Assembly: GCF_048268525.1 (NCBI RefSeq)
Contig: NZ_JBLWVH010000018.1
Span: 9,083 to 73,082, forward strand
Length of the DNA stretch: 64,000 bases
Reading direction: 5' to 3'
Source: Maricaulis sp.
GTDB taxonomy: Bacteria; Pseudomonadota; Alphaproteobacteria; Caulobacterales; Maricaulaceae
The notes beneath the pieces were generated by a model. That model was given only the letters and a program-made list of their open reading frames with translations. It did no database searches and had not been told where the DNA came from. Shown here piece after piece: positions 1 to 64,000 of this stretch. The position numbers and the translations under genes are program-made. Positions within the stretch are counted from its first letter, which is position 1. Each line of letters opens with the position of its first letter.

Positions 1-1
1 G

Positions 2-175
2 GAAGAGCCGATGCGCCGGTTCACGACCCGGATGCGGTCCGCCCGCTTCGAGCCGGCCACGGGCGAGGCGACCCTGTGTGGCGTCTTTGTCGAGACCGAT
101 GACGCGACGGGTCTGGCGCTTCGTTGTGAGCCGATCCGGCTGGGCGGGCAGCTTCCGGAATGCTTCCCGACTTGA
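2..175 (+). CDS. 3' end of an upstream hypothetical gene (truncated by the window edge)
   Basis: Open frame from the window edge to a TGA at 173-175; high GC3 codon pattern; no recognisable motif. Confidence 0.3.
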   Translation, partial: EEPMRRFTTRMRSARFEPATGEATLCGVFVETDDATGLALRCEPIRLGGQLPECFPT

Positions 176-380
176 TGTGACAATTTTGCTGCGACGCAAC
201 ACAAAGCGTGCGGTTCGCCGCTGCAACCGGTTGATCCCCTTCACCGTGTCGCTAGCGTGAATGTCAGTAGTGCTGTGACGGCGTTCACAGTGTTTCGGGC
301 GCAATCAGCGGCAGGCTTGCCGGAGATTGGTCCGCGCGCCCTGTCGAATTCGGTCAGGCGCGATGGAGGGAGGGGGAAAG

Positions 381-650
381 ATGTTCAAGCAAACCATCCG
401 CTTTGAGCGCGCGCAGGATGCTTTGGTATTCGACAATCACATGGTCGAGTTTCTGCGATCCTGTGAAAGCGGAACCGACGAAGACGATGCTTGCCTGTTC
501 ACGACCCACCTTCAGGATGACCGGGCCCATATCCGCGTTGTGCAGACTGACAGCGCGCAGATGTTGGGGCGCTTGTTGAACTATCTCTCAATGCGTAACT
601 TCCCGCCTGCAACGCGTGCCGAACCGCTTCGGGGCGCGATGAGCAATTGA
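381..650 (+). CDS. small hypothetical protein (about 89 aa)
   Basis: ATG at 381 preceded by a strong GGAGG Shine-Dalgarno (GGAGGGAGGGGGAAAG ATG); the ORF track gives a longer 327..650 frame; no family recognised. Confidence 0.45.
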   Translation: MFKQTIRFERAQDALVFDNHMVEFLRSCESGTDEDDACLFTTHLQDDRAHIRVVQTDSAQMLGRLLNYLSMRNFPPATRAEPLRGAMSN

Positions 651-687
651 TCGCCCCGGCAGCCGGGCGGCTGCGGGGAGACTGGAC

Positions 688-1770
688 ATGACAACGCGTA
701 TCCTGCCAGTGATCATGTCGGGTGGATCCGGCACACGTCTCTGGCCCCTGTCCCGCGAGGACATGCCCAAACAGCTGCAGGCGCTGACCTCTGATACCAG
801 CATGCTGGTCGAGACGGCGCGGCGCGTGGCGGGCGAGGGTGATGGCATTGAGTTCCTGCCGCCGCTGGTCATCCTCAATGCCAAGCAGGCCGATACCGCC
901 CGCGCTCAACTGGCGGACAATTCATTTCCTGACGCCCGTTTCGTGGTCGAACCGGTTGGGCGCAACACGGCGGCCGTCGCCGCGGCTGCGGCGGAACTTG
1001 CGGCAGCGACGGATGGCGCCGACCTGGTCCTGCTGCTGCCGGCTGATCACTTCATTCGGGATGTCCCGGCATTCAGGGCCGCCATCGGACAGGGTAGCGC
1101 GCTGGCGCGTGACGGTCGGCTGGTGACGTTCGGCATTGAGCCCGATCAGCCGCATACGGGGTATGGTTATATCCGGCGCGGCGACGCCAGCGGCCCGGGC
1201 TACAACGTGCAGGCCTTCACCGAGAAACCGGACGCGGAGACCGCGGCGGGCTTTCTGCGCGCCGGCGGGTTCTACTGGAATGCCGGCATTTTTCTGTTCG
1301 CACCCGATGCGGTAGCCGCAGAGATGGAGCGGCAATGCCCCGATGTGTTGCTGGCGGTTCGCCGGGCGATCAATGACGGTGTCAGTGACGGGGCACGCTT
1401 CGATCTCGATGCCCAGGCCTTCGCACGCTGCCCGTCGATCTCGTTCGACTATGCCGTGATGGAAGGCACAGATCGCGCCGCTGTTGTCCCGGCGGACATA
1501 GGCTGGTCCGATGTCGGCTCGTTCGATGCGCTCTGGCAGATCCGTGACAAGGACGAGGCCGGCAATGCGGGTACCGGCGATGTCGACTTCCTCGACAGTC
1601 GTCGATGTTTCGGATTCGCGACCGATGCCCGCGTCGTCCTGTGTGGTGTGCGGGACCTTGTCGTGGTCCAGACCGGAGACGCAGTCCTTGTCGCAGACCG
1701 CAATGACAGCCAGGCCATCAAGGCGGTGGTCGAGCAACTCAAGGCCGAAGGCCGTAGCGATTTGCTTTAG
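688..1770 (+). CDS. manC: mannose-1-phosphate guanylyltransferase (nucleotidyltransferase domain only; no C-terminal PMI/cupin domain)
   Basis: N-terminal ILPVIMSGGSGTRLWPLSR sugar-nucleotidyltransferase motif; GYGYI motif; overall ManC/XanB-like. Confidence 0.85.
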   Translation: MTTRILPVIMSGGSGTRLWPLSREDMPKQLQALTSDTSMLVETARRVAGEGDGIEFLPPLVILNAKQADTARAQLADNSFPDARFVVEPVGRNTAAVAAAAAELAAATDGADLVLLLPADHFIRDVPAFRAAIGQGSALARDGRLVTFGIEPDQPHTGYGYIRRGDASGPGYNVQAFTEKPDAETAAGFLRAGGFYWNAGIFLFAPDAVAAEMERQCPDVLLAVRRAINDGVSDGARFDLDAQAFARCPSISFDYAVMEGTDRAAVVPADIGWSDVGSFDALWQIRDKDEAGNAGTGDVDFLDSRRCFGFATDARVVLCGVRDLVVVQTGDAVLVADRNDSQAIKAVVEQLKAEGRSDLL

Positions 1771-1862
1771 TTGACGCGCCCGATGTGGCGCAAGGTGTGG
1801 CGTTTGCCGTCCAATCTGGGTAAGGAAGGCGCCTCGAATCCGCAGGAACAGGGATCCCGATC

Positions 1863-2624
1863 ATGGCCGGACACTCCAAATGGGCCAATATCCAGCACCG
1901 CAAGGGCCGTCAGGACAAGCTGCGTTCAAAGCTGTTCTCCCGCCTCTCCAAGGAAATCTCCATCGCTGCCAAGCTGGGTGGACCGGACGTTGATGCCAAT
2001 CCGCGCCTTCGTCTCGCTGTCTCCAATGCCAAGGGCCAGTCGATGCCCAAGGACAATATCCAGCGCGCGATCGACAAGGCGTCGGGCGGTGATGACGAGT
2101 CCTATGAAGACATCCGCTATGAAGGCTTCGGCCCGGCCGGAACCGGCGTGATCGTCGAGGTCTCGACCGACAACAAGAACCGTGCCGCTGCCGAAGTCCG
2201 CACCGCCTTCGCCAAGAATGGCGGCAATCTGGGCGAGACCGGCTCGGTCGCCTTCATGTTCGATAATGTCGGCGAGATCCGCTATCCGCTCTCCAAGGCC
2301 GACGAAGACACGATGATGGAAGCCGCGATCGAGGCCGGCGCCGAAGACGTTGCTGCCGAGCCGGGCGATGAGGACAATGAAGGCGAACATGTCATCTACA
2401 CCGCCCGCGAGGACCTGATGGAGGTTGTCGGCGCCCTGTCCGCGACCTTCGAAGACCCGTCTTCTGCCAAGCTGATCTGGCGTCCTCAGAACCTGATCGA
2501 GGTGACCGGCGACAAGGTCGGCACGTTGATGAAAATGATGGAAATGCTGGAAGACAGCGACGACGTGCAGAATGTTTACGCCAATTTCGACATTTCAGAC
2601 GAGGATATGGCGAAACTGGACTGA
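1863..2624 (+). CDS. yebC: YebC/PmpR family DNA-binding transcriptional regulator
   Basis: Hallmark N-terminus [19 protein letters not shown]; 253 aa. Confidence 0.95.
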
Positions 2625-2647
2625 TGGGCATCTGACAGGCGGGGCGA

Positions 2648-3808
2648 ATGGCGGACTGGGCGTCGAGACTGCGGGAATGGGGCGTCCACACCGCCCTGCC
2701 ATTCTGGGCAGAGCGCGCCTGGGACAAGCGTTCGGGCGGCTTTCTGGAATCGCTCAGCCTGGATGGCCAGCCGGTTACCGGCGACAGCCGTCGTGTGCGG
2801 ACCCAGGCCCGGCAGATTTACGTTTTCGCGCGGGCCCATCATGCCGGCTGGTGTGACGGGCTGGATCTGGCGGTCGAGGGCTTCGAATTGCTCGAGCGCC
2901 GCGCGCACGCGCCGGATGGAACACCCGGCTGGGTTCATACCCTCACCGCCAGTGGCGACATCGAAAGCCCGGCACGCGACCTCTACGATCACGCCTTCAT
3001 CCTGCTGGCCCTGTCATGGTTGCACCGGGTCACCCATGACAGCCACTATCGCCAGCTCGCCGATGAAATCCTCATCTATCTCGACACCCACCTGACCCGG
3101 CCACAGGGTGGCTATGCCGAGGCGATCGGTGCGGCTCAACTGCCGCGTCGCCAAAACCCGCACATGCACCTCTTCGAAGCATTGCTGGCTTGGTATGATG
3201 CGACTGGAGACGCGGCTTTCCTGACCCGCATCGAGGCCATCTACCAGCTGTTCTCGACCCGTTTCCTCGACCGTGAGGCCGGTGTCCTGTACGAATTTTT
3301 CGACGCTGACTGGCAGGTCACCGCCGATCCGGCCGGCGCGGTTGTCGAACCGGGTCATGAAGTCGAGTGGATCTGGCTGCTCCATGCCTACCGTGACCAT
3401 GGTGCAAGTGTCGACGAGACCATTCTCGATTTCCTGCATGCGCACGGCACCGGGATCGGCCGCAGCCGGGAGACCGGTTGCCTGGTGGCCACGGTCCGGC
3501 CGGATGGCCAGACTCTCGACGCGGGTTCGCGGACCTGGATGCAGACCGAGTGGCTGCGCGCCGCGGCAGCGCGCCATCGCGCCGGCCATGCGTCTGCCGC
3601 TGCCGAACTGGAAACGGTGTGTGATCTGTTGTTCACGCATCATCTGGACCCTGCCATTCCGGGAGGCTGGATCGACCAGATCGACGCTGCGGGCCATCGT
3701 GTCGCTGATCGCATGCCGGCCAGCACCCTCTATCATGTGCTGGGCGCCGTCGTGGATGCCCATCAGGCCGATGCCGGCATCGTGGAAAGCGCCGCGAAAG
3801 TCTTGTGA
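2648..3808 (+). CDS. AGE-family (N-acylglucosamine 2-epimerase / mannose-6-P isomerase-like) sugar epimerase
   Basis: alpha/alpha-toroid AGE-like motifs (YDHAFILLALSWL, EPGHEVEWIWLL); 386 aa. Confidence 0.7.
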   Translation: MADWASRLREWGVHTALPFWAERAWDKRSGGFLESLSLDGQPVTGDSRRVRTQARQIYVFARAHHAGWCDGLDLAVEGFELLERRAHAPDGTPGWVHTLTASGDIESPARDLYDHAFILLALSWLHRVTHDSHYRQLADEILIYLDTHLTRPQGGYAEAIGAAQLPRRQNPHMHLFEALLAWYDATGDAAFLTRIEAIYQLFSTRFLDREAGVLYEFFDADWQVTADPAGAVVEPGHEVEWIWLLHAYRDHGASVDETILDFLHAHGTGIGRSRETGCLVATVRPDGQTLDAGSRTWMQTEWLRAAAARHRAGHASAAAELETVCDLLFTHHLDPAIPGGWIDQIDAAGHRVADRMPASTLYHVLGAVVDAHQADAGIVESAAKVL

Positions 3809-3829
3809 AGCCGGGTAGCTGCCAATAGG

Positions 3830-5416
3830 TTGTCACTTTCTATTGAGAGTGCAGGAAGCCCCGTGTCCGATACCGAATTGAACGCTCATGCCGTCCGTCT
3901 GTCCGGCACCTCCCTTCGCACGCTGGTCGAAGCCGGGGGTGGTCGCTCCGAGGCGCTGATCCTTAAAGCTGCCGGCCTCGAGTTTGACGCCACCAAACAG
4001 CGTCTGGACGAGGCCGCGCTTGAAGCTCTCTTCGCCCGCGCTCGCGCGAGCGGGCTTGAAAGCAAGCGTGATGCGTTGCTTTCGGGTAAAATTGTGAACG
4101 CTACCGAAAACCGTCCGGCGCTCCATATGGCGTACCGGGAAGGCGGAGATTTGTCCGGTAGCGAAGCGGCCGCGGTGGTAAGCCGGACGCAGGCCGAGAC
4201 CCGTGAGTTCGCAAAACGGGTCCGGTCCGGCGATTACGCGCCCTCGGGCGTGCCGATCTCACGGGTGGTCAATATCGGCATTGGCGGCTCGGACCTCGGC
4301 CCGCGTCTGGTCGCCGATGCATTGGCCGATCACGCCGAAAGCGGCCCGGAGCTGCGATTTGTCGCCAGTCTTGACCCGAGCGATCTGAAACACGCGGTGG
4401 CCGGCGCGGATCCGGCAGCCATCCTTTTCATTGTGGCTTCGAAATCCTTTTCGACCCAGGAAACCCTGATGTCCGGCGAAGCGGCGCGTGACTGGCTGGC
4501 GGGCCATGTCGGCGCCGCGCGCGCAGGCGCCCATTTTGCGGCGGCCTCGGCGGCTCCGGAAAAGGCGAAGCCCTTCGGCATTGATCCGTCGATGGTGTTT
4601 GACTTTCCCGACTGGGTCGGCGGTCGCTACTCGGTCTGGAGTGCGGTCGGTCTGGCGCTCGAGATTGGCATGGGTCCGTCAGTATTCCAGGCGTTCCGCG
4701 ATGGTGCGCGGGAGATGGACAGACACTTTGCCTCGGCGCCGCTCGAACGCAACATGCCGGTTCTCAAGGGACTGGTCGATGTCTGGAACCGGATCGGGAT
4801 GGGCTATCCTGCACGGTGCGTTGCCGCTTATTCGGCCCGGCTCGGCAAGCTGGCAGACTATTTCCAGCAGCTGGAGATGGAATCACTCGGCAAGTCCGTG
4901 ACCGTGGACGGTCAGCCCGGACCGACGCCCGGCGGGGCGCTGGTCTGGGGCGGCAATGGCACCGAGATCCAGCACTCCTTTTTCCAATGGCTGCATCAGG
5001 GCGGTGATGTTGTGCCGGTGGATTTCATCGGTGTGGCCCGTCACTTCTCCAGTTCTGATCCGCGGGAGCGGGCGCTCGCTGCCAACATGGCCGCACAGGG
5101 TGCCGCACTGCTGGATGGACGCAAGGTCGATGCGACAAGCGAGCCCGAGCTGGCCCGTCACAAGTCGATGCCTGGCAACCGCCCCTCGGCGAGCCTGCTC
5201 ATGGATGATCTGACCCCGGCAGTGTTCGGCGCGCTCATCGCCTTGCATGAACACAAGGTTTTTGTCGAAAGCGTCCTGTACGACATCAATCCGTTCGACC
5301 AATGGGGTGTCGAGCTGGGCAAAGTGCTGACGAAGGGGATTTTGGACGGCGATATATCCAGCTATGACGCCTCCACAAAAGCCTTGCTTGCAAGGACAGG
5401 CCTGATATCCGGCTAG
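3830..5416 (+). CDS. pgi: glucose-6-phosphate isomerase
   Basis: PGI motifs (IGIGGSDLGP, FFQWLHQGG, SFDQWGVELGK); the start may be the GTG at about 3863. Confidence 0.93.
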   Translation: MSLSIESAGSPVSDTELNAHAVRLSGTSLRTLVEAGGGRSEALILKAAGLEFDATKQRLDEAALEALFARARASGLESKRDALLSGKIVNATENRPALHMAYREGGDLSGSEAAAVVSRTQAETREFAKRVRSGDYAPSGVPISRVVNIGIGGSDLGPRLVADALADHAESGPELRFVASLDPSDLKHAVAGADPAAILFIVASKSFSTQETLMSGEAARDWLAGHVGAARAGAHFAAASAAPEKAKPFGIDPSMVFDFPDWVGGRYSVWSAVGLALEIGMGPSVFQAFRDGAREMDRHFASAPLERNMPVLKGLVDVWNRIGMGYPARCVAAYSARLGKLADYFQQLEMESLGKSVTVDGQPGPTPGGALVWGGNGTEIQHSFFQWLHQGGDVVPVDFIGVARHFSSSDPRERALAANMAAQGAALLDGRKVDATSEPELARHKSMPGNRPSASLLMDDLTPAVFGALIALHEHKVFVESVLYDINPFDQWGVELGKVLTKGILDGDISSYDASTKALLARTGLISG

Positions 5417-5443
5417 CCACCGGCCCGGCGCAGGAGACGCTTC

Positions 5444-7426
5444 ATGACCACGCCTTCAAACCCAGTTTCGATGTCCGACATGGCCAATGCCATCCGGGCG
5501 CTGTCGATGGACGCGGTCCAGCAAGCCAATTCAGGCCATCCCGGCATGCCGATGGGCATGGCCGACGTTGCCACCGTGTTGTGGTCGAAGCACATGAAAT
5601 TCGACCCGGCCGCGCCGGCCTGGGCGGATCGTGACCGCTTCATCCTGTCGGCCGGTCATGGCTCCATGCTGCTCTATTCGATCCTGCACCTTGCCGGGTT
5701 CGAGGACATCAGCATGGATGAGCTGAAAAACTTCCGCCAGCTCGACAGCCTGACCGCGGGCCACCCGGAATACGGTCACACGCCGGGTGTGGAAGCGACA
5801 ACCGGGCCGCTGGGGCAGGGTATCTCGATGTCGGTCGGAATGGCGTTGGCCGAGCGCATGATGAATGCGCGTTATGGGGATGATCTCGTCGATCACCGGA
5901 CCTGGGTCATCGCCTCGGATGGTGACCTGCAGGAAGGCATTTCCCACGAAGCGATATCGCTGGCCGGGCATCTCGGTCTGAACCGGTTGTGTGTCCTTTG
6001 GGACGACAATGAAATCTCCATCGACGGACCGACCGACCTGTCCGAGAGCACAGACGTGCTCGAGCGATTTGATGCTGCCGGTTGGGCGGTGTCGCGTATT
6101 GACGGGCATGACCCGGCTGCCATCGACGCCGCCCTGCAGGCGGCCCGCTCATCGGACAAGCCGGTCCTGATCGCCTGTCGGACCACGATCGGCTATGGCG
6201 CACCGACCAAAGCCGGGACGGCTGGCAGTCATGGCGCGCCGCTTGGCGCCGAAGAGATCGCCGGCACGCGTGCGGCGCTCGGCTGGACCGCTGCGCCATT
6301 CGAGATCCCGGCGGAGATTGTGGATGCATGGCGGGCGACCGGTTCGGCCGATGCCCACCAGGCTTGGCAGGAACGGTTGGCCGGGTCGGATCGGGCCGAC
6401 GACTTCGTGGCCCAGATTTCCGGTGAGCCGGGTGAGACCGAGATCGCAGCGCTCGACGCCTGGCGCCGTAAAGTCGCCGCCGACAAGCCGGTTCTGGCCA
6501 CGCGTGCAGCGTCAGGCCAGACCCTTGCCGCGATCATCGGCGACTGGCCCAGCCTGGCGGGTGGATCGGCGGACCTTGCCGGGTCCAACCTCACCAAGAC
6601 ACCCGATGTCGGTATCGTGAAAGCCGGCGACTATGCCGGCCAGTACATCCATTTCGGTGTGCGAGAGCATGGCATGGCCGCGTGTGCCAATGGCATGTCC
6701 CTGCACGGCGGTTTCCGGCCACATGTCGCGACCTTCCTGGTCTTCGCCGACTATTGCCGCCCGTCGATGCGCCTGTCATCCCTGATGCACCAGCCCGTAG
6801 TCTACGTCATGACCCATGATTCGATCGGGTTGGGTGAAGACGGACCGACCCACCAGCCGGTTGAAACCCTGGCGTCGCTTCGGGCCATCCCGAACATGCA
6901 TGTCTTCCGTCCGGCCGATGCACTGGAAACCGCCGAGGCCTGGGATCTGGCCCTTCGCCGGATTGACGGACCGTCCGTGCTCGCGCTGTCCCGTCAGAAA
7001 CTGCCATTCCTGCGTTCTGATGATGGCACGGAAAATCTGTCCTCCCGCGGCGCCTATATCCTGTCAGACGATGCCGGCACGCCGGACGTTGTCCTGGTCG
7101 GTACCGGCTCGGAAGTCTGCCTGGCAGTCGAGGCTGCCGGGATATTGCGGGGCAATGGACGCAAGGTCCGTGTGGTCTCCGCTCCCTGCCTCGACCTGTT
7201 GCTGGATCAGGGTGAAGCTTATCTCGATGAGATCTTCCCCGCCGATATACCGGTGGTCGCCTGTGAGGCGGCGCTGCGCTTTGGTTGGGACCAGGTGATT
7301 GGTCGCAAGGGCAGGTTCGTTGGCATGACCGGCTTCGGGGCGAGCGCCCCGGCCGACGACCTCTACGCACATTTCGGGATAACGGCGACGGCGATCGTCG
7401 AGCAGGCCGAGGCCAGCCTGGCCTGA
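5444..7426 (+). CDS. tkt: transketolase
   Basis: TPP-binding motifs (GHPGMPMGMAD, GDGDLQEGISHEA); 660 aa. Confidence 0.96.
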   Translation: MTTPSNPVSMSDMANAIRALSMDAVQQANSGHPGMPMGMADVATVLWSKHMKFDPAAPAWADRDRFILSAGHGSMLLYSILHLAGFEDISMDELKNFRQLDSLTAGHPEYGHTPGVEATTGPLGQGISMSVGMALAERMMNARYGDDLVDHRTWVIASDGDLQEGISHEAISLAGHLGLNRLCVLWDDNEISIDGPTDLSESTDVLERFDAAGWAVSRIDGHDPAAIDAALQAARSSDKPVLIACRTTIGYGAPTKAGTAGSHGAPLGAEEIAGTRAALGWTAAPFEIPAEIVDAWRATGSADAHQAWQERLAGSDRADDFVAQISGEPGETEIAALDAWRRKVAADKPVLATRAASGQTLAAIIGDWPSLAGGSADLAGSNLTKTPDVGIVKAGDYAGQYIHFGVREHGMAACANGMSLHGGFRPHVATFLVFADYCRPSMRLSSLMHQPVVYVMTHDSIGLGEDGPTHQPVETLASLRAIPNMHVFRPADALETAEAWDLALRRIDGPSVLALSRQKLPFLRSDDGTENLSSRGAYILSDDAGTPDVVLVGTGSEVCLAVEAAGILRGNGRKVRVVSAPCLDLLLDQGEAYLDEIFPADIPVVACEAALRFGWDQVIGRKGRFVGMTGFGASAPADDLYAHFGITATAIVEQAEASLA

Positions 7427-7448
7427 ACCGGCCTTGGCGGCGATGCGG

Positions 7449-8597
7449 TCAGTCGCTGACAGCGAGGCCTGTCGTGCGCGGCGATTGCAGGGCTGCCTGA
7501 ATCGCTGACTGCGGAAGCCGGGCGATATAGCTGCAGTCAGACGATCCGAACCAGAGGTCCTGATCCCCGGCGAGGACCATGTTCGACACATGGCAGATCC
7601 GCTGTTCCGGGTCATGGAAGGACGCAATGATCGCGCCGGACTGTTCGTCGAGCACGGCTATGAACGGATGTGGTGCGCCGCCATCCGGGCGAAGCCAGGC
7701 GGGCAGGCGGGCAGTGATCCGGGCCAACCACGGGTTTCTCCGGATCATGCGCAGGGTCGCGCTGCGCCCGGCGGGCATGGCAACAAACAAATGTCCTGAA
7801 CTGTCGATCGCCAAACCGTCAGGCAAGCCAGGCAGATTGCTGGCAAAGACCTCTGTTTCACCGCTCCGTGGGCCGTCGATCCAGTGGCGCAATATACGAT
7901 AACGGAAAGTTTCGGAAACATAGACCGACTGTCCGTCCGACGCGACCGTGACCCCGTTGGGGAAATAGAGCCTGTCTGCCGCGAGCCGGGTCTGGTGGGT
8001 ACGTGGGTCCCAGACATACAGCGCGCCGTGCGGACGGTTTTCGAACATGTCGAGCACATGCCCGCGATCAGGCCTGCCGTCGCCAAGGAGGACGGAGGGG
8101 TCCGTGAAGAATATTTCGCCCCGGCTGGTTATGGCGAGATCATTGGCATATCCGAATGGGTGGCCCGGTACGCCGACACTCACACGGGTCGATGCGCCGG
8201 TGGTTACATTGACTGCGAAAAGCCCATCCTGGGTGGTCGCGCCGAGCGTGTTGGAATTGATCCAGGCCAGGTCGAACACGGGCTGTTCACCGAAATCGAT
8301 GACCACCTCGGAAGACGGGGTCGCGCCAGCCGTATCTATCCGCACGACTTCGCCAACGGTGTTGCCGTAATAGACGGTGCCTGCCTCGCCCAGCGCGAGG
8401 GAACGCGCCGAACCCGGATCGCCCAATTCGAAAAACTGGGCTGACTGCAAGCCCGAATTGGGAGCGAGCACGCCGGTCATGGCGGGCGGATCCGGTTCAT
8501 CCCAGTAGACCGGGTTGATGGGGGAAGGCCACATCAGCCACAGGACAGCGAAGACCGCTGCAAGACTGATTGTGATCACTCCAATACGCAATCGCAT
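7449..8597 (-). CDS. SMP-30/gluconolactonase/strictosidine-synthase-like beta-propeller protein with an N-terminal membrane anchor
   Basis: N-terminal hydrophobic helix followed by SGL-like repeats (LAIDSSGHLFVA, FPNGVTVASDG). Confidence 0.7.
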   Translation of the reverse strand: MRLRIGVITISLAAVFAVLWLMWPSPINPVYWDEPDPPAMTGVLAPNSGLQSAQFFELGDPGSARSLALGEAGTVYYGNTVGEVVRIDTAGATPSSEVVIDFGEQPVFDLAWINSNTLGATTQDGLFAVNVTTGASTRVSVGVPGHPFGYANDLAITSRGEIFFTDPSVLLGDGRPDRGHVLDMFENRPHGALYVWDPRTHQTRLAADRLYFPNGVTVASDGQSVYVSETFRYRILRHWIDGPRSGETEVFASNLPGLPDGLAIDSSGHLFVAMPAGRSATLRMIRRNPWLARITARLPAWLRPDGGAPHPFIAVLDEQSGAIIASFHDPEQRICHVSNMVLAGDQDLWFGSSDCSYIARLPQSAIQAALQSPRTTGLAVSD

Positions 8598-8729
8598 GCC
8601 GGCCCGCCGGTGAAGCTGCGGCCTGGGACGTCAGGCCGCTTCAAAGGGGCGCATGTACGGTTTTAACCATCCTGCAGACAAGGCAGGCGCGGGTTGTGAA
8701 TTATAACCAGACGAGAATACCGGCCATGA

Positions 8730-9914
8730 TCAAACGGGTACGACCAGTCCGAACGCGTGGAGTTTGCCCAGCGTTTCAATCGCTGCAGCCTCATCCTGAC
8801 CGACAAAACTCGCGGCGGTCACCGTGCCGCCATCGAGGAGGGTGTGGAGCCCAGCCTCGGCCTCGGCGGCGAACCGGACCTCGCCGCCTGCGGTGATGAT
8901 GACGTTCTCTTTGTCATCGCCGGCAAAGCGCCATGGCACGAATGGTCGGAGCCGGAAGGCCTGCCCCGGCGTCGCCGGGGCCAGGTAGTTGCTGATCGCG
9001 CCACGGGTATTGGGCACGCGGGAGCGAATAAAGCTGTCGACAAAGAAGTCCATCGCCCCGTCGACGCTCATCTCGCGGGCCAGCATTTCAGCCATGGCCT
9101 TGAACTGTGCCTCGGCATCCGTCCGGTCGAAATCAGGCCGGGCAAAGCCGGGCGGAAGCGAGTGCCGCATGGCCGGTGTACGCAAGGCGACTTCTGAAAC
9201 GGCTTCGAGCATCAGGTCGGCCCAGGTCTTTACGATCAGGCCGAGCGTGATGTGGAGCGAGGCTGTGTCGCCATGGGTTCGCGCGTCGTGCATCAGGCCA
9301 CGCGGCACATAGATGCATTCGCCGGCTTTGAGGACAAACTCGGCAACGGTCTCGCCGGCTTCGTGGGCGTCTGGTCTGAAACCCTCTCCCCGGTAGGGGT
9401 TTTCGACCGGGGTTTCGTAGAAGCGCCACAGCTTCTCGCCTTCGATCTGCATGACGAACACATCGTGATCGTCATAGTGGGTATTGAACCCCTGATTGTC
9501 CGGCGGCGTGAGATAGATGTTGGTCTGAACGTGGCAGCTCAGCAGCGACTCGACCGCGCGGCAGAACTCGCCCAGTACGGCATCCATCATGTGGAGTTGC
9601 GGCAGGATGATGGTCGCGCCCTGTCGGTATTGGTTGGCGACGCCACCACGGTCCACATAGCCGGTATCGAACATATAGTCTTCGCGTTGCACCTGGGGCT
9701 CGGACCGCGCCATGTCCAGTGTGCCCTCACGCAGGTCTATGCTGGAGACAATGTCGTCGATGCGGGCGATCGACAGCAAGCCTGCATACCGGCCGGGGTC
9801 TTCCCGATGCACGATCAGCGGCTTTTTCTCATGGTAGTCACGGAAAAAGGTTTCGCGATCAATCGGATCGATCATCGCGCGAAACGGATCGGTCAGCCAG
9901 AGCGGTGCGGTCAT
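8730..9914 (-). CDS. JmjC/cupin-4 Fe(II)/2-oxoglutarate-dependent oxygenase, YcfD/RoxA-like (ribosomal-protein arginine hydroxylase family)
   Basis: HYDDHD (HxD) and a later H in GLMHDARTHG form a 2-His-1-carboxylate triad; FVMQIEGEKLWR resembles the YcfD FllQgsGrRrWr motif; C-terminal winged-helix-like region; 394 aa. Confidence 0.75.
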   Translation of the reverse strand: MTAPLWLTDPFRAMIDPIDRETFFRDYHEKKPLIVHREDPGRYAGLLSIARIDDIVSSIDLREGTLDMARSEPQVQREDYMFDTGYVDRGGVANQYRQGATIILPQLHMMDAVLGEFCRAVESLLSCHVQTNIYLTPPDNQGFNTHYDDHDVFVMQIEGEKLWRFYETPVENPYRGEGFRPDAHEAGETVAEFVLKAGECIYVPRGLMHDARTHGDTASLHITLGLIVKTWADLMLEAVSEVALRTPAMRHSLPPGFARPDFDRTDAEAQFKAMAEMLAREMSVDGAMDFFVDSFIRSRVPNTRGAISNYLAPATPGQAFRLRPFVPWRFAGDDKENVIITAGGEVRFAAEAEAGLHTLLDGGTVTAASFVGQDEAAAIETLGKLHAFGLVVPV

Positions 9915-10006
9915 AGTGAAGGTCTCCCCCGAGTGTTCGAAAAAATGTTAGCGGCGCCCGGTACGCTTGTCGCCTGCCTGGGTGTGCACAATTGTGTCGC
10001 AGGCAT

Positions 10007-10036
10007 GAAAAACCCCTCGCGCCGGAGCGGGAGGGG
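10007..10036 (-). terminator. rho-independent terminator downstream of repeat-protein gene 1
   Basis: GC-rich imperfect hairpin (cccctcgcgccggagcgggagggg) flanked by an A-run on the + strand, which is a T-run on the - strand. Confidence 0.6.
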
Positions 10037-10057
10037 TTGTTCATCGGCGCGTCGCTT

Positions 10058-10624
10058 CTAGCAGCGTCGGCCTCCGCCAACCAGATCAGCATAATTGCCG
10101 GTATCATTGTCCGTACACGAGCGGCCTCCGCCGCGACCACCGCCGACCGGGTCAGCATAGCGCCCCGAATCATTGTCGGTCGTGCCACGGTAATTGCCGC
10201 CACGACCGCGACCGGCCGGATCGGCGTAGCTGCCGCTGTCACTGTCGGTTATGCCGCTGCTGCCGCGCCCGCGTCCAGCCGGGTCGGCGTATGCGCCGGA
10301 GTCTGAATCGGTAACACCGCCACCGCGTCCGCCACCAACCGGGTCTGCATACTGGCCGGAATCGCTGTCCGTCACGCCGCCGCCCCGGCCATTGCCGATC
10401 GGGTCTGAATAGCGTCCGGTGTCGCTGTCGGTGATGCCGGTTGAACCGCGTCCGCCACGGCCGCCGCGTCCGCCACCGGCGGGATCAGCATAGCGTCCGG
10501 TGTCACTGTCTGTGTATCCGGTGGTCGCGCAACCGGCGACAGTGCCGGCCGCTCCGGTCGCAATGGCTGCGCCGGCGACCCGGGTCAGGAATGAACGCCG
10601 GGAGAGTTTTCCACGTTTGGCCAT
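10058..10624 (-). CDS. Tat-signal secreted Asp/Gly/Arg-rich repeat protein, paralog 1 (possible lipoprotein via VAGC)
   Basis: N-terminus MAKRGKLSRRSFLTRVAGAAIATGAAG is a twin-arginine signal; about 7 tandem copies of a ~20-aa unit T-D-S-D-[ST]-G-x-Y-A-D-P-x-G-x-G-R-G-G; C-terminal Cys pair; AAGGAGG RBS. Confidence 0.75.
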   Translation of the reverse strand: MAKRGKLSRRSFLTRVAGAAIATGAAGTVAGCATTGYTDSDTGRYADPAGGGRGGRGGRGSTGITDSDTGRYSDPIGNGRGGGVTDSDSGQYADPVGGGRGGGVTDSDSGAYADPAGRGRGSSGITDSDSGSYADPAGRGRGGNYRGTTDNDSGRYADPVGGGRGGGRSCTDNDTGNYADLVGGGRRC

Positions 10625-10647
10625 TGAAGCCTCCTTGTGCGGCGACG

Positions 10648-10672
10648 GGCCTGACCGGATGCGGTCAGGCCC
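10648..10672 (-). terminator. perfect 11-bp hairpin between repeat-protein genes 2 and 1 (attenuator/terminator-like, no T-run)
   Basis: gggcctgaccg-gat-cggtcaggccc. Confidence 0.4.
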
Positions 10673-10686
10673 GTACAGCGTGTCGC

Positions 10687-11247
10687 TTAGCGGCAGCGTC
10701 GACCACGGCCACCCGGATCCGCGTAGGTGCCGGAATCACTGTCCGAACAGGAGCGTCGGCCACGACCGTTTCCAGCGGGATCCGCATAGGCCCCGCTGTC
10801 GCTGTCTGTAACGCCGGAGCGTCCGCGTCCATTGCCCACTGGATCCGCATAGGCCCCGGTGTCGCTGTCGGTGACGCCGGAGGAGCGCCGCCCGCGGCCG
10901 TTGCCGGCGGGATCGGCATAGGAGCCGGAATCGCTGTCGGTAATGCCAGAGCGCCCGCGGCCATTGCCCGCCGGGTCTGCATAGGCCCCGGTGTCGCTGT
11001 CCGTGACTCCGGTGCTTCCGCGGCCATAGCCGGCGCGGTCGGCATTGGCGCCGCCATCACTGTCGGTGGCTCCGGTGCGTCCATAGCCCGCACGGTCAGC
11101 ATAGCTGCCCGTGTCGCTGTCGGTACGACCGGTGCGGTTCTGGGCGCTGGCTGCGCCCGATACGGCGCCCGCAGCGCCCGTCGCGATTGCGGTGCCAGCC
11201 ACTCTCGTCAGAAACGAGCGGCGACTGAGCTTTCCTTTTTTGGCCAT
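10687..11247 (-). CDS. Tat-signal secreted Asp/Gly/Arg-rich repeat protein, paralog 2
   Basis: MAKKGKLSRRSFLTRVAG twin-arginine signal; about 8 copies of the TDSD[ST]GxYADPAGNGRGR unit; C-terminal Cys pair. Confidence 0.75.
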   Translation of the reverse strand: MAKKGKLSRRSFLTRVAGTAIATGAAGAVSGAASAQNRTGRTDSDTGSYADRAGYGRTGATDSDGGANADRAGYGRGSTGVTDSDTGAYADPAGNGRGRSGITDSDSGSYADPAGNGRGRRSSGVTDSDTGAYADPVGNGRGRSGVTDSDSGAYADPAGNGRGRRSCSDSDSGTYADPGGRGRRCR

Positions 11248-11319
11248 GAAGATGCCTCTCTATCGTGTTCGGCAATCCCCCACGAACTGCTCGAAGTCCC
11301 TCACGATTGAACATGACAA

Positions 11320-11337
11320 CGGCGCCCTGAGGCGCCG
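11320..11337 (-). terminator. hairpin downstream of repeat-protein gene 3 (weak terminator)
   Basis: cggcgcc-ctga-ggcgccg followed by a weakly T-rich tract on the - strand. Confidence 0.35.
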
Positions 11338-11348
11338 CTGTTGATGTC

Positions 11349-11684
11349 TTACAGGCTCGGGCCGCGTCCGCGACCGCCCGGGTCGGAACAGCCGGAACTG
11401 TCAGAGTCGGTGTAACCGGTATTGCCGCGACCGTAGCCGGCCTGGTCAGCGCATGATCCGCTGTCGCTGTCGGTGCGCCCGGTGCTGCTCGTGCCGTGGT
11501 TGGCGTAATCATTCGGGTCCGAGTCGGTGATACCGGTCCGGGCGACCCCATCAACCGGGTCGGCATCCGAATAGCGTTGGACGACAGCGGCACCGGCAAC
11601 GGTGGCGATGGCGCCGGTGGCGATGGTTCCGCCTGCGACGCGCGTCAGGAATGAGCGACGGCTGAGTTTGCCTTTTTTGGCCAT
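11349..11684 (-). CDS. Tat-signal secreted Asp/Gly-rich repeat protein, paralog 3 (short, 111 aa)
   Basis: Internal ATG at 11684 gives MAKKGKLSRRSFLTRVAGG, matching the 5' ends of paralogs 1 and 2 at nucleotide level; the longer track frame (to 12095) is upstream read-through; about 3 degenerate repeat units plus C-terminal cysteines. Confidence 0.65.
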   Translation of the reverse strand: MAKKGKLSRRSFLTRVAGGTIATGAIATVAGAAVVQRYSDADPVDGVARTGITDSDPNDYANHGTSSTGRTDSDSGSCADQAGYGRGNTGYTDSDSSGCSDPGGRGRGPSL

Positions 11685-11954
11685 GTCTGTGTTTCCCCCT
11701 GGATCAGCAAAAGAACTGGCGGGATCGGATTTCCCGAACCCAATCAAACTGGTGCTGAGTCTAGGCGGGCCGGCATCGCTGAGCAATTGAAAGCTGTATA
11801 AAAAATATTGTTCAAAAACAATTGTATAGGAGTATTCATGATAATGATCCGCAATAAAAATGACTATGAGAATGGTTTGCACGATGTATAGATAGAGAAT
11901 GCGAGTTGTTCTCAGGCATGGAGGGGTGATCGCTGCAGCTTTGTCCGGGCTGTC

Positions 11955-11969
11955 GTTCTTGTCTTGTTC
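11955..11969 (+). promoter_or_regulatory. candidate alphaproteobacterial LexA (SOS) box GTTC-N7-GTTC upstream of ruvC
   Basis: gttcttgtcttgttc, about 45 nt upstream of the ruvC ATG. Confidence 0.5.
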
Positions 11970-12013
11970 CGCTCCCCGGACTGGTGTTAGCTTGACGGGT
12001 CCGGGAGGGGCTG

Positions 12014-12514
12014 ATGGCATTATCCGTGCGAATTCTGGGAATTGACCCTGGCTTGAGGCGAATGGGCTGGGGGATGATTCGAGTCGAGGGATCACGTCTC
12101 AGTGCGATTGCACATGGCGTGGTAACGCCACCGACCTCGGCGCCATTGTCCGAGCGGCTCATCCACATCTTCAATGCCGTCGGTGATCTCGTCGGTGAGC
12201 ATCGGCCGGATGAAGCCGCGATTGAAGAGGCATTCATGGCTGCCAATGCTGCTTCGGCTCTCAAGCTCGGCCATGCCCGGGCGGCAGCCCTGCTCGCCCC
12301 CGCAAAAGCCGGATTGCCTGTTGCCGAATATGCGGCGCGCCTGGTCAAAAAGTCGGTCGTGGGAACCGGTGCCGCGGACAAGTCCCAGATTGCGGCCATG
12401 ATCAGTATTTTGTTGCCCGGCACCAAGGCGACTGCCGACGCGGCTGACGCGCTGGCAATCGCGATCTGCCACGCCCATCACCGCCGCGCGGCAAGTTTCG
12501 GGAGTGCGGCATGA
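12014..12514 (+). CDS. ruvC: crossover junction endodeoxyribonuclease RuvC
   Basis: ILGIDPGLRRMGWG N-terminus; 166 aa. Confidence 0.95.
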   Translation: MALSVRILGIDPGLRRMGWGMIRVEGSRLSAIAHGVVTPPTSAPLSERLIHIFNAVGDLVGEHRPDEAAIEEAFMAANAASALKLGHARAAALLAPAKAGLPVAEYAARLVKKSVVGTGAADKSQIAAMISILLPGTKATADAADALAIAICHAHHRRAASFGSAA

Positions 12515-13152
12515 TCGGCATGTTGAAGGGCAAGGTTGAGGCGCTGGGCGCGGACGAGTTGGTGTTGGACGTCGCCGGCGTCGGCTATCTGGTCGGAGCC
12601 GGTGCCCGCACCCTGTCCCGCCTGGAGCCGGGCCAGGCTGTTGTCCTGCATATCGAAACCCATGTTCGGGAAGATGCTTTCAAGCTGTTCGGTTTTCTCG
12701 ACGATATTGACCGTGCCTGGTTCGTCCATCTGCAGAATATCCAGGGTGTCGGTGCCAAGGCTGCTTTCGCAATCCTCGATACAGTGCCGGTCAGTGAAAT
12801 TGCCAATGCAGCCGCTCTTGGCGACAAATCGACCTTTGCCCGGGCCAAGGGGGTCGGGCCGAAACTGGCAACCCGGATCGCGACTGAATTGAAGGACAAG
12901 GCACCGCCAACCGGTCGCAGTTTCTCGATCGGCCTGCCCGTACATGAAGATGACCTGGCGAATGGTTCGCAGCCGGCAAAGCCGACAGGAGGCGACAGTC
13001 TCGCCCGGGAGGATGCGGTCTCGGCGCTTGTCAATCTCGGCTACAATGAGAGCGCGGCGCGGCAGGCTGTGGCCAAAGTCCTTCGCGACGCGGGTTCGGA
13101 AGCCCCGTTGGGTGATGTGATCCGGCTGTCCCTGAAAGAACTCTCGGCATGA
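12511..13152 (+). CDS. ruvA: Holliday junction branch migration protein RuvA
   Basis: MIGMLKGKVE N-terminus; HhH motifs (IQGVGAKAAFAIL); 4-nt overlap with ruvC. Confidence 0.95.
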   Translation: MIGMLKGKVEALGADELVLDVAGVGYLVGAGARTLSRLEPGQAVVLHIETHVREDAFKLFGFLDDIDRAWFVHLQNIQGVGAKAAFAILDTVPVSEIANAAALGDKSTFARAKGVGPKLATRIATELKDKAPPTGRSFSIGLPVHEDDLANGSQPAKPTGGDSLAREDAVSALVNLGYNESAARQAVAKVLRDAGSEAPLGDVIRLSLKELSA

Positions 13153-13206
13153 CCGTCAGCAACCGCGTGGACGCCGGTGATCGGATCGCGCTAGACCCGG
13201 CACATC

Positions 13207-14265
13207 ATGACTGATGCCTTCGACCAGACAGACCCCGATCGGTTGGTGGACCGCGACCTGCAGGCCGGTGACGGTCGGGATCGCGCCCTGCGCCCGCTGT
13301 CATTCTCTGATTTCGTTGGCCAGAAGTCCTCAATCGCCAATCTCAAGGTCTTTGTCGATGCGGCGCGGCGGCGGGACGAGGCGCTCGACCATGTCCTGCT
13401 CTCCGGGCCACCCGGCTTGGGAAAGACCACGCTGGCGCAGATTGTGGCGCGAGAGATGGGTGTCGGTTTTCGGGCCACATCCGGCCCGGTGATCGCAAAG
13501 GCCGGCGATCTGGCCGCCATTCTGACAAATCTCGAACCTCGTGATGTGCTTTTCATCGATGAAATCCATCGTCTGGCGCCTGCGGTCGAGGAGATCCTCT
13601 ACCCGGCCATGGAAGATTTTTGTCTCGATCTGGTGATCGGCGAAGGTCCCTCGGCGCGGACGGTCCGGATCGAACTGCCACCGTTCACGTTGGTCGGCGC
13701 GACGACACGGGCCGGCTTGCTGGCGACGCCGCTCCGCGACCGTTTCGGTGTTCCCGTACGACTGGAATTCTACGACGAGGCAGAGCTCGGATTCATTGTG
13801 ACGCGGGCTGCCGCCAAGCTGGGGATCGGTTCCACGCCGGACGGAGCACGGGAAATCGCTCGCCGCGCGCGGGGCACGCCGCGGGTCGCAGGTCGCCTGC
13901 TGCGGCGCGTGCGTGACTTCGCCGAATCGGAAAACGCCGAGCAGATTACGGAGGCGGTCGCTGACCGGGCATTGAAACGCCTGGAGGTTGACGCGATCGG
14001 TCTGGACAGCCTCGACCGGCGCTATTTGCGAGCCTTGACCGAGAGCTTTGGCGGTGGCCCGGTTGGCGTTGAAACGCTGGCGGGGGCCCTCGCCGAGGCG
14101 CGAGATGCCCTGGAGGATGTGGTCGAGCCGTTCCTGATCCAGCAGGGTTTCATCCAACGCACCCCTCGAGGCCGACTGGCGACTGGCCGGGCCTGGGAGC
14201 ATCTGGGCCTGGTGCCGCCCCAGAGCGGACCGGCCCCCGCACCGGGAGGCCTGTTCGGGAAATGA
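13207..14265 (+). CDS. ruvB: Holliday junction DNA helicase RuvB
   Basis: Walker A (GPPGLGKTT); RuvB family arrangement. Confidence 0.96.
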
Positions 14266-14714
14266 GCGATTTGCTGACGCCTGCCGCGGGATCGATCGGG
14301 CCCGACCACATCCACAGGCTCCCGGTTCGGGTCTATTACGAGGACACCGACTTTTCAGGCGTCGTCTACCATGCCCGCTATCTCCACTTCTTTGAACGTG
14401 GCCGAACGGAGAGCCTTCGGGCCTGTGGTATCCATCATTCCGAGCTGGCCGCGATGACGCCTTCGCTGGCATTTGCCGTGCGTCGCATGTCGGTTGAATT
14501 CGTCCGTGCGGCCCGAGTCGATGATGTGCTGGTGGTCGGCACCGGCTTCAGACCGCAAGTCGGAGCGCGGTTGATGATGGAGCAAACCATCCATCGTGCT
14601 GACGAGCTGGTCGCGTCGGCTACGGTCGAAGCCGTCTGTATAGACAGCAGCGGCCGCGCAAAGCGACCGCCGGCGTGGATGCGAGATCGATGGCGCAGCT
14701 ATCTGCTCGACTGA
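14262..14714 (+). CDS. ybgC: tol-pal-associated acyl-CoA thioesterase YbgC (4HBT fold)
   Basis: [26 protein letters not shown] hotdog-thioesterase motif; position upstream of tolQ. Confidence 0.88.
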
Positions 14715-14803
14715 GAGCCACGCTCATTAACAATTACAACCCATCGGCCAGTATCACGGTGGCTATGTCTTGCCGGACGGACGCGCGGCAATTAACCCTG
14801 TAG

Positions 14804-15490
14804 TTGATAGGGGGGATACTATTGGCTGAGGTTTGGAAATCATCGGAGCGTTCGAAGCGACCCGTAGCGAGCCGGTTGGGGCCTCCTCCCAATTTTGAAT
14901 TCAGTGTCGCTCGCGTCCTCCAGGATGGCCCTTTCATGTTCATGCACTCGGTGCATGAATCGGAGAAGGGCGGTGAAGTCTGGGTCACGATGAGCCTGAT
15001 CCGACGCACGGCGGCCGGATTGATGAATGTCCAGCGGCAGGTATCGTCCCGCTTCTCGCCTGATGGCGAATATTGTGCCGTTTCGACGGCGGCCGAGCCT
15101 GACCGGAACCTCAAAGACGAAGCCGCACTCAACAAGGCGCAGGTCAAAGCGTTTATCCAGCTGGTCGTGCGTGACGGCTCGTCCGAGCACCGCGATGCCT
15201 TTATCGACCGGGGCCGTTTTGTCACCCACACGCCGGGCACCTGCTGTCGGCCCGAGGGGCTCGACGCACTGGTGGCCCGTCGCCGTCCTCGGCCGGGCCT
15301 CGTCTATCATGGCGTTGACGACATTGTGGGCGAGGGCGCCTATGTTGCGGTCTTCTCCTGCTTCGACATGGACGGCGAAACCTATCGGGCCTGCGACCTC
15401 ATGCGCCTGGAAGCCGGACGCATCGCCGAGCACTGGGATGTGGTCGAAGCCGTCGCCGCACACTCGGTTGCGCACAACGACGAGACGTGA
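14804..15490 (+). CDS. SnoaL-like (NTF2-fold, ester-cyclase-like) domain protein; start uncertain (possibly an internal ATG at about 14927-15020)
   Basis: C-terminal half has SnoaL-like signatures (NKAQVKAFIQLVV, DLMRLEAGRIAEHWDV). Confidence 0.55.
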   Translation: MIGGILLAEVWKSSERSKRPVASRLGPPPNFEFSVARVLQDGPFMFMHSVHESEKGGEVWVTMSLIRRTAAGLMNVQRQVSSRFSPDGEYCAVSTAAEPDRNLKDEAALNKAQVKAFIQLVVRDGSSEHRDAFIDRGRFVTHTPGTCCRPEGLDALVARRRPRPGLVYHGVDDIVGEGAYVAVFSCFDMDGETYRACDLMRLEAGRIAEHWDVVEAVAAHSVAHNDET

Positions 15491-15651
15491 ACACGCAGTA
15501 TTTGCGGTTATCACCTCCTGAAATTTGCCGTATTCGATAGGCAGGAACCGTTCCGGGCGGAACGCGTCAGCGCAGGCACGGAGTCTGCATGGCGTCGGAT
15601 GGTTTGTGAAACACGGTATCGGAACCGCGTGCGTGGGTCCGAAGCGCAAGG

Positions 15652-16329
15652 GTGAGCGTCATGGAGTCTTCTGTCGTCGAAATCGCGCAGGTCGTGGAGG
15701 GTTTCTCCTTCTATGCCTTGTTCATGCGCGCCGACTGGGTGGTGAAAGGTGTGATGGGCATTCTCGCCTTCATGTCGATCTGGTCCTGGGCGATCGCAAT
15801 CGACAAGTCGCTGCAACTACGTGGCCTGCACTCGAAAGGCCGGCAGTTTGAGCGCGAATTCTGGTCCGGCCGGTCGCTGGATGCCTTGGCCGACCAGTTC
15901 GCCAAGAATGCCCGCGAGCCGTTTTCACGCGTATTCGCAGCGGGCTTGCGTGAATGGAAGGGTGACAGCCCGGGCGGGCGTGTCTCCAAGGCTGCGGGCG
16001 CCGAAGCCGGTCGTCAGATGACCGAGTCCGAAGGCGGGCTGGGCATCCTCGCGACGATCGCGTCGGCCGCGCCCTTCGTGGGTCTGTTCGGCACGGTCTG
16101 GGGCATCATGAACGCCTTCCGTTCCATCGCCGCCTCGCAGGATACCAACCTCGCCGTCGTCGCTCCCGGCATTGCCGAGGCGCTTTTCGCCACGGCGCTG
16201 GGTCTGCTGGCCGCTATCCCGGCCGTCATCTTCTTCAACGCGCTGTCCGCCAATCTCGCCAAATACGGCTCCCGCCTCGATGGCTTTGTCGACGAGCTGT
16301 CGGCGCTGGCCGACCGCGACGAGGTCTAG
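15652..16329 (+). CDS. tolQ: Tol-Pal proton channel protein TolQ
   Basis: MotA/TolQ/ExbB family; three TM helices (GLFGTVWGIMNAF). Confidence 0.93.
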   Translation: MSVMESSVVEIAQVVEGFSFYALFMRADWVVKGVMGILAFMSIWSWAIAIDKSLQLRGLHSKGRQFEREFWSGRSLDALADQFAKNAREPFSRVFAAGLREWKGDSPGGRVSKAAGAEAGRQMTESEGGLGILATIASAAPFVGLFGTVWGIMNAFRSIAASQDTNLAVVAPGIAEALFATALGLLAAIPAVIFFNALSANLAKYGSRLDGFVDELSALADRDEV

Positions 16330-16333
16330 GCCG

Positions 16334-16768
16334 ATGGCGGTGTCACTCGACAGTGGTGGATCCGGTCGCGGCCGGGCCCGCTGGAAGCCAAAGGCCGAAA
16401 TCAACGTCACGCCCTTCGTGGACGTAATGCTAGTCCTGCTGATCGTGTTCATGATCACGGCGCCGTTGCTCACGGTCGGTGTGCCGGTCAATCTGCCGGA
16501 AACCGAGGCTCGCAACCTGCCAGCTGGTGAGGAGCCGTTGACGGTGACCGTCAATGCCGACGGGCTGATCTATCTCCAGGAAACTGAAATGCCGCTGGAC
16601 GAGCTGGTGCCGCGTTTGCGCGCCATTGCCGGTACAGGGTTTGACGCCCGCATCTATATTCGCGCCGATGACGGTGCCGCTTATGGCGATGTGGCGCGCG
16701 TGATGGCGCGGATCAACGCGGCCGGTTTCTCCAATCTGGGCCTGGTGACGGACCCGGTGCAGCAGTAA
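16334..16768 (+). CDS. tolR: Tol-Pal system protein TolR
   Basis: ATG at 16334 immediately after the tolQ stop; INVTPFVDVMLVLLIVFM ExbD/TolR TM motif (the track frame from 16172 is over-extended). Confidence 0.9.
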   Translation: MAVSLDSGGSGRGRARWKPKAEINVTPFVDVMLVLLIVFMITAPLLTVGVPVNLPETEARNLPAGEEPLTVTVNADGLIYLQETEMPLDELVPRLRAIAGTGFDARIYIRADDGAAYGDVARVMARINAAGFSNLGLVTDPVQQ

Positions 16769-16781
16769 CGGCGACAATCTG

Positions 16782-17597
16782 GTGCGTGGTCTTGTTCTCT
16801 CCCTTTTCGTACACGGTGGCATCATCGCCGCGGGGCTGGTCTATCTGCCCCGCATGACCAGCGTGTTCGAGGCAACGCCCGTTGTCCCGATCGAGCTGGT
16901 GACCCTGGGTGAGACAACCAATGTTCGCGCCGCGCGTCCCGATCCCGAGCCGGTGATTGAGGACGAACCGGCTGAAACCATCGATGACGAGATCGACGAG
17001 CCGGAACCCGCTCCGGTTCCCGAACCCGAGCCTGTCGAGACCGAACCTGAAATCATCGACGAAGCACCGGAAACGCCGGCTGCCCCCGAGCCTGAGCCGG
17101 TCGAAGAAACACCTGATCCCGAGCCCGAGCCCGAGCCGCAGCGCCCTGAACCGCAGGCCCGCCCGGCTGAGCCGTCCCTGAATGACATGCTGGGTGATCT
17201 GTCCAGAAGTGTCGCGGAAACGCGCGATGCCCAGGCCGCTGACGAAGGCCCGTTGCGTGCGGCGGTCGGCGACGGCGAACAGATGACGGCGACCCTGCAG
17301 GCCATGCTGCGCTCCCACCTGTCGCGCTGCTGGCGCGCATCGCTGGATGCGCCCGAGCCGGATGAGCTGGCGGTCCAGCTGGTGCTTGATCTCGACCGGT
17401 CCGGCGAGCTGACCGGGCCGCCGCGCCTGACCGATCAGGCCCGCATCCTCAATTCGCCCAATCCCTACCTGCGCGTGGCTGGTGAACGGGCCCTGCGTGC
17501 GGCCGTTCAGTGCCAACCCTATCCGCTGCCGCCGGAAGCCTATTCCGAGTGGCGTCAAATTGAGGTCAATTTTTCGCCGTCCTTATACGGTGGCTAG
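16782..17597 (+). CDS. tolA: cell envelope integrity protein TolA (Pro/Glu-rich linker)
   Basis: N-terminal TM helix, long PEPEPE acidic linker, C-terminal TolA domain; position. Confidence 0.85.
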   Translation: MRGLVLSLFVHGGIIAAGLVYLPRMTSVFEATPVVPIELVTLGETTNVRAARPDPEPVIEDEPAETIDDEIDEPEPAPVPEPEPVETEPEIIDEAPETPAAPEPEPVEETPDPEPEPEPQRPEPQARPAEPSLNDMLGDLSRSVAETRDAQAADEGPLRAAVGDGEQMTATLQAMLRSHLSRCWRASLDAPEPDELAVQLVLDLDRSGELTGPPRLTDQARILNSPNPYLRVAGERALRAAVQCQPYPLPPEAYSEWRQIEVNFSPSLYGG

Positions 17598-17624
17598 TCA
17601 CATTCGTCCCGGAGACCCTGTCCC

Positions 17625-18986
17625 ATGACCCGAATTCTCGTCCTGTTCGCTGCGCTTCTCGCCCTGATTGGCTGGTCGGCAGCCTCCGATGCCCAGGAAC
17701 CGCTGCGGGTCGATGTGACCCAGGGCAATCTCGACCCGATGCCGATCGCCGTGCCAGATTTTGTGGGCGCGTCGGACGAGGCCCTGCGCCGCGGCGCTGA
17801 CATCACCCGCGTGGTCGCCAATGACCTGGCCAGTTCCGGCCTGTTCGCGCCGGTCGACCAGGAAGCCTTCATCGAAGACATCGCCAATATCGATCTGCGC
17901 CCGCGCTTTTCCGATTGGCGGGTCATCAATGCCGACGCGCTTCTGGTCGGCAGCGTCACCATCCAGGAGGATGGCCGTCTGGTCGTCGGTTTCCGCCTGT
18001 GGGACACCCGCCTCGAGGAACAGCTTCTGGGCCTGCAATATCGCACCGCGCCGGAAAACTGGCGTCGGGTCGCGCACCGCCTCGCCGATGCCGTCTATGA
18101 ACGCCTGACCGGCGAGACCGGCTATTTCAACACGCGCATCGTCTATGTTTCCGAAGGTCGCGGGATCGAGGGCGAACCGATCCGCCAGCTGGCGCTGATG
18201 GACCAGGATGGCGCCAACCCGTCCTTCCTGACAGACCGCTCCTACATGGCCCTGCTGCCCAATTATTCGCCCAGCGCCCAGGAGATCACCTATGTCTCCT
18301 TCCTCGACGGCCAGGCGACGACCTATCTCTACAATCTGGAAACCGGTCGACAGGAGGCCCTGTTCGCCTCTGGCGGTGCCGGCGCTGCCAGCCAGGTCGA
18401 TCCGGACGGGCAGAGCCTGTCAGCGCGTTTCTCGCCGGATGGCTCGGAACTGGCGGTGTCGATCGAGACGCGGTCGGGACATGACATCCACCTGTTCGAC
18501 CTGCAGACCCGCAATCTCCAGCGTCTGACCCAGCACCCGGCGGATGATGTCGAGCCGTCCTTTGCGCCTGATGGCGAGCGGATCGTGTTTTCATCGGCTC
18601 GCGGCGGAGGCTCGCAGCTCTATGTGATGAATCGTGACGGCAGCGATGTTCAGCGGATCACCTTCGGATCGGGTCGCTATACGACCCCGGTCTGGTCTCC
18701 GCGCGGCGACCTGATTGCCTTTACCAAGCAGGTTGGCGGACAATTTTTGCTCGGCGTTGTCCGCGCGGATGGATCCGGGATCGAGCGGATCCTGTATGAG
18801 GGCTACTTCGTTGATACGCCCGCCTGGTCGCCCAATGGACGGGTTTTGCTGTTCACCCGGGGAGAGCAGCGCGCCAATGGAACGCGCTACGAAATCTGGA
18901 GCGTCGACCTTGCCGGTTTCAATCTGCGACGGTTGGCAACAGGCGGCATGGCGTCCGATCCCGCATGGTCGCCCTTGATTGAGTGA
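17625..18986 (+). CDS. tolB: Tol-Pal system beta-propeller protein TolB
   Basis: Signal peptide; repeated PxWSPDG propeller motifs. Confidence 0.95.
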   Translation: MTRILVLFAALLALIGWSAASDAQEPLRVDVTQGNLDPMPIAVPDFVGASDEALRRGADITRVVANDLASSGLFAPVDQEAFIEDIANIDLRPRFSDWRVINADALLVGSVTIQEDGRLVVGFRLWDTRLEEQLLGLQYRTAPENWRRVAHRLADAVYERLTGETGYFNTRIVYVSEGRGIEGEPIRQLALMDQDGANPSFLTDRSYMALLPNYSPSAQEITYVSFLDGQATTYLYNLETGRQEALFASGGAGAASQVDPDGQSLSARFSPDGSELAVSIETRSGHDIHLFDLQTRNLQRLTQHPADDVEPSFAPDGERIVFSSARGGGSQLYVMNRDGSDVQRITFGSGRYTTPVWSPRGDLIAFTKQVGGQFLLGVVRADGSGIERILYEGYFVDTPAWSPNGRVLLFTRGEQRANGTRYEIWSVDLAGFNLRRLATGGMASDPAWSPLIE

Positions 18987-19119
18987 AGGATTTCTGCGTA
19001 ACGTTTTGTCTGGTAAGCGGCACCATTGGGGGGGCCGTCGTCGGTTCGATATCACGCGTGTCGTGATTGGGAGTAAGTCACAGGCCTTGTGTGCTTGGGC
19101 TGGATGAGGGTGTAACATT

Positions 19120-19641
19120 ATGAAAATCAAACTGTTTGCTATTGCGGCGCTTGGGGCATTTGCGACCGCTTGTGCGTCGACGCCGGTCGAAGATACCGCA
19201 CCGGTTCGGGACACACGCCCTGTCGATCCGCCCGCTGAAGTTACCCAGCCGGTTGAAACCGGCCCGATGGCTGGCTCGCCGGGCGACTTTGTCGCAACAG
19301 CCGGTGACCGTGTCTTCTACGGTCTCGACCGCCACGATCTTTCGGATGAAGCGCGTGCCACATTGCGCCGCCAGGCCGCTTGGCTGGCTTCTTATCCGGG
19401 CACCCGCATCCTTGTCGCCGGCAATTGCGACGAGCGCGGCACGCGTGAATACAATCTGGCGCTTGGCGCCCGTCGTGCCAGCGCGGCCCGCACCTACCTG
19501 ATCAGCCAGGGCGTTGATCCGTCGCGGATTTCCACGACCTCCTACGGCAAGGAACGCCCGTCCTGTACGCAGTCTTCGGAAAGCTGCTGGGCGGTCAATC
19601 GTAACGCCACCACGACCCTGCTGAGCGGCTATACCAACTAG
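19120..19641 (+). CDS. pal: peptidoglycan-associated lipoprotein Pal (OmpA family)
   Basis: Lipobox ATAC; OmpA-like C-terminus (NLALGARRASAARTYL). Confidence 0.95.
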   Translation: MKIKLFAIAALGAFATACASTPVEDTAPVRDTRPVDPPAEVTQPVETGPMAGSPGDFVATAGDRVFYGLDRHDLSDEARATLRRQAAWLASYPGTRILVAGNCDERGTREYNLALGARRASAARTYLISQGVDPSRISTTSYGKERPSCTQSSESCWAVNRNATTTLLSGYTN

Positions 19642-19662
19642 TCCGCTTTCGCATGAAACAGG

Positions 19663-19696
19663 AAACGCCCGTGACTTCATCGTCGCGGGCGTTTTC
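19663..19696 (+). terminator. rho-independent terminator after pal
   Basis: aaacgcccg...cgggcgtttt hairpin plus T-run. Confidence 0.65.
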
Positions 19697-19749
19697 AATT
19701 CCGGCCCCAGGCCGTATTTTCGCCGTCCTCTTCCGATAGGTGCGTTCCC

Positions 19750-20631
19750 ATGATCAGATTTCTTTGCCTTTCTGCGCTGACTGCGGCGATTGCCCTCAGC
19801 GCTCCTGCCCAAGCCCAGTCGCGCCGGGAACTCGCCGAACGCATTGACGCCACCGAAGTGCGGATCGGGAATCTGGAATCGGAATTCATGGCCGGCGACC
19901 CGGTCGCCGAAGCCCTGATCCGGCGCATGGACGAGCTTGAATACCAGGTCCAGGCGCTGACCGGAGAGACCGAACGTCTGAGTTTCGAGAATCGTCAGTT
20001 GCGCCAGCAACTCGACATCCTCGAAGCCGAGGCCGCAGCCCGTCAGCAGGCGCCTGCACCGGCCATGGACGATGCGGCGGTTGCCTGGATGAATGAAGGA
20101 CTGGACGGCAGTGATCCGGACGTCGATGGCGCTTCATTGGCAATTGTTGACCCGGATGATCCTCATGCCGAAGCCCGCGCTGCGGCGACGGGCGTGCTGG
20201 GCAGCAATGTGACGTCCTCGCCGTCCGAGCCCGAGATGGATCGGGTCGATCCCGCTGTCACATTCGAGGCGGCGCGGGCACGATTGGTCGACAGCGACTT
20301 CATCGGGGCGCAGGCCGGGTTCGAAACCTTCATCGCTGACAATCCCGATCATGCCCTGACGGCGCAGGCCCAATACTGGCTGGGCGAAACCTTCTATGTC
20401 CGCAGCGACTTCACACAGGCCGCGGACGCATTCATTGCCTCGCTGCGCCTGCAGCCGGCCGGTGAAAAGGCGCCGGACGCGCTGGTGCGTCTGGCAGCCT
20501 CGCTGCATGGAATGGGGCGGACGGAGGATGCGTGTTCGACGCTGGCCCAGTTTGGCCGCCAATTCCCCAATGCCGCCCCGGCGTCGCAAGCGCGGGCAGC
20601 CCGGGAATCGGTGCGCGCCAACTGCCGTTAG
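19750..20631 (+). CDS. cpoB: tol-pal system protein YbgF/CpoB (coiled coil plus TPR)
   Basis: Signal peptide, coiled-coil region, C-terminal TPR (AQYWLGETFY). Confidence 0.88.
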   Translation: MIRFLCLSALTAAIALSAPAQAQSRRELAERIDATEVRIGNLESEFMAGDPVAEALIRRMDELEYQVQALTGETERLSFENRQLRQQLDILEAEAAARQQAPAPAMDDAAVAWMNEGLDGSDPDVDGASLAIVDPDDPHAEARAAATGVLGSNVTSSPSEPEMDRVDPAVTFEAARARLVDSDFIGAQAGFETFIADNPDHALTAQAQYWLGETFYVRSDFTQAADAFIASLRLQPAGEKAPDALVRLAASLHGMGRTEDACSTLAQFGRQFPNAAPASQARAARESVRANCR

Positions 20632-20633
20632 GC

Positions 20634-21986
20634 GTGACCGCGCGGGCCATCGAAACCGTCAGGTCAGCGCTCGACCGGCTTGCCGGTGAGGGGCCAATCG
20701 GAATCGCCTGCTCCGGTGGCGGTGACAGTCTCGCGCTGTTGGTGATTGCGTCGGACTGGGCCCGGGCGAGCGGCCGCACCCTTCATGTCCTGACGGTTGA
20801 CCATGGCTTGCGCACGACCAGTGCCGATGAGGCCGCTTTCGTTGCCAATACTGCAGGCCGCCTGGGCTGGCCCTGCGCCATTCTCGACTGGAACAATCCT
20901 CGCGCAGGCGGAGGGGTACAGGCCCGTGCCCGCGCGGCTCGCCACAGGCTTTTGGCAAAGGCCTGCCGAGAACAGGGCCTGACAGGCCTGGCGCTGGCCC
21001 ATACCCGTGACGACCAGTCCGAGACCGTCTGGCTGCGGCTTGCGGCCGGTGGCAGCTGGCGCAGCGCTGCGGCGATGTTCGAGCGCGCACCATCGCCTGC
21101 CTGGCCCGAGGGACGCGACCTTGATCTGCTGCGGCCTTGCCTGGATGTGACCGGAGCTGAGCTGCGTGATGTCCTGACTGAAGCGGGGTTCAGCTGGGTC
21201 AATGATCCGTCAAACGAAGACCGCCGCTATGCCCGAATCCGAGCCCGCACTGATCTTTGCCTGTTGGGTGATGCCGGCTTCGAGGCAGATCGTTTGGCCG
21301 CGCTGGCGGGTCAACTCCAATCCGTCCGCATTGCCGAACGTCGTGTGGCGTGGGAGCTCGCCGGGCACTCAGTGACCTTTCACGACTGGGGCGGCGCGAC
21401 AATCGGCCGGGAAGCCTGGTCGCGGATGGCTCGGGCGGTCCGGCTCACCGTGCTCGATGCCCTGGTCACCTCGGTATCCGGCGAGGCCGTCAGCCCGCCC
21501 CGTGGCCGATTGGAGGCGATCGATGCAGCCATCCCGGCTGGCGATCCGGCAACCGGGTGCGGTGTCCAATTGCTGGCTGGATCCGGCGATGCCGCCTGGC
21601 TGATCCGTGACCGCGGAGCGGTTATGGGCCGGGTTGACCATGCCAGCCCCGATCCCTGGGAAGACGAAGGCGACGGCTCCAGGGTCTTTGACGGCCGGTT
21701 CGAGATCGCCCCCGATGCACGCAAACTTGATTGGGGAATTCTTGGCGAGACGTATGACGGCCTGCCATCCCGCGCTATATTGGATTCCGTACCGGGTGCT
21801 GCCCGCGCTGGCCTGCTGGTCGCACGCGATGCAGGGCAGGTTGTGAAGATCGCCGGGCTTGGTCAGAGCGAGAACGGCGCGGCGCCGGAAGAACGGATTG
21901 TCCGTCCGCTGATCGCGCACAGATTTTGCAGGCGTCTGCTTTCGCAGCCGGCGGTCAGATGGTTTGATGAGCCTGAATTGGCCTGA
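20634..21986 (+). CDS. tilS: tRNA(Ile)-lysidine synthetase TilS
   Basis: PP-loop IACSGGGDSLAL; GTG start at 20634 just after the cpoB stop (the track frame from 20532 is over-extended). Confidence 0.88.
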   Translation: MTARAIETVRSALDRLAGEGPIGIACSGGGDSLALLVIASDWARASGRTLHVLTVDHGLRTTSADEAAFVANTAGRLGWPCAILDWNNPRAGGGVQARARAARHRLLAKACREQGLTGLALAHTRDDQSETVWLRLAAGGSWRSAAAMFERAPSPAWPEGRDLDLLRPCLDVTGAELRDVLTEAGFSWVNDPSNEDRRYARIRARTDLCLLGDAGFEADRLAALAGQLQSVRIAERRVAWELAGHSVTFHDWGGATIGREAWSRMARAVRLTVLDALVTSVSGEAVSPPRGRLEAIDAAIPAGDPATGCGVQLLAGSGDAAWLIRDRGAVMGRVDHASPDPWEDEGDGSRVFDGRFEIAPDARKLDWGILGETYDGLPSRAILDSVPGAARAGLLVARDAGQVVKIAGLGQSENGAAPEERIVRPLIAHRFCRRLLSQPAVRWFDEPELA

Positions 21987-22089
21987 ATGACGCGGCCTGA
22001 AGTCGCAGGGCTGCTAGCCCGACTGGCGCCGGGGCGTCGGAATGCCCATATCTGGTCGTGAATGATCGAATGATTGAACGGATAAACGC

Positions 22090-23976
22090 ATGCCTATGAG
22101 AAATATTGCGATCTGGGCCGTGGTCCTCGTCCTGGTGATGGTCCTGGTGCAGATGGTCGGCCGCTCGGCTGATCCGGCAGCGACCCCACGCGGGCCATCC
22201 TACTCGGATTTTCTGGACCGGGTGGAGCGCAATGAAATCGAAAGCGCGACCATTCAGGGCGATACGCTTTTCGCCGTGACAGCGTCCGGCGAGCGTTTCG
22301 AAGTGGTCCTGCCACCGTCCGATACCGAGACAGTGGGCATTTTGCGCGAAGCCGATGTGAACATCCGCGTCGAGGAACCTTCCGAAGAGGGCAATATCTT
22401 CCTGTCCATGCTGTTCAACTGGTTCCCGCTTCTGCTGCTGATCGGTGTGTGGATCTTCTTCATGCGCCAGATGCAGGGCGGTGGACGCGGCGGTGCGATG
22501 GGCTTCGGCAAGTCCAAGGCCCGTCTGCTGACCGAGCATCATGGTCGCAAGACTTTTGACGATGTTGCCGGTGTCGATGAAGCCAAGGAAGAACTGCAGG
22601 AAGTTGTCGAGTTTCTGAAAGACCCGTCAAAGTTCCAGCGCCTGGGCGGCAAGATCCCCAAGGGTGCGCTGCTGGTCGGCCCTCCGGGTACCGGTAAGAC
22701 GCTGCTGGCCCGTGCCGTGGCCGGTGAAGCCAATGTGCCTTTCTTCTCGATCTCCGGTTCCGATTTTGTCGAGATGTTTGTCGGTGTCGGCGCCAGCCGT
22801 GTCCGCGACATGTTTGAACAGGCCAAGAAGAACGCGCCCTGCATCATCTTCATCGATGAGATCGACGCGGTCGGCCGCTCACGCGGCGCAGGTATCGGCG
22901 GCGGCAATGACGAGCGCGAACAGACACTCAACCAGTTGCTGGTCGAGATGGACGGTTTCGAGACCAATGAAGGCATCATCCTGATCGCCGCGACCAACCG
23001 TCCCGACGTGCTCGACCCGGCCCTGCGTCGTCCGGGCCGTTTCGACCGCGAAGTCGTGGTCGGCAATCCGGACATTCTGGGTCGTGAGAAAATCCTCAAG
23101 GTCCACATGCGTGAAGTTCCGCTGAGCGAGGATGTCGACGTCAAGGTCATCGCCCGTGGCACGCCCGGTTTCTCCGGCGCCGACCTGGCCAATCTGGTCA
23201 ATGAGGCCGCCCTGCTCGCCGCCCGTCGCAACAAGCGCCGCGTCGCCATGCAGGAGTTCGAGGACGCCAAGGACAAGGTGATGATGGGGCCGGAGCGCCG
23301 GTCCATGGTCATGACCGATGCCGAGAAGAAGCTGACTGCCTATCACGAGGCCGGTCACGCGATTGTCGGCCTCAACATGCCGCAGCATGACCCGCTGCAC
23401 AAAGTCACCATCATTCCGCGTGGCCGCGCCCTTGGCGTGACCTTCAACCTGCCGGAGTCGGACCGGTTGAGCTATTCGCGCCAGTATTGCGTGTCCCGGC
23501 TGGCCTCCCTGTTCGGTGGCCGCGAAGCCGAGATCATCGCGCTGGGCCCTGAGAATGTGACCAATGGTGCGACCAGTGACATCCAGCAGGCCACCGGCAT
23601 GGCGCGGGCCATGGTGATGGAATGGGGCATGTCTGAAACGCTGGGCCGGGTGCGCTATGAAAACCGCTCCTACGAAGCCCCGGCGATTTCTCCGGATACG
23701 TCCGAGCTGATCGACAAGGAGGTCCGCTCCCTGATCGAGGACGCCGAGACGACGGCGCGCCGTATCCTGACCGAGCGTCGTTCCGATCTCGATACGCTGG
23801 CCGAAGGCCTGCTGGAATTCGAGATCCTGTCGGGCCAGGAGGTCAAGGACCTGCTCGATGGCAAGCGGCCGGAACGTCCGGACGAGACCACGCCGCCGCC
23901 GAGCGACACGCCGAGCAGTGCCGTGCCGAGCACGGACGAGGAGCCGGACACCGGTCCGGAACCGCAAGGCGCTTGA
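22090..23976 (+). CDS. ftsH: ATP-dependent zinc metalloprotease FtsH
   Basis: Walker A GPPGTGKT; SRH; HEAGH zinc motif. Confidence 0.97.
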
Positions 23977-24000
23977 TCGGCGGACAATTGACGAGACAAG

Positions 24001-24033
24001 GCCCCGGACCTGCCAAGGTCCGGGGTTTTTCTT
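24001..24033 (+). terminator. rho-independent terminator after ftsH
   Basis: ccccggacc-tgccaa-ggtccgggg followed by tttttctt. Confidence 0.8.
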
Positions 24034-24165
24034 GCGCCGATGAATATGCCGGCGCCGGGTCACCAAGCTGCATACACGCCGGGGCTTTTCAATTGTCGCG
24101 GCGTGGCGGTGCAGCGTATATCAGGGGCAGGCAGTAGCTCCGCTGTCGCCGAGAAACGCTACGAC

Positions 24166-24996
24166 ATGGCCAAATTCCGTTCCCGTCGCCAATCCGGTCT
24201 GCCCTTCGTGATGGGCGTGCTGAATGTCACGCCGGACAGTTTTTCCGATGGTGGCGATTTCATCGACCAGGAAGCAGCGGTCGCGCGCGGTCTTGAGATG
24301 CTGGCAAACGGGGCGGACGTCATTGATGTCGGCGGCGAGTCGACCCGGCCGGGCGCGTCACCGGTTACCGACAAGGAAGAGATGCGCCGCGTCCTGCCGG
24401 TCATCAAGGCGCTGCGCGAGCGCACCGCGGCGCGCATTTCAATCGACACGTTCAAGCCGGTCGTGGCCCGAGCCGCGATCGAGGCCGGGGCGGATATCTG
24501 GAATGATGTGATGGCTCTGCGCGCTGACGGCGCGGTCGAGGCGGCGGCCGAGCTGGGCGTGCCGGTGATCATGATGCACATGTCAGGCACGCCGCAGACC
24601 ATGCAGGCCAATCCGCAATACGAGGACGTGGTGTCGGAGGTCTGTGATTTCCTCACCGAGCGCGCCGACATCGCCATGGCCAAGGGCGTCAGTGCCGACA
24701 GTATCTGGCTCGATCCGGGCATCGGTTTCGGCAAGTCGCTCGATCACAACCTCGCGCTCATGCACGATCTCGATCAGGTCATCGGGCTGGGCTATCCGGT
24801 CCTGTTCGGCGCCTCGCGCAAACGCTTCATTGCTGCGATCGACGAGGGCGCGGCCGAGATGGAGCGTCTGGGCGGATCCCTGGCCGCGGCCCTGCGCGCG
24901 GCGTCGGCCGGCGCGGCGATGGTTCGTGTGCATGATGTGCGCATGACGGTGCAGGCGCTGAAGGTACAGGCGGCGATCGGAAAAGGGCGCGCCTGA
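24166..24996 (+). CDS. folP: dihydropteroate synthase
   Basis: MGVLNVTPDSFSDGG pterin-binding motif; start at the internal ATG (MAKF). Confidence 0.93.
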   Translation: MAKFRSRRQSGLPFVMGVLNVTPDSFSDGGDFIDQEAAVARGLEMLANGADVIDVGGESTRPGASPVTDKEEMRRVLPVIKALRERTAARISIDTFKPVVARAAIEAGADIWNDVMALRADGAVEAAAELGVPVIMMHMSGTPQTMQANPQYEDVVSEVCDFLTERADIAMAKGVSADSIWLDPGIGFGKSLDHNLALMHDLDQVIGLGYPVLFGASRKRFIAAIDEGAAEMERLGGSLAAALRAASAGAAMVRVHDVRMTVQALKVQAAIGKGRA

Positions 24997-25638
24997 ATGG
25001 GGTATACGCTTTATGGCAAGGCGGGTTTCGGTTCGGTCTGCGTCGAGGCGGCGCTTGAGCTGGTTGGTGCCGACTACGAGTTCGTCGAGGCGGACCCGCT
25101 GGGTGATGCCGGCGAGCAACGCCGGGTGCGGGCCGTCAATCCGGCCGGGCAGGTCCCCGCGCTGATTCTGCCCGACGACAGCATCATGACCGAAAGTGCC
25201 GCCATCCTGATCTGGCTGGGAGACCGCTACCCGCAAGCCGGTCTGGCCCCGCCGCCGGATGCGCCCGCGCGCAGCGAGTATTTGCGCTGGTTGTTGTTCT
25301 GCGCCTCGGCCATCTATTCGACCTTCACCCTGACCGACGGGCCGGATCGCTTCCATCCGGACAGCCGCACCCACGACACCCTGCTGGCGATGGCCAATAC
25401 ACGACGCATGGACTTGTGGACTTTGATGAACGACGCCTTCGATGGCATGCCGGGCCGCTTCCTGCTGGGCGACCGCATGAGCCTGCTGGATGTCTATGTG
25501 GCGATGATGAGCCGCTGGGACCCGGGCCGGGCCGCCTTCGCGACTGCGGCGCCGACGCTCCTTTCGGCTGTCGAGGCGACCGAGGCCGATCCGGTCATCG
25601 CCGAGGTCTGGGCCCGCAATTTCCAGCAGCAAGGCTGA
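24997..25638 (+). CDS. glutathione S-transferase family protein
   Basis: GST N-terminal thioredoxin-like fold (YTLYGKAGFGS...VNPAGQVPAL). Confidence 0.8.
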   Translation: MGYTLYGKAGFGSVCVEAALELVGADYEFVEADPLGDAGEQRRVRAVNPAGQVPALILPDDSIMTESAAILIWLGDRYPQAGLAPPPDAPARSEYLRWLLFCASAIYSTFTLTDGPDRFHPDSRTHDTLLAMANTRRMDLWTLMNDAFDGMPGRFLLGDRMSLLDVYVAMMSRWDPGRAAFATAAPTLLSAVEATEADPVIAEVWARNFQQQG

Positions 25639-25643
25639 CCGGC

Positions 25644-25982
25644 ATGGCGTTTCTCACCAATCCCTGGGCGCTGCTGGTGCTTGGCGGCATTTGCGAGATG
25701 GGCTGGGCACTGGGGTTCAAATATGTCCGCAGCGACGCGCCCTGGTGGCAGCATGCGGCGGTATTGGCCGTGCTCGCGGCGTCGATGGCGTTGTTGTGGA
25801 TGGCGATGAAGTCATTGCCGGCCGGGACCGCCTATGCCGTGTGGACCGGGATCGGAGCGCTCGGTGTGGCCACGTTGGGCATTCTCGTGTTCAACGAACC
25901 GGCCACACATATGCGGCTCTTCTTCCTCGCCCTGATCCTGGTCGGCATCATCGGCCTGAAAGCCGTCAGCGGTGAAACTTAG
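25644..25982 (+). CDS. sugE: SMR-family quaternary ammonium/guanidinium exporter SugE/Gdx
   Basis: about 112 aa, 4 TM, conserved Glu in TM1 (GGICEMGWALGFKY); start at the internal ATG. Confidence 0.85.
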   Translation: MAFLTNPWALLVLGGICEMGWALGFKYVRSDAPWWQHAAVLAVLAASMALLWMAMKSLPAGTAYAVWTGIGALGVATLGILVFNEPATHMRLFFLALILVGIIGLKAVSGET

Positions 25983-27187
25983 CCGAACGGATCATCGATC
26001 GAGTGCGACGGCTCGGTGAACCAGCGCGGTCCGGTTGGCGTCATGTAGAAATGATCCTCCAGCCGGATGCCGAATTCACCCGGTACACAGATCATCGGCT
26101 CGTTGGAAAAGCACATGCCGGCCTCCAGCGGCGTGTCATCACCGCCGACCAGATAGGGCCCTTCATGGATGTCCAGACCAATGCCGTGACCGGTCCGGTG
26201 CGGGATGCCGGGCAGGGTATAGTCGGGACCGAGGCCGCGTCGCGCGGCCTCGTCGCGCGCGGCTGCGTCAACCGCACTGCAGGCGACCCCGATCTGAGCG
26301 GCCTGGAAGGCTGCCAGCTGACAGGCCTTCTCGGCCTCCCATATCTCGCGCTGATGATCGGTCGGCTCACCGAACACATAGGTGCGGGTGATGTCGGACT
26401 GATAGCCATGGATGGCGCAGCCTGTGTCAATCAGGACCACGTCGCCTTCATCCAGCGTCTTTGGATTGGCGACACCGTGCGGGAAGGCTGTGTCCGGTCC
26501 GAAAAGGACGATGCAGAAGGTCGAACCACCCGGTGCGCCGACGGCCTTGTGGGCTGCGTGGATGAAGTCCGTGACCTCGCCTGTGGAAATGCCGGGACGC
26601 AGAATGCGCGCGACCGCAGCGTGGACGTCCAGTGTCGCCGTCTTGGTCGCCTGCATCAGGGCAAGCTCTTCGGCGTCCTTGATCATCCGGCCTGACAGGA
26701 CCAGCTCGCTGGCATCGCCGATCTCGCCCGGGCAGGCCGCGGCAATGGCGTTGGCGGTCACCAGCGGTGTGGTCGGGTCGAGGCCGAGCCGGCCGTTGGC
26801 GCCGTCGAGGCCGGCCAGTAGCGTGAACGGGCTTTCATGCTCTTCCCAGACGGCCAGCGGGGCGGGCAGGTGCATGAAGGCTTCCAGCGTACCGGTCTCG
26901 AAGGCAGGGCCGAGATAGGTCAGACCGCCATCGGCGGTGACAAGGGCGCCAACCAGACGCTCCGACGCGCGCCAGCGCAGGCCGGTATAATAGGTCAGAT
27001 TGGTGCCGGCATTGAGCCAGACAGCATTCAGCCCGTTGGCTTTCATGCGCTCGCGCAGCCCGTCGAGACGCTCGGTGAGACGGTCGGCCGATATCGGCTG
27101 ACAATGGCTGAGCTGATCGGTGAGCTTCGCCAGCTCCGCCCCGGCGTTCGATCCGCCCACGCCTTTGGTCATCATGCTGCCCGCCAT
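25979..27187 (-). CDS. M24-family metallopeptidase (Xaa-Pro aminopeptidase/creatinase-like)
   Basis: Creatinase-N plus M24 pita-bread motifs (HGIGLDIHE; DTGCAIHGYQSD); GGAGG RBS before the internal ATG at 27187. Confidence 0.8.
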   Translation of the reverse strand: MAGSMMTKGVGGSNAGAELAKLTDQLSHCQPISADRLTERLDGLRERMKANGLNAVWLNAGTNLTYYTGLRWRASERLVGALVTADGGLTYLGPAFETGTLEAFMHLPAPLAVWEEHESPFTLLAGLDGANGRLGLDPTTPLVTANAIAAACPGEIGDASELVLSGRMIKDAEELALMQATKTATLDVHAAVARILRPGISTGEVTDFIHAAHKAVGAPGGSTFCIVLFGPDTAFPHGVANPKTLDEGDVVLIDTGCAIHGYQSDITRTYVFGEPTDHQREIWEAEKACQLAAFQAAQIGVACSAVDAAARDEAARRGLGPDYTLPGIPHRTGHGIGLDIHEGPYLVGGDDTPLEAGMCFSNEPMICVPGEFGIRLEDHFYMTPTGPRWFTEPSHSIDDPFG

Positions 27188-27278
27188 TTTCGCCTCCGTT
27201 ATAGGAGTGGGCAGGCTAGGCGGCGGAGTCGATACGCACAACGCCGCCGCTGCAGGTGCCAGTGCAAGGTTCAGGGCC

Positions 27279-28040
27279 TCAGGCGCCGTCGCCGAACATG
27301 AAGAGCAGAAACTCTGCCGGTTCGTCGAACGGGTTGAGGATTTCATGGCTCACACCGGCCGGGATCAGGATCATCTGACCATTGCTGACCTCCTGATCAA
27401 CACCATCGATCCGGGCTATGGCTCGATTCCCGGTGAAGACGAGCAGGGTCGGAAACCCATTGGTGCGGCTGCGCGGATCTTCATTGACGTGCTGGCCCGG
27501 CATGACCTGCCCGAAGCCGCTGCGGAAGCCCGGCTGATAGTAGATGATGCCGACATTTCCACCATGGACTTCGCGCGTGGCCTGGTCTCGCCAGTTGATG
27601 ATTTCCGGCGTGCCACGGGTCCAGAAATGGAAAGTGAGGGCGAGGATGGCCGGGTTAAAACCGGCGCCATCCATCAGTTCGATATCCATCGGCGCGTAGT
27701 CCGAGGAAAAGGCCTTGCCCATCGCGGTCAGGGCCGCGATCTCGCCGCGGTCGACCTGGGCCAGGGTGTCCGCTTCTGCGGTGTAGTAAAAGGTCGGCGT
27801 GGCCGGCTCGCCATGGCTGACCGAGAAACTGGCGGCGTCGTGGTTGAAGGATACGGTCCACCAGTCGCCGTCCACAACGACACCGAATTCGGTACTGGCC
27901 TGGAAGGTCGGGTCGGCCAGATAGTCGGCAGCAAAGCGGGTCAATATCGCTTCCGTGCCGCTGTCCTGAGCTTGCGCGGCGAGTGGCAGTGCCAGGTTCG
28001 CGGACAGACCGATCAAGCCGTATTTGATCCATTTTCTCAT
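27279..28040 (-). CDS. secreted cupin-domain protein (signal peptide)
   Basis: Signal peptide ending AQAQD; C-terminal cupin barrel (GQMILIPAGVSHEILN). Confidence 0.6.
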   Translation of the reverse strand: MRKWIKYGLIGLSANLALPLAAQAQDSGTEAILTRFAADYLADPTFQASTEFGVVVDGDWWTVSFNHDAASFSVSHGEPATPTFYYTAEADTLAQVDRGEIAALTAMGKAFSSDYAPMDIELMDGAGFNPAILALTFHFWTRGTPEIINWRDQATREVHGGNVGIIYYQPGFRSGFGQVMPGQHVNEDPRSRTNGFPTLLVFTGNRAIARIDGVDQEVSNGQMILIPAGVSHEILNPFDEPAEFLLFMFGDGA

Positions 28041-28137
28041 CGTCTCAAGTCCCTTTGGTCTCTATTGATCAACCCGTTACGCTTTTAACTATCCAGATAG
28101 ATAATTATGAGGGCGCGTCGCCCCCCAAATCCCTGTA

Positions 28138-28794
28138 TCAGCCCTGCGATGAGGTGATGCCTGAAAGCACCAGATCGCGCAGGTGTCGCGTAAACGGAGC
28201 AGCTTCAATCTCGAAGTCTGCCATTCCCTGATGCGTCGAAATGGCCGATCGGATGCGACGCGTGACCGAAAAAAATATCGCGGCGCCAACAATCGACAGG
28301 TGCAGCATGTGTGGATCGACCTCGCGGAACCGGCCCGCAACCTGCCCCGCAATGTAGTGGCGGCGGGTGGTTTCCATGAAGCCGCGGAGCTTGTTGGCCG
28401 GCCCTTCGCGGGTCATGATGTCGCCGTCCAGATAGTCTCTCAGGACCATCCGGGGAAAGCTCGGGCGGCTGATGATGGCCCGCGCAAAGACCTCAATGAA
28501 GTCGCCCATGTCGGTGACCGGGTCGGTGGGACTTGCCAGCTCACCTTCGAGATGGGCCAGTACATCATCAATGATGGCCTCGATGATCGCGGTATAGAGT
28601 CCGTCCTTGTCGCCGAAATAATAGCGCACCATGGCCTTGTTGGCGTCGGCCTGTTCAGCGATGGCGTCCAGCGTCGTGCCGCCGAACCCATGGGCCGAGA
28701 ACAAGGCCTCGCCTGCCGCCATCAACCGAGCCTTGGTGGCTTCGGCATTGCGCCGCCGCGGTGGACGCTCGGGTTTGGTGGGCGAAGCGACCAT
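28138..28794 (-). CDS. TetR/AcrR family transcriptional regulator
   Basis: N-terminal HTH (AGEALFSAHGFGGTTLDAIAEQADANKAMVRYYF). Confidence 0.9.
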   Translation of the reverse strand: MVASPTKPERPPRRRNAEATKARLMAAGEALFSAHGFGGTTLDAIAEQADANKAMVRYYFGDKDGLYTAIIEAIIDDVLAHLEGELASPTDPVTDMGDFIEVFARAIISRPSFPRMVLRDYLDGDIMTREGPANKLRGFMETTRRHYIAGQVAGRFREVDPHMLHLSIVGAAIFFSVTRRIRSAISTHQGMADFEIEAAPFTRHLRDLVLSGITSSQG

Positions 28795-28798
28795 CGTC

Positions 28799-29806
28799 TC
28801 AAAGCGTTTCCAGGATCGCCTCGACGCGTTTCATGTCGTCGGGCAGCTCGCTTTCAAACCGCAGTGCCTCGCCGGTCACCGGATGCTCAAAGCCCAGAAT
28901 GGCGGCGTGCAGCGCTTGCCGGCGAAAGGCGCGCAGAGTGCCGCTGTTATCATCATATTCCAGCAGCCGACCGCGCTTCTGCCCGTAAACCGGGTCGCCC
29001 AGCAGCGGGCAGTTGATATGGGCCATATGGACGCGGATCTGGTGGGTGCGCCCCGTTTCCAAACGACACTCGACCTTGGCCGCCATGCCGGTGCCGATCG
29101 CCGCGCCTTCGGCCTGACCGAAGCGTTTCAGCGTCGTGTAATTGGTGATCGCATGCTTGCCGGCTTCCGAATTGGGATCGTGCGGGACTTCAAACTTCTT
29201 GCGGTCGCGCGAGGAGCGAGCCAGCTGGGTCGCAATGCGGCCGGCCTTCGGGCTGGGGGCATTGCGGGTGAAGGCGATATAGGCGCGCTCAACCGAATGG
29301 CGGGCAAACTGGATGCTGAGCCCCTTGTGCGCCACATCCGATTTGGCCACGACCATGACGCCAGAGGTCTCCTTGTCGAGCCGGTGCACGATGCCGGGGC
29401 GTTCGACCCCGCCTATGCCGGACAGGGACCCGGCGCAGTGATGCAGGAGGCCGTGCACCAGCGTCCCGGTCCAGTTGCCGGCCGCTGGATGGACTGACAG
29501 CCCGGCCGGCTTGTTGATCACGATCAGGTGGTCGTCTTCGTGCAGGACTTCGAGATCCATCGGTTCCGGTACCGGTGTATCGGCCCGCGGTTCCGGGATG
29601 CCGACCGTATATTCACCACCGGCAAGGACCTTGGCGGAGGGGTCGGTCACGGCGACGCCATCCACCGCCACCTGTCCGGCTTCGATCAGCGCCTTCAGGC
29701 GCGAGCGCGACAGGGACTCCACCGAGGCCGCCAGCCAACGGTCCAGTCGCTGCCCCGCATCTTCCTCGGTTGCTTCCAGTGTGCGGGTTTCGGCGATATC
29801 GGTCAT
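28799..29806 (-). CDS. rluD: 23S rRNA pseudouridine synthase RluD (S4 + RluA family)
   Basis: HRLDKETSGVMVVAKS catalytic motif; S4 domain; start probably the internal MTDIAE. Confidence 0.9.
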   Translation of the reverse strand: MTDIAETRTLEATEEDAGQRLDRWLAASVESLSRSRLKALIEAGQVAVDGVAVTDPSAKVLAGGEYTVGIPEPRADTPVPEPMDLEVLHEDDHLIVINKPAGLSVHPAAGNWTGTLVHGLLHHCAGSLSGIGGVERPGIVHRLDKETSGVMVVAKSDVAHKGLSIQFARHSVERAYIAFTRNAPSPKAGRIATQLARSSRDRKKFEVPHDPNSEAGKHAITNYTTLKRFGQAEGAAIGTGMAAKVECRLETGRTHQIRVHMAHINCPLLGDPVYGQKRGRLLEYDDNSGTLRAFRRQALHAAILGFEHPVTGEALRFESELPDDMKRVEAILETL

Positions 29807-29874
29807 GCGGCGACATTCTCCCAGCTGATGCCTGAATGCAACGTGCACGCAGATTGATGCAGGGCGTCATTTAG

Positions 29875-29892
29875 CTGTCACCAGTCTGTGGG
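29875..29892 (+). promoter_or_regulatory. candidate Pho box (two direct CTGTnnn repeats spaced 4 nt apart) upstream of the TonB-dependent receptor
   Basis: ctgtcac-cagt-ctgtggg, about 80 nt upstream of the start codon. Confidence 0.35.
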
Positions 29893-29970
29893 CAAAGCGT
29901 CATGGCCAGCGCATAAGCACGCCGGATCAAGCGCGGTCGAGGGGGCCGCGCGCGTTCGAGGTAGTAACCC

Positions 29971-32331
29971 ATGACATTGAAGTCCCGCCTTCTGACCGCC
30001 GCCGCGCTCGGCGCCCTGGCTCTCACCGCGCCTGCCGCCTTCGCCCAGGACACTACGGATGAACCGACCGATGTCATCCGGGTGACAACCCAGTTCCGCG
30101 AACAGTCACTGGCCGATGTGCCGATCAATGTCTCTGCCTTTGATGCCGAACGCCTGGAAGCGCTCGACATTGTCGATTTCGAGGATCTGGCCGTCTTTAC
30201 TCCGGGCCTCGTCGTGCAGGAGCAGAGCCCGAACAATACCGGCTACTCGATCCGCGGCATTACCACTGACAGCGGCGAAGCGACCTCGGAAACCCGTGTG
30301 GCCGTCTTCCAGGACGGTGTCTCGATCACCCGCTCGCGCGGCTCTTATGTCGAATTGTTCGATATCGAGCGCGTGGAAGTCGCCAAGGGTCCGCAGCCGA
30401 CCCTGTTCGGTCGCGGCGCCCTGATCGGCGGCATCAACATCATCCAGAACAAGGCCGAAGACGAATTCTCTGCTTCGGTGCAGGTCGGCGCCGGCAATGA
30501 AGGCCAGGTCGAAGCGCGCGGTCATGTCAATTTCGCGCTCGGCGAAAACTACGGCTTGCGCTTTGCCGCCGTCAGCCGCCAGCGCGACGGCTATATCGAC
30601 AATGCGCTGGGCGGCGAGGACTTGCAGGGCCGTGACACCCAGGCTTTCCGCATGGTCCTGTCCGGCGCGCCGACCGAACGCTTCACCTTTGATGTCATTG
30701 CCAACTACCAGCAGGACACCCCGCCGGGCACGTCCTTCAAGTCTGGCAGCATCCCGGCACCGGGTGGCGATACTGATCCCCATTCACCGGCCGCGCTCAG
30801 CACGTTCGGCGGCTTTGAAGGCGGCGCCCCGCTGGGTCTCGACCGGGAAGTCCGCGGCGTCACGCTTCTGGCCGACTATGCCATCAATGATGCCTGGACG
30901 CTGAGCTCGATCACCGGCTGGCGCGATTTCACGGCGGTTGAAGTGTTCGATCCGGACGGCACGGTGCTGCCCTTCCTGGCCATCGCAGAAGACGCGGCCG
31001 GCGAGCAATTCTCCCAGGAATTCCGCCTGTCCTATGATAATGGCGGTCGCCTGACCGGTTCGGCAGGCGCCCTCTGGTTCACCGAGCAGGGCGAGCAGCG
31101 CATTCCGATCGCGCTCGACGAGCGGGTCGCCCAGGCCTTCCTCGCGCCGACCCTGGCCGCCGGTTTCGGCGCCTCTGTGGCGCAGCTCGAAGGCCTGCTC
31201 GCGCTTGGCGGATTTCCGGGCGTTGATCTGGACAATCCGTTCAATCCCTTCCCTTATTCGGTCGCAGCCCTTCTGGGCCAGGGTCAGCTCGTGCCCTTGC
31301 GTGACTATTATCTGGAAGAAGCCTCCAACCGCGCCGAGACCACGTCGTGGGACGTGTTCGCCGATGCGTCCTATGCCGTCACCGACCGTCTCACCCTGAC
31401 CGCCGGTCTTCGCTATACAGCCGAGGACAAGACCTCGGCCGGCTATGGCCGTTCACTGTCGGGCCCCAACTTTGTCACCTTCGGCGACACGCTGATCGTG
31501 CCCTATACGCCCAACGGTGCCGAAGTCAGCCAGAGCGGCGATTTCGACGACTGGACCTGGCGGCTGGCCGCGTCCTACGCGGTGACCGATCGCATCAATA
31601 CCTGGGCCAGCTTCGCCCGTGGGCGTCGTCCCGACGTGATTTCGGTCGATACCGCTTCGCCGAGCTTCTTCTCCAACGCACCGGCGGAAATTGTCGACTC
31701 GCTGGAAGTCGGCAGCTTCATCACCTTTGACCGCGGCACGGTGTCGGGTTCGGTCTTCTACTCTGAATACGAGAATTTCCAGACCACTCGGTTCGACCCG
31801 AACACGGTCAGCTTCATCACCGACAATGCCGGCAATGCGACCCAGTATGGTCTCGAGTTGCAGGGTGATTTCGATTTGGCGGAGACGGCCAATCTTTTCG
31901 TCAGCTATGCTTACAACCATGCCACGTTCGACGATGCCGACAGCCAGGGCAATGCGCTGGAACTGGCGGGCAACCGCTTCCGTTACGCGCCCGAGCATTC
32001 GCTCTCGATGGGGCTGGACTGGCAGGTCGCGCGCGGCGATTGGGGTTCTGTCAGTCTTTTGCCGACCTGGTCCTGGCAGTCGAAATTCTACTTCGACAAC
32101 AATAATGACCGTTTCGGCGGCGCGCTGCAGCAATCCTCCTACGGCCTGTTCAATGCCCGCCTTCGCTATGAGAGCCGCGATGAGCGTTATCATGCCGAAA
32201 TCTACGGCTCGAACCTGACCAATGACGAATACCTGATCGATGCCGGCAATACCGGCGGGTCGTTCGGTATTCCGACCTTCATTGCCGGACCGCCCCTGCT
32301 GTGGGGTGTCCGGGTCGGCGCCGACTTCTAG
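29971..32331 (+). CDS. TonB-dependent outer membrane receptor
   Basis: Signal peptide, plug and 22-strand barrel motifs, C-terminal aromatic F. Confidence 0.92.
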   Translation: MTLKSRLLTAAALGALALTAPAAFAQDTTDEPTDVIRVTTQFREQSLADVPINVSAFDAERLEALDIVDFEDLAVFTPGLVVQEQSPNNTGYSIRGITTDSGEATSETRVAVFQDGVSITRSRGSYVELFDIERVEVAKGPQPTLFGRGALIGGINIIQNKAEDEFSASVQVGAGNEGQVEARGHVNFALGENYGLRFAAVSRQRDGYIDNALGGEDLQGRDTQAFRMVLSGAPTERFTFDVIANYQQDTPPGTSFKSGSIPAPGGDTDPHSPAALSTFGGFEGGAPLGLDREVRGVTLLADYAINDAWTLSSITGWRDFTAVEVFDPDGTVLPFLAIAEDAAGEQFSQEFRLSYDNGGRLTGSAGALWFTEQGEQRIPIALDERVAQAFLAPTLAAGFGASVAQLEGLLALGGFPGVDLDNPFNPFPYSVAALLGQGQLVPLRDYYLEEASNRAETTSWDVFADASYAVTDRLTLTAGLRYTAEDKTSAGYGRSLSGPNFVTFGDTLIVPYTPNGAEVSQSGDFDDWTWRLAASYAVTDRINTWASFARGRRPDVISVDTASPSFFSNAPAEIVDSLEVGSFITFDRGTVSGSVFYSEYENFQTTRFDPNTVSFITDNAGNATQYGLELQGDFDLAETANLFVSYAYNHATFDDADSQGNALELAGNRFRYAPEHSLSMGLDWQVARGDWGSVSLLPTWSWQSKFYFDNNNDRFGGALQQSSYGLFNARLRYESRDERYHAEIYGSNLTNDEYLIDAGNTGGSFGIPTFIAGPPLLWGVRVGADF

Positions 32332-32489
32332 TCGGATCGACTGGCATGGTGCGGAGCGTTGCGACGCGCTCCGCACCGCCTTCACCGGCGCAGGTGAAAC
32401 TGTCGGGCAAACGCGCTAGTGATGAGGCATGAGAGCGTGGCGAACACGTTGCGAAGTAGGCGCCGCATGTGGCGCGGTGAGGGGACATC

Positions 32490-34190
32490 ATGACCAAGAC
32501 CAATCTGACACGCCGGACCGCCCTGATCGGGGCTGCGGGCGCCGGCCTCGCCGTATCCGCCTGTTCGCAGTCGCCGGACGTGTTCCATCCGGTCGAGAAT
32601 GGCAGCTTCAACCATGGCGTGGCCTCCGGTGACCCGGACCAGTCCAGTGTCATGTTGTGGACAGCCCTGACCGATGATGGTGGCGGTTATCGCGGTGTCG
32701 AAGTGGCGCGGGATGAGGGCTTTACCGATATTGTGTTCGAGCAGGGTGACTCGATCGCCTATGTGACGGTGCAGCCGCTCGGAACCTTGAAAATCCTGGC
32801 CACCGGCCTCGAGCCGGGTGCGACCTACTATTACCGGTTCCGGTTGAACGACGAATACTCACCGGTCGGCATCACCCGCACCCTGCCCGAAGGCGCGCTG
32901 GATCAATACCGGATTGGCGTCTTCTCCTGTTCCAATTTCCCGGCCGGGCATTTCAACGTCTATCGGGAAGCCGCCGAGAATGGCGATCTCGATCTGGTCG
33001 TGCATCTGGGTGACTATTTCTACGAATACGGGGCCGGCCAGTATGCGACCGGAAATTCCGAGGCGATGAACCGCGTGCCCGCACCGGTGCACGAAATCAT
33101 CAGCCACGCTGACTACGTCGAGCGCCATGCCCAGTACAAATCCGATCCGGACCTGCAGGCCCTGCACGCAGCGGCTCCCTGGATCATCAGCTGGGATGAT
33201 CACGAAACCGCCAATGATGCGTGGCGTGACGGCGCCGAGAACCATGACGAGGGCGAGGGCGCATGGGCTGACCGACGGCAGGCGGCACTTCGCGCCTGGT
33301 ATGACTGGCAGCCGGTCCGCGAGCCGGATGGTGATTTGCGCCAGCGGCGCGGGCATTTCGAGATCGGTGATCTGGCCACGTTGTGTCTGCTGGAAAGCCG
33401 CCTGATTGCCCGTGATGAGCAGGTCGGGCTCGATTCCTTCCCGCTGGCCTCCGATGCCGACGAGACGGATCCGGCCAATCTGGAAGCCGTCGCGGCCTGG
33501 AAGCGGGACGTGATCGGCGACGAAGACCGGACCTTGCTGGGCGGCGAGCAGATCAATGATATCCAGGCCGCCTGCGGTGCCTCCAAGGCAGCCGGCAAGC
33601 CGTGGCGCATCCTTGCCAACCAGGTCATCATGAGCCGCGTCGACTTCCCCAACTTTGCCACGGAAATGCCCGGCTGGCTGCGTTGGTGGGCAACGCGCAA
33701 CAATGAGTTCGCCCGCAATTTCATCATGAGTACGCGGTTTGGCGTCCCCTTCGGTCTCGACATGTGGGACGGCTACCCGGCGGAACGCGAGCGGCTCTAC
33801 GCGGCCTTGCGCGAGGTCGATGCCGACATCATCACCATCACCGGCGATGTGCACTCCTTCTGGACCAATGACCTGGTCGATGGCGACGGCACCCGGATCG
33901 GCACCGAACTGGTCGCGGCCTCGGTGACCAGCCCGTCCCCGTTCTCGAGCTTCAAGGCGCCCGGCGTTGACTACGGCCAGATGATGATCGACGCGAACGC
34001 CGATGTCGGCCACTGCAACATGGAAGATCACGGCTATATCCGCCTGACCCTGACACCCGACGCGGCCGACGCTGAATACATCAAGGTCAGCGACATTCTC
34101 ACGCGGGACTATCGGGCCGGTATCGAGAGCCAGTGGCGGGTGCGTCCGGCGGTCAATGGTGAGGTTCCTGCGGTTGAACGAGTTGGTTGA
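32490..34190 (+). CDS. phoD: alkaline phosphatase D family (PhoD), Tat-exported
   Basis: Tat signal TRRTALIGAAGAG...SAC; PhoD metallophosphatase motifs (GDYFYEYG, WDDHETAND). Confidence 0.9.
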   Translation: MTKTNLTRRTALIGAAGAGLAVSACSQSPDVFHPVENGSFNHGVASGDPDQSSVMLWTALTDDGGGYRGVEVARDEGFTDIVFEQGDSIAYVTVQPLGTLKILATGLEPGATYYYRFRLNDEYSPVGITRTLPEGALDQYRIGVFSCSNFPAGHFNVYREAAENGDLDLVVHLGDYFYEYGAGQYATGNSEAMNRVPAPVHEIISHADYVERHAQYKSDPDLQALHAAAPWIISWDDHETANDAWRDGAENHDEGEGAWADRRQAALRAWYDWQPVREPDGDLRQRRGHFEIGDLATLCLLESRLIARDEQVGLDSFPLASDADETDPANLEAVAAWKRDVIGDEDRTLLGGEQINDIQAACGASKAAGKPWRILANQVIMSRVDFPNFATEMPGWLRWWATRNNEFARNFIMSTRFGVPFGLDMWDGYPAERERLYAALREVDADIITITGDVHSFWTNDLVDGDGTRIGTELVAASVTSPSPFSSFKAPGVDYGQMMIDANADVGHCNMEDHGYIRLTLTPDAADAEYIKVSDILTRDYRAGIESQWRVRPAVNGEVPAVERVG

Positions 34191-34515
34191 GGCGGGTGCC
34201 AGACGCGGGTGGCAGCATGCCCGACTGGTCGGACAGGCTGTTTTGGTAGGTCACCCAGAAGTCGATCATTTCAGGCCAGATCCGATCGATGAGGTCGATC
34301 GCCAGGCCGTGCAGTTCTGCTGACCGTCGGGCGTTGGATAGCACCGCCTCCTGACGGTTGGCATCGACGACAGCAAGGTTTGACGACGACTTCAGTCGCG
34401 CCGCCCGGGTCACCAGGCGGTGCCGCCGGGCCAACAGGCTGACCAAGGCCGCGTCGACGGTGTCTATTTCCTGTCGGACACGATCAAGCGGAGACCGTGT
34501 CATTGCGTCGACCAT
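34153..34515 (-). CDS. chorismate mutase (AroQ class, cytoplasmic)
   Basis: LDRVRQEIDTVDAALVSLLARRHRLVTRAARLK...VVDANRQEAVL matches the AroQ helical-bundle consensus; 16-nt overlap with the upstream ubiV stop. Confidence 0.8.
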   Translation of the reverse strand: MVDAMTRSPLDRVRQEIDTVDAALVSLLARRHRLVTRAARLKSSSNLAVVDANRQEAVLSNARRSAELHGLAIDLIDRIWPEMIDFWVTYQNSLSDQSGMLPPASGTRLNQLVQPQEPHH

Positions 34516-35399
34516 TCCATCCCGGGTCGCCCGCCGAGATATCCGTTGATCACGGGGCGGTCGAGTACATCGGCTTTCAGCGCATTCTTGAGCTCCAAAG
34601 GAGCGATTTGATCGTCTAGAAAATGCCGGAATGCTGCGGCGACCCGAACCATGTCAACCGAATGTGGTGACAGACGCACCGCGGCGATGCCGGCGCGCCG
34701 CAGGTCGAACGAGGGTGTCGTCGCCAGGTGAACGCCGTCGGACAGGGTCTGCAAGCCGTTAAAGGCAAGGAACGGGGCGCCGTCGACAGTGCTGACAGTT
34801 TTTCCGTCCGGGTCTTCTTCACAGAAATAGCGGCAACTGTCCTTGTTGAGGCTGTGAAAACGCGCGTGGTAGCAGCGACCGGAATGTGCCAGTGGCAATC
34901 GACCAAAGCCGAACACCTCTATCGGCATGTCCGGGCGGGCGGCATGGACGGCGCGGATCGCAGCGAGTGACATTTCAACCGGCGGGCACCAACGTGTACA
35001 GCCTTCATCCTGTAGCGCAGCGAGGGCGGTCTCGTTGTAGATGTTGAGCATCGGGCCTGCTGTGAAAGGCCTTCCATTTCTCGCGGCCAGCGCGCCGATA
35101 TCGTTGACCTCGATTTCGGCGTCAAAGGTGGACAGGGATGCGGTGGCGCTTCTTTCGCGCTTGTTGGTCGGCGAGCAAAGCGTCGACCAAACCACTGTTT
35201 TGCCGGCGCGTTCCAGCCGCTCCGCGGCATCCACCAGCGTGGATTCCACGAGCGGGCTGCGCTTGCCGCACACAACCTCGCCAACGTACACGCGATCGAT
35301 GACGGATTCGTCGGCAATGCGCGCGTAGAAATCGGCCAGGGTCTGGACCGGCCAATTGAAAAACAGGGGGCCGAGCGTGAGTTCAATGGGAGCGGTCAT
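34500..35399 (-). CDS. ubiV: U32-family ubiquinone biosynthesis protein UbiV (O2-independent hydroxylation)
   Basis: U32 peptidase-family fold; Cys pattern C...C-x12-C-x3-C (GRCYHARFHSLNKDSCRYFC); N-terminus ELTLGPLFFNWP; ATGA overlap with ubiU. Confidence 0.8.
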   Translation of the reverse strand: MTAPIELTLGPLFFNWPVQTLADFYARIADESVIDRVYVGEVVCGKRSPLVESTLVDAAERLERAGKTVVWSTLCSPTNKRERSATASLSTFDAEIEVNDIGALAARNGRPFTAGPMLNIYNETALAALQDEGCTRWCPPVEMSLAAIRAVHAARPDMPIEVFGFGRLPLAHSGRCYHARFHSLNKDSCRYFCEEDPDGKTVSTVDGAPFLAFNGLQTLSDGVHLATTPSFDLRRAGIAAVRLSPHSVDMVRVAAAFRHFLDDQIAPLELKNALKADVLDRPVINGYLGGRPGMEWSTQ

Positions 35400-36397
35400 C
35401 GCCACGTCTTCCTGTAAGCGCCGGTTGTCGACCGGTGCCCCTCCGTCATGTGGTCCAAGGCCGCGGCTTGCGACACGCAATTGCTATCTCCTGCTTGCAG
35501 CCGATCGATGGCGTTGCGAAACTCCCGGGTGACCCGTTCGACATAGGCCTTTCCGCGTTGGCGCCCTTCGATTTTCAAGGCTGTGACCCCCGCATCGGCG
35601 AGCTCGGGAAGGACGTCGAGCGTATTCAGACTGACCGGGTCCTCGAACAGGTGCGCTGTCTGGCCGCCTGCACTGAACTTGCCTTTGCACAAGGTCGGGT
35701 AGCCGATTGGTTTGTTGTGGTTTTCGCGTTGAATGGTGAGGCCTGACAGTCGCGCTGACTTGTACTCGGCATCGCGGGTGTAACTGACAGCCTCTGCTGG
35801 CGAGCAGACGCCCGACAGGTTGGGTGACCGCCCGGTGACGAAAGACGACAGGTGGCAGCGCCCTTCGGTCATCACGCACAGGCCGCCGAACGCAAAGGCT
35901 TCAATCTCGACATTCACCTCAGCGGCGAGGTTGCCGATTTCGGGAATGCTGAGAATGCGCGGTAAAACCACGCGTTTGACGCCAAAGCGGCGGGCGTAGA
36001 ACTCGACCGCCTCGGCAGTCCCGGCAGCGGCCTGAACGGACAGGTGGAGGCGCAGATCGGGATAGCGCTCTGCCGCATGGTCAAGCACACCGATATCGGC
36101 GGCGACGATTGCGTCCGCGCCCGCCTCCCGGGCGCAGCGAACAGCATTTTTCCACGGCCCTGTATGCCCTGCGGCTGCGAATGTATTGATGGCGACAATG
36201 ACGCGGGCGCCGAACGCATGGGCAAATTCGACGGCGTCCCTCAGCTCGGCTTCGGAGAAGTTGAGACCAGGGAAGTTGCGGGCATTGGTTTCGTCACGCA
36301 GGCCGCAGTAAACGGTGTCCGCACCCGCGCGAATTGCCGCCTTGAGTGTTGCCGGTGTGCCGGCCGGTGCCACCAGTTCGAAGGGGGGAGGCTGCAT
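35396..36397 (-). CDS. ubiU: U32-family ubiquinone biosynthesis protein UbiU (O2-independent hydroxylation)
   Basis: ELVAPAGTPATLKAAIRAGADTVYCGL U32 N-terminus; four conserved Cys (GGLCVMTEGRC...GVC...TLC). Confidence 0.82.
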   Translation of the reverse strand: MQPPPFELVAPAGTPATLKAAIRAGADTVYCGLRDETNARNFPGLNFSEAELRDAVEFAHAFGARVIVAINTFAAAGHTGPWKNAVRCAREAGADAIVAADIGVLDHAAERYPDLRLHLSVQAAAGTAEAVEFYARRFGVKRVVLPRILSIPEIGNLAAEVNVEIEAFAFGGLCVMTEGRCHLSSFVTGRSPNLSGVCSPAEAVSYTRDAEYKSARLSGLTIQRENHNKPIGYPTLCKGKFSAGGQTAHLFEDPVSLNTLDVLPELADAGVTALKIEGRQRGKAYVERVTREFRNAIDRLQAGDSNCVSQAAALDHMTEGHRSTTGAYRKTWR

Positions 36398-36934
36398 TCA
36401 TCGTGCTCCTTGCCGGGAGGGACCGTCAGGTCCGGCTTGTCGGGCGGACAGGATCGGAAGAGCCAGGGGGAGAAGATCGGCGAGTGTCAGCTCGGCCTCT
36501 TCCAGGGCATTGCGCAAGCCGACAATCAGGCTGGTGTCGCCTTCGATCCACAGGTCGTTCGAGAAAAAGACCGCATCGCCGTCTTCGCGACCTTCGAAGA
36601 CATTGATCAAGGTCCGGATCGGCGCCTCAATCCTCGCATCACTCGGCCGGGGGGCGCGGCAGGCGATGGCCCGGACACGCGGATCGAGTCCTCCCAGCGA
36701 GATCTGGAAGCTGACAGGCATGTCCGTTGGCGCGATGCAGACGGTCCGGTGTTGCGACAGGTCCATCCGGTCAAAGACATCGGGCCGCTTGCGGAGGATC
36801 CGACGCAAGGCGGCCGACAGTCCCAGTGACAGCGGCAACAGCATGACGCCGCATGCGCTCTGAACGAGGCTCGAGTGCACGTCCTGCAGGCTGGGCAGAC
36901 GAGGGCGGGCGTGGACGTTTCGTCGGGCTGGCAT
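36398..36934 (-). CDS. ubiT: SCP2-domain ubiquinone biosynthesis accessory protein UbiT
   Basis: DGDAVFFSNDLWIEGDTSLIVGLRNALEEAEL aligns with the E. coli UbiT/YhbT segment DPDTLFFQRRLVIEGDTELGLYVKNLMDAIEL; directly abuts ubiU; alternative start at 36970. Confidence 0.75.
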   Translation of the reverse strand: MPARRNVHARPRLPSLQDVHSSLVQSACGVMLLPLSLGLSAALRRILRKRPDVFDRMDLSQHRTVCIAPTDMPVSFQISLGGLDPRVRAIACRAPRPSDARIEAPIRTLINVFEGREDGDAVFFSNDLWIEGDTSLIVGLRNALEEAELTLADLLPLALPILSARQAGPDGPSRQGAR

Positions 36935-37001
36935 GGTTTGGGAATCTCTATGGGAGCTTTGACGTTTCACGCCCTTGTCACCTCATCGATACACTCACTA
37001 A

Positions 37002-37015
37002 TTGATAATTATCAA
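37002..37015. promoter_or_regulatory. perfect FNR/FixK-type box TTGAT-N4-ATCAA upstream of ubiT
   Basis: ttgataattatcaa palindrome; about 70 nt upstream of the ubiT ATG at 36934, between the folE terminator and ubiT. Confidence 0.65.
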
Positions 37016-37085
37016 GTCTTGGAGATGCGACAAACGCGCACATCGAACAGGCTGCAAGGGCTGTGAAAGGCCTGACCAACACGCA

Positions 37086-37120
37086 ACAAAAAGCCCCGCA
37101 GCCTGGCTGCGGGGCTTTTC
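37086..37120 (-). terminator. rho-independent terminator of folE (bidirectional-looking hairpin)
   Basis: gccccgcagcc-t-ggctgcggggc perfect 11-bp stem flanked by A5 upstream and T4 downstream on the + strand. Confidence 0.8.
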
Positions 37121-37142
37121 AGTGTTTGCGATGCTGTGACGA

Positions 37143-37760
37143 TCAGGCGCGTTCGAGCAGGCGCATGAAGCGATCTTTCAGATCGCGGTCATTGCGGAAT
37201 TCGCCGGTGAAGGTGGTGGTGATGGTCGAGACATTCGGGTGGTGCACACCGCGCGTGGTCATGCACTGGTGCTTGGCGTCGACCAGCACGGCGACGCCGC
37301 GCGGTTCCATCGCCTCGGTCAGCGCGTCGGCGATCTGGGCGGTCATCGTCTCCTGCGTCTGCATGCGCTTGGAGAAAATTTCCACCACGCGGGCAATCTT
37401 GGAGATGCCGACCACGGCTTTAGACGGCAGATAGGCGACATGGGCCACGCCCATGATCGGGGCGAGGTGGTGTTCACAATGGCTCTCGACATCGATATTG
37501 GTCAGCATGACCATGTCGTCATAGCCCTGCACGTCCTCGAAGGTCTTGCCGAGTGCCTTGAGCGGGTCGGCGTCATAGCCGGAGAACCATTCCTCATAGG
37601 CCTTGACCACGCGCTTGGGCGTGTCGAGCAGGCCCTCACGGGTCGGATCATCGCCGGCCCAGGAGATCAGGGTCCGTACGGCGGCTTCGGCTTCTTCGCG
37701 GCTTGGCTTGGTCTTGGAGGCGGCTGCCAAGCGGGCAGCGTCAGGGGTCATGGCGTCCAT
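37143..37760 (-). CDS. folE: GTP cyclohydrolase I FolE
   Basis: [21 protein letters not shown] active-site motif. Confidence 0.95.
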
Positions 37761-37993
37761 CCTTGCGGATCCTTTCGTTGACGGGTCGGCCTGCCATTTA
37801 CGGGCAAACCGTAGTTCCGGTTTCCGGATCGCGGATATTGATGACAGATGAAACCTGCCGCGACCTGTATTCCTGTGCTATTGCGCCTGCGCGCACGGCG
37901 TTATTTAGGCGCTGGCGGCGCGGTTTCCAATGATTGGGTCGCATGCGGCACAAAATTTTTCAGTATCACACCAGACCAAAGACGGGTTTCCCC

Positions 37994-39379
37994 ATGACTT
38001 CGCTCACCCTTTTCGACACGATGGCGCGCCGCAAGCGCGACTTCGAACCGACCGATCCCGGCCGGGTGACGATGTATGTCTGCGGACCGACCGTCTATTC
38101 CTACGCCCATATCGGCAATGCCCGCCCGGCGGTCGTTTTCGACACGCTGTTCCGCGTCCTGCGCCGCCTCTATGGCGAGGACCAGGTGATCTATGCCCGC
38201 AACATCACCGATGTGGACGACAAGATCATCGAGACGGCGCGTGAAAGCGGCAAGCCGATCGAGGACATCACCTCGCATTATGCCGACATTTACCGGGCCG
38301 ACATGGGCGCGCTGGGTGTCACCCTGCCGACCATCGAGCCGCATGCGACCGACCACATTCCCGAGATGATCGGCATGGTGCAGAACCTCGTCTATAGCGG
38401 TCACGCCTATGAGGCCGACGGTCATGTCCTGTTCGATGTATCGTCCTATGAGAAATACGGGCGCCTCTCCAATCGCGATCTCGACGACATGATCGCCGGC
38501 GCGCGGGTCGAGGTGGCCAGCTACAAGCGCAGCCCGGCTGATTTCGTGCTGTGGAAACCGGCCAAGGATGACGAGCCGGGCTGGGACAGTCCCTGGGGTC
38601 GTGGCCGTCCGGGCTGGCACCTCGAATGTTCGGCCATGAGCGAGAAGCATCTCGGCAAGACGATCGACATTCATGGCGGCGGCACCGACCTGGTCTTCCC
38701 GCACCATGAGAACGAGATCGCCCAGTCGGTCTGCGCCCACAAGGGCGCGCCGATGGCCAATTACTGGCTGCACAATGGCTTCCTGACCATGGGCACCGAC
38801 AAGATGTCCAAGTCGCTGGGCAATGTTCAGCTGGTGCATGAGCTGATCAAGGATCATCCCGGCGAAGTGCTGCGCTATGCCCTGCTGACAGCGCATTACC
38901 GCGCACCGCTGACCTGGACGGCGGACCTGTTGGCCAAGACGCGGCGCTCGCTCGACCGCATTTATGGCGTGCTGCGCCGGTTGGGCGATGTTGAAGCGAC
39001 GCCGGGTGATGTGCCCGCGGCCTTCCTCGAGGCCCTGCACGACGATCTCAATACGCCCAAGGCCCTGTCCGAGCTGTTCCAGCTTGCCGGCAATGCCAAC
39101 AAGGCTGCCAGCGATGTCGAGAAGGCCCGCGCCAAGGGTGAGCTGCTGGCTGCGGCCGGCATGCTCGGTCTCGGCCAGGCGGATCCGGATGCCTGGTTCG
39201 GTCTGACCGATCTTGATCCGGCCGAGCGGGCCAAGATCGATGATCTGATCCTCCGTCGTCAAACGGCGCGTGAGGAGAAGGACTGGCCGACCGCCGACGC
39301 GGTTCGCGACGAGCTCAACGCGCTGAAGGTCCAGGTCGATGACGGGCCGGAAGGCTCGACCTGGCGCAAGCTGGGCTAG
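37994..39379 (+). CDS. cysS: cysteine--tRNA ligase
   Basis: HIGN and KMSKS (KMSKSLGN) class I motifs; start at the internal ATG (MTSLTLF). Confidence 0.95.
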   Translation: MTSLTLFDTMARRKRDFEPTDPGRVTMYVCGPTVYSYAHIGNARPAVVFDTLFRVLRRLYGEDQVIYARNITDVDDKIIETARESGKPIEDITSHYADIYRADMGALGVTLPTIEPHATDHIPEMIGMVQNLVYSGHAYEADGHVLFDVSSYEKYGRLSNRDLDDMIAGARVEVASYKRSPADFVLWKPAKDDEPGWDSPWGRGRPGWHLECSAMSEKHLGKTIDIHGGGTDLVFPHHENEIAQSVCAHKGAPMANYWLHNGFLTMGTDKMSKSLGNVQLVHELIKDHPGEVLRYALLTAHYRAPLTWTADLLAKTRRSLDRIYGVLRRLGDVEATPGDVPAAFLEALHDDLNTPKALSELFQLAGNANKAASDVEKARAKGELLAAAGMLGLGQADPDAWFGLTDLDPAERAKIDDLILRRQTAREEKDWPTADAVRDELNALKVQVDDGPEGSTWRKLG

Positions 39380-39383
39380 GGCG

Positions 39384-39653
39384 ATGGCACTCAAGGGCTT
39401 CAACGTGATGCTTCAGGCCGAAGATGCCGTGGGAGAATGTTTTGTCTCCTACGGTGTCGTCGCCGCCGATGCCGATGCCGCCGCCAAGCTGGCCGAGGGC
39501 GCGGCCCTGTCGGAAGGCTTCTGGGCGGTCGAGATCGAGGATGCCTGGGAGCCGGAGCCGGAAGAGGGCGACGCGCCGCTGGGCGACATCCCCGAAGTGC
39601 TGGGCCGGACCGAGCCGACCTATCTCGACGAGGAAGATTACGAGGAGGATTGA
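39384..39653 (+). CDS. small acidic hypothetical protein
   Basis: ATG (MALKGF) inside the track ORF 39339..39653; very acidic C-terminus (EPEPEEGD...EEDYEED); no family recognised. Confidence 0.4.
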   Translation: MALKGFNVMLQAEDAVGECFVSYGVVAADADAAAKLAEGAALSEGFWAVEIEDAWEPEPEEGDAPLGDIPEVLGRTEPTYLDEEDYEED

Positions 39654-39722
39654 TCGGGCCGTCTCGCCTCGCGGGCACGGGCACTGGCGCAGTGGCGCAT
39701 TCCTCCCTAGATTATCCCTGAC

Positions 39723-40187
39723 ATGAGCAATGACCTCTACTCCAATGCCGTCCTGCGGCTGGCGGCGGATATTCCGCGCATTGGGCGTCTCGCCCGGCCG
39801 CACGCGTCTGCACGCAAGGTCTCGCGCCTGTGCGGATCGGAGATCGAGGTGGATATCGCGATGGCTGGAACGCGGGTCGGTGACCTGGCGCTGCGGGTCA
39901 AGGCGTGTGCACTGGGACAGGCCTCGGCGGCCATTCTCGGTCGCCACGTGATCGGCGCGTCGCAGAAAGACCTCGTCATGGCGCGCGATCAGCTCAAGGC
40001 CATGTTGAAAGAGGGCAAGCCGGCACCCAAGGGCCGCTTCGCCGAACTGGCCCTGCTGGAAAGCGCGCGCGCCTATCCGGCCCGGCACCAGTCGGTCATG
40101 CTGGCCTTCGAGGCGGTTGTCGATGCCGCCGCCACCGCGACGCGCGGCCGGGCGACCACACCGCAAAACACCCCGCTGACTGGCTAG
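39723..40187 (+). CDS. IscU/SufU(NifU N-terminal)-like Fe-S cluster assembly protein
   Basis: LCGSEIEVDI...KACALGQASAAIL scaffold cysteine motifs. Confidence 0.7.
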   Translation: MSNDLYSNAVLRLAADIPRIGRLARPHASARKVSRLCGSEIEVDIAMAGTRVGDLALRVKACALGQASAAILGRHVIGASQKDLVMARDQLKAMLKEGKPAPKGRFAELALLESARAYPARHQSVMLAFEAVVDAAATATRGRATTPQNTPLTG

Positions 40188-40335
40188 GGCCGTCCGCGCC
40201 TGCCACGCCGGCAGGGTGCGATGGACGGTCCGCAAGGCAAGCAACCTCACCCCGATACTTTACTGCGGTCCGCGAAACGCGCTTCATGTCCACAGTGGAC
40301 AGCGCGCACGGCGGCGTTAAAAGGCTTGATTCCAT

Positions 40336-40704
40336 ATGCGTTCACGCGGACGGAAATGGGGGCTCAAAGGCCCGGTATCCGGCATCATGCTGATCGGACT
40401 TCGTGTCTATCAGCTGAGCCTGTCACCGGTCTTCTATGCTCTCGGCATCCGCTGCCGGCATGAACCGACCTGCTCGCACTATGCCATGGACGCGATCCGC
40501 GCCCAGGGACCCTGGCGCGGCGGCTGGTTGACGCTGGGGCGGCTGGGCCGCTGCCGGCCCGGCGGCACATTCGGTGTCGATCCGGCCCCGCGCGAACAAA
40601 ATGAAGCGCCCTGGTGGGCGGTCTGGCGATTCAGATCGAAACCGGGACGCATGACGGATGACAGGCTTCCGCCGGCAGACCGCGCCGACGACAAGGACAT
40701 GTGA
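40336..40704 (+). CDS. yidD: membrane protein insertion efficiency factor YidD
   Basis: [30 protein letters not shown]; the start may be the internal ATG at about 40387. Confidence 0.85.
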
Positions 40705-42641
40705 CAATGATCAATGTGACGCTTCCCGACGGATCCAAACGCGAACTGCCCGATGGGGCTTCCCCGCTGGACCTCGCGGCGGATATCTCCAAATCCCTCG
40801 CCAAGGCGGCCATCATCGCCCAGGTCGATGGTCAGGACTGGGACCTCAAACGACCGCTCGATGGTGACGCCCAGGTGGCCATCATCACGCGCAAGGACGA
40901 GAAGGCCCTCGAGGTCATCCGCCACGACACGGCCCACATTCTCGCCCAGGCGGTACAGGACCTCTTCCCCGGCACCCAGGTCACGATCGGCCCGGCCATC
41001 GAGGACGGCTTCTACTACGACTTCGCCCGCGACGAGCCGTTCACGCCGGACGATTTCGAGGCCATAGAGAAGCGCATGGCGGCCATTGTCGATGCCGACC
41101 TGCCCTTCGAGCGTGAGGTATGGGACCGCAATGACGCCATCGCCAAGTTCGAGGAGATGGGCGAGGCCTACAAGGCCGAGCTGATCCGCGACCTGCCGGA
41201 AGACGAGACGATCACCATCTATCGCCAGGGCGAGTGGTTCGACCTCTGCCTCGGGCCGCATCTTCCCTCGACGGGCAAGATCGGCAAGGCGTTCAAGTTG
41301 ATGAAAGTGGCCGGTGCCTATTGGCGCGGCGATCATCGCAACGCCATGCTGCAGCGGATCTACGGCACGGCCTGGGCCGATGACAAACAGCTCAAGGCGC
41401 ATCTGCATCGCATCGAAGAGGCCGAGAAGCGCGACCACCGCAAACTCGGCAAGCAGATGGAACTCTTCCACTTCCAGGAAGAAGCCCAGGGCCAGGTGTT
41501 CTGGCATCCCAATGGCTGGCGGCTCTACCGCACGGTGACCAGCTATATGCGTCGCCGTCTCGAGGCCTCCGGCTATGTCGAGATCAAGACGCCGCAGTTG
41601 ATGGATCGCAAGTTCTGGGAAGCGTCAGGCCACTGGGACAAGTATCGCGAGAACATGTTCATCTCCTCGATCGACCAGGAAGAAAAAGTCCTGGCCGTGA
41701 AGCCGATGAACTGCCCCTGCCACGTCCAGGTCTTCAACCAGGGCCAGAAGTCCTATCGCGACCTGCCGCTGCGCATGGCCGAGTTCGGCTCCTGCCACCG
41801 CTATGAGCCATCCGGCTCCCTGCACGGGCTGATGCGGGTCCGCGGCTTTGTGCAGGACGACGCCCACATCTTCTGCACCAGCGACCAGATCACGGCGGAA
41901 GTCAGCGATTTCTGTGAGCTGCTGAAATCCGTCTATGCCGATTTCGGCTTTGAGGAGCCGCGGATCAAATTCTCCGATCGCCCGGAACAGCGGGTCGGGT
42001 CGGACGAGGTCTGGGATCAGGCCGAAGCCTCGCTCAAGGCCGCGGCTGAAGCCTCGGGTCTCGACTATGAGTACAATCCGGGCGATGGCGCCTTCTACGG
42101 TCCCAAGCTCGACTTTGTGGTCAAGGATGCGATCGGCCGTGAGTGGCAAACGGGCACGATCCAGTGCGACTTCAACCTGCCGGAGCGTCTCGACGCCAGC
42201 TTCATCGGCGATGACAGCGAGAAGCATCGCCCGGTCATGCTGCACCGGGCCATCCTCGGCTCTCTGGAGCGTTTCCTCGGTGTGTTGATCGAGAGCTATG
42301 CCGGCAAGCTGCCATTCTGGCTGGCTCCGCGTCAGGTCGTGATCGCCACGATCACCTCCGACGCCGACGCCTATGCCGAAGAGGTCAAGGCGGCGATGCT
42401 CAAGGCCGGTCTCCACGCCGAGACCGACACGCGCAACGAGAAGATCAACTACAAGGTCCGCGAACATTCCGTCGGCAAGGTTCCGGTCATTGCCGTTGTC
42501 GGTCGCAAGGAAGCCGAAGAGGGCACGCTGGCCCTGCGCTTCCTCGGTGAAGGCGGCAAGACCCAGGAAATCATGTCGCTGGACGACGCCATTGCCCGCT
42601 TGAGCGAGGACGCCAAGGCGCCCGACCTCAAGCGCGCTTAG
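40701..42641 (+). CDS. thrS: threonine--tRNA ligase
   Basis: TGS domain, class II motifs, zinc site (CPCH); 646 aa. Confidence 0.96.
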
Positions 42642-42656
42642 GTACAGGATACCGCG

Positions 42657-43883
42657 ATGCAGCGCGGCGACACCCGTGCGGGATGGGCAGGCTTGTTGGC
42701 CTTTGCCTTCGCATTCCCGTTCGGGGTCGCTGGCAGTTTGATGATCGCGCCCTGGGTGTCGATCCTCGCAATCCTTGCCTTCCCGGTTCACGCGCCATTC
42801 TGGCGCCCCGAGCGGACACCCTGGGCGCTGTATGGGGTGGCGGCCTTTCTCGGATGGGCGTTGGTCAGCTATCTTTGGTCGCCGCATGATGACCCCGGCC
42901 AGATCTGGCGCACCGGGCTCGGTGTGCCGCTTTACATCCTGTTCGCGATCCGGGTCGGGCAGGTGGACCGGGTCTGGCAGCGACGCATCGAGGCGGCCAT
43001 GTTGTTCATGGTCATAGCCTTGGGCCTGTTCCTGTTATCGGAGGCGGTGTTTGACGGCGCTTCAACACGCGGCTTCAAGCTCGCCGCTGAAGACAATCCT
43101 GATCAATCCGAATTCGGAATCAACATATTGGTCAATCGCAGCCTCGGTCACGCCACCGTGCCGCTCTTGCTGATGTGTATGCCGGTGGCCCTGATCAGCT
43201 GGCGCGAGGGTGGACCGGTCATCGGCGTTTTCGTGCTCTTGTTGGGCGCCGTTGCATCCTTCAGCTTCGATACCGAAGTCAACATGGTTGCCTTCGTGCT
43301 GGGGTCGATCGCGGCGGCGCTGGCAGCATTCTGGCCGCGAACGATGATGGCCAGCCTGTTCGGGCTTCTGGCCGGAAGTGTCATCGTGCTGCCGCTTATC
43401 CTGCCGGGCCTCATCGATGTCCTCCCCGACAGCTGGCGGGCGGCGCTGCCTGCCTCCTTCGAATGGCGGCTCCAGATCTGGAGCTACACGGGTGATCTGA
43501 TCCGCGAACAGCCGTGGATTGGCTATGGCCTCGACGCGTCGCGCCCGCTCAGCGGAGAGGCCGAAGTCTTTGCTTTCGGCCGCCTGCATAATGTCGAGGT
43601 CTTGCCGTTGCACCCACACAATGCCACTCTGCACGTCTGGCTTGAGACCGGGGCGGTCGGAGCCGCGCTATTGGCTGGCGTACTTGTCGCTTTGGGGGGA
43701 CGGATCGCCGCCGCACAACAGCTGTCGCGGTTGCAGGCTGTTGGCGTGGCCTGGGTGGTCGTGGTTTATGTGACTTTGATCGTATTCTCCTATGGGGTCT
43801 GGCAAGAATGGCACCAAGGGACAGTGGCGTTGGCAGCAACGAGCGTGTTCTTCCTCGCGGCCCGGAAACCGGGGCGACCGTAG
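42657..43883 (+). CDS. O-antigen ligase/polymerase-like (Wzy_C family) polytopic membrane protein
   Basis: 10 or more TM helices with a large periplasmic loop; O-antigen-ligase-like arrangement. Confidence 0.65.
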   Translation: MQRGDTRAGWAGLLAFAFAFPFGVAGSLMIAPWVSILAILAFPVHAPFWRPERTPWALYGVAAFLGWALVSYLWSPHDDPGQIWRTGLGVPLYILFAIRVGQVDRVWQRRIEAAMLFMVIALGLFLLSEAVFDGASTRGFKLAAEDNPDQSEFGINILVNRSLGHATVPLLLMCMPVALISWREGGPVIGVFVLLLGAVASFSFDTEVNMVAFVLGSIAAALAAFWPRTMMASLFGLLAGSVIVLPLILPGLIDVLPDSWRAALPASFEWRLQIWSYTGDLIREQPWIGYGLDASRPLSGEAEVFAFGRLHNVEVLPLHPHNATLHVWLETGAVGAALLAGVLVALGGRIAAAQQLSRLQAVGVAWVVVVYVTLIVFSYGVWQEWHQGTVALAATSVFFLAARKPGRP

Positions 43884-44881
43884 AGCCACGTCTGAGTGTC
43901 GTCACCGTTTCCTGGCAAACCGGACCGCGCCTGGTCGAGGCGGTCGCGTCAATTCTGGCTGCACCCGGTGTCGATGAGTTTGTCCTCGTCAATCACGGCA
44001 ATCCTCCGGAAATGATCCAGTCCCTGCGGGCGATGGCCGCGGACAAGGACAATTTCGTACTCATCGAAACCGGCGCAAATCTCGGATTTTCTCGCGGATG
44101 CAATATCGGCGCGCAACGGGCGAGTGGTGATCTCGTCTTCTTCCTCAACCCGGACGCCGTCCTGGCGAAGGGGGTGGCCAGCCGGTTGAAGGCGTCGGCC
44201 AGGGAACTGGGCGACAGCATCTGGGCGATCGGTGCGCGGATCGTCAACGCGGATGGGAGTGAGCAGAGAGGCGGACGACGCGGGGAGCTGACGCCCTGGT
44301 CGGCGCTGATAACCTTTCTGGGACTGGATCACTTCATTCCGGCGTTCAAGGGCCTGCACCTCGAGACCGAGGCGCTACCGGATACGATCGTGCCGGTCCC
44401 CGTTGTGTCCGGCGCCGCCATGCTGATGCCACGTCGCGGTTTTTTGCAGATGGGTGGATTTGACGAGCGGTATTTCCTGCATGTCGAAGATGTCGACATT
44501 TGCCGCAAGGTGCGGGAGTGCGGTGGAACGGTGTGGTTCGAACCGCGGGCGTCGATCGTCCATTATGGCGGTACCAGCCAGTCCAGCCCGTTCTTCGTCG
44601 AGACCCACAAGGCTCTCGGATTCATCAAGTATTTCTGGAAATACTATCCGGGCGCACTCGAACGCCTGACCACCATGGCGATGATGGGACCAATTTTCGG
44701 TGCCATTTGGGGCCGGGTGGTGCTGCTTCAGCTCCGCAACCGGATTCGATTGCTCGCCCGTCGTCGCAGGGCCTTTGCCCGCTTGCGTCGCCTGGAGAAC
44801 CACCGGGTCAGCCGCCCTGCGGATGCCCGGCCGTCGAACCCGTCTAGCGCGTCGCCGGTTTCGGAAACCCGCCCGCTCTAG
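43808..44881 (+). CDS. family 2 glycosyltransferase (start uncertain; may overlap the upstream gene by about 76 nt)
   Basis: SVVTVSWQTGPRL...VLVNHGNP...GANLGFSRGCNIG GT-A fold motifs. Confidence 0.8.
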   Translation: MAPRDSGVGSNERVLPRGPETGATVEPRLSVVTVSWQTGPRLVEAVASILAAPGVDEFVLVNHGNPPEMIQSLRAMAADKDNFVLIETGANLGFSRGCNIGAQRASGDLVFFLNPDAVLAKGVASRLKASARELGDSIWAIGARIVNADGSEQRGGRRGELTPWSALITFLGLDHFIPAFKGLHLETEALPDTIVPVPVVSGAAMLMPRRGFLQMGGFDERYFLHVEDVDICRKVRECGGTVWFEPRASIVHYGGTSQSSPFFVETHKALGFIKYFWKYYPGALERLTTMAMMGPIFGAIWGRVVLLQLRNRIRLLARRRRAFARLRRLENHRVSRPADARPSNPSSASPVSETRPL

Positions 44882-45755
44882 ACAGGGCGCTGTCGACCGG
44901 GTGTTTCAGCCCGTCGGTCTCCAGCCATTTGGCCGTTTCGATCAGCTTGTCCAGGTCCAGCCCGGTGTCAAAGCCGCCGCGTTCGAGCATGTAGACCACA
45001 TCCTCGGTGGCCACATTGCCGGTTGCGGCCGGCGCAAACGGACAGCCGCCAATGCCGCCGACCGAGGCGTCGATGACATCGACGCCCGCCTCGATCGCGG
45101 CATGGATATTGGCCATCGCCGTATTGCGCGTGTTGTGGAAGTGCATGCGGATCTTCATGTCGCCGCTTTGCGCGCGGACAAGGTCCAGCATCCGGCGAAC
45201 CGCCCAGGGGTCCGCAACGCCGATGGTGTCACCCATGGCGAACTCGACGGCCCCCGCCGCTTTTGCTCGGGCCGCCAGTTGCGCCACGACGTTGGCATCA
45301 ACCTCGCCATCAAACGGATCACCAAAAGCCACCGACACCGTCACCGAGACCGGCACGCCTTCGTCATGGGCCAGAACGGCGATGCGGTCGAACAGGTCGG
45401 CCGTTTGCTCCGGCGTGGCGTTCTGGTTCTTCAGCCCGAAGCCGGGCGAGGCGACCATGACGTAATTGACCTCGTCGCAGCCGTTCTCGAGCGCCCGCCG
45501 CATGCCGCGCTCATTGAGCGCCAGGCCGATATATTTCACCCCGTCCTGACGCGGCACGCGCTGCATCACCGCATCGCTGTCGGCCATCGCCGGGACCAGC
45601 TTGGGATGGACAAAGCTCGCCGCCTCCATGCGACGCACACCGGCTGCGATCAGGCGCTCGATGAATTCGATCTTGGTATCCGTCGACATCATCGCCGGGT
45701 CATTCTGCAACCCGTCGCGCGGTCCGACTTCGACGATTTCAATCTTGCGGGTCAT
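44844..45755 (-). CDS. hydroxymethylglutaryl-CoA lyase family protein
   Basis: KIEIVEVGPRDGLQN TIM-barrel HMGL-like motif; start at the internal MTRKIEI. Confidence 0.85.
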   Translation of the reverse strand: MTRKIEIVEVGPRDGLQNDPAMMSTDTKIEFIERLIAAGVRRMEAASFVHPKLVPAMADSDAVMQRVPRQDGVKYIGLALNERGMRRALENGCDEVNYVMVASPGFGLKNQNATPEQTADLFDRIAVLAHDEGVPVSVTVSVAFGDPFDGEVDANVVAQLAARAKAAGAVEFAMGDTIGVADPWAVRRMLDLVRAQSGDMKIRMHFHNTRNTAMANIHAAIEAGVDVIDASVGGIGGCPFAPAATGNVATEDVVYMLERGGFDTGLDLDKLIETAKWLETDGLKHPVDSALSRAGGFPKPATR

Positions 45756-47634
45756 TGGCGGTGTCCTCTGGGGCGCAGCGGGTGAACAGGATAACCAGCA
45801 CGGTATTGGTTCCACGCGCGTAGTTGGTGCCGGATGCAAGCGTGTGGTGGCAGGCACCCAATTCTCTCATCCAGGCGAGCCGCTCGCCGCGAAGGCGGTC
45901 TGCCGCCATCCAAGGCGGCTCTTGCGGGACAGGGGAAGAGAATTCAGGCCGCCATTCGGTTGCGATCATTTCCAGTCTCAACTCATAGACCGAACGCGCC
46001 TCGGTTCTCAGATCGGCCCGTAGCTCCGCATCCCGTGACAAATCCAGCACCAACATCGTTGGCTCGTCCCGGCCTTCAGCGAACGCCAGCACTTCCTCCG
46101 CCGTCCCCAACACCGTGTCCGTACCCAGCGAGAAGGCGAGGCTGGGTTCGGTATAGCTGGACGCTGTCACGATCTCGTCCGGTGACAGGCCGGTGATCGT
46201 CTCCGAATAGGCCCGGGCGGCACGTACCTGATCGGCCAGGCGGACCGCATAAGCTTCGGCGAACGCCCCCGAACGCGCCGCAACATGCCAGCCCAGACCG
46301 GACAGGACGGCGAAGACCAGCGCCAGGGCGCCGGGGCGCAGGCGGTCGGTGGTCAGGGTCGCAGCTGACAGGGCCAGGAAGAGCGCGCCCGATCCGAACA
46401 CCCAGGCGGCGGCATATGGGTCCAGTCCCAGCTGGAAACCGCCCTCAAAGCCGGCCTGGGCGAGGCGGATGGCGTCCCAACTGGCATTATTGCCATAGGT
46501 GATGAAGACATAGGGAAGAAAGATCGCGAACACGCCCGCGCCGATCGCGAACAGGGCCCAGCCAGCCCAACGTTGCCAGTGCGCGGCCTTGCCCAGCTCG
46601 ACCAGCCCCCAGCCCGCCGCCAGCGCCAACGCCGGATAGAGCGGCAGCACATAGTGAGGCAGTTTGGTCGGCAGCAGCTCGAACAGGATCCAGGTCGGGA
46701 CCGCCCAGGCGATCAGGAAACGGGCGGCGCCGGCCATCCGGTTGTCGTGACCACGAAGCGCCGCCACAACGCGTCCAACGCCGGGGATCAGGAAAAGCGT
46801 CGCCGGGAAGAAGACGATGGGAAGAACCAGAAGATGATAGCCGGGAAGACCCCCATGTCGCTCATGGCCTGACACCAGCTTGGGACCGAGATCTCCGACC
46901 AGCGCATCGCGCAGGAACTGGCCATCGGTCGCGATCTGGATCGAGACCAGCCAGGGCAGGACAATCAGGCCGGCGAGGATCGGTCCCCACCAGACCAGGA
47001 CCGGTTTCAGCCAGGCGATCTTGCGCTCCCAGACGACCAGGGTGAGGGCGGTCACGCCGGCCACCATCGGGGTGACGGGGCCCTTGATCAGAACGCCCAG
47101 TCCGATGGCTGACCAGAACAGGAGCGCCGTTCGCCAGCCGGGCCGATCACCGCTGCGCGCATTGGCCAGGGCGGCCATCGCCAGCGTCGTGACGCCGGCC
47201 AACACCCCGTCAGTCTTGGCGATCCCGCCTTCTATGCCCAACAGGACCGTGGTCGCCAGCAGGGCGGCACCGGCAAAAGCGGCTTCGCGGCCGACCAGTC
47301 TCTGCCCGGCCCAGAAGGTGGCCAATGCGGCCAGGATCGCTCCGAGCACCGATGGCAGGCGGTAGGCCCAAATCTGGCGGTCACCGGCGTCAGACGTCAG
47401 CGCGACGGCGGCGGCCTGCAGCCAGTAGATTCCGACCGGCTTTTTGTTGCGCGGTTCGTCGAGATAATTGATTTCGACGAAATCACCCGTCTCCAGCATC
47501 TGGGCCGTGGCCTGGGCGTAGCGGCTTTCGTCCCGGTCAATGGGCGGCAGGGTGAAGACGCCGGCCAGGGCCGAGAGCGCTGCCAACAGGCCGACAATCC
47601 ACCAGGCACGTGCACCACGGGCAAGATCGGTCAT
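45739..47634 (-). CDS. GT39/GT83-type (ArnT/PMT-like) polyprenyl-phosphate-sugar-dependent glycosyltransferase
   Basis: ESRYAQATAQMLETGDF...EPRNKKPVGIYWLQA ArnT/PMT motif; 11 or more TM helices; alternative start at 47730. Confidence 0.8.
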   Translation of the reverse strand: MTDLARGARAWWIVGLLAALSALAGVFTLPPIDRDESRYAQATAQMLETGDFVEINYLDEPRNKKPVGIYWLQAAAVALTSDAGDRQIWAYRLPSVLGAILAALATFWAGQRLVGREAAFAGAALLATTVLLGIEGGIAKTDGVLAGVTTLAMAALANARSGDRPGWRTALLFWSAIGLGVLIKGPVTPMVAGVTALTLVVWERKIAWLKPVLVWWGPILAGLIVLPWLVSIQIATDGQFLRDALVGDLGPKLVSGHERHGGLPGYHLLVLPIVFFPATLFLIPGVGRVVAALRGHDNRMAGAARFLIAWAVPTWILFELLPTKLPHYVLPLYPALALAAGWGLVELGKAAHWQRWAGWALFAIGAGVFAIFLPYVFITYGNNASWDAIRLAQAGFEGGFQLGLDPYAAAWVFGSGALFLALSAATLTTDRLRPGALALVFAVLSGLGWHVAARSGAFAEAYAVRLADQVRAARAYSETITGLSPDEIVTASSYTEPSLAFSLGTDTVLGTAEEVLAFAEGRDEPTMLVLDLSRDAELRADLRTEARSVYELRLEMIATEWRPEFSSPVPQEPPWMAADRLRGERLAWMRELGACHHTLASGTNYARGTNTVLVILFTRCAPEDTANDPQD

Positions 47635-47759
47635 CAAATCGGCTCGGACCATGTCCGCCAACACCCTCTCTTCGAGCGCGGGATGAGAAATCCCTCGCGT
47701 CTTCAGTGAAACCCGGTATGTAACGAGCATCCTGTTATCGCAAGCTCAAGCAGACACCT

Positions 47760-48506
47760 ATGAGCCAATCCGCGCCAAATTCTCCCGATATTTCCGTTGT
47801 TGTCCCGGCCTATAACGAGGCCGGCAATGTCGTGCCGCTGGCGCGAGAAATCGCGACGGCGCTGGCCGGTCGCGATTTCGAAATCCTGTTCGTGGACGAC
47901 TGTTCGACTGACACCACCCGCCAGGAACTGGTCGACGCCAAGGCTGAGCTTCCGATGCTCAGGGTGATCGCGCACCGTCACAATGCGGGCCAGTCACGCT
48001 CGGTGCGGACCGGTATCATGCATGCGCGTGGAACGGTGGTGTGTACCGTGGATGGCGATGGCCAGAACCCGCCGGTGGACCTGCCCACCGTGATCGATGC
48101 GCTGACACGTGCCGATGCTCCGGCCAATCTGGGCCTGGTCGGCGGCGACCGTTCGGCCAACCGTCAGGACTCGGCCTGGAAGAAATTCGCCTCACGCTTC
48201 GGCAATGGTCTGCGCAAGGCCATGCTCAATGATAATTGCAATGATACCGGCTGTGGTCTGAAGGCCTTCAAGCGGTCGGCCTATCTCGAGCTGCCCTTCT
48301 TTGATCACCAGCACCGGTTCCTGCCAGCCCTGATGATCCGCGAGGGATATGTGTGCGAATTCAGGCCGGTTACCCATCGTCATCGCACCATCGGAACGTC
48401 GAAATATACGAATTTTGGCCGTCTTTTCGCCTCACTGACAGACATGATGGGCGTGATGTGGTTAAATTCACGCGCGCGCAATTCTCGCGGCAGCGATGAA
48501 GTCTGA
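47760..48506 (+). CDS. GT2 polyprenyl-phosphate glycosyltransferase (GtrB/ArnC/DPM1-like)
   Basis: ISVVVPAYNEAGNV...FVDDCSTD...DGDGQNPP motifs; divergent from the ArnT-like gene. Confidence 0.85.
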   Translation: MSQSAPNSPDISVVVPAYNEAGNVVPLAREIATALAGRDFEILFVDDCSTDTTRQELVDAKAELPMLRVIAHRHNAGQSRSVRTGIMHARGTVVCTVDGDGQNPPVDLPTVIDALTRADAPANLGLVGGDRSANRQDSAWKKFASRFGNGLRKAMLNDNCNDTGCGLKAFKRSAYLELPFFDHQHRFLPALMIREGYVCEFRPVTHRHRTIGTSKYTNFGRLFASLTDMMGVMWLNSRARNSRGSDEV

Positions 48507-48660
48507 GCGACGCAACTTGTTTTCGAAGCGAGTCAGGTGACCGCTTCACAACCGGGGAGAGTGTCCGATGGCCGGTGGCGGGGATAACGGCGTATTGTTA
48601 GGTATGACGGCGGCCAATCAAGCCCAGAGACGGGGCGGTCGCGGCAATGGGGGAGGTTCC

Positions 48661-49056
48661 ATGTTCAACGTATTTCCACTTTTGATCATTCCGGTGGTCA
48701 TCTACACGATTGTTGCCTACACGACCGGCGCTGACATGAGCGAAGGCCTGTTCGAGGTGAACATGGTGTCCGGCACGCTGGCCATTTCGAAGGGTGATCT
48801 TCTGGTCATTCTCGGCATGATCATGCTCTTCATGGAGCTCATCAAGGCGGCCGGATCGGGCACTGCGACGATCATCAATCACGGCCTGTCGATGATGATC
48901 TTTGTCATCGCCATGGCGCTGTTCCTGCTGGTCGGTCACTTTGCGACCTCGACCTTCTTCCTGCTGACGCTGATGGCCCTGATGGACACCGTTGCCGGTT
49001 TCGTCGTCACCATCGTGGCAGCCCGTCGCGACCTTGCGGTCGGCGGCGAAGGCTGA
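48661..49056 (+). CDS. small 4-TM membrane protein (hypothetical; possible GtrA-like flippase partner)
   Basis: GGAGG RBS 6 nt before the ATG at 48661; four hydrophobic helices; lies immediately after the GtrB-like GT2. Confidence 0.5.
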   Translation: MFNVFPLLIIPVVIYTIVAYTTGADMSEGLFEVNMVSGTLAISKGDLLVILGMIMLFMELIKAAGSGTATIINHGLSMMIFVIAMALFLLVGHFATSTFFLLTLMALMDTVAGFVVTIVAARRDLAVGGEG

Positions 49057-49139
49057 TCAGAGCAGAACGAAAAGCAGTCCGGCGCCAAGGCTCACATCGA
49101 GCCAGAAGCCATAGCGCCGGGCCCGGGCAACAGCGATTG

Positions 49140-49469
49140 TCATGCGCGCCGCTCCCACATCGGGGGCGGCGTTTGCTTGTCGCTGGCGGCGGCATAGGTG
49201 CGGCGGAAGCGCTCGATCTCGCTGGCTTCCGCCTTGAGACCGCGACGCGGGGCGTCACCGATGATCTGGACCATGACTTCCGCCGTGGCAGGACGGGCCC
49301 TCACAAACGAACGGTCGCTGTCGCGCTCGGACGTTTGCGGGGTCGGGACGGTGACGAGGGCCCGGTCCTGCCGCGGCGGACGATCCTGCGAACCGCGCAC
49401 ACGAGCGGCCGGCTCAATACGCCGGCTGGTCGGGGTCGGGACAGAATATGCGCTGCGGATCGTGGTCAT
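49140..49469 (-). CDS. hypothetical protein
   Basis: Strong GC3 codon bias on the - strand; no recognised motifs. Confidence 0.35.
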   Translation of the reverse strand: MTTIRSAYSVPTPTSRRIEPAARVRGSQDRPPRQDRALVTVPTPQTSERDSDRSFVRARPATAEVMVQIIGDAPRRGLKAEASEIERFRRTYAAASDKQTPPPMWERRA

Positions 49470-49561
49470 GCCCTCTCCATCGCAAGCCGGATGCCAACTC
49501 TTAATGAGAAGTTAACCACGATTCTGGCCGCAATTGCGGCGTTTTGGGCAGATCGCAAAGC

Positions 49562-49587
49562 AAAACCGGCCCGCGAGGCGGGCCGGT
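49562..49587 (-). terminator. rho-independent terminator downstream of phaR
   Basis: ccggcccgc-gagg-cgggccgg hairpin with a T-run on the - strand. Confidence 0.65.
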
Positions 49588-49660
49588 TGGCTCATTTCGG
49601 TACGATTTTGTTAACCCTGTGAGGGGGTTGTGCCAGGTGCGCGCCGAGCGGCCCCGGCGA

Positions 49661-50272
49661 TCACTTCTTGTCGAGCAATTCGTCCATCTTGGCCCGCAGG
49701 CCATCGAGCTCCTCGCGCAGGGCCGACAGGTCCTCCGGCTTTCCGGCTGGGGCGTTATCGTCGGTCGCCGTGTCTGGCGCTGCGCCGGCGCCGGGCATGG
49801 AACCGGCCTGGAAGGGCGTGAACATCCGCATCGTCTGGCCGAACAATTCCATATTGCGGCGGGTCTGCTCCTCCAGCATGGCCATGGTGGCCTGAGGTGA
49901 GCTCATTGCGTCGGTCATCTTGTCGCGAAACTCTTCCTGCTGCTGCGAGAACGAGTTCATCGACATTTGCAGATAGCCTGGAACGACGCTCTGCAGGCTG
50001 TCACCGTAGAAGCCGATCAGCTGTCGCAGGAAATCCACGGGCAGGAGATTGGCGCCGCGGGATTCCTCCTCGAAAATGATCTGGGCCAGCACACCGCGCG
50101 TCAGGTCATCGCCGCTCTTGGCGTCGACGACCTGGAAATCGGTACCCTTCTTGACCAGGTCACGCAGGTAATCGAGCGTCACATACTGGCTGGTAGAGGT
50201 GTCGTAGAGGCGGCGGTTCGCGTACTTCTTGATTACGATGCCCGCGGCTTTGCCGGTCGATTTTGTCACCAC
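49661..50272 (-). CDS. phaR: polyhydroxyalkanoate synthesis repressor PhaR
   Basis: IKKYANRRLYDTSTSQYVTLDYLRDLV PhaR N-terminal DNA-binding motif. Confidence 0.93.
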   Translation of the reverse strand: MVTKSTGKAAGIVIKKYANRRLYDTSTSQYVTLDYLRDLVKKGTDFQVVDAKSGDDLTRGVLAQIIFEEESRGANLLPVDFLRQLIGFYGDSLQSVVPGYLQMSMNSFSQQQEEFRDKMTDAMSSPQATMAMLEEQTRRNMELFGQTMRMFTPFQAGSMPGAGAAPDTATDDNAPAGKPEDLSALREELDGLRAKMDELLDKK

Positions 50273-50432
50273 ATACTCCCCTGTTTGCGCCGAAAATATT
50301 GTCGGGATTGTTTTGCGTTCGACTTGGGCGCACTACATTTTCATGTAAGGGTTTACGCGCTCAAGGTGGTGTGCTGCAAGCGCGAACGCTATTGGCTTCA
50401 CTGTCGGTGCGAAACGGACAGGTTTCGGGGGG

Positions 50433-51164
50433 ATGATCATGACACGAACGGCTTTGGTTACAGGTGGTACGCGCGGAATCGGTGCAGCCATCAGCGTCGC
50501 GTTGAAATCTGCAGGCCACACAGTGATAGCGAACTATGCCGGCAATGAAGTCGTGGCCCGCAAGTTTGCTGACGAGACCGGTATCAAGGCCGTCAAGTTT
50601 GACGTCGGCAGCTTTGAATCAAGCGCTGCCGGAATGGCCGACGCCGAGAGCCTGGCCGGCGCACCGATCGACATTCTGGTCAATAATGCCGGGATCACCC
50701 GCGACACGATGTTCCACAAGATGAGCCAGTCCCAGTGGGACGAGGTGATCAATGTCGATTTGGGATCCATGTTCAACGTGACCCGCCCATTGATCGATGG
50801 CCTGCGTGAGCGCGGCTGGGGCCGGATTATCAATATCTCGTCGATCAATGGCCAGAAGGGCCAGATGGGCCAGGTGAACTACTCCGCCGCCAAGGCCGGT
50901 GTGATCGGCTTCACCAAGGCGCTGGCCCAGGAAACGGCCCGCAAGGGGATCACCGTCAACTGCATCACGCCAGGTTATATCAACACCGAGATGGTCGCCG
51001 CGGTCCCGGAAAAAGTGCTGGAGAGCATTGTTGCGGGCATTCCGGTCGGACGCCTTGGAGAGGCCGACGAGATCGGCGCGCTTTGCGTCTATCTGGCGAG
51101 CGAGGAGGCGGGATTTGTGACCGGCTCGACGCTGACGATCAATGGCGGCCAGTACCTCGCCTGA
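50433..51164 (+). CDS. phaB: acetoacetyl-CoA reductase (SDR) PhaB
   Basis: TGGTRGIG Rossmann motif; NAG and YSAAK SDR motifs; divergent from phaR. Confidence 0.9.
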   Translation: MIMTRTALVTGGTRGIGAAISVALKSAGHTVIANYAGNEVVARKFADETGIKAVKFDVGSFESSAAGMADAESLAGAPIDILVNNAGITRDTMFHKMSQSQWDEVINVDLGSMFNVTRPLIDGLRERGWGRIINISSINGQKGQMGQVNYSAAKAGVIGFTKALAQETARKGITVNCITPGYINTEMVAAVPEKVLESIVAGIPVGRLGEADEIGALCVYLASEEAGFVTGSTLTINGGQYLA

Positions 51165-51197
51165 CATGAAATACATGTCTGCCCCAAATTTGCCGTC

Positions 51198-51956
51198 TTG
51201 CCGGTCATTATGCGTGTCGGGATGACGCGTTGGTTGATAGCCATACTGATCGCCGCACTGGCTGCGGGCGCCGCAACAGGGATGCAAAATCCCCTGCGAG
51301 ACCGCTTGTTGCGCAATGAGCGGACGCAACAGGTGTCGGGCTGGTTCCAGCGTGCCGACACGGGCGAGTTCTTCCTGTTCGACAGATCCGGAGATGCGGC
51401 CCTTCTGCAGGAACGCGATGCGCCGGACAGCGAAGTCCTGGTTCTCTACCCGGATCGCGCACCCGGCGGCGGAACCGCTTTCATCACCGATACCGGTCGC
51501 GAAGTCATCCGTCTGACGGGGCTGGGCGGCGCGACGTATTTCCCGCGCACCTCACCGGATGGCGTGATTGCCGATTTCGCCAGCCCGGCCGGAGCGCTGG
51601 CTCCGCCGCCGCGATCGCCTGACGAAGTGCGGGAGCGCGCCGAGTCGTTGGCCAGTGAGATGGCGGCGGCACTGGATCGCTCTATCTCAATCGCTTATGC
51701 CCCGGCGCCGCGCGCGGGGCTGGGTGTCCAGTTCGACACGCTTCATGTGATCGCCAGGGCGTTCGAATCGGTTCGCGGTGAACGGCGCCGGCTGCGCGAT
51801 GTCGAGCATGTTCGGATTGATCTGGGTGATGCGCCGGCGGCCTACCGCCAGGAGGATACGCTGGTCGTCGTGATTGCTCCCCTGCTGGGTTATGCCGGCC
51901 GACCGTCGTCTGAATTCATCGGGCAGGTATTGCTCAGCGATCCGGGCGCAATCTGA
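51198..51956 (+). CDS. hypothetical exported protein
   Basis: N-terminal signal-like hydrophobic stretch; no family recognised. Confidence 0.45.
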   Translation: MPVIMRVGMTRWLIAILIAALAAGAATGMQNPLRDRLLRNERTQQVSGWFQRADTGEFFLFDRSGDAALLQERDAPDSEVLVLYPDRAPGGGTAFITDTGREVIRLTGLGGATYFPRTSPDGVIADFASPAGALAPPPRSPDEVRERAESLASEMAAALDRSISIAYAPAPRAGLGVQFDTLHVIARAFESVRGERRRLRDVEHVRIDLGDAPAAYRQEDTLVVVIAPLLGYAGRPSSEFIGQVLLSDPGAI

Positions 51957-52394
51957 TCAAGACAGGCCGGGTGACCATCCCGGCGGCGCGAGTTCAAATC
52001 CTTCAAAGCGAAATCCCGGCGCGACCGTGCACCCGACCAGGGTCCAGGCGCCTGTCGAACGGGCACTCTGCCAGGCCCCCTCGGGCACAATGCCCTGCGG
52101 GCGCTGCCCCCGATCCAGATCAGGTCCCAGCAACAGGGTTGAAACCGGTCCGTCGCTGTCGCTGATACCCAGTTCGAGCGGCGATCCGGCATGCCAGTGC
52201 CAGGTTTCCACGGCGTCGACCCGGTGCCAGTGCGAGTGCTCGCCGGCGGCGAGCAGATAATAGATGGCCGTCGAGCGGTCCCGACCGCCTGCCGGGTCCG
52301 GGTCGCGCAGTGTTTCGACATACCAGCCGCCTTCAGGATGGCGCTGGAGCTTGAGCGTCTCGATGATGCGGCGGGCGTCGTCGGGCAGGGTCAA
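51957..52394 (-). CDS. cupin-domain protein (DUF985-like)
   Basis: HPEGGWYVET...HWHRVDAVETWHWHAG cupin motifs. Confidence 0.7.
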   Translation of the reverse strand: MTLPDDARRIIETLKLQRHPEGGWYVETLRDPDPAGGRDRSTAIYYLLAAGEHSHWHRVDAVETWHWHAGSPLELGISDSDGPVSTLLLGPDLDRGQRPQGIVPEGAWQSARSTGAWTLVGCTVAPGFRFEGFELAPPGWSPGLS

Positions 52395-53161
52395 AACGAA
52401 TCCTTCCGGCGGCGGATCTCGGCGAACACGTCTTCATCGTCATCATCGACCATTTGCAGGCGGGCCCGGATGGCCGGATCGTTCGGGCGAAGAAAGGGGT
52501 TGGCGGCCTTTTCCGCGGCAATGGTTGTCGGCACAGTCGGTTCGCCGCGCGCGCGCTCGCCCTCGACCATGGCCGCGTAGACCTGCAGGTCGTGGTTGTC
52601 CGGATCGACACTCAATGCAAAGCGGGCATTGGCCTCGGTGTACTCATGGGCACAGTAAATGCGGGTCTCGTCGGGCAGGGCGGCCAGCCGCGACAGGGAG
52701 TGCCACATCTCCGCCGGTGTGCCTTCAAACAGTCGGCCGCATCCCAGCGCGAACAATGTGTCGCCAACAAAGGCCAGGCCGTCCATCGGCAGATGGTAGC
52801 AGACATGCCCCATCGTATGGCCGGGAGTGTAGAGCACCTTCGCCTTGTGGCTGCCGAGGCTGACAACATCGCCGTCCTCGACCTCCATCGTAATCCCGGG
52901 AATGCGGTGCCTGTCATAGCTCGGTGCCACGATTTTCGCGCCGGTCACGGCCTGCACAGCCTCATTGCCACCGGCATGATCGAAATGGTGATGCGTGTTC
53001 CAGATCTGGGTGATCGACCAACCGGCCTTTTCCGCTTCGCTCAGGATGCGGTCTGCGTCCGGCGTGTCGATGGTCGCGGTCTCGCCACTATCGGGGTCAT
53101 GGACCAGGAAGCCGTAATTGTCCGAGAGGCAGGGAAACTGCCTGATGAGGAGTTCGCTCAT
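52391..53161 (-). CDS. gloB: hydroxyacylglutathione hydrolase (glyoxalase II)
   Basis: THHHFDHAGGN metallo-beta-lactamase motif; start at the internal MSELLIRQF (the track ORF is over-extended to 53896). Confidence 0.92.
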   Translation of the reverse strand: MSELLIRQFPCLSDNYGFLVHDPDSGETATIDTPDADRILSEAEKAGWSITQIWNTHHHFDHAGGNEAVQAVTGAKIVAPSYDRHRIPGITMEVEDGDVVSLGSHKAKVLYTPGHTMGHVCYHLPMDGLAFVGDTLFALGCGRLFEGTPAEMWHSLSRLAALPDETRIYCAHEYTEANARFALSVDPDNHDLQVYAAMVEGERARGEPTVPTTIAAEKAANPFLRPNDPAIRARLQMVDDDDEDVFAEIRRRKDSF

Positions 53162-53245
53162 TGTCCAAATGTCCGCTTGCGCTAGGCTGTCGTTCCCGGG
53201 TCGGCCCTCGCGGGCATTGATCAGGAACTTAGGCATCGTGCGGGA

Positions 53246-54013
53246 GTGTGGCCAGTGCGCCGTGACGTCCTTGAACTCGACCGTTTCTATCGCAGCCGTC
53301 AGGGGCGTGCCGCGCATCGCATGATCGCTCGGCGTGTGAGCTCGATCTGGCCGGATGTGACCGGACTCGATGTGCTGGGGATCGGCTTCGCCAATCCCTA
53401 TCTCGATGTCTGGCAGGGCAAGGCGCGGCGCTGCGTCTCCCTGACCCCGGCAGCGCAGGGCGCCATTGTGCCCGGCCCGGACGGGGTGCCCACGGCGCTG
53501 GGGGATGAAACCCACCTGCCGTTCCAGGAGGCGCTGTTCGACCGGGTCTTGCTGGTCCACGCGCTTGAGGAAACCGACTCGCTGCCGGCGCTGTTGCGTG
53601 AAGTCTGGCGGGTGCTGGCGCCGGAAGGCCGACTGTTGATCGTCTCCCCGTCGCGGTCCGGCATCTGGGCCTGGCTCGACTCCACACCGTTCGGACACGG
53701 GCGCCCGTTTTCCCGCGGACAGCTGACCCGCCTCCTGGATGACGCGCTGCTCGTGCCGACAGCCTGGTCGCGGGCCCTCTACGCCCCGCCCTGGGGTTGG
53801 AGCACACATCGGCGGGTGGCCAATCTGTGGGAAGAGGTTGGTGAATACGCCTGGCCGGCATTGGGCGGCCTGATCCTTGTTGAAGCCGTCAAGCACAATG
53901 CGGCGGTCACGCCGGGGCTGCGGACTGCGCGTGTCAGCAGAGCGGCACTTGAAGGTCAGCGCCAGCCCGCGCTATCTCCCCGTCACGGATCCCGACGGGT
54001 CCGACGGGATTGA
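53246..54013 (+). CDS. class I SAM-dependent methyltransferase
   Basis: LDVLGIGFANPYL...RVLAPEGRLLI methyltransferase motifs; divergent from gloB. Confidence 0.7.
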   Translation: MWPVRRDVLELDRFYRSRQGRAAHRMIARRVSSIWPDVTGLDVLGIGFANPYLDVWQGKARRCVSLTPAAQGAIVPGPDGVPTALGDETHLPFQEALFDRVLLVHALEETDSLPALLREVWRVLAPEGRLLIVSPSRSGIWAWLDSTPFGHGRPFSRGQLTRLLDDALLVPTAWSRALYAPPWGWSTHRRVANLWEEVGEYAWPALGGLILVEAVKHNAAVTPGLRTARVSRAALEGQRQPALSPRHGSRRVRRD

Positions 54014-54022
54014 GGAGTTATC

Positions 54023-55111
54023 ATGGCTATCGAACCACGCGCCGGCATTCTGGATATACGCCCCTACAAGCCGGGTTCGTCCGAGGCGCCGGGCATTGAA
54101 AACCCGGTCAAGCTGTCCTCCAACGAGAATGCGCTGGGTTGTTCGGACAAGGCGGCAGCCGCGATGACGGCGACGGCGTCGAAGCTCCATCTTTACCCGG
54201 ATGGTGGCGCCACCAAGCTGCGCGAAGCCATCGCCGCGGCTGAGGGCCTGGAGGCGGAGAACATCGTTTGCGGCACCGGCTCGGATGAACTCCTGCAGCT
54301 GCTCGGTCGGGCCTATCTCAATCCCGGCGACAAGGTCGTCCAGTCGCAGTACGGTTTCCTGGTCTACCGTTTGGTGGCCATGCAGTGCGGTGCCAATTTG
54401 GTGTCCGCGCCAGAGCGGGACTATCGCTCGGATGTTGATGCCATCCTCGAAGCGGCCGGTGACGACACCCGCATCGTCTTCCTGGCCAATCCCAACAATC
54501 CCACCGGCACCTATATCTCTGACGCTGAAGTACGCCGTCTGCGCGACGGGTTGCCCGCATCGACCTTGCTGGTCCTCGACGCTGCCTATGCCGAGTTTGT
54601 CGATAATCCTGACTATGATTCCGGGATCGCGCTGGCCCGGGAGCGTGACGATGTGATCGTCACGCGCACCTTCTCCAAAATCCACGGTCTGGCGGCGCTG
54701 CGCCTTGGCTGGGCCTATGGCAACAAGGCAATCATTGACGTGCTGCACCGTGTGCGCGGCCCGTTCAACGTCAACATGGCGGCCATCGAAGCCGGAACCG
54801 CGGCGATCCAGGACCGGGACTTCATGAAGCGCTCGGTCGACCACAATGAGGAATGGGTTGCCTTCCTGCGCCAGCAGATTGGCGGTCTCGGACTGGAAGT
54901 GACGCCCAGTGTCTGCAACTTCGTGCTGATCCACTTCCCGGAGACACCCGGAAAGACCGCCGCCGATGCCGATGCCTATCTGACGTCGCAGGGCCTGATC
55001 ATCCGGGCCGTTGACCCGTATGGCCTGCCCAATGCCCTGCGGGCCACGGTCGGAAGCGAAGCCGAGAACCGGCGCCTGGTCGACGCCCTGTCGACCTTCA
55101 TGAAAGCCTAG
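54023..55111 (+). CDS. hisC: histidinol-phosphate aminotransferase
   Basis: Class II aminotransferase; PLP lysine motif TFSKIHGLAALRLGWA. Confidence 0.92.
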   Translation: MAIEPRAGILDIRPYKPGSSEAPGIENPVKLSSNENALGCSDKAAAAMTATASKLHLYPDGGATKLREAIAAAEGLEAENIVCGTGSDELLQLLGRAYLNPGDKVVQSQYGFLVYRLVAMQCGANLVSAPERDYRSDVDAILEAAGDDTRIVFLANPNNPTGTYISDAEVRRLRDGLPASTLLVLDAAYAEFVDNPDYDSGIALARERDDVIVTRTFSKIHGLAALRLGWAYGNKAIIDVLHRVRGPFNVNMAAIEAGTAAIQDRDFMKRSVDHNEEWVAFLRQQIGGLGLEVTPSVCNFVLIHFPETPGKTAADADAYLTSQGLIIRAVDPYGLPNALRATVGSEAENRRLVDALSTFMKA

Positions 55112-56118
55112 TCGTCCAGCCCGCCCAGCCGGGCCGGTCCGAGATAGACACCGCCATCGCGGATGCGGAAGGGAAGTGAAACCCCTTCCGGTCCACGCGG
55201 TGCCATCATGGCCGCGACGCGCAGCGCTTCGCGATATTGCTCGGGGATGAGCCCGGCTTCCACCAGGGCCTCGGCCAGCGTGTCGGGATCGGTGACCCGC
55301 AATGACAGGCGTCCGTCCGGGCGTGCCATCCGGTCGACCGTGAATTCGCCAACGGCGGTCAGGTCTGCCGGGCCCCATTGCAGGCCGGCATCCGTGATGT
55401 CCAGACGGCCACCAGCCTGGCTCCAGGCCATGGCGTCGGCATTCCGGGCCAGCGACGACCATTCCGTCACCGTGAACTCAAGCCGGGCCATCGCCAGCGT
55501 TTCGCCGAAGGCGCGTTCCACGTCGGGGTCGAGTACTCCGGGCGCCGCGACCACAGTCTCGGCCATGCCTCGAACGCGCAGCGTGTTGTCGGTTGCCACG
55601 ACGCCATTGAGATAGAGCGCGCCGATCGAACGAATGTCCGGGGCGTCGCCAGCGCGGGTGATGATCGTCAGGTCGACCAGCTCGGCACCAACCCGGGAGG
55701 TCTGCCCGGTCTCATCGTACACGAGACTGACGCGAGCATCGCTGGCGCCCAGCTCCAATCGGCTGCCGGGCGCGTTCAGATCATCGAGAAAGGCGGGGCC
55801 GCCAAAGCGTACGATCCAGTGTGACAGGTCGTAGGGCACGGCATGGGCCTGCAGGCTGGACAATTCAGCGTGCCAGCCGCCATCGCTGGCCGGCGCCGTG
55901 ATGTTCGGTTCGCGGAAGGTGATCTGGAACCGGTAGGGAAAGCCCGACACGGTCAGGGCCTCGCGCTCGATCACATAGCCGGCGGCTTCCTGGTCGGCGA
56001 CCCAGTCCTCCACGGCTGACCGGATCTGCGTCGAGGCAAAGAACCAATAGGCCGAGTAAAGCACGAACACGAAAAGGATCGCGCCGAACGGCAGGATGAA
56101 ACGCAAACGCCCGTCCAT
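55108..56118 (-). CDS. DUF2125 domain membrane-anchored protein
   Basis: N-terminal TM helix plus conserved alphaproteobacterial DUF2125-like body. Confidence 0.6.
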   Translation of the reverse strand: MDGRLRFILPFGAILFVFVLYSAYWFFASTQIRSAVEDWVADQEAAGYVIEREALTVSGFPYRFQITFREPNITAPASDGGWHAELSSLQAHAVPYDLSHWIVRFGGPAFLDDLNAPGSRLELGASDARVSLVYDETGQTSRVGAELVDLTIITRAGDAPDIRSIGALYLNGVVATDNTLRVRGMAETVVAAPGVLDPDVERAFGETLAMARLEFTVTEWSSLARNADAMAWSQAGGRLDITDAGLQWGPADLTAVGEFTVDRMARPDGRLSLRVTDPDTLAEALVEAGLIPEQYREALRVAAMMAPRGPEGVSLPFRIRDGGVYLGPARLGGLDD

Positions 56119-56120
56119 GA

Positions 56121-56855
56121 TCAGGTCTCTTTCTCGGTGGCAGGCATGTCAGCCGCCAGCAGCGCATCGGTGGCCGTGTTGATCCGCGCGTGAAGCTGCT
56201 GCATGAAGCTGGCCTTGTCGAGGCCCGGCGCGATCGGCTCCAGGAATTCGACAACAATCCTGCCGGGTTTGCGCAAGCCGCAATAGGTCTGCAGGTGGAC
56301 GCCGGAGTTCAGGGCGACCGGAATGCACGGCTTGCCCATCGACTTGTAGAGGCCGGCAATGCCGGGCTTGAGCTCGGGTGTTTCGCCGGGCATGACCCGC
56401 GTCCCTTCCGGGAAGATCAGGACCTGCCGGTTCTCGCTGCCGCGCGTTGCCGCATCGCGCAACATGCCCTTCAGCGCCTTGCCGCCGCCGTCCCGGTCAA
56501 TCGAGATATTGCCGAGCTTCACCGCGAACCAGCCGAAAATCGGCATGTAGACCAGCGACTTCTTCAGGATGATCGCCGGGTCGGGCAGGATTTCCCAGAA
56601 GGCCAGCGTCTCCCACATGCTCATATGCTTGGAGGCGACCAGGGCGCCGCCGGTGGTGAGATGCTCGCGGCCGCGGACTTCGAAGGTCACGCCCATGATC
56701 CAGCGCATGCCGAACCAGATCACCTTGAGATAGGCCCGCAGGATGCCGCGTGCCCAGGATCTCGGACCGAGCAGGAAGGGTGTTCCGGCCAGGCCGAACA
56801 CGATCATCAGCCCGTACATCCAGATGTAGAATATGAGGGATCGCAAAAAGCGCAT
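56121..56855 (-). CDS. plsC: 1-acyl-sn-glycerol-3-phosphate acyltransferase (LPLAT family)
   Basis: H(x4)D-type motif (ASKHMSMWE); FPEGTR motif. Confidence 0.85.
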   Translation of the reverse strand: MRFLRSLIFYIWMYGLMIVFGLAGTPFLLGPRSWARGILRAYLKVIWFGMRWIMGVTFEVRGREHLTTGGALVASKHMSMWETLAFWEILPDPAIILKKSLVYMPIFGWFAVKLGNISIDRDGGGKALKGMLRDAATRGSENRQVLIFPEGTRVMPGETPELKPGIAGLYKSMGKPCIPVALNSGVHLQTYCGLRKPGRIVVEFLEPIAPGLDKASFMQQLHARINTATDALLAADMPATEKET

Positions 56856-57442
56856 CAGGCGTCTTCCGTCTGCGAGGTCAGCGAGTGTCTCAGCTGGACC
56901 GTCGTGTACTTGGCATATTCCTGGAGCCAGAGCCGAAGTGCGCCGACATCCTGCCAGGGGGCCTGTGTGCGCACAGGGTAGGGGATCAGGTCGACGCCGG
57001 GCATGTGGCTGCGAAACTCCAGGAGGCTGCGGGGCAGATGATAGTCTGAGGTGACGATGATCAAGCGATCATAACCGTTGGCCTGCACATAGGCGGCCGT
57101 TTCGCGGGCATTTCCGACCGTGTCAGTCGCCTCGCGCCCGAGGGTGACACAACAGGCAAAGGCCGCCTCGTCCAGCCCGGTTTGGCGACGGATATCGGCG
57201 GTGGTGACCGAGGGGTGGACACCGGAAATCATCAGATGTGCTGCCCGATCGCCCCGCAACAACGCTCCCCCGGTCGAGAGTCGCCCGGCATCACCGGTCA
57301 GCACGATGATGGCATCGACGGTGTTGTCGTCAGCCGGGACGTCATACCCGGTGACCTTGCCGGCATAGGCGGCAAACCCGATCGCGCTCGCCAGGACGAC
57401 GACAAAACACAGGCCTCGCAGCCAGAGCCAGCTTTGCTTCAT
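56855..57442 (-). CDS. YdcF/ElyC DUF218 family protein
   Basis: N-terminal TM helix; DAIIVLTGDAGR...ISGV DUF218 motifs. Confidence 0.75.
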   Translation of the reverse strand: MKQSWLWLRGLCFVVVLASAIGFAAYAGKVTGYDVPADDNTVDAIIVLTGDAGRLSTGGALLRGDRAAHLMISGVHPSVTTADIRRQTGLDEAAFACCVTLGREATDTVGNARETAAYVQANGYDRLIIVTSDYHLPRSLLEFRSHMPGVDLIPYPVRTQAPWQDVGALRLWLQEYAKYTTVQLRHSLTSQTEDA

Positions 57443-57538
57443 GCCGCTCTCCAGTTTGATCGGGCCGCCGCGCGGCCGAACAGGAAGGTCCTCGCCAACA
57501 TCAAGACTCTCGCGTGAAACAGGCGGATTTATGGTCGG

Positions 57539-58444
57539 TCACCAGCGCCCCCGCAGGTCGGAAGCCACCGCCAGCCGCGCCGAGATGGCGGCGGTCACGC
57601 CGGCCAGCAGGGGGGCGACCGCAAGCAGCACGAACTCGAACGGGTCCGACGCCCATTGTGGCAGGAAGAATGCCATGTCGGCCGGCGCGTCGCCGAGGCT
57701 GACAAGGATCGACACGAGGCCGGCAAAAACAGCCCCCGCGACCCCGGACTTCAGACCCAGCATGAAAAAGCGGCGCTGGAACAGGCCGGCGATGAAGCGG
57801 TCTTCGGCGCCACATAGATGCAGGGCGTCAATCACGTCCAGCCGGGCAGCAAGGCTGGCGCGGGCTGCGAAGGCGATCACGGCGGCGGCAGCGCCGGCGA
57901 GCAGCGCGAGCAGACCCAGTCCGAGCGCCTGCGCCGTGCCGGCTGCCCGGCGGACGGCATTGGCCCAGCGCCCGTGATCATCAATCCGTGCGGCCATGCC
58001 CTCGGCGTCGAGTTGCGCCTGAAGGGAGGCGGTGTCGATCACGCTGCCGGAGCGGGTACGCACATCGACCAGAAGCGGCAAGGGCAGGTCGTCGGGCAGG
58101 TTGCCTTCACCCAGCCAGGGTGTGAGCAGGGCCAGAGCATGATCGCGACCGCGAGCGGTCGCTTGTTCAATCCCCTCGATGGCCTCCGCAAGCTCCGCCG
58201 CGCGCACGGCGTCGGCATCCGGGTCGCGGCCCTCGACCGGACGCACCTGGATGGTGAGCGAGGTTTCCAGATCTGTCGTCCAGCTCTGCGCCTGCAGCCA
58301 TGCGCCACGCGCGCCCAGGGCGGCGATGCAGGCCAGGAAGACAAGGATGGCAGCAACAACGAAGAGGGGGCGATCACGGCCTGCATCCGGAGGCAGCAGT
58401 CGACCATTCCCGCCGGAGGGCGGCTTGGGCAGGGTGTCAGTCAT
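57539..58444 (-). CDS. ftsX: cell division permease-like protein FtsX
   Basis: 4 TM helices with a large periplasmic loop; downstream of and overlapping ftsE (alternative starts 58450/58489). Confidence 0.85.
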   Translation of the reverse strand: MTDTLPKPPSGGNGRLLPPDAGRDRPLFVVAAILVFLACIAALGARGAWLQAQSWTTDLETSLTIQVRPVEGRDPDADAVRAAELAEAIEGIEQATARGRDHALALLTPWLGEGNLPDDLPLPLLVDVRTRSGSVIDTASLQAQLDAEGMAARIDDHGRWANAVRRAAGTAQALGLGLLALLAGAAAAVIAFAARASLAARLDVIDALHLCGAEDRFIAGLFQRRFFMLGLKSGVAGAVFAGLVSILVSLGDAPADMAFFLPQWASDPFEFVLLAVAPLLAGVTAAISARLAVASDLRGRW

Positions 58445-59264
58445 CGCCATCCCCTTCGCTCCCATCACCCTCCGCTTCGGCCTGGTCATGGATGCGGGGG
58501 GCGGCAGCGGCCGGCGCGGCGGCGATCCGGTCGGCCTCTGCGTCGGCCTCGGCCTCGGCTTCCTCGCGCATACGCTGGCGGACGCTGCGTGGCGGGCGGA
58601 TGTGAAGATGCCCGTTGGACAGCGTCATCACCGGGGCATCCAGCATGCGCACCAATTGCAGGTCATGGGTGGCGATGATGATGGTGGTTCCCAGCTTGTT
58701 CAGCTCGGTGAACAGGCGCAGCAGGCGCATGCCCATTTCCGGATCGACATTGCCGGTTGGCTCATCCGCGATCAGCACTTCAGGCTGGCCGACCACGGCG
58801 CGGGCGATTGCCACACGCTGCTGCTCACCGCCCGACAGGGTCGCCGGCAGGGCATTCATCTTGTCACCCAGCCCGACCCAGGCCAGCAGCTCGGCGACAT
58901 CCTCGGCATAGTCCGCCCGTTTGCGTCCGGCGACGCGCAGCGGCAAGGCAACATTGTCGAACACATTCATGTGGCCGAGCAGGCGGAATTCCTGGAACAC
59001 CACGCCGACCCGCCGTCGCAGGTCGGGCAGCTCGTTGCGGGGCAGGGTAGCGGCATCGCGGCCGAAATAGCTGATCAGCCCGCGCGACGGCTTGGCGGCC
59101 AGATAAATCAGTCGCAGCAGCGAGGTTTTGCCGGCGCCGGACGGTCCGGTGAGGAATTGGAAAGAACCGCGTGGTAAATCAAAGGACAAATCGCGCAGAA
59201 TCTCGGGTCCCCGGCCATACCGCATGCCGACATTGTCGAAGCGGATAACCGGCTCCGGGTCCAT
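58437..59264 (-). CDS. ftsE: cell division ATP-binding protein FtsE with an unusual about 50-aa acidic Ala/Glu/Asp-rich C-terminal tail
   Basis: Walker A GPSGAGKTS, ABC signature LSGGEQQR, Walker B; C-terminal EEAEAEADAEAD...GDGSEGDGDD. Confidence 0.92.
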   Translation of the reverse strand: MDPEPVIRFDNVGMRYGRGPEILRDLSFDLPRGSFQFLTGPSGAGKTSLLRLIYLAAKPSRGLISYFGRDAATLPRNELPDLRRRVGVVFQEFRLLGHMNVFDNVALPLRVAGRKRADYAEDVAELLAWVGLGDKMNALPATLSGGEQQRVAIARAVVGQPEVLIADEPTGNVDPEMGMRLLRLFTELNKLGTTIIIATHDLQLVRMLDAPVMTLSNGHLHIRPPRSVRQRMREEAEAEADAEADRIAAAPAAAAPRIHDQAEAEGDGSEGDGDD

Positions 59265-59346
59265 GTGCGGCGACTGGGATGAACTCGAAACGATGGAAAT
59301 CCTCCATGGGGACGGGTGAGCCGAAGAAGATGTGTAGACGACTCAT

Positions 59347-60240
59347 ATGAGCATAGTACTCAGCTGTCCGTCATGTACCACGCGTTACCGTGCCAATCCC
59401 AACGCGATTGGCACGAACGGCCGTCGTGTACGCTGCGCCTCCTGCGGTCATGTCTGGACGGCCGAGGTCGAGGACCCCAGCGATCTGCCAAGCCTGCAAC
59501 CCGCGCCGCCGGTCACACCCGAGCCGCCGGCCGAAGACCCGGCAGCCGAGAAAAAAGTCCACACCGCTTTCCGTGAGCGCCAGGAAAAGAAGCGCCGCAC
59601 CCTGTCGGCCGCTGCCGCTGGCGGTGCCTGGGGGGGGCTGGTCGCGGCCTGTGCGGTCCTGTTCGTCTGCGCCTGGGTCTTCCGTGTCGACATCGTCACG
59701 ATGTGGCCGCGCGCTTCTTCGGCCTATGCGGCGGTTGGCACCTCGGTCAATCCGTGGGGCTATGATGTCGGCGAGCTGGAAGTCACCCGTGAGGTTGATC
59801 ACGGCGTGCCGCTTTTGGTCGTAGCCGGTGATGTCCACAATTTCGATCGTCGCGCCCGTGCCATTCCTTCACTACGCGCCATCCTGCGTGACGAGCACGG
59901 CGAAGCCGTGCTGGAGTGGACGATCTCCATGCCGGCCGGACGTCTCGACGCCGGGCGCCGCCAGGAATTCCGCACCGTCGTCTCTGACCCGCCGCCTGAA
60001 GCGGTCGAGGTCGAGGTGGTGCTGATGGACACACCGGCCCACGGCAATGCCGCGGCGGATGAACAGGGCGACGATGCCGGCCATGCACTGGAAGGCGAGC
60101 TTGGCGCAGAAGAAGGCGCGACCGACCCTGACGCTGCCGGTGATCATGCACAGCCGGATGGCCACGATGCGGGTTCTGCCCATGGCGCTCCGACCGACAC
60201 CCATGCGGCCGCCGAGCCGGCCCAGACCGACCATCACTGA
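59347..60240 (+). CDS. MJ0042-type zinc-ribbon + DUF3426 membrane protein
   Basis: CPSCTTRY...CASCGH zinc ribbon; central TM helix; His/Asp-rich acidic C-terminal tail. Confidence 0.7.
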   Translation: MSIVLSCPSCTTRYRANPNAIGTNGRRVRCASCGHVWTAEVEDPSDLPSLQPAPPVTPEPPAEDPAAEKKVHTAFRERQEKKRRTLSAAAAGGAWGGLVAACAVLFVCAWVFRVDIVTMWPRASSAYAAVGTSVNPWGYDVGELEVTREVDHGVPLLVVAGDVHNFDRRARAIPSLRAILRDEHGEAVLEWTISMPAGRLDAGRRQEFRTVVSDPPPEAVEVEVVLMDTPAHGNAAADEQGDDAGHALEGELGAEEGATDPDAAGDHAQPDGHDAGSAHGAPTDTHAAAEPAQTDHH

Positions 60241-60270
60241 CCCGATCAACCGGGCGGCAATTGTACGCCG

Positions 60271-60308
60271 GGCAAGAAAAAGGGCGGACCCGGTTTCGGG
60301 CCCGCCCT
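60271..60308. terminator. bidirectional rho-independent terminator between the convergent zinc-ribbon and SPFH genes
   Basis: aaaaa-gggcggacccgg-tttc-gggcccgccc; the T-run is on the - strand. Confidence 0.7.
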
Positions 60309-60325
60309 GATCCAATCGACCGGCG

Positions 60326-61471
60326 TCATGCGTCCTGTGTCTGGACCCGCTTGCCCATCAACGTGTCGATGAGGGCAGGCAGTCCGGCACCTTCCGACGA
60401 CTGGTGGACATCGATCCGGCCGACCTTGTCGGTCAGCCGTTCCAGCGCCTCCAGCTCCTTGAGCCGCATCAGCGCCGGGTGATCCTCCATCAGCCGCGCC
60501 GTGTTGAGGAGCGCCCGCGTTGCAGCGGTCTCCTCGCGACGACGGACAAGGTTGGCTTCGGCCGCCTTTTCGGCCTCGACCACCTTGTTCAGCATGTCGC
60601 GCATCTCACCGGGCAGGATGACATCCTTGATGCGCAGATCACTGACCTGCACACCCGTGTCGACCAGACGATCACGCAGATGCGCCGTAATCTCCCGGTC
60701 AACTTCGATGCGGTCCTTCAGCAGCCCATCCAGTGTCCGGCCAGCGACCGCCTCGCGGGCGGCGAACTGGACCAGCTTGTAGATGTGCGCATCGGCATCC
60801 ATCAGGGCCTTGGCGCGCAGCACCGGATCGATGACCCGGGTGAAGGCGGTCAGGTTCAGACGGATCGTGACACGATCGCGGGTCAGCACTTCCTGTGCGG
60901 TCACGTCGAGCGCGGTTTCCCGCATGTCGACGCTTTCAATACGGACCAGACGGTCCGCCGCCCAGAAGGCGTGACGCCCCGGTTCCAGCCGCTCACGCAG
61001 CGCACCGTCGACAAACAGAAGGCCAGCGCGTTCGCTTGCAATCCGGGCTTGCACGATGGCCGTTCCGGCGTGCGACGACCAGCGATCAGCCAGACGGGGG
61101 TCGATCCGGTCGGCGTCGGCCAGGTCCACCATATCGACGCGGATGTCGTGCATGACCGTCCAGAAGGCGCGGGTCATGCCGTGCGGTACCAGCGCGTGCG
61201 GGGCTCCATCCAGCGTCACCAGAGCCAGCGTGCCGGCTTGCGGTTGGACGTAGATGAAGTTTCCTTCGGCCAGGTCCGGGCGTGCGCGCAGGATCTGGTT
61301 TGCGAGCTCGAAGTCGAGGATTGCCCGGCGCGTATCGAAAATCTCGACGCGGATTCGTGCCAACGGATCGAGCCACTGATGGCGTCCGGCGCCGACGAGG
61401 TCGACAATCGCGCGATCGCGCAGCACCAGGCCACGTTCGTGTTCGGCCAGAACGGCCGTGGTCATAATCAT
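60326..61471 (-). CDS. SPFH/band-7 domain protein with an N-terminal uncharacterised domain
   Basis: C-terminal half with band-7-like segments (VTAQEVLTRDRVTIRLN...IDP; coiled coil EAEKAAEANLVRRREE). Confidence 0.6.
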   Translation of the reverse strand: MIMTTAVLAEHERGLVLRDRAIVDLVGAGRHQWLDPLARIRVEIFDTRRAILDFELANQILRARPDLAEGNFIYVQPQAGTLALVTLDGAPHALVPHGMTRAFWTVMHDIRVDMVDLADADRIDPRLADRWSSHAGTAIVQARIASERAGLLFVDGALRERLEPGRHAFWAADRLVRIESVDMRETALDVTAQEVLTRDRVTIRLNLTAFTRVIDPVLRAKALMDADAHIYKLVQFAAREAVAGRTLDGLLKDRIEVDREITAHLRDRLVDTGVQVSDLRIKDVILPGEMRDMLNKVVEAEKAAEANLVRRREETAATRALLNTARLMEDHPALMRLKELEALERLTDKVGRIDVHQSSEGAGLPALIDTLMGKRVQTQDA

Positions 61472-61826
61472 ATCAAAGGCCTTTCTTGTTCTTTTTGGTC
61501 AAAGGCTTGGCAGGACTGCCAGGACCGTTCGACGGAACGCACACGGGGTGGGCGTTCAGGCGACAGGTCCCGGCCTTTAAAGGACCTGTCGCGAGGAGGC
61601 GTCAGCCGCTAGGCGGCGTTCAGTCTCCGAAGCAACACGCCCTCGGGCGGTTCGTTGGCGCCGGTATCCCGCGCACCGCAAAGTGCGGGCGCCGTCTGCC
61701 GGTCTGCCGGGCGTTTGAAAGCCGGCCCGAGGGTCGGCGACAAATGACTCAGGCAGGGACGCGAACGCTCCTGGCAGCCTGGTTCAACAGTCAGGTAAGT
61801 CGACTTTGCAGGTCGAGGCTTTGGAT

Positions 61827-61900
61827 GGGGATTTGAACCCCGATATCCATGATTGAAGGTCATGTGCTTTACCAGATCAGCTTTCCAAGCAGTCCCTCAT
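61827..61900 (-). tRNA. degenerate tRNA-like element (tRNA-Glu(UUC)-like; probable pseudogene or fragment)
   Basis: Minus-strand sense GCTTGGAAAGCTGATCTGGTAAAGCACATGACCTTCAATCATGGATATCGGGGTTCAAATCCCCATCCAAAGCC. It has a canonical T-arm (GGGGTTCAAATCCCC) and anticodon stem CATGA/TCATG with loop CCTTCAA, but also a bulged acceptor stem, a 3-bp D-stem, C33 and a 49-65 mismatch. Confidence 0.3.
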
Positions 61901-62055
61901 GCAACCGGAACACGGGACGGGCATTGCCCTCCGCGCCGGCGGGGTCTCACGAGCCCCCACAATCGGGAGGCGGGTTCTGACCGAGGTCGGATCAGCAATC
62001 AACCGCTATGTTGCGAAAAAATCCCGGTGTGGCCGATTAACCACAATTCCAGGCG

Positions 62056-64000
62056 TCAGAACCGGTCCAGCAGGCGCTCGATATAGTCGAGCTCTTCCTG
62101 GGGGCGACCGGCTTCGGCGGCGCGGCGGCGGAGTTCTTCCAGGATGTCCCTTGCGCGTGCCCGGCTCATTTCGTCAGGGACTTCGACGCCGGAACCATCG
62201 GCAAAGGCGCCTTCGGCCGGGCGGCCGAGCGGATCGCGATTGTCTTCGCCTTCGCCCATCTGGCTGCCATTCTCCTGCATCCGCTCGAGCAGTTCACGGG
62301 CCAGTTGTTCGGCCCCGGAGCGCAGGTCGGCGAGGGCTTCTTCCTGGGCTGCCAGTGCCCCATCGGTATCGCCATTGCGGAGAGCCTCCTCGGCCTGGCG
62401 CATGGCTTCACCGGCGCCGCCCATGGCGTCTTGGCTGTCGCCCGGCAGGGCGTCTGCGGACTCGGAGAAGCGCTGGGCCAATTGTCCCTGCGCGTCGGCC
62501 AGCGCCTGGGCGCTCTGGCCTCCACCGCTCTGGTTCTCGGCCAGGGTTTGCGGGCCTTCGCCGGACTGGGGGCCCTGTTGCTGCTGACCCGATGAATTGC
62601 CCGATTGTGGCTGGCTGGAGCCGCCTTCCTGTTGAGACAGTCCGAAAGTCTCGTCTTGCAGATTGCGCTGTTCGCCAATGACCTCGCCCAATTCCTCGAG
62701 CGCCTCGGCAATGGCTTCAGAGATCGGGTCGCTGGGCTGGCTCTCGCCTTCGCCCTGTCCCAATTGCATCTGCATGTTGCGGAGCATTTCCGAGAGCGCG
62801 GCGAGGGCCTGCCGGGCATCGGCGGTATTGCCCAGCTCGGCGGCATCCCGCAGCGCGTCGAGCATTTCCTGCAAGCCTTCGGAATTCAGGTTCGGGCCCT
62901 GGCCGCCTTCGGCAAAATTGCCATCCTCGGCGGCCTCACGGGCCATCGCCGCCATATAGTTCTGCATGGCTTCCTGGTAGGCCTCGAACAGGGCCGCCAG
63001 CTCGGTCTCGTCGGCACCGCGTGCCAGTGCTTCCATCAGGGCGCGTTCGGCCGCGCGCAAGGCGGCTTCGGCGTCGGCAAGCGAGCCCAGCTCGGCACGC
63101 AGCGCAATCAGCCAGAGATCGCCCTCCAGATCACCCAGCGCTGCCTGGTCGCGCTGACGACGCAGCCGGTGCAGCGTTTCGCGCAGGCCGAGATAGACGA
63201 TCGGGTCGTCGAAGAAATATTCCGGCGCATCCGAGATCGCTGCGAGGCTGCGCGCGACATGCTGCAGGCCTTCGGGTGCCCGCTCGATGCGGCGGGCCGG
63301 GTTTTCGGTGAAATAGGCAGGGCCGGACGGGACGTCCTCGGCATACAGGGGGGCAGGTTCGTCGAGCGGCGCATAGGCCGCATCGGCGGCCATCACATCA
63401 CGACGCTGTTCGGCAACTGCGCGGGCCAGCGCGTCCAGGAAGACGCGGGCCGGCAGGGTGATGCCCAGCTCTGGCGAACGGCCTGTATTGCCGGCGGCAT
63501 CGGTGGCCACCATGCGTATTTCGACACGGCTGCCGGCCAGTGGATGACGGGCGGTTTCCAGCAGGGTCGACATGGCGTCGGCTTCGCCGCTGGGCACGAC
63601 AGAATTCGTATCGATCTCCAGGGTCTGCCAGGCCGCGTCATCCTCGTCCTCGGCGCGGAGTTCGAGCGCATAGCCGGTCGCGCCGTAATCATCGGTGACG
63701 GTGAAATCGAGATCGAGTTCGCCGGCGGCGGTCGAGTCAGGCACCTGGGTCAGACGCACGCGCGGCGGGGTGTCGGGTGTGACCCGGATCGACCAGGTCT
63801 CACGGGTGCCGGGCGCGGCAAGGCGCAGGTTGGCGTCCAGATCGACGGGTTGCCGCAGTTCCCAGACACTGTCGCCGATCTCATTGGCCGAGGCGCGCTG
63901 CCGCCCATCGCTGTCGCGCAGGGTCAGGCTCGGCTGGCGCCGGGATCCGGCAATGCGGGCGACAAAGGTCGAACCGGCCGGGGCGGTGGCTGGCCGGCTG
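62056..64000 (-). CDS. alphaproteobacterial low-complexity protein (TIGR02302/DUF4175-like), C-terminal portion; the N-terminus lies beyond the window
   Basis: Long Ala/Glu/Gln/Gly-rich low-complexity region (SQQEGGSSQPQSGNSSGQQQQGPQSGEG) and conserved C-terminus ...LDYIERLLDRF; the frame stays open to the window edge. Confidence 0.6.
   Translation of the reverse strand, partial: SRPATAPAGSTFVARIAGSRRQPSLTLRDSDGRQRASANEIGDSVWELRQPVDLDANLRLAAPGTRETWSIRVTPDTPPRVRLTQVPDSTAAGELDLDFTVTDDYGATGYALELRAEDEDDAAWQTLEIDTNSVVPSGEADAMSTLLETARHPLAGSRVEIRMVATDAAGNTGRSPELGITLPARVFLDALARAVAEQRRDVMAADAAYAPLDEPAPLYAEDVPSGPAYFTENPARRIERAPEGLQHVARSLAAISDAPEYFFDDPIVYLGLRETLHRLRRQRDQAALGDLEGDLWLIALRAELGSLADAEAALRAAERALMEALARGADETELAALFEAYQEAMQNYMAAMAREAAEDGNFAEGGQGPNLNSEGLQEMLDALRDAAELGNTADARQALAALSEMLRNMQMQLGQGEGESQPSDPISEAIAEALEELGEVIGEQRNLQDETFGLSQQEGGSSQPQSGNSSGQQQQGPQSGEGPQTLAENQSGGGQSAQALADAQGQLAQRFSESADALPGDSQDAMGGAGEAMRQAEEALRNGDTDGALAAQEEALADLRSGAEQLARELLERMQENGSQMGEGEDNRDPLGRPAEGAFADGSGVEVPDEMSRARARDILEELRRRAAEAGRPQEELDYIERLLDRF

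Follow-up and report, generated by a model that had tools for sequence, protein, structure and literature searches.

Three genes for small, repetitive proteins with twin-arginine leaders lie beside a gene for an Fe(II)/2-oxoglutarate (2OG) JmjC oxygenase in Maricaulis sp., which raises the question of whether the repeat proteins are substrates of the enzyme and what such proteins would do after export. The window, meaning the whole stretch of DNA that was analysed, comprises 64,000 nucleotides. The three paralogous minus-strand repeat genes and their oxygenase neighbour, as described in an earlier note on the window, are confirmed, and all of these features are present in the sequence:

7449-8597, minus strand: SGL/strictosidine-synthase-like beta-propeller protein, membrane-anchored, 382 aa, downstream of the oxygenase gene
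8730-9914, minus strand: Fe(II)/2OG JmjC oxygenase, 394 aa, ribosomal-oxygenase fold, the proposed modifying enzyme
10012-10028, minus strand: terminator-like hairpin with T-run, in the 143-nt gap from repeat gene A to the oxygenase gene
10058-10624, minus strand: repeat protein A, 188 aa, twin-arginine leader followed by lipobox V-A-G-C, 7 units, C-terminal C-x17-C
10687-11247, minus strand: repeat protein B, 186 aa, twin-arginine leader, 7 units of ~21 aa, C-terminal C-x17-C
11349-11684, minus strand: repeat protein C, 111 aa, twin-arginine leader (MAKKGKLSRRSFLTRVAGG...), 2-4 degenerate units
11837-11855, no strand assigned: weaker second Fur-box-like site CATGATAATGATCCGCAAT, 13.4 bits, overlapping the promoter-like -10 hexamer
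11838-11866, minus strand: sigma-70-type promoter-like site TAGTCA-17-TATCAT, 9/12 by consensus match only, facing the repeat genes
11898-11916, no strand assigned: Fur-box-like palindrome AATGCGAGTTGTTCTCAGG, 17.3 bits, intergenic, upstream of gene C and common to the divergent ruvC

The repeat proteins

Proteins A, B and C share the N-terminus M-A-K-[KR]-G-K-L-S-R-R-S-F-L-T-R-V-A-G. The start of gene C is the ATG at 11684 and its end is at 11349; a 248-aa open reading frame from the GTG at 12095 was rejected as gene C, being an upstream extension that overlaps ruvC. The tandem-unit body reported earlier is borne out by 18 units extracted across the three proteins, with a modal length of 21 aa, and by a 63-nt (21-aa) period in 4.5 copies, together with a 132-nt period, in Tandem Repeats Finder. 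The consensus of ~21 residues is T-D-S-D-x-G-x-Y-A-D-P-x-G-x-G-R-G, where D2 and D4 are found in all 18 units, G13, G15 and R16 in 94% each, T1 and D10 in 89%, G6 in 83% and Y8 in 78%. The repeats consist of 25% G, 15% D, 12% S and 11% R. Protein C has Cys at the Y position in two consecutive units. The terminal Cys pair is spaced C-x17-C in A and B and C-x20-C in C, and also occurs in 105 of 141 relatives. The suspected disorder agrees with the AlphaFold2 model of protein B (pLDDT 48.5), in which the signal helix is the sole secondary structure.

All three leaders contain S-R-R-S-F-L, the motif on which the predicted assignment to Tat is based; the TIGR01409 scores of 10.9-14.1 bits are below the cut-off of 16.7. 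Export would probably be Tat-dependent. A lipobox-like motif is present in the JmjC-proximal paralog in 46 of 64 loci and in 0 of 77 distal genes. Protein A has the lipobox and is therefore predicted to be a Tat-exported lipoprotein; protein C lacks it and is therefore predicted to be soluble. Protein B has a signal-peptidase-I-like site, A-S-A|Q.

The family has at least 778 homologs at E<=1e-3 and forms 702 clusters at 50% identity, so the repeat signal is neither chance nor low-complexity noise. Profile searches with curated family models gave no match to the repeat proteins, in line with the family being unrecognised earlier, and no paper describing it was found. Across lineages the unit sequence drifts, but T-D and D-x-[AS]-G stay, and every variant has the core [ST]-D...D-x-[AS]-G-x-G.

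Linkage of oxygenase and repeat genes

Conservation of the neighbourhood was a check proposed in the earlier note, for which a lack of recurrent linkage in related genomes would have told against its hypothesis. The linkage proved to be recurrent from both sides. Among 69 genome loci centred on JmjC orthologs, two are cut by contig ends, and a Tat-signal Asp/Gly repeat gene lies directly beside the ortholog (40-98% identity) in ~66 of the 67 informative loci, counts that overstate the number of independent events because many loci are close relatives. The JmjC gene is 9-274 bp downstream in 53 of 59 informative metagenome loci centred on the repeat gene. The converse test from the repeat side added two linked cases at 38-40% identity, and nearly every ortholog down to ~36% identity keeps the adjacency. 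The repeat gene is mostly upstream on the same strand, with a gap of 4-367 bp to the tblastn match; it is downstream in L063, an apparent frameshift is seen in L074, and L069 is the only locus without it.

Linked loci are found in Maricaulaceae, Caulobacteraceae, Brevundimonas, other Alphaproteobacteria and several gammaproteobacterial lineages. Protein C orthologs hold the same cluster position in the Maricaulaceae loci. Other flanks occur in Caulobacteraceae (L067/68), Brevundimonas (L070/71), a clade that has a crotonase gene downstream (L040/46/72), gammaproteobacterial 'MT' bins (L053/56), Pseudomonadales (L058-L076), L064/66 and L075. In a Sphingomonadaceae MAG and in an unrelated contig of 65% GC, the repeat genes immediately precede JmjC_2 on its strand; in a Rhodobacter MAG they adjoin it in divergent orientation.

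The oxygenase

The enzyme matches Pfam JmjC_2 (PF08007) at 1.5e-27 and, in phmmer, human NO66 and MINA53 at 3e-31 to 1e-29, with NO66 at 3e-31; E. coli YcfD gave no phmmer match at E<0.01. The AlphaFold2 model (pLDDT 89.9) shows a three-domain ribosomal-oxygenase fold over the full length, and Foldseek on the predicted structure gives TM 0.72-0.74 at ~23% identity for NO66 versus 0.55-0.59 at 14-17% for YcfD. Judged by sequence match and modelled fold, the enzyme is closer to NO66/MINA53 than to YcfD. The YcfD/RoxA type assigned previously has to be given up, as orthology to YcfD/RoxA is ruled out by the missing phmmer match and the lower TM. H146, D148 and H209 together with N132, Y134 and K161 are invariant among 69 orthologs. 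With this Fe/2OG site and no signal peptide in the sequence, a reading in which the repeat proteins are modified in the cytoplasm and then exported by Tat is coherent.

Regulation and neighbouring genes

The Fur-box arrays ahead of the cluster are new relative to the earlier note. Scoring with a matrix derived from 27 Fur sites published for C. crescentus (PMC2724300), at a cut-off of >=15 bits, placed a site in the 350 nt ahead of the first repeat gene in 48 of 64 loci, against 0 of 217 other intergenic regions and a background elsewhere in these loci of 0.0056 hits per 350 nt. The sites in relatives are arrays of 2-3 boxes. They are absent from the linked loci L040/46/72, L070/71, L077 and L080 and from unlinked paralogs. 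The boxes may belong to neighbours, because the region is common to ruvC in Maricaulaceae and to iron-uptake-type genes in gammaproteobacterial loci.

The terminator noted earlier between repeat and oxygenase genes is a terminator-like element (hairpin and T-run, 10028 to 10012) and probably restricts read-through into the oxygenase gene in this window; were read-through partial, substrate would be made in large excess over enzyme. A PepSY_TM gene starts at the end of the JmjC gene, or lies upstream in the cluster, in eight gammaproteobacterial loci, and a divergently placed TonB-dependent receptor gene is found in two. The beta-propeller gene is adjacent here and in most Maricaulis loci, elsewhere moved or missing, and one gammaproteobacterial locus has a beta-propeller-like protein downstream; with low confidence, the protein is a possible accessory.

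Alternative explanations

The interpretation in the earlier note is partly supported. Its Arg version, in which the oxygenase would hydroxylate the Arg of G-R-G as YcfD does in L16 and the exported products would serve as Ca-binding components of the envelope, holdfast or matrix, is unlikely. YcfD-type enzymes hydroxylate an Arg beside a Gly-rich loop, the ribosomal-oxygenase fold is common to this enzyme and YcfD, and alphaproteobacterial units strongly conserve G-x-G-R-G (R16 in 84-94%). However, the Pseudomonadales units linked to an orthologous JmjC (~50% identity) read E-G-T-D-A-S-D-Q-S-G-G and are free of Arg; the only exception is one C-terminal GRNGRG in each protein, which may provide a single Arg site. 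The analogy to an Arg in a Gly loop is weak on these grounds, and Asp is the likelier target because Arg is nearly absent from this variant. The enzyme is also much nearer to the His hydroxylases NO66/MINA53 than to YcfD. A likeness to Ca-binding repeats, in appearance only, is seen in the D-x-D-x-G loops and the Cys-closed terminal unit, but the Pfam models for thrombospondin (TSP3), EF-hand and RTX gave no match to the repeat proteins at E<=1. Nothing was found in favour of a holdfast or matrix role: the family is present in non-stalked Rhodobacter, Sphingomonadaceae and Pseudomonadales, the Fur boxes indicate iron rather than calcium, and the gammaproteobacterial TonB-receptor and PepSY_TM neighbours point the same way.

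It is improbable that the JmjC enzyme acts on a ribosomal or other cytoplasmic protein and that unmodified repeat proteins merely share its operon or regulon. The pipeline names of orthologs, 'ribosomal protein L16 Arg81 hydroxylase' or 'NO66', would fit this but derive from homology only, and the distribution of the orthologs among bacteria is patchy and not housekeeping-like. The terminator-like element separates the genes and the whole block is syntenic within Maricaulaceae, yet the repeat gene is kept to ~36% identity through at least 10 flanking contexts and three gene orders in which no other neighbour is conserved. Many repeat genes also stand alone: among 10 individually checked family members, protein B of the window included, six had no JmjC gene within 8-10 kb on either side. 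Such asymmetry, with the enzyme almost always beside a repeat gene and repeat genes sometimes alone, is expected for dispersed substrates, as exemplified by genome CP121327 with a linked trio (L044) and a stand-alone paralog (L003).

RiPP-like multi-core precursors, hydroxylated, exported and cut at G-R-G-R(R/S) into ~20-residue peptides such as peptide metallophores, are suggested by the near-identical tandem units with basic linkers, the modifying enzyme next door, reports of PF08007 enzymes whose C-terminal fold is RRE-like and whose bacterial homologs lie in RiPP-like contexts (PMC12710340), and JmjC hydroxylases in RiPP clusters (PMC12257519), but are doubtful given that none of the flanking contexts examined has a conserved protease or peptide exporter, the proximal paralog is predicted to be a lipoprotein, the terminal Cys pair in 105 of 141 proteins is disulfide-capable, and fusions to PG_binding_1 or SnoaL domains in some homologs imply an intact exported protein.

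Relation to known systems

NO66, MINA53, YcfD/RoxA and the present enzyme share the JmjC double-stranded beta-helix, the HxD...H triad, the 2OG-binding Lys and the three-domain fold, at 22-24% identity to NO66/MINA53 and 14-17% to YcfD. Ribosomal oxygenases are protein hydroxylases acting on a residue in a Gly-containing loop, which resembles the activity proposed here. Unlike them, this gene is tied to exported repeat-protein genes rather than to ribosomal function, its cluster has Fur boxes, and Asp residues of tandem units are its likely target instead of one ribosomal His or Arg. FIH and AspH are 2OG Asn/Asp beta-hydroxylases acting on many copies of a repeated motif (ankyrin, EGF), and in EGF domains the hydroxylated product helps bind Ca. 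FIH is a weak match to the present enzyme (Foldseek TM ~0.36), AspH is absent among the phmmer and Foldseek matches listed, and the substrates proposed here are, by contrast, disordered bacterial exported proteins.

Fur control, as proposed here, is also known from TonB-receptor/PiuB/PiuC sets and beta-hydroxyaspartate siderophores, and the gammaproteobacterial loci resemble the former in combining a TonB-dependent receptor or PepSY_TM (PiuB-type) protein with a 2OG oxygenase. PiuC is a prolyl-hydroxylase-type enzyme and not JmjC. Beta-hydroxy-Asp is a classic Fe(III) ligand in marine siderophores, which are made by non-ribosomal synthetases and TauD-type hydroxylases, whereas the candidate ligand carrier here is a gene-encoded protein.

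Bufferins are RiPP metallophores that carry a signal peptide and are modified by MNIO enzymes (Leprevost et al. 2024). They resemble the present proposal in cytoplasmic modification by an adjacent iron enzyme, export by the general secretion signal and metal handling in the envelope. They differ in enzyme (MNIO/DUF692 versus JmjC), chemistry (Cys-derived heterocycles versus proposed hydroxylation), signal (Sec versus twin-arginine) and metal (copper versus probably iron), and are not known to have this tandem-repeat architecture.

Proposed function

The preferred reading is a Fur-controlled module in which Tat-exported repeat proteins modified by the oxygenase bind metal, probably iron; as a whole, its chances are about even. 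That the repeats are substrates of the adjacent oxygenase is likely, an iron-related role is evenly balanced, and Asp as the target residue is a tentative choice. One to three genes, transcribed from a Fur-box-bearing promoter region, would give small twin-arginine proteins with a disordered Asp/Gly-rich unit body, and the cytoplasmic NO66/MINA53-like enzyme would modify the units post-translationally. The likeliest chemistry would be beta-hydroxylation of the conserved Asp residues, with Arg hydroxylation less likely; to our knowledge, known ribosomal oxygenases hydroxylate His or Arg and not Asp, which counts against Asp. Induction of an Fe(II)-dependent enzyme by iron starvation is also somewhat paradoxical.

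The modified proteins would leave via Tat, the oxygenase-proximal paralog anchored as a lipoprotein and the others soluble, and the terminal Cys pair could close the last unit. They would serve in the envelope as multivalent metal binders, with Fe(III) the likeliest ligand, given that beta-hydroxy-Asp binds iron as an alpha-hydroxycarboxylate. The pairing of repeat and oxygenase genes recurs in many bacteria, often behind Fur sites, and therefore probably represents an undescribed enzyme-substrate module for handling a metal, likely iron, whose function would be iron acquisition or buffering during iron limitation.

Repeat proteins and their export signals

Three tandem genes with twin-arginine leaders had been described in the earlier note beside a JmjC oxygenase gene, and their coordinates, leaders and 18 repeat units confirm this arrangement:

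11349-11684, minus strand: repeat protein C, 111 aa, with its true start at the ATG at 11684
10687-11247, minus strand: repeat protein B, 186 aa
10058-10624, minus strand: repeat protein A, 188 aa

A 248-aa ORF listed for gene C is an upstream extension and not a real start, and the ATG at 11684 is preferred. Tandem Repeats Finder gives a period of 63 nt in these genes. The 18 units extracted from A, B and C have a modal length of 21 aa, the profile T-D-S-D-[ST]-G-x-Y-A-D-P-[AV]-G-x-G-R and a composition with 25% G, 15% D, 12% S and 11% R; unit peptides considered as substrates of the oxygenase are, for example, GITDSDSGSYADPAGNGRGRSG and EGTDASDQSGGEGTDASDQSGG. A C-terminal C-x17-C closes both A and B, two Cys are found 20 residues apart in C, and 105 of 141 family proteins have C-x(14-22)-C at the C-terminus.

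The N-terminus M-A-K-[KR]-G-K-L-S-R-R-S-F-L-T-R-V-A-G is common to all three proteins. Each has the features of a Tat-type leader, with L-S-R-R-S-F-L-T followed by a Gly/Ala/Thr-rich h-region and a cleavage site, which lies between A-S-A and Q in B and in a lipobox, between V-A-G and C, in A. These twin-arginine features are kept in the relatives of the three proteins, and the scores of 10.9-14.1 bits against TIGR01409, a short model, are near-threshold matches that do not reach its curated cut-off of 16.7. The paralog closest to the JmjC gene has a lipobox in 46 of 64 loci and the distal paralogs in 0 of 77, which suggests that the module typically yields a single lipid-anchored product along with one or two that are soluble. 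In an AlphaFold2 model of protein B, made with 46 homologs, the signal helix alone was predicted and there was no fold (pLDDT 48.5), a result that speaks neither for nor against a beta-roll or solenoid.

The family comprises at least 778 homologs, and 702 clusters at 50% identity were counted, 407 of these at E<=1e-10, and every homolog is labelled hypothetical. Its hosts are Maricaulis, Hyphobacterium, Rhodobacter, Pararhodobacter, Sphingomonadaceae and Brevundimonas. The repeat family was not recognised in the earlier note, and homology searches bear this out: Pfam and NCBIfam scans of A, B and C gave nothing beyond sub-threshold Tat-signal matches, and protein B had only chance-level matches (E>=0.03) among PDB sequences. 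A few members carry a PG_binding_1 (P0007, P0014, P0034) or SnoaL-like (P0037) domain C-terminal to the repeats, and such fusions argue for an intact protein that works in the envelope.

The JmjC oxygenase

The following two genes are found beyond gene A:

8730-9914, minus strand: JmjC_2 oxygenase, 394 aa (PF08007, 1.5e-27)
7449-8597: SGL/strictosidine-synthase-like protein, downstream of the JmjC gene

The oxygenase has a JmjC fold that includes the HxD...H iron triad and residues for 2OG binding; six positions (H146, D148, H209, N132, Y134 and K161) do not vary among 69 orthologs. A signal peptide is absent. The enzyme had been taken for a YcfD/RoxA type, an identity that does not hold because it is nearer to NO66 and MINA53 both by sequence and by structure. 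The closest solved relatives by sequence are human NO66 and MINA53 (E 3e-31 to 1e-29), whereas YcfD from R. marinus matches at 1.9e-5 and E. coli YcfD gave no match at E<0.01. By Foldseek, the AF2 model (pLDDT 89.9) can be superposed along its whole length on NO66 (TM 0.72-0.74, about 23% identity) and MINA53 (TM 0.72), and the TM to YcfD is 0.55-0.59 (14-17% identity). Compared with NO66 and MINA53, the model has the same three-domain architecture of JmjC domain, helical dimerisation domain and C-terminal winged helix.

Annotation pipelines name the orthologs 'cupin domain-containing protein', 'L16 Arg81 hydroxylase' or 'NO66', and these names are best regarded as homology labels only. The substrates of ribosomal oxygenases are ribosomal proteins, namely L16 at Arg81, Rpl8 at His216 and Rpl27a at His39. 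For the enzyme described here, the gene context argues for a substrate other than a ribosomal protein.

Linkage of the JmjC and repeat genes

Gene A and the JmjC gene are separated by 143 nt with a terminator-like hairpin (10028..10012). Housekeeping genes flank the cluster: tkt lies at one end, and ruvCAB with ybgC and tol-pal at the opposite end. The Rfam scan covered 7300-12300 and matched no RNA family. A Maricaulis MAG has a JmjC gene 98% identical to this one. Linkage in the Maricaulaceae alone proves little because the whole block of ruvCAB, repeat genes, JmjC gene, SGL gene (not always present) and tkt is syntenic throughout that family. A reading in which the linkage reflects only this synteny is rejected, since the linkage holds in unrelated flanks: a Tat-signal Asp/Gly repeat gene still directly adjoins JmjC orthologs of 40-57% identity whose other neighbours differ.

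A genome scan with the JmjC protein rendered 69 loci, two of them cut by contig ends. Those two aside, the repeat gene is missing at one locus only (L069), so that the linkage across related genomes, which the earlier note named as a check, is upheld.

Repeat genes and JmjC genes at related genome loci
L040, L046 and L072, other Alphaproteobacteria: JmjC and repeat gene, crotonase gene downstream
L067 and L068, Caulobacteraceae: repeat/JmjC pair between ruvA and ruvC
L070 and L071, Brevundimonas: repeat gene beside JmjC
L053 and L056, gammaproteobacterial bins: units T-D-S-D-A-N-D-R-x-G-N-G-R-G
L075, gammaproteobacterial bin: units T-D-N-D-S-N-D-E-A-G-R-G-R-G
L058-L076, Pseudomonadales: units E-G-T-D-A-S-D-Q-S-G-G
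L064 and L066: repeat gene beside JmjC in unrelated flanks
L063: order reversed, with the repeat gene downstream of JmjC
L074, Alteraurantiacibacter, 2546-2830: Tat leader and two T-D-S-D units in different frames, an apparent frameshift

The frameshift in L074 may stem from misassembly or mark a pseudogene. Repeat genes also adjoin JmjC_2 genes, whose products are 36-40% identical to the one in the window, in a Rhodobacter MAG, where the two genes are divergently oriented, in a MAG of the Sphingomonadaceae and in an unrelated contig with 65% GC.

A repeat-centred metagenome scan, with a 10-sequence alignment as query and a sample biased towards close relatives of protein B, found a JmjC gene 9-274 bp downstream in 53 of 59 informative loci. 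Neither ruvC nor tkt is seen in 19 of these 53, several of which are on short contigs. In the 8-10 kb inspected to either side of six family members there is no JmjC gene; one of the six (L003) is on CP121327, which also holds a linked trio (L044). The JmjC gene is almost always accompanied by a repeat gene while repeat genes sometimes stand alone, an asymmetry consistent with an enzyme whose substrates are partly dispersed.

None of the other neighbours accompanies the pair everywhere: SGL, crotonase, PepSY_TM and TonB receptor genes are each confined to particular lineages. The SGL/strictosidine-synthase-like beta-propeller gene is located 3' of the JmjC gene in the window and in most Maricaulis loci, and a gene of this type is also found downstream in one gammaproteobacterial locus (L066, 11232-12161); elsewhere, for example in Hyphobacterium and in some Maricaulis loci, it lies in another place or is missing. 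In one alphaproteobacterial clade a crotonase/enoyl-CoA hydratase-family gene lies directly 3' of the JmjC gene (L040 4549-5358, L046 11196-11999, L072 8705-9628, and also L108, L113 and L128). One stand-alone repeat gene (P0099, L085/L086 10001-11210) is convergent, tail-to-tail, with a gene for a CopB-family copper-resistance outer-membrane protein, a single instance that may hint at a broader metal role.

Fur boxes and iron-related neighbours

The genus Oceanicaulis belongs to the Maricaulaceae. It was assigned the same box type as the C. crescentus Fur sites by Rodionov et al. (PMC1698941). An alphaproteobacterial matrix is needed, as the E. coli Fur 19-mer has no match in the window with up to three mismatches. 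A matrix of 27 C. crescentus Fur sites (PMC2724300), applied here to a Maricaulis host, gives two palindromic sites upstream of gene C:

11898-11916: Fur-box-like site in the AT-rich region upstream of gene C, 17.3 bits
11837-11855: Fur-box-like site overlapping the -10 of a promoter-like site, 13.4 bits

These sites and the promoter-like site are found in the intergenic region between gene C and ruvC, where the G+C content falls to about 0.53 (within 11500-12250) as against about 0.62-0.69 around it. The whole 64 kb has only two more matches of at least 13 bits, at 12955-12973 (15.9 bits, inside ruvA) and at 14710-14728 (13.4 bits, just after ybgC), both probably due to chance.

In 48 of 64 related loci from the L008-L076 set, the 350 nt that precede the first repeat gene contain a site of at least 15 bits, and in comparison with shuffled sequences 54 of 65 upstream regions score at p<=0.05, counts to be read with the reservation that many loci are related to one another and that the region is common to the divergent ruvC in Maricaulaceae and to iron-uptake-type genes in others. 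The rest of the same loci contains 18 such sites in 1.13 Mb, and other intergenic regions have 0 in 217. The boxes are often grouped in arrays of two or three and occur in Maricaulis, Hyphobacterium, Pseudomonadales, gammaproteobacterial MT bins and one of the Caulobacteraceae loci (L068); several other linked loci lack them, as do the unlinked paralogs. The boxes point to the cluster as a candidate member of the Fur regulon.

In the gammaproteobacterial loci the modules are joined to PepSY_TM genes or to a divergent TonB-dependent receptor gene. A PepSY_TM gene (PiuB/FoxB-type) is next to the JmjC gene in L058, L059, L061, L062, L065 and L076, and its start coincides exactly with the JmjC end in L058, L059, L062 and L065. 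In L064 and L066 the PepSY_TM gene is upstream, together with one for a small membrane protein that has no annotation, and a weaker Fur-like site precedes the PepSY_TM-led operon of L064. L053 and L056 have a divergent TonB-dependent receptor and an FG-GAP protein instead.

A rival explanation is mere co-regulation of the JmjC and repeat genes, in which the two would share a regulator and not a substrate relationship.

Substrate and target residue

A second rival is RiPP-like cleavage of the repeat proteins into peptides. As in multi-core RiPP systems, a modifying enzyme adjoins a precursor with repeated cores, and some PF08007 enzymes have been reported with RRE-like C-terminal folds and bacterial homologs in RiPP-like contexts (PMC12710340). 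However, among the contexts examined neither a dedicated leader/core protease nor any peptide exporter is conserved.

Arg hydroxylation combined with Ca binding is the third rival. The Arg of G-R-G, named as a possible target in the earlier note, is nearly absent from the Pseudomonadales-type units, with one C-terminal GRNGRG as the exception, and judging from these units Arg modification in every unit cannot be universal. The loops had also been likened to Ca-binding repeats, a likeness that finds no backing: the models for thrombospondin type 3, EF-hand/DxDxDG and RTX repeats gave no Pfam match at E<=1, and T-D-S-D-[ST]-G is not an exact DxDxDG motif, since the third Asp before Gly is missing.

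The constants across the JmjC-linked repeat variants are the unit-initial [ST]-D, the later D-x-[AS]-G and Gly. Because [ST]-D and D-x-[AS]-G persist in Pseudomonadales-type units that are almost without Arg, Asp appears to be a better candidate target than Arg. The known ribosomal oxygenases hydroxylate His or Arg, while FIH and AspH are 2OG oxygenases able to hydroxylate Asp in repeats. A comparison of charge between enzyme and repeats showed only a weak trend.

Proposed function and significance

The best-supported reading of these sequence data is a Fur-controlled module of enzyme and substrate with Tat export and metal binding in the envelope. Fur would control the repeat genes and the JmjC gene together, and the cytoplasmic NO66-like oxygenase would modify the Asp/Gly repeat proteins, probably by Asp beta-hydroxylation. 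The modified proteins would be exported via Tat and then bind metal, probably Fe(III), in the envelope. A need to hold the protein back in the cytoplasm until its modification would account for a twin-arginine route.

A more specific version, which we regard as a tentative proposal, is a gene-encoded 'protein siderophore' with two or three beta-hydroxy-Asp per unit made by the NO66-like oxygenase, strings of Fe(III) sites, Tat export and Fur-controlled iron capture or relay. It would be a disordered chain with alpha-hydroxycarboxylate Fe(III) sites, one copy lipid-anchored and the others soluble, and its partners in some Gammaproteobacteria would be the TonB-dependent receptor and the PepSY_TM reductase.

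The closest functional analogy to the module is the bufferins. It is an analogy only, without an MNIO or a Cys-rich precursor: bufferin-type MNIO (DUF692) and DUF2282/BUF domains were found neither in Pfam scans of the repeat proteins, JmjC, SGL and nine neighbours nor among the precomputed Pfam labels of called genes in the loci examined. No description of the repeat/JmjC pairing was found in the literature searched, where the report on PF08007 enzymes cited above comes nearest, and no curated model was found. An oxygenase that modifies an exported protein encoded next to it would be of a known kind, and this pairing appears new to the models and literature searched.

If the reading is true, this would be the first bacterial JmjC enzyme of the ribosomal-oxygenase type with a non-ribosomal, exported substrate, and would extend such enzymes to exported substrates. 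It would give a function to an uncharacterised exported family of about 700 clusters (50% identity) without a Pfam or NCBIfam model, and would reassign a clade of more than 1000 JmjC proteins whose present labels, ribosomal L16 or NO66 hydroxylase, come from homology alone. After the bufferins, it would be the second case of an enzyme-modified ribosomal product that uses a general secretion signal, here twin-arginine, for metal handling. To our knowledge, the beta-hydroxy-Asp ligand has so far been found in non-ribosomal marine siderophores. If the product carries beta-hydroxy-Asp, the module would represent a ribosomal route to this ligand, with a bearing on how marine Alpha- and Gammaproteobacteria acquire iron.

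Follow-up and report, generated by a model that had tools for sequence, protein, structure and literature searches.

Why should a chorismate mutase (CM) gene sit at the end of a gene set for O2-independent ubiquinone synthesis? The question is raised by a 64-kb stretch of Maricaulis sp. DNA (the whole stretch analysed, hereafter the window), on whose minus strand a folE terminator, an FNR box, ubiT, ubiU, ubiV and an AroQ CM gene follow one another in that order. In the reading that we favour, and consider fairly probable, ubiT-ubiU-ubiV-CM is a four-gene operon with its own FNR/FixK-type promoter, in which the CM is an accessory paralogue that supplies prephenate to UbiU/UbiV.

Architecture of the ubiTUV–CM locus

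The ubiT, ubiU and ubiV products each score above their NCBIfam equivalog cut-offs, in line with the identities given in an earlier note on this DNA. ubiT (36,398–36,970, minus strand) encodes an SCP2-domain accessory factor (NF047962, 65.3 bits against a cut-off of 46.9; PF02036, 27.3 bits against 21.3). Its longest open reading frame begins at GTG 36,970, but public gene calls start it at ATG 36,934 (178 aa), which is probably the true start. ubiU (35,396–36,397, minus strand; NF047963, 500.1 bits against 440; PF01136 (U32), 197 bits) encodes a U32-family [4Fe-4S] hydroxylase subunit and ubiV (34,500–35,399, minus strand; NF047965, 345.3 bits against 275) a second such U32-family subunit, and the two proteins are 50% and 35% identical to E. 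coli UbiU and UbiV, respectively. The four-cysteine Fe-S motif that had been ascribed to both is borne out by alignment. The E. coli UbiU cluster ligands C169, C176, C193 and C232 have their counterparts in C174, C181, C198 and C237 of the window protein, and UbiV C44, C176, C189 and C193, all invariant among 14 homologues, align with the E. coli cluster cysteines C39, C180, C193 and C197.

The genes are tightly packed. Direct reading of the sequence places the ubiT TGA against the ubiU ATG with zero gap and gives an ATGA overlap between the ubiU stop and the ubiV start, confirming the gene order and both junctions as first described. The AroQ-class CM gene (34,153–34,515, minus strand; PF01817 CM_2, 64 bits against 27) is coupled to ubiV, whose stop codon occupies 34,500–34,502. 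Two in-frame ATGs are present, one at 34,515 (120 aa, 16-nt overlap with ubiV) and one at 34,503 (116 aa, 4-nt ATGA overlap), and the CM start is ambiguous between them. The overlap of 16 nt reported earlier is therefore real as an overlap, but shrinks to 4 nt with the start used in public gene calls (34,503). A convergent phoD-like phosphatase gene (32,490–34,190, plus strand; PF09423, 336 bits), whose 3′ end overlaps that of the CM gene by 38 nt, forms the downstream limit of the operon; it also occupies this place in other Maricaulis contigs.

The upstream neighbour, folE (GTP cyclohydrolase I; 37,143–37,760, minus strand; PF01227, 247 bits), lies outside the operon. Its intrinsic terminator (37,085–37,119, minus strand) consists of a GC-rich hairpin followed by the U-tract UUUUUGUU; the hairpin has a predicted stability of -30.2 kcal/mol (z = -4.86), matched by none of 200 shuffles, and the terminator lies between folE and the promoter region of ubiT, keeping the two apart. 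A simple consensus scan misses this terminator. The FNR/FixK-type box TTGATAATTATCAA (37,002–37,015, strand not assigned) has its centre ~74 nt before the ATG at which ubiT is called. As the earlier note had stated, it matches TTGAT-N4-ATCAA exactly, and it is the sole exact match in the 64 kb (chance expectation 0.04; 4 of 100 shuffles contained one). A simple scan picked up no sigma-70-like -10/-35 pair.

The box is conserved within the genus, with the exact site TTGATAAATATCAA upstream of ubiT at five other Maricaulis loci. More broadly across genera, an FNR box with no more than one mismatch is present upstream of ubiT in 35 of 74 regions, compared with 2.5% of background windows of 400 nt. 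In E. coli, ubiTUV is activated by FNR, and in Maricaulis the conserved box suggests similar control by FNR, presumably of a single ubiTUV-CM transcript. CM-bearing operons of the Brevundimonas type lack the box, so the idea that the CM shares an anaerobically induced transcript with ubiTUV stands for Maricaulis and is limited to it. A 2024 study of Pseudomonadota (ISME J, PMC11707229) described FNR sites at 87% of ubiTUV loci; what the window shows, an exact FNR consensus ahead of the leading gene of a ubiTUV triplet on one strand, is what that study reports for most Pseudomonadota. The window box is no different from these sites, which makes this part of the finding already known. The same study counts 1562 genomes with ubiTUV across Pseudomonadota, which makes these genes unremarkable in Maricaulis, contrary to what had been suggested for this aerobe-like lineage. 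A linked CM goes unmentioned in the main text and a part of the supplements of that paper.

A chorismate mutase subfamily behind ubiV

The PF01817 match spans profile positions 1–79 of 80 in the window CM, which has no signal peptide and ~25 disordered C-terminal residues. An AF2 model (pLDDT 87.9) predicts three helices (residues 5–40, 48–65 and 69–94), and the PDB entries closest to it are 1ECM and 5VHT (target-normalised TM 0.88–0.91, RMSD 1.2–1.4 Å). The modelled protein is thus a three-helix AroQ fold resembling E. coli CM. Residues R10, R27, K38, D47 and R50, equivalent to R11′, R28, K39, D48 and R51 of E. coli CM, are invariant across 20 ubiV-linked CMs, while the equivalent of Q88 is Q87 in the window CM and either Gln or Glu in the remaining ones. 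We take R11′, R28, K39, D48, R51 and Q88 to have the roles assigned to them in the 1ECM literature. By alignment, the catalytic Arg/Arg/Lys/Arg/Gln(Glu) set is intact in ubiV-linked CMs, and sequence and model together point to an active enzyme. The position of Glu52, which contacts the C4-hydroxyl in E. coli CM, is Gln in the window and Asn, Glu, Val, Ile or Ala in orthologues. To our knowledge, Glu52 is not universal among AroQ enzymes; given this variability, the kinetics or specificity of ubiV-linked CMs may differ.

These proteins stand apart from the housekeeping CM of alphaproteobacteria. The window CM reaches no NCBIfam cut-off (TIGR01795, 33.8 bits against 107.55; NF006691, 38.8 bits against 120), and ubiV-linked CMs as a group score at most ~56 bits on any curated CM family model, without meeting a cut-off. 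Two weak matches to a profile of the ubiV-linked CMs (P0298 and P0302) come from ffh-CM-rpsP-rimM-trmD-rplS clusters, with scores of 149–154 bits on NF006691 and 118–144 bits on TIGR01795, above both cut-offs. On these scores the ubiV-linked CMs are a distinct subfamily. The analysis took in the 64-kb window, in which no second CM is encoded, and flanks of ±10 kb; we infer that a separate housekeeping CM exists in this Maricaulis genome.

A neighbourhood search for CM genes beside ubiV shows that the linkage recurs. Among 80 alphaproteobacterial ubiTUV loci retrieved with a UbiV profile, all have the order ubiT-ubiU-ubiV and 20 carry a CM directly 3′ of ubiV. The carriers are Maricaulis (5/7), Hyphobacterium (2/2), Brevundimonas (8/8), and Maricaulaceae/Caulobacterales MAGs. 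In every one of them the CM gene starts before ubiV has ended, with an overlap of 4, 8 or 16 nt, and this overlap-coupled arrangement extends over at least four genera in two orders. M. virginensis, a close relative, has ubiTUV without a linked CM, as do 60 of the 80 loci in total and E. coli, so a dedicated CM is dispensable for the pathway generally.

A search from the CM side gives a matching picture. The profile built from the 20 ubiV-linked CMs matched only 38 proteins among 5.8 billion, and the four strong metagenome matches examined (P0275, P0284, P0292 and P0287) are all ubiT-U-V-CM arrangements with a 4-nt overlap. Pairwise CM identity follows UbiV identity (Spearman 0.88), a correlation for which shared species phylogeny accounts in part. 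The CM evolves fastest, with a mean identity of 39% compared with 53% for UbiT, 64% for UbiV and 72% for UbiU, and it bears lineage-specific C-terminal tails, which in the Brevundimonas type include an (A/S)CCGC motif. These sequence comparisons indicate that the CM is co-inherited with the ubiTUV operon. Our literature search found no paper on a ubiTUV-chorismate mutase linkage, which appears to be unreported so far, as the earlier note had supposed.

Possible roles of the coupled chorismate mutase

The oxygen-donor role of prephenate, on which the earlier note built its proposal, has been published for E. coli. There, anaerobic ubiquinone synthesis cannot proceed without prephenate, 18O labelling shows that all three hydroxyl oxygens derive from it, and a ΔpheA ΔtyrA strain is rescued by the PheA CM domain alone (PMC10990095). 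These E. coli genetics and labelling data are the only source from which prephenate-dependent, O2-independent ubiquinone hydroxylation is known (PMC10990095).

Transferred to Maricaulis, UbiT, UbiU and UbiV would carry out, without O2, the three ring hydroxylations that ubiquinone synthesis requires. The last gene of the four would contribute a small cytoplasmic AroQ CM, an accessory paralogue unlike the alphaproteobacterial housekeeping enzyme, and through its overlapping start the CM would be translated in step with UbiV. It would convert chorismate to prephenate, the organic oxygen-atom donor for UbiU/UbiV, of which three molecules would be consumed per ubiquinone. Co-expression would thereby ensure a local prephenate pool at low oxygen, with a supply independent of flux through Phe/Tyr synthesis and of its feedback state, and the CM may also channel prephenate straight to the hydroxylase. 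Such dedicated supply is the most likely role of the CM; the suggestion that a CM coupled to ubiV provides the oxygen donor gains support from the recurrent linkage, the distinct subfamily, the tracking of divergence and the published role of prephenate, from which we infer the function.

That the gene is instead an ordinary housekeeping CM for Phe and Tyr, adjoining ubiV by chance and without any tie to ubiquinone, seems to us highly improbable. An AroQ CM with intact catalytic residues, and without a second CM in the window, would suit such a role, but the overlap-coupled place behind ubiV is kept across genera and orders, the subfamily members examined occur only there, and ubiV-linked CMs fail the housekeeping models, whose members sit in ffh-rpsP clusters. 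The M. virginensis locus, with ubiTUV alone, also speaks against it. If the window gene were the sole CM, aerobic Phe/Tyr synthesis would need an anaerobic promoter of the FNR type, and relatives such as M. virginensis would require another CM if prototrophic. A different quinone-pathway role for an AroQ-fold enzyme is also unlikely, whether as a pyruvate lyase like PchB, with chorismate or isochorismate as its substrate, or as a CM feeding 4-hydroxybenzoate via prephenate and 4-hydroxyphenylpyruvate. PchB is the joint top sequence match of the window CM among solved structures, scoring as well as true CMs; the NCBIfam isochorismate lyase and 'CM-like' models equal the CM model scores, all below cut-off; some databases (JGI) name certain ubiV-linked CMs isochorismate pyruvate lyase; and the variable Glu52 equivalent is Val or Ile in Brevundimonas, as in PchB. 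Against this, the Asp equivalent to D48, which we take from the 1ECM structure to bind the chorismate 4-OH, is invariant in ubiV-linked CMs and Ala in PchB, and the model superposes on 1ECM at an RMSD of 1.2 Å but on PchB at no better than 2.6 Å. The window CM also scores only 50 bits on the PchB-type lyase model NF005475, below its cut-off of 126, and 4-hydroxybenzoate serves both aerobic and anaerobic routes, yet the CM gene is tied to ubiTUV specifically.

The CM might, finally, act chiefly as a physical partner and fourth subunit of UbiU-UbiV that binds chorismate or prephenate and presents the labile donor at the hydroxylase active site, with bulk prephenate output secondary. The strict overlap with ubiV, seen in 20/20 genome loci and 4/4 metagenome contexts, suggests translation matched to that of UbiV, and the fast evolution of the CM in step with the operon, its lineage-specific tails and the fact that in vitro UbiUV activity has yet to be reconstituted would all agree with a partner of this kind. 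We nevertheless find this arrangement doubtful: E. coli and most other lineages do without such a partner, and the catalytic residues are fully kept, which places catalysis itself under selection. Prephenate supply by an active CM is the reading that we carry forward.

Comparison with known systems

The UbiT-UbiU-UbiV pathway of E. coli and P. aeruginosa (Pelosi 2019, PMC6747719; Ferizhendi 2024, PMC10990095) uses the same three proteins and shares with the window the Fe-S cysteine motifs, the position of ubiV after ubiU and an FNR-type site upstream. The layout differs: the E. coli ubiT gene diverges from ubiUV, and yhbW follows ubiV, whereas in the window ubiTUV lie on one strand and the CM follows ubiV. 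In E. coli, prephenate is made by the PheA and TyrA CM domains, whose genes lie elsewhere, whereas the window has a stand-alone CM as an overlap-coupled fourth gene.

Among individual enzymes, the PheA CM domain (1ECM) is the best structural match to the window CM model. The two are 29% identical and have the six active-site residues R11′, R28, K39, D48, R51 and Q88 in common, with Glu52 replaced by Gln in the window; unlike PheA, the window CM carries no prephenate dehydratase fusion and no known feedback domain. PchB (2H9C/2H9D) shares the AroQ fold at a similar sequence score (28 bits), but lacks the Asp48 equivalent and occurs among salicylate/siderophore genes rather than ubiquinone hydroxylases. 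The housekeeping CM (TIGR01795 CM_mono_cladeE/NF006691) is, like the window CM, a small cytoplasmic AroQ protein of ~100 aa, and the two have their catalytic Arg/Lys/Arg set in common; it sits between ffh and rpsP instead of behind ubiV, and differs from the ubiV-linked CMs in their variable Glu52 position and C-terminal tails. The locus would thus join the anaerobic ubiquinone genes to the maker of their oxygen source, as a variation on the known ubiTUV system.

Operon layout and the FNR box

On the minus strand of the window (G+C content 63.6%), folE (37143–37760; PF01227) is followed by ubiT, ubiU, ubiV and a gene for a CM_2-domain chorismate mutase (CM; 34153–34515). The longest ubiT reading frame covers 36398–36970, with public gene calls starting at ATG 36934 (178 aa), while ubiU occupies 35396–36397 and ubiV 34500–35399. 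All three products exceed their NCBIfam equivalog cut-offs (UbiT 65 vs 47 bits, UbiU 500 vs 440, UbiV 345 vs 275). UbiU and UbiV are 50% and 35% identical to the E. coli proteins, and the four cluster cysteines are kept in both of these U32 proteins. As the earlier note had described, ubiT and ubiU meet as TGA-ATG without a gap, and ubiU and ubiV share an ATGA overlap. The 16-nt overlap it gave for ubiV and CM holds for a start at ATG 34515, but an in-frame ATG at 34503, with an ATGA overlap, is also possible and gives the 116-aa protein called by NCBI, JGI and others; CM overlaps ubiV from either start. The CM product matches the RefSeq entry 'MULTISPECIES: chorismate mutase [Maricaulis]' at 100% identity.

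At its 3′ end, CM converges with phoD (32490–34190, plus strand); the two 3′ ends overlap by 38 nt (34153–34190), which leaves no space for a terminator between the genes. The same arrangement recurs in two Maricaulis contigs, L001 and L098. Upstream, folE ends in an intrinsic terminator (37085–37119, minus strand; fold −30.2 kcal/mol, z = −4.9; then UUUUUGUU). It was confirmed by RNA folding after being missed by a consensus promoter scan, which found no sigma-70-like promoter. Elsewhere in the window, hisC (54023–55111, plus strand; TIGR01141, 313 bits) is neighboured by phaR, phaB (acetoacetyl-CoA reductase), an HMG-CoA lyase gene and ftsE, with tyrC, pheA and a second chorismate mutase gene all absent nearby. 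Partial NCBIfam scans of 44–62 kb, in which hisC was seen, returned no aromatic-pathway gene or second CM. The window's RuvB and HisC proteins are without an exact-protein database match.

The palindrome TTGATAATTATCAA (37002–37015) upstream of ubiT is, as claimed, an exact FNR box, and the sole exact TTGAT-N4-ATCAA in the 64 kb, against a chance expectation of 0.04. In five further Maricaulis loci, ubiT is preceded by TTGATAAATATCAA, and a box with at most one mismatch is present in 35 of 74 alphaproteobacterial ubiT upstream regions, compared with 2.5% of 400-nt background windows drawn from those loci. In a 2024 study, 87% of 1566 ubiTUV triplets in Pseudomonadota were reported to have an upstream candidate FNR site, mostly ahead of the first gene in same-strand architectures (PMC11707229). 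The conserved FNR box upstream of ubiTUV is thus real and already published. The earlier note had also singled out an anaerobic ubiquinone (UQ) pathway as notable for this lineage; ubiTUV was found in 1562 Pseudomonadota genomes (PMC11707229), so its presence here is unremarkable. Six Phenylobacterium loci (L019, L020, L026, L028, L034, L037) have a conserved variant box, TTGATGATCGGCAA, upstream of ubiT, with two mismatches in the right half-site, which may be a site for a different CRP/FNR-family regulator.

Genes directly behind ubiV across Alphaproteobacteria

Scanning one genome for each GTDB species with a UbiV profile yielded 80 alphaproteobacterial loci, all ordered ubiT-ubiU-ubiV, and an HMM of the Maricaulis CM and its first relatives was used to detect CM genes in them. 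The linkage recurs: CM lies directly 3′ of ubiV in 20 of the 80, comprising five of seven Maricaulis, both Hyphobacterium and all eight Brevundimonas loci, one Maricaulaceae MAG and four Caulobacteraceae, Caulobacterales or unclassified MAGs. The CM start and the ubiV stop overlap in all 20, through ATGA, GTGA or TTGA (n = 13), by 8 nt (n = 1) or by 16 nt (n = 6); two of these last six also offer a −4 start, like the window itself. No further CM-like ORF was found in ~1 Mb of sequence flanking the loci or elsewhere in the window. A linked CM is absent from the Phenylobacterium, Asticcacaulis, Caulobacter, Roseibium/Labrenzia, Pseudovibrio, Pelagibius, Rhodospirillaceae and Geminicoccaceae loci, and from E. 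coli, where the gene after ubiV is yhbW.

On the UbiV tree, CM-bearing loci fall solely in the Maricaulales/Caulobacterales half and are patchy within it, a distribution that fits an old acquisition followed by losses. The M. virginensis clade has ubiTUV without a linked CM: L009 and L010 (Maricaulis virginensis) and L046 keep ubiT-ubiU-ubiV, and both CM and the FNR box are missing (the best box match has four mismatches). This joint absence in one clade shows a recent loss or rearrangement inside the genus. Divergence of CM correlates with that of UbiV, UbiU and UbiT (Spearman 0.88, 0.82 and 0.76, respectively), and CM is the fastest-evolving member of the operon, with a mean identity of 39% vs 64% for UbiV, 72% for UbiU and 53% for UbiT.

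The genes directly after ubiV are mutually exclusive and lineage-specific. Besides the 20 CM loci, 13 loci of Phenylobacterium, Caulobacter and Alsobacter (L019, L020, L023, L024, L026, L028 at 6897–8111, L034, L037, L043, L054, L056, L066 and L071) have a DAO-type FAD oxidoreductase gene (PF01266, 162–173 bits) that overlaps or abuts the ubiV stop; its product is a candidate electron acceptor of UbiU/UbiV. In 18 Roseibium/Labrenzia loci, a conserved ORF of ~128 aa (e.g. L065:6876–7259, L053:6867–7265; motif LIEQIHRELxxLDMPCxCK) shares up to 27 nt with the 3′ end of ubiV. This ORF is without a Pfam or NCBIfam match and could represent a further lineage-specific fourth operon gene. Five Asticcacaulis loci have NnrS in this position.

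Many CM-bearing operons sit inside denitrification or NO-response clusters (L085–L090, L095, L052, L055, L068, L074, L079, L058), laid out as norB-nnrS-DUF454-decarboxylase-ubiTUV-CM or with nnrS or a gene for a nirK-type copper protein just downstream. The Brevundimonas-type loci lie in such denitrification-type clusters, with norB, nnrS and nirK, and show no intergenic FNR box at up to one mismatch, even with the search extended further upstream. Since CM operons in denitrification clusters are missing the TTGAT-N4-ATCAA box, they are probably regulated differently from the Maricaulis operon. Ten of the 20 genome loci with CM carry a gene for a 589-aa PLP-dependent group II decarboxylase (PF00282), vs 1 of 60 without CM. 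It lies directly upstream of ubiT in L085 (1805–3574) and L087 (1799–3574), and also in L014, L015, L044, L058, L063, L074, L079 and L080, and just downstream of CM in L033 and L039. Its best NCBIfam match is tyrosine decarboxylase (205 bits vs a cut-off of 905), and the enzyme may be tied to, or dispose of, aromatic by-products of prephenate use.

The ubiV-linked AroQ enzymes

Searched alone, the Maricaulis CM retrieved only two proteins from a word-indexed homologue search, and scanning 1.84 billion representatives in full with HMMER gave only four matches below 1e-10. As the protein is too divergent for single-sequence search, we relied on UbiV-anchored loci and a profile of the 20 ubiV-linked CMs, which retrieved 38 proteins. 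All four strong matches looked up (92–131 bits) are encoded in ubiT-ubiU-ubiV-CM order with a 4-nt overlap, often amid norB, nnrS and related genes. Both weak matches looked up (50–57 bits) lie in ffh-CM-rpsP-rimM-trmD-rplS clusters and are bona fide alphaproteobacterial housekeeping CMs, exceeding the cut-offs of NF006691 (149–154 bits) and TIGR01795 (118–144 bits). The arrangement ffh-CM-rpsP is usual for the housekeeping CM in Alphaproteobacteria (e.g. S. meliloti pheAa), and we infer a second, housekeeping CM in Maricaulis.

Whereas the housekeeping enzymes lie above the curated cut-offs, the ubiV-linked CMs fall below every CM, PchB and 'CM-like' cut-off, at best ~56 bits. Missing thresholds that the ffh-rpsP CMs pass, they form a distinct AroQ subfamily, not yet curated, whose members have so far been seen only directly after ubiV. 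Its definition here bears on database labels, which now read generically 'chorismate mutase' or, wrongly, 'isochorismate pyruvate lyase'. There were no CM-U32 fusions among the long HMMER matches, which are P-protein, T-protein, DAHP-synthase, AIR-synthase and TetR fusions, and the top 120 UbiV homologues all contain PF01136 only.

A conserved (A/S)CCGC motif stands at the C-terminus of Brevundimonas-type CMs, ~10 residues beyond the AroQ domain (L033, L039, L058 at 6903–7235, L059, L063, L074, L079 and L080, and proteins P0272–P0284); it is absent from the Maricaulis and Hyphobacterium CMs. A cluster of three cysteines on a dimeric enzyme suggests that it binds a metal or Fe-S cluster or docks to the Fe-S hydroxylase.

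Probable prephenate supply and alternative roles

Anaerobic UQ synthesis is lost in E. coli ΔpheA ΔtyrA but returns when the strain receives prephenate or just the CM domain of PheA, and the C4-O of shikimate/prephenate is the source of all three UQ hydroxyl oxygens (PMC10990095, Ferizhendi et al. 2024). E. coli genetics and isotope labelling are so far the basis for prephenate as an organic oxygen donor; the U32 hydroxylases have no in vitro reconstitution or assay yet, and the electron acceptor of UbiU/UbiV is unknown (PMC10990095). Since prephenate is the donor in E. coli, an overlap-coupled CM would most simply be a private source of prephenate that is produced together with the hydroxylase and, in Maricaulis, from an FNR-type promoter. 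Such a source could matter because it would free donor supply from Phe/Tyr-regulated flux. The earlier proposal that this CM supplies the oxygen donor of UbiU/UbiV is favoured by the conserved overlap, the enzyme's own subfamily and the published role of prephenate (PMC10990095), and we consider a dedicated prephenate supplier the probable function.

The linkage had been put forward as unreported, and we found no account of it in the open full-text literature, to which the search was confined. Only the 2024 PNAS paper (PMC10990095, main text) and the earlier RlhA and TrhP papers surfaced there, and gene linkage is discussed in none of them. The main text of the ubiTUV synteny study (PMC11707229) mentions neither prephenate nor chorismate mutase, and the accessible parts of its supplements mention no linked CM. 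The ubiTUV genes and the FNR site were thus known already; the fourth gene and its subfamily appear to be undescribed.

As a conserved, overlap-coupled enzyme of its own subfamily, CM offers independent comparative-genomic support for the prephenate chemistry, and CM-bearing operons point to organisms with donor supply hard-wired to the hydroxylase. They raise the question of what makes such a private supply necessary in some lineages; denitrification is one possible setting, as many CM-bearing operons lie among nor, nnrS and nirK genes.

Prephenate is labile, which makes its direct hand-over to UbiU/UbiV a plausible refinement of the supplier role. That CM acts primarily as a bound subunit or channel seems unlikely. 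A broader and rather doubtful reading treats the position after ubiV as an accessory slot into which lineages inserted different missing parts of the UbiU/UbiV reaction (CM, the DAO flavoprotein, the 128-aa protein), with the decarboxylase enriched in CM-bearing operons counted among the candidate components; CM may then bind the hydroxylase and channel the labile oxygen donor as a true fourth subunit. If true, these operons would be a parts list for in vitro reconstitution of prephenate-dependent hydroxylation. Given the separate subfamily and the overlap with ubiV in every CM-bearing locus, we judge an ordinary housekeeping CM very improbable.

A different AroQ chemistry or a role in ring-precursor supply is distinctly unlikely. 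In the window protein, which has no signal peptide, the Pfam CM_2 match spans the full domain (E = 1.5e-17). The Glu52-equivalent position varies among ubiV-linked CMs. R10, R27, K38, D47 and R50, invariant in the 20-sequence alignment, correspond to E. coli CM R11′, R28, K39, D48 and R51, with roles that we take to be those in 1ECM. The Q88-equivalent position is Gln or Glu, both known catalytic solutions in AroQ enzymes. An AlphaFold2 model (pLDDT 87.9), predicted from an alignment of database proteins, shows the three helices of the AroQ fold and, at the C-terminus, a disordered tail of ~25 residues. The model fits E. coli CM best (1ECM/5VHT; rmsd 1.2–1.4 Å, target-normalised TM 0.88–0.91) and PchB more poorly (rmsd at least 2.6 Å). 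The Asp48 equivalent is invariant in ubiV-linked CMs, whereas PchB has Ala, a difference that argues for chorismate as the substrate.
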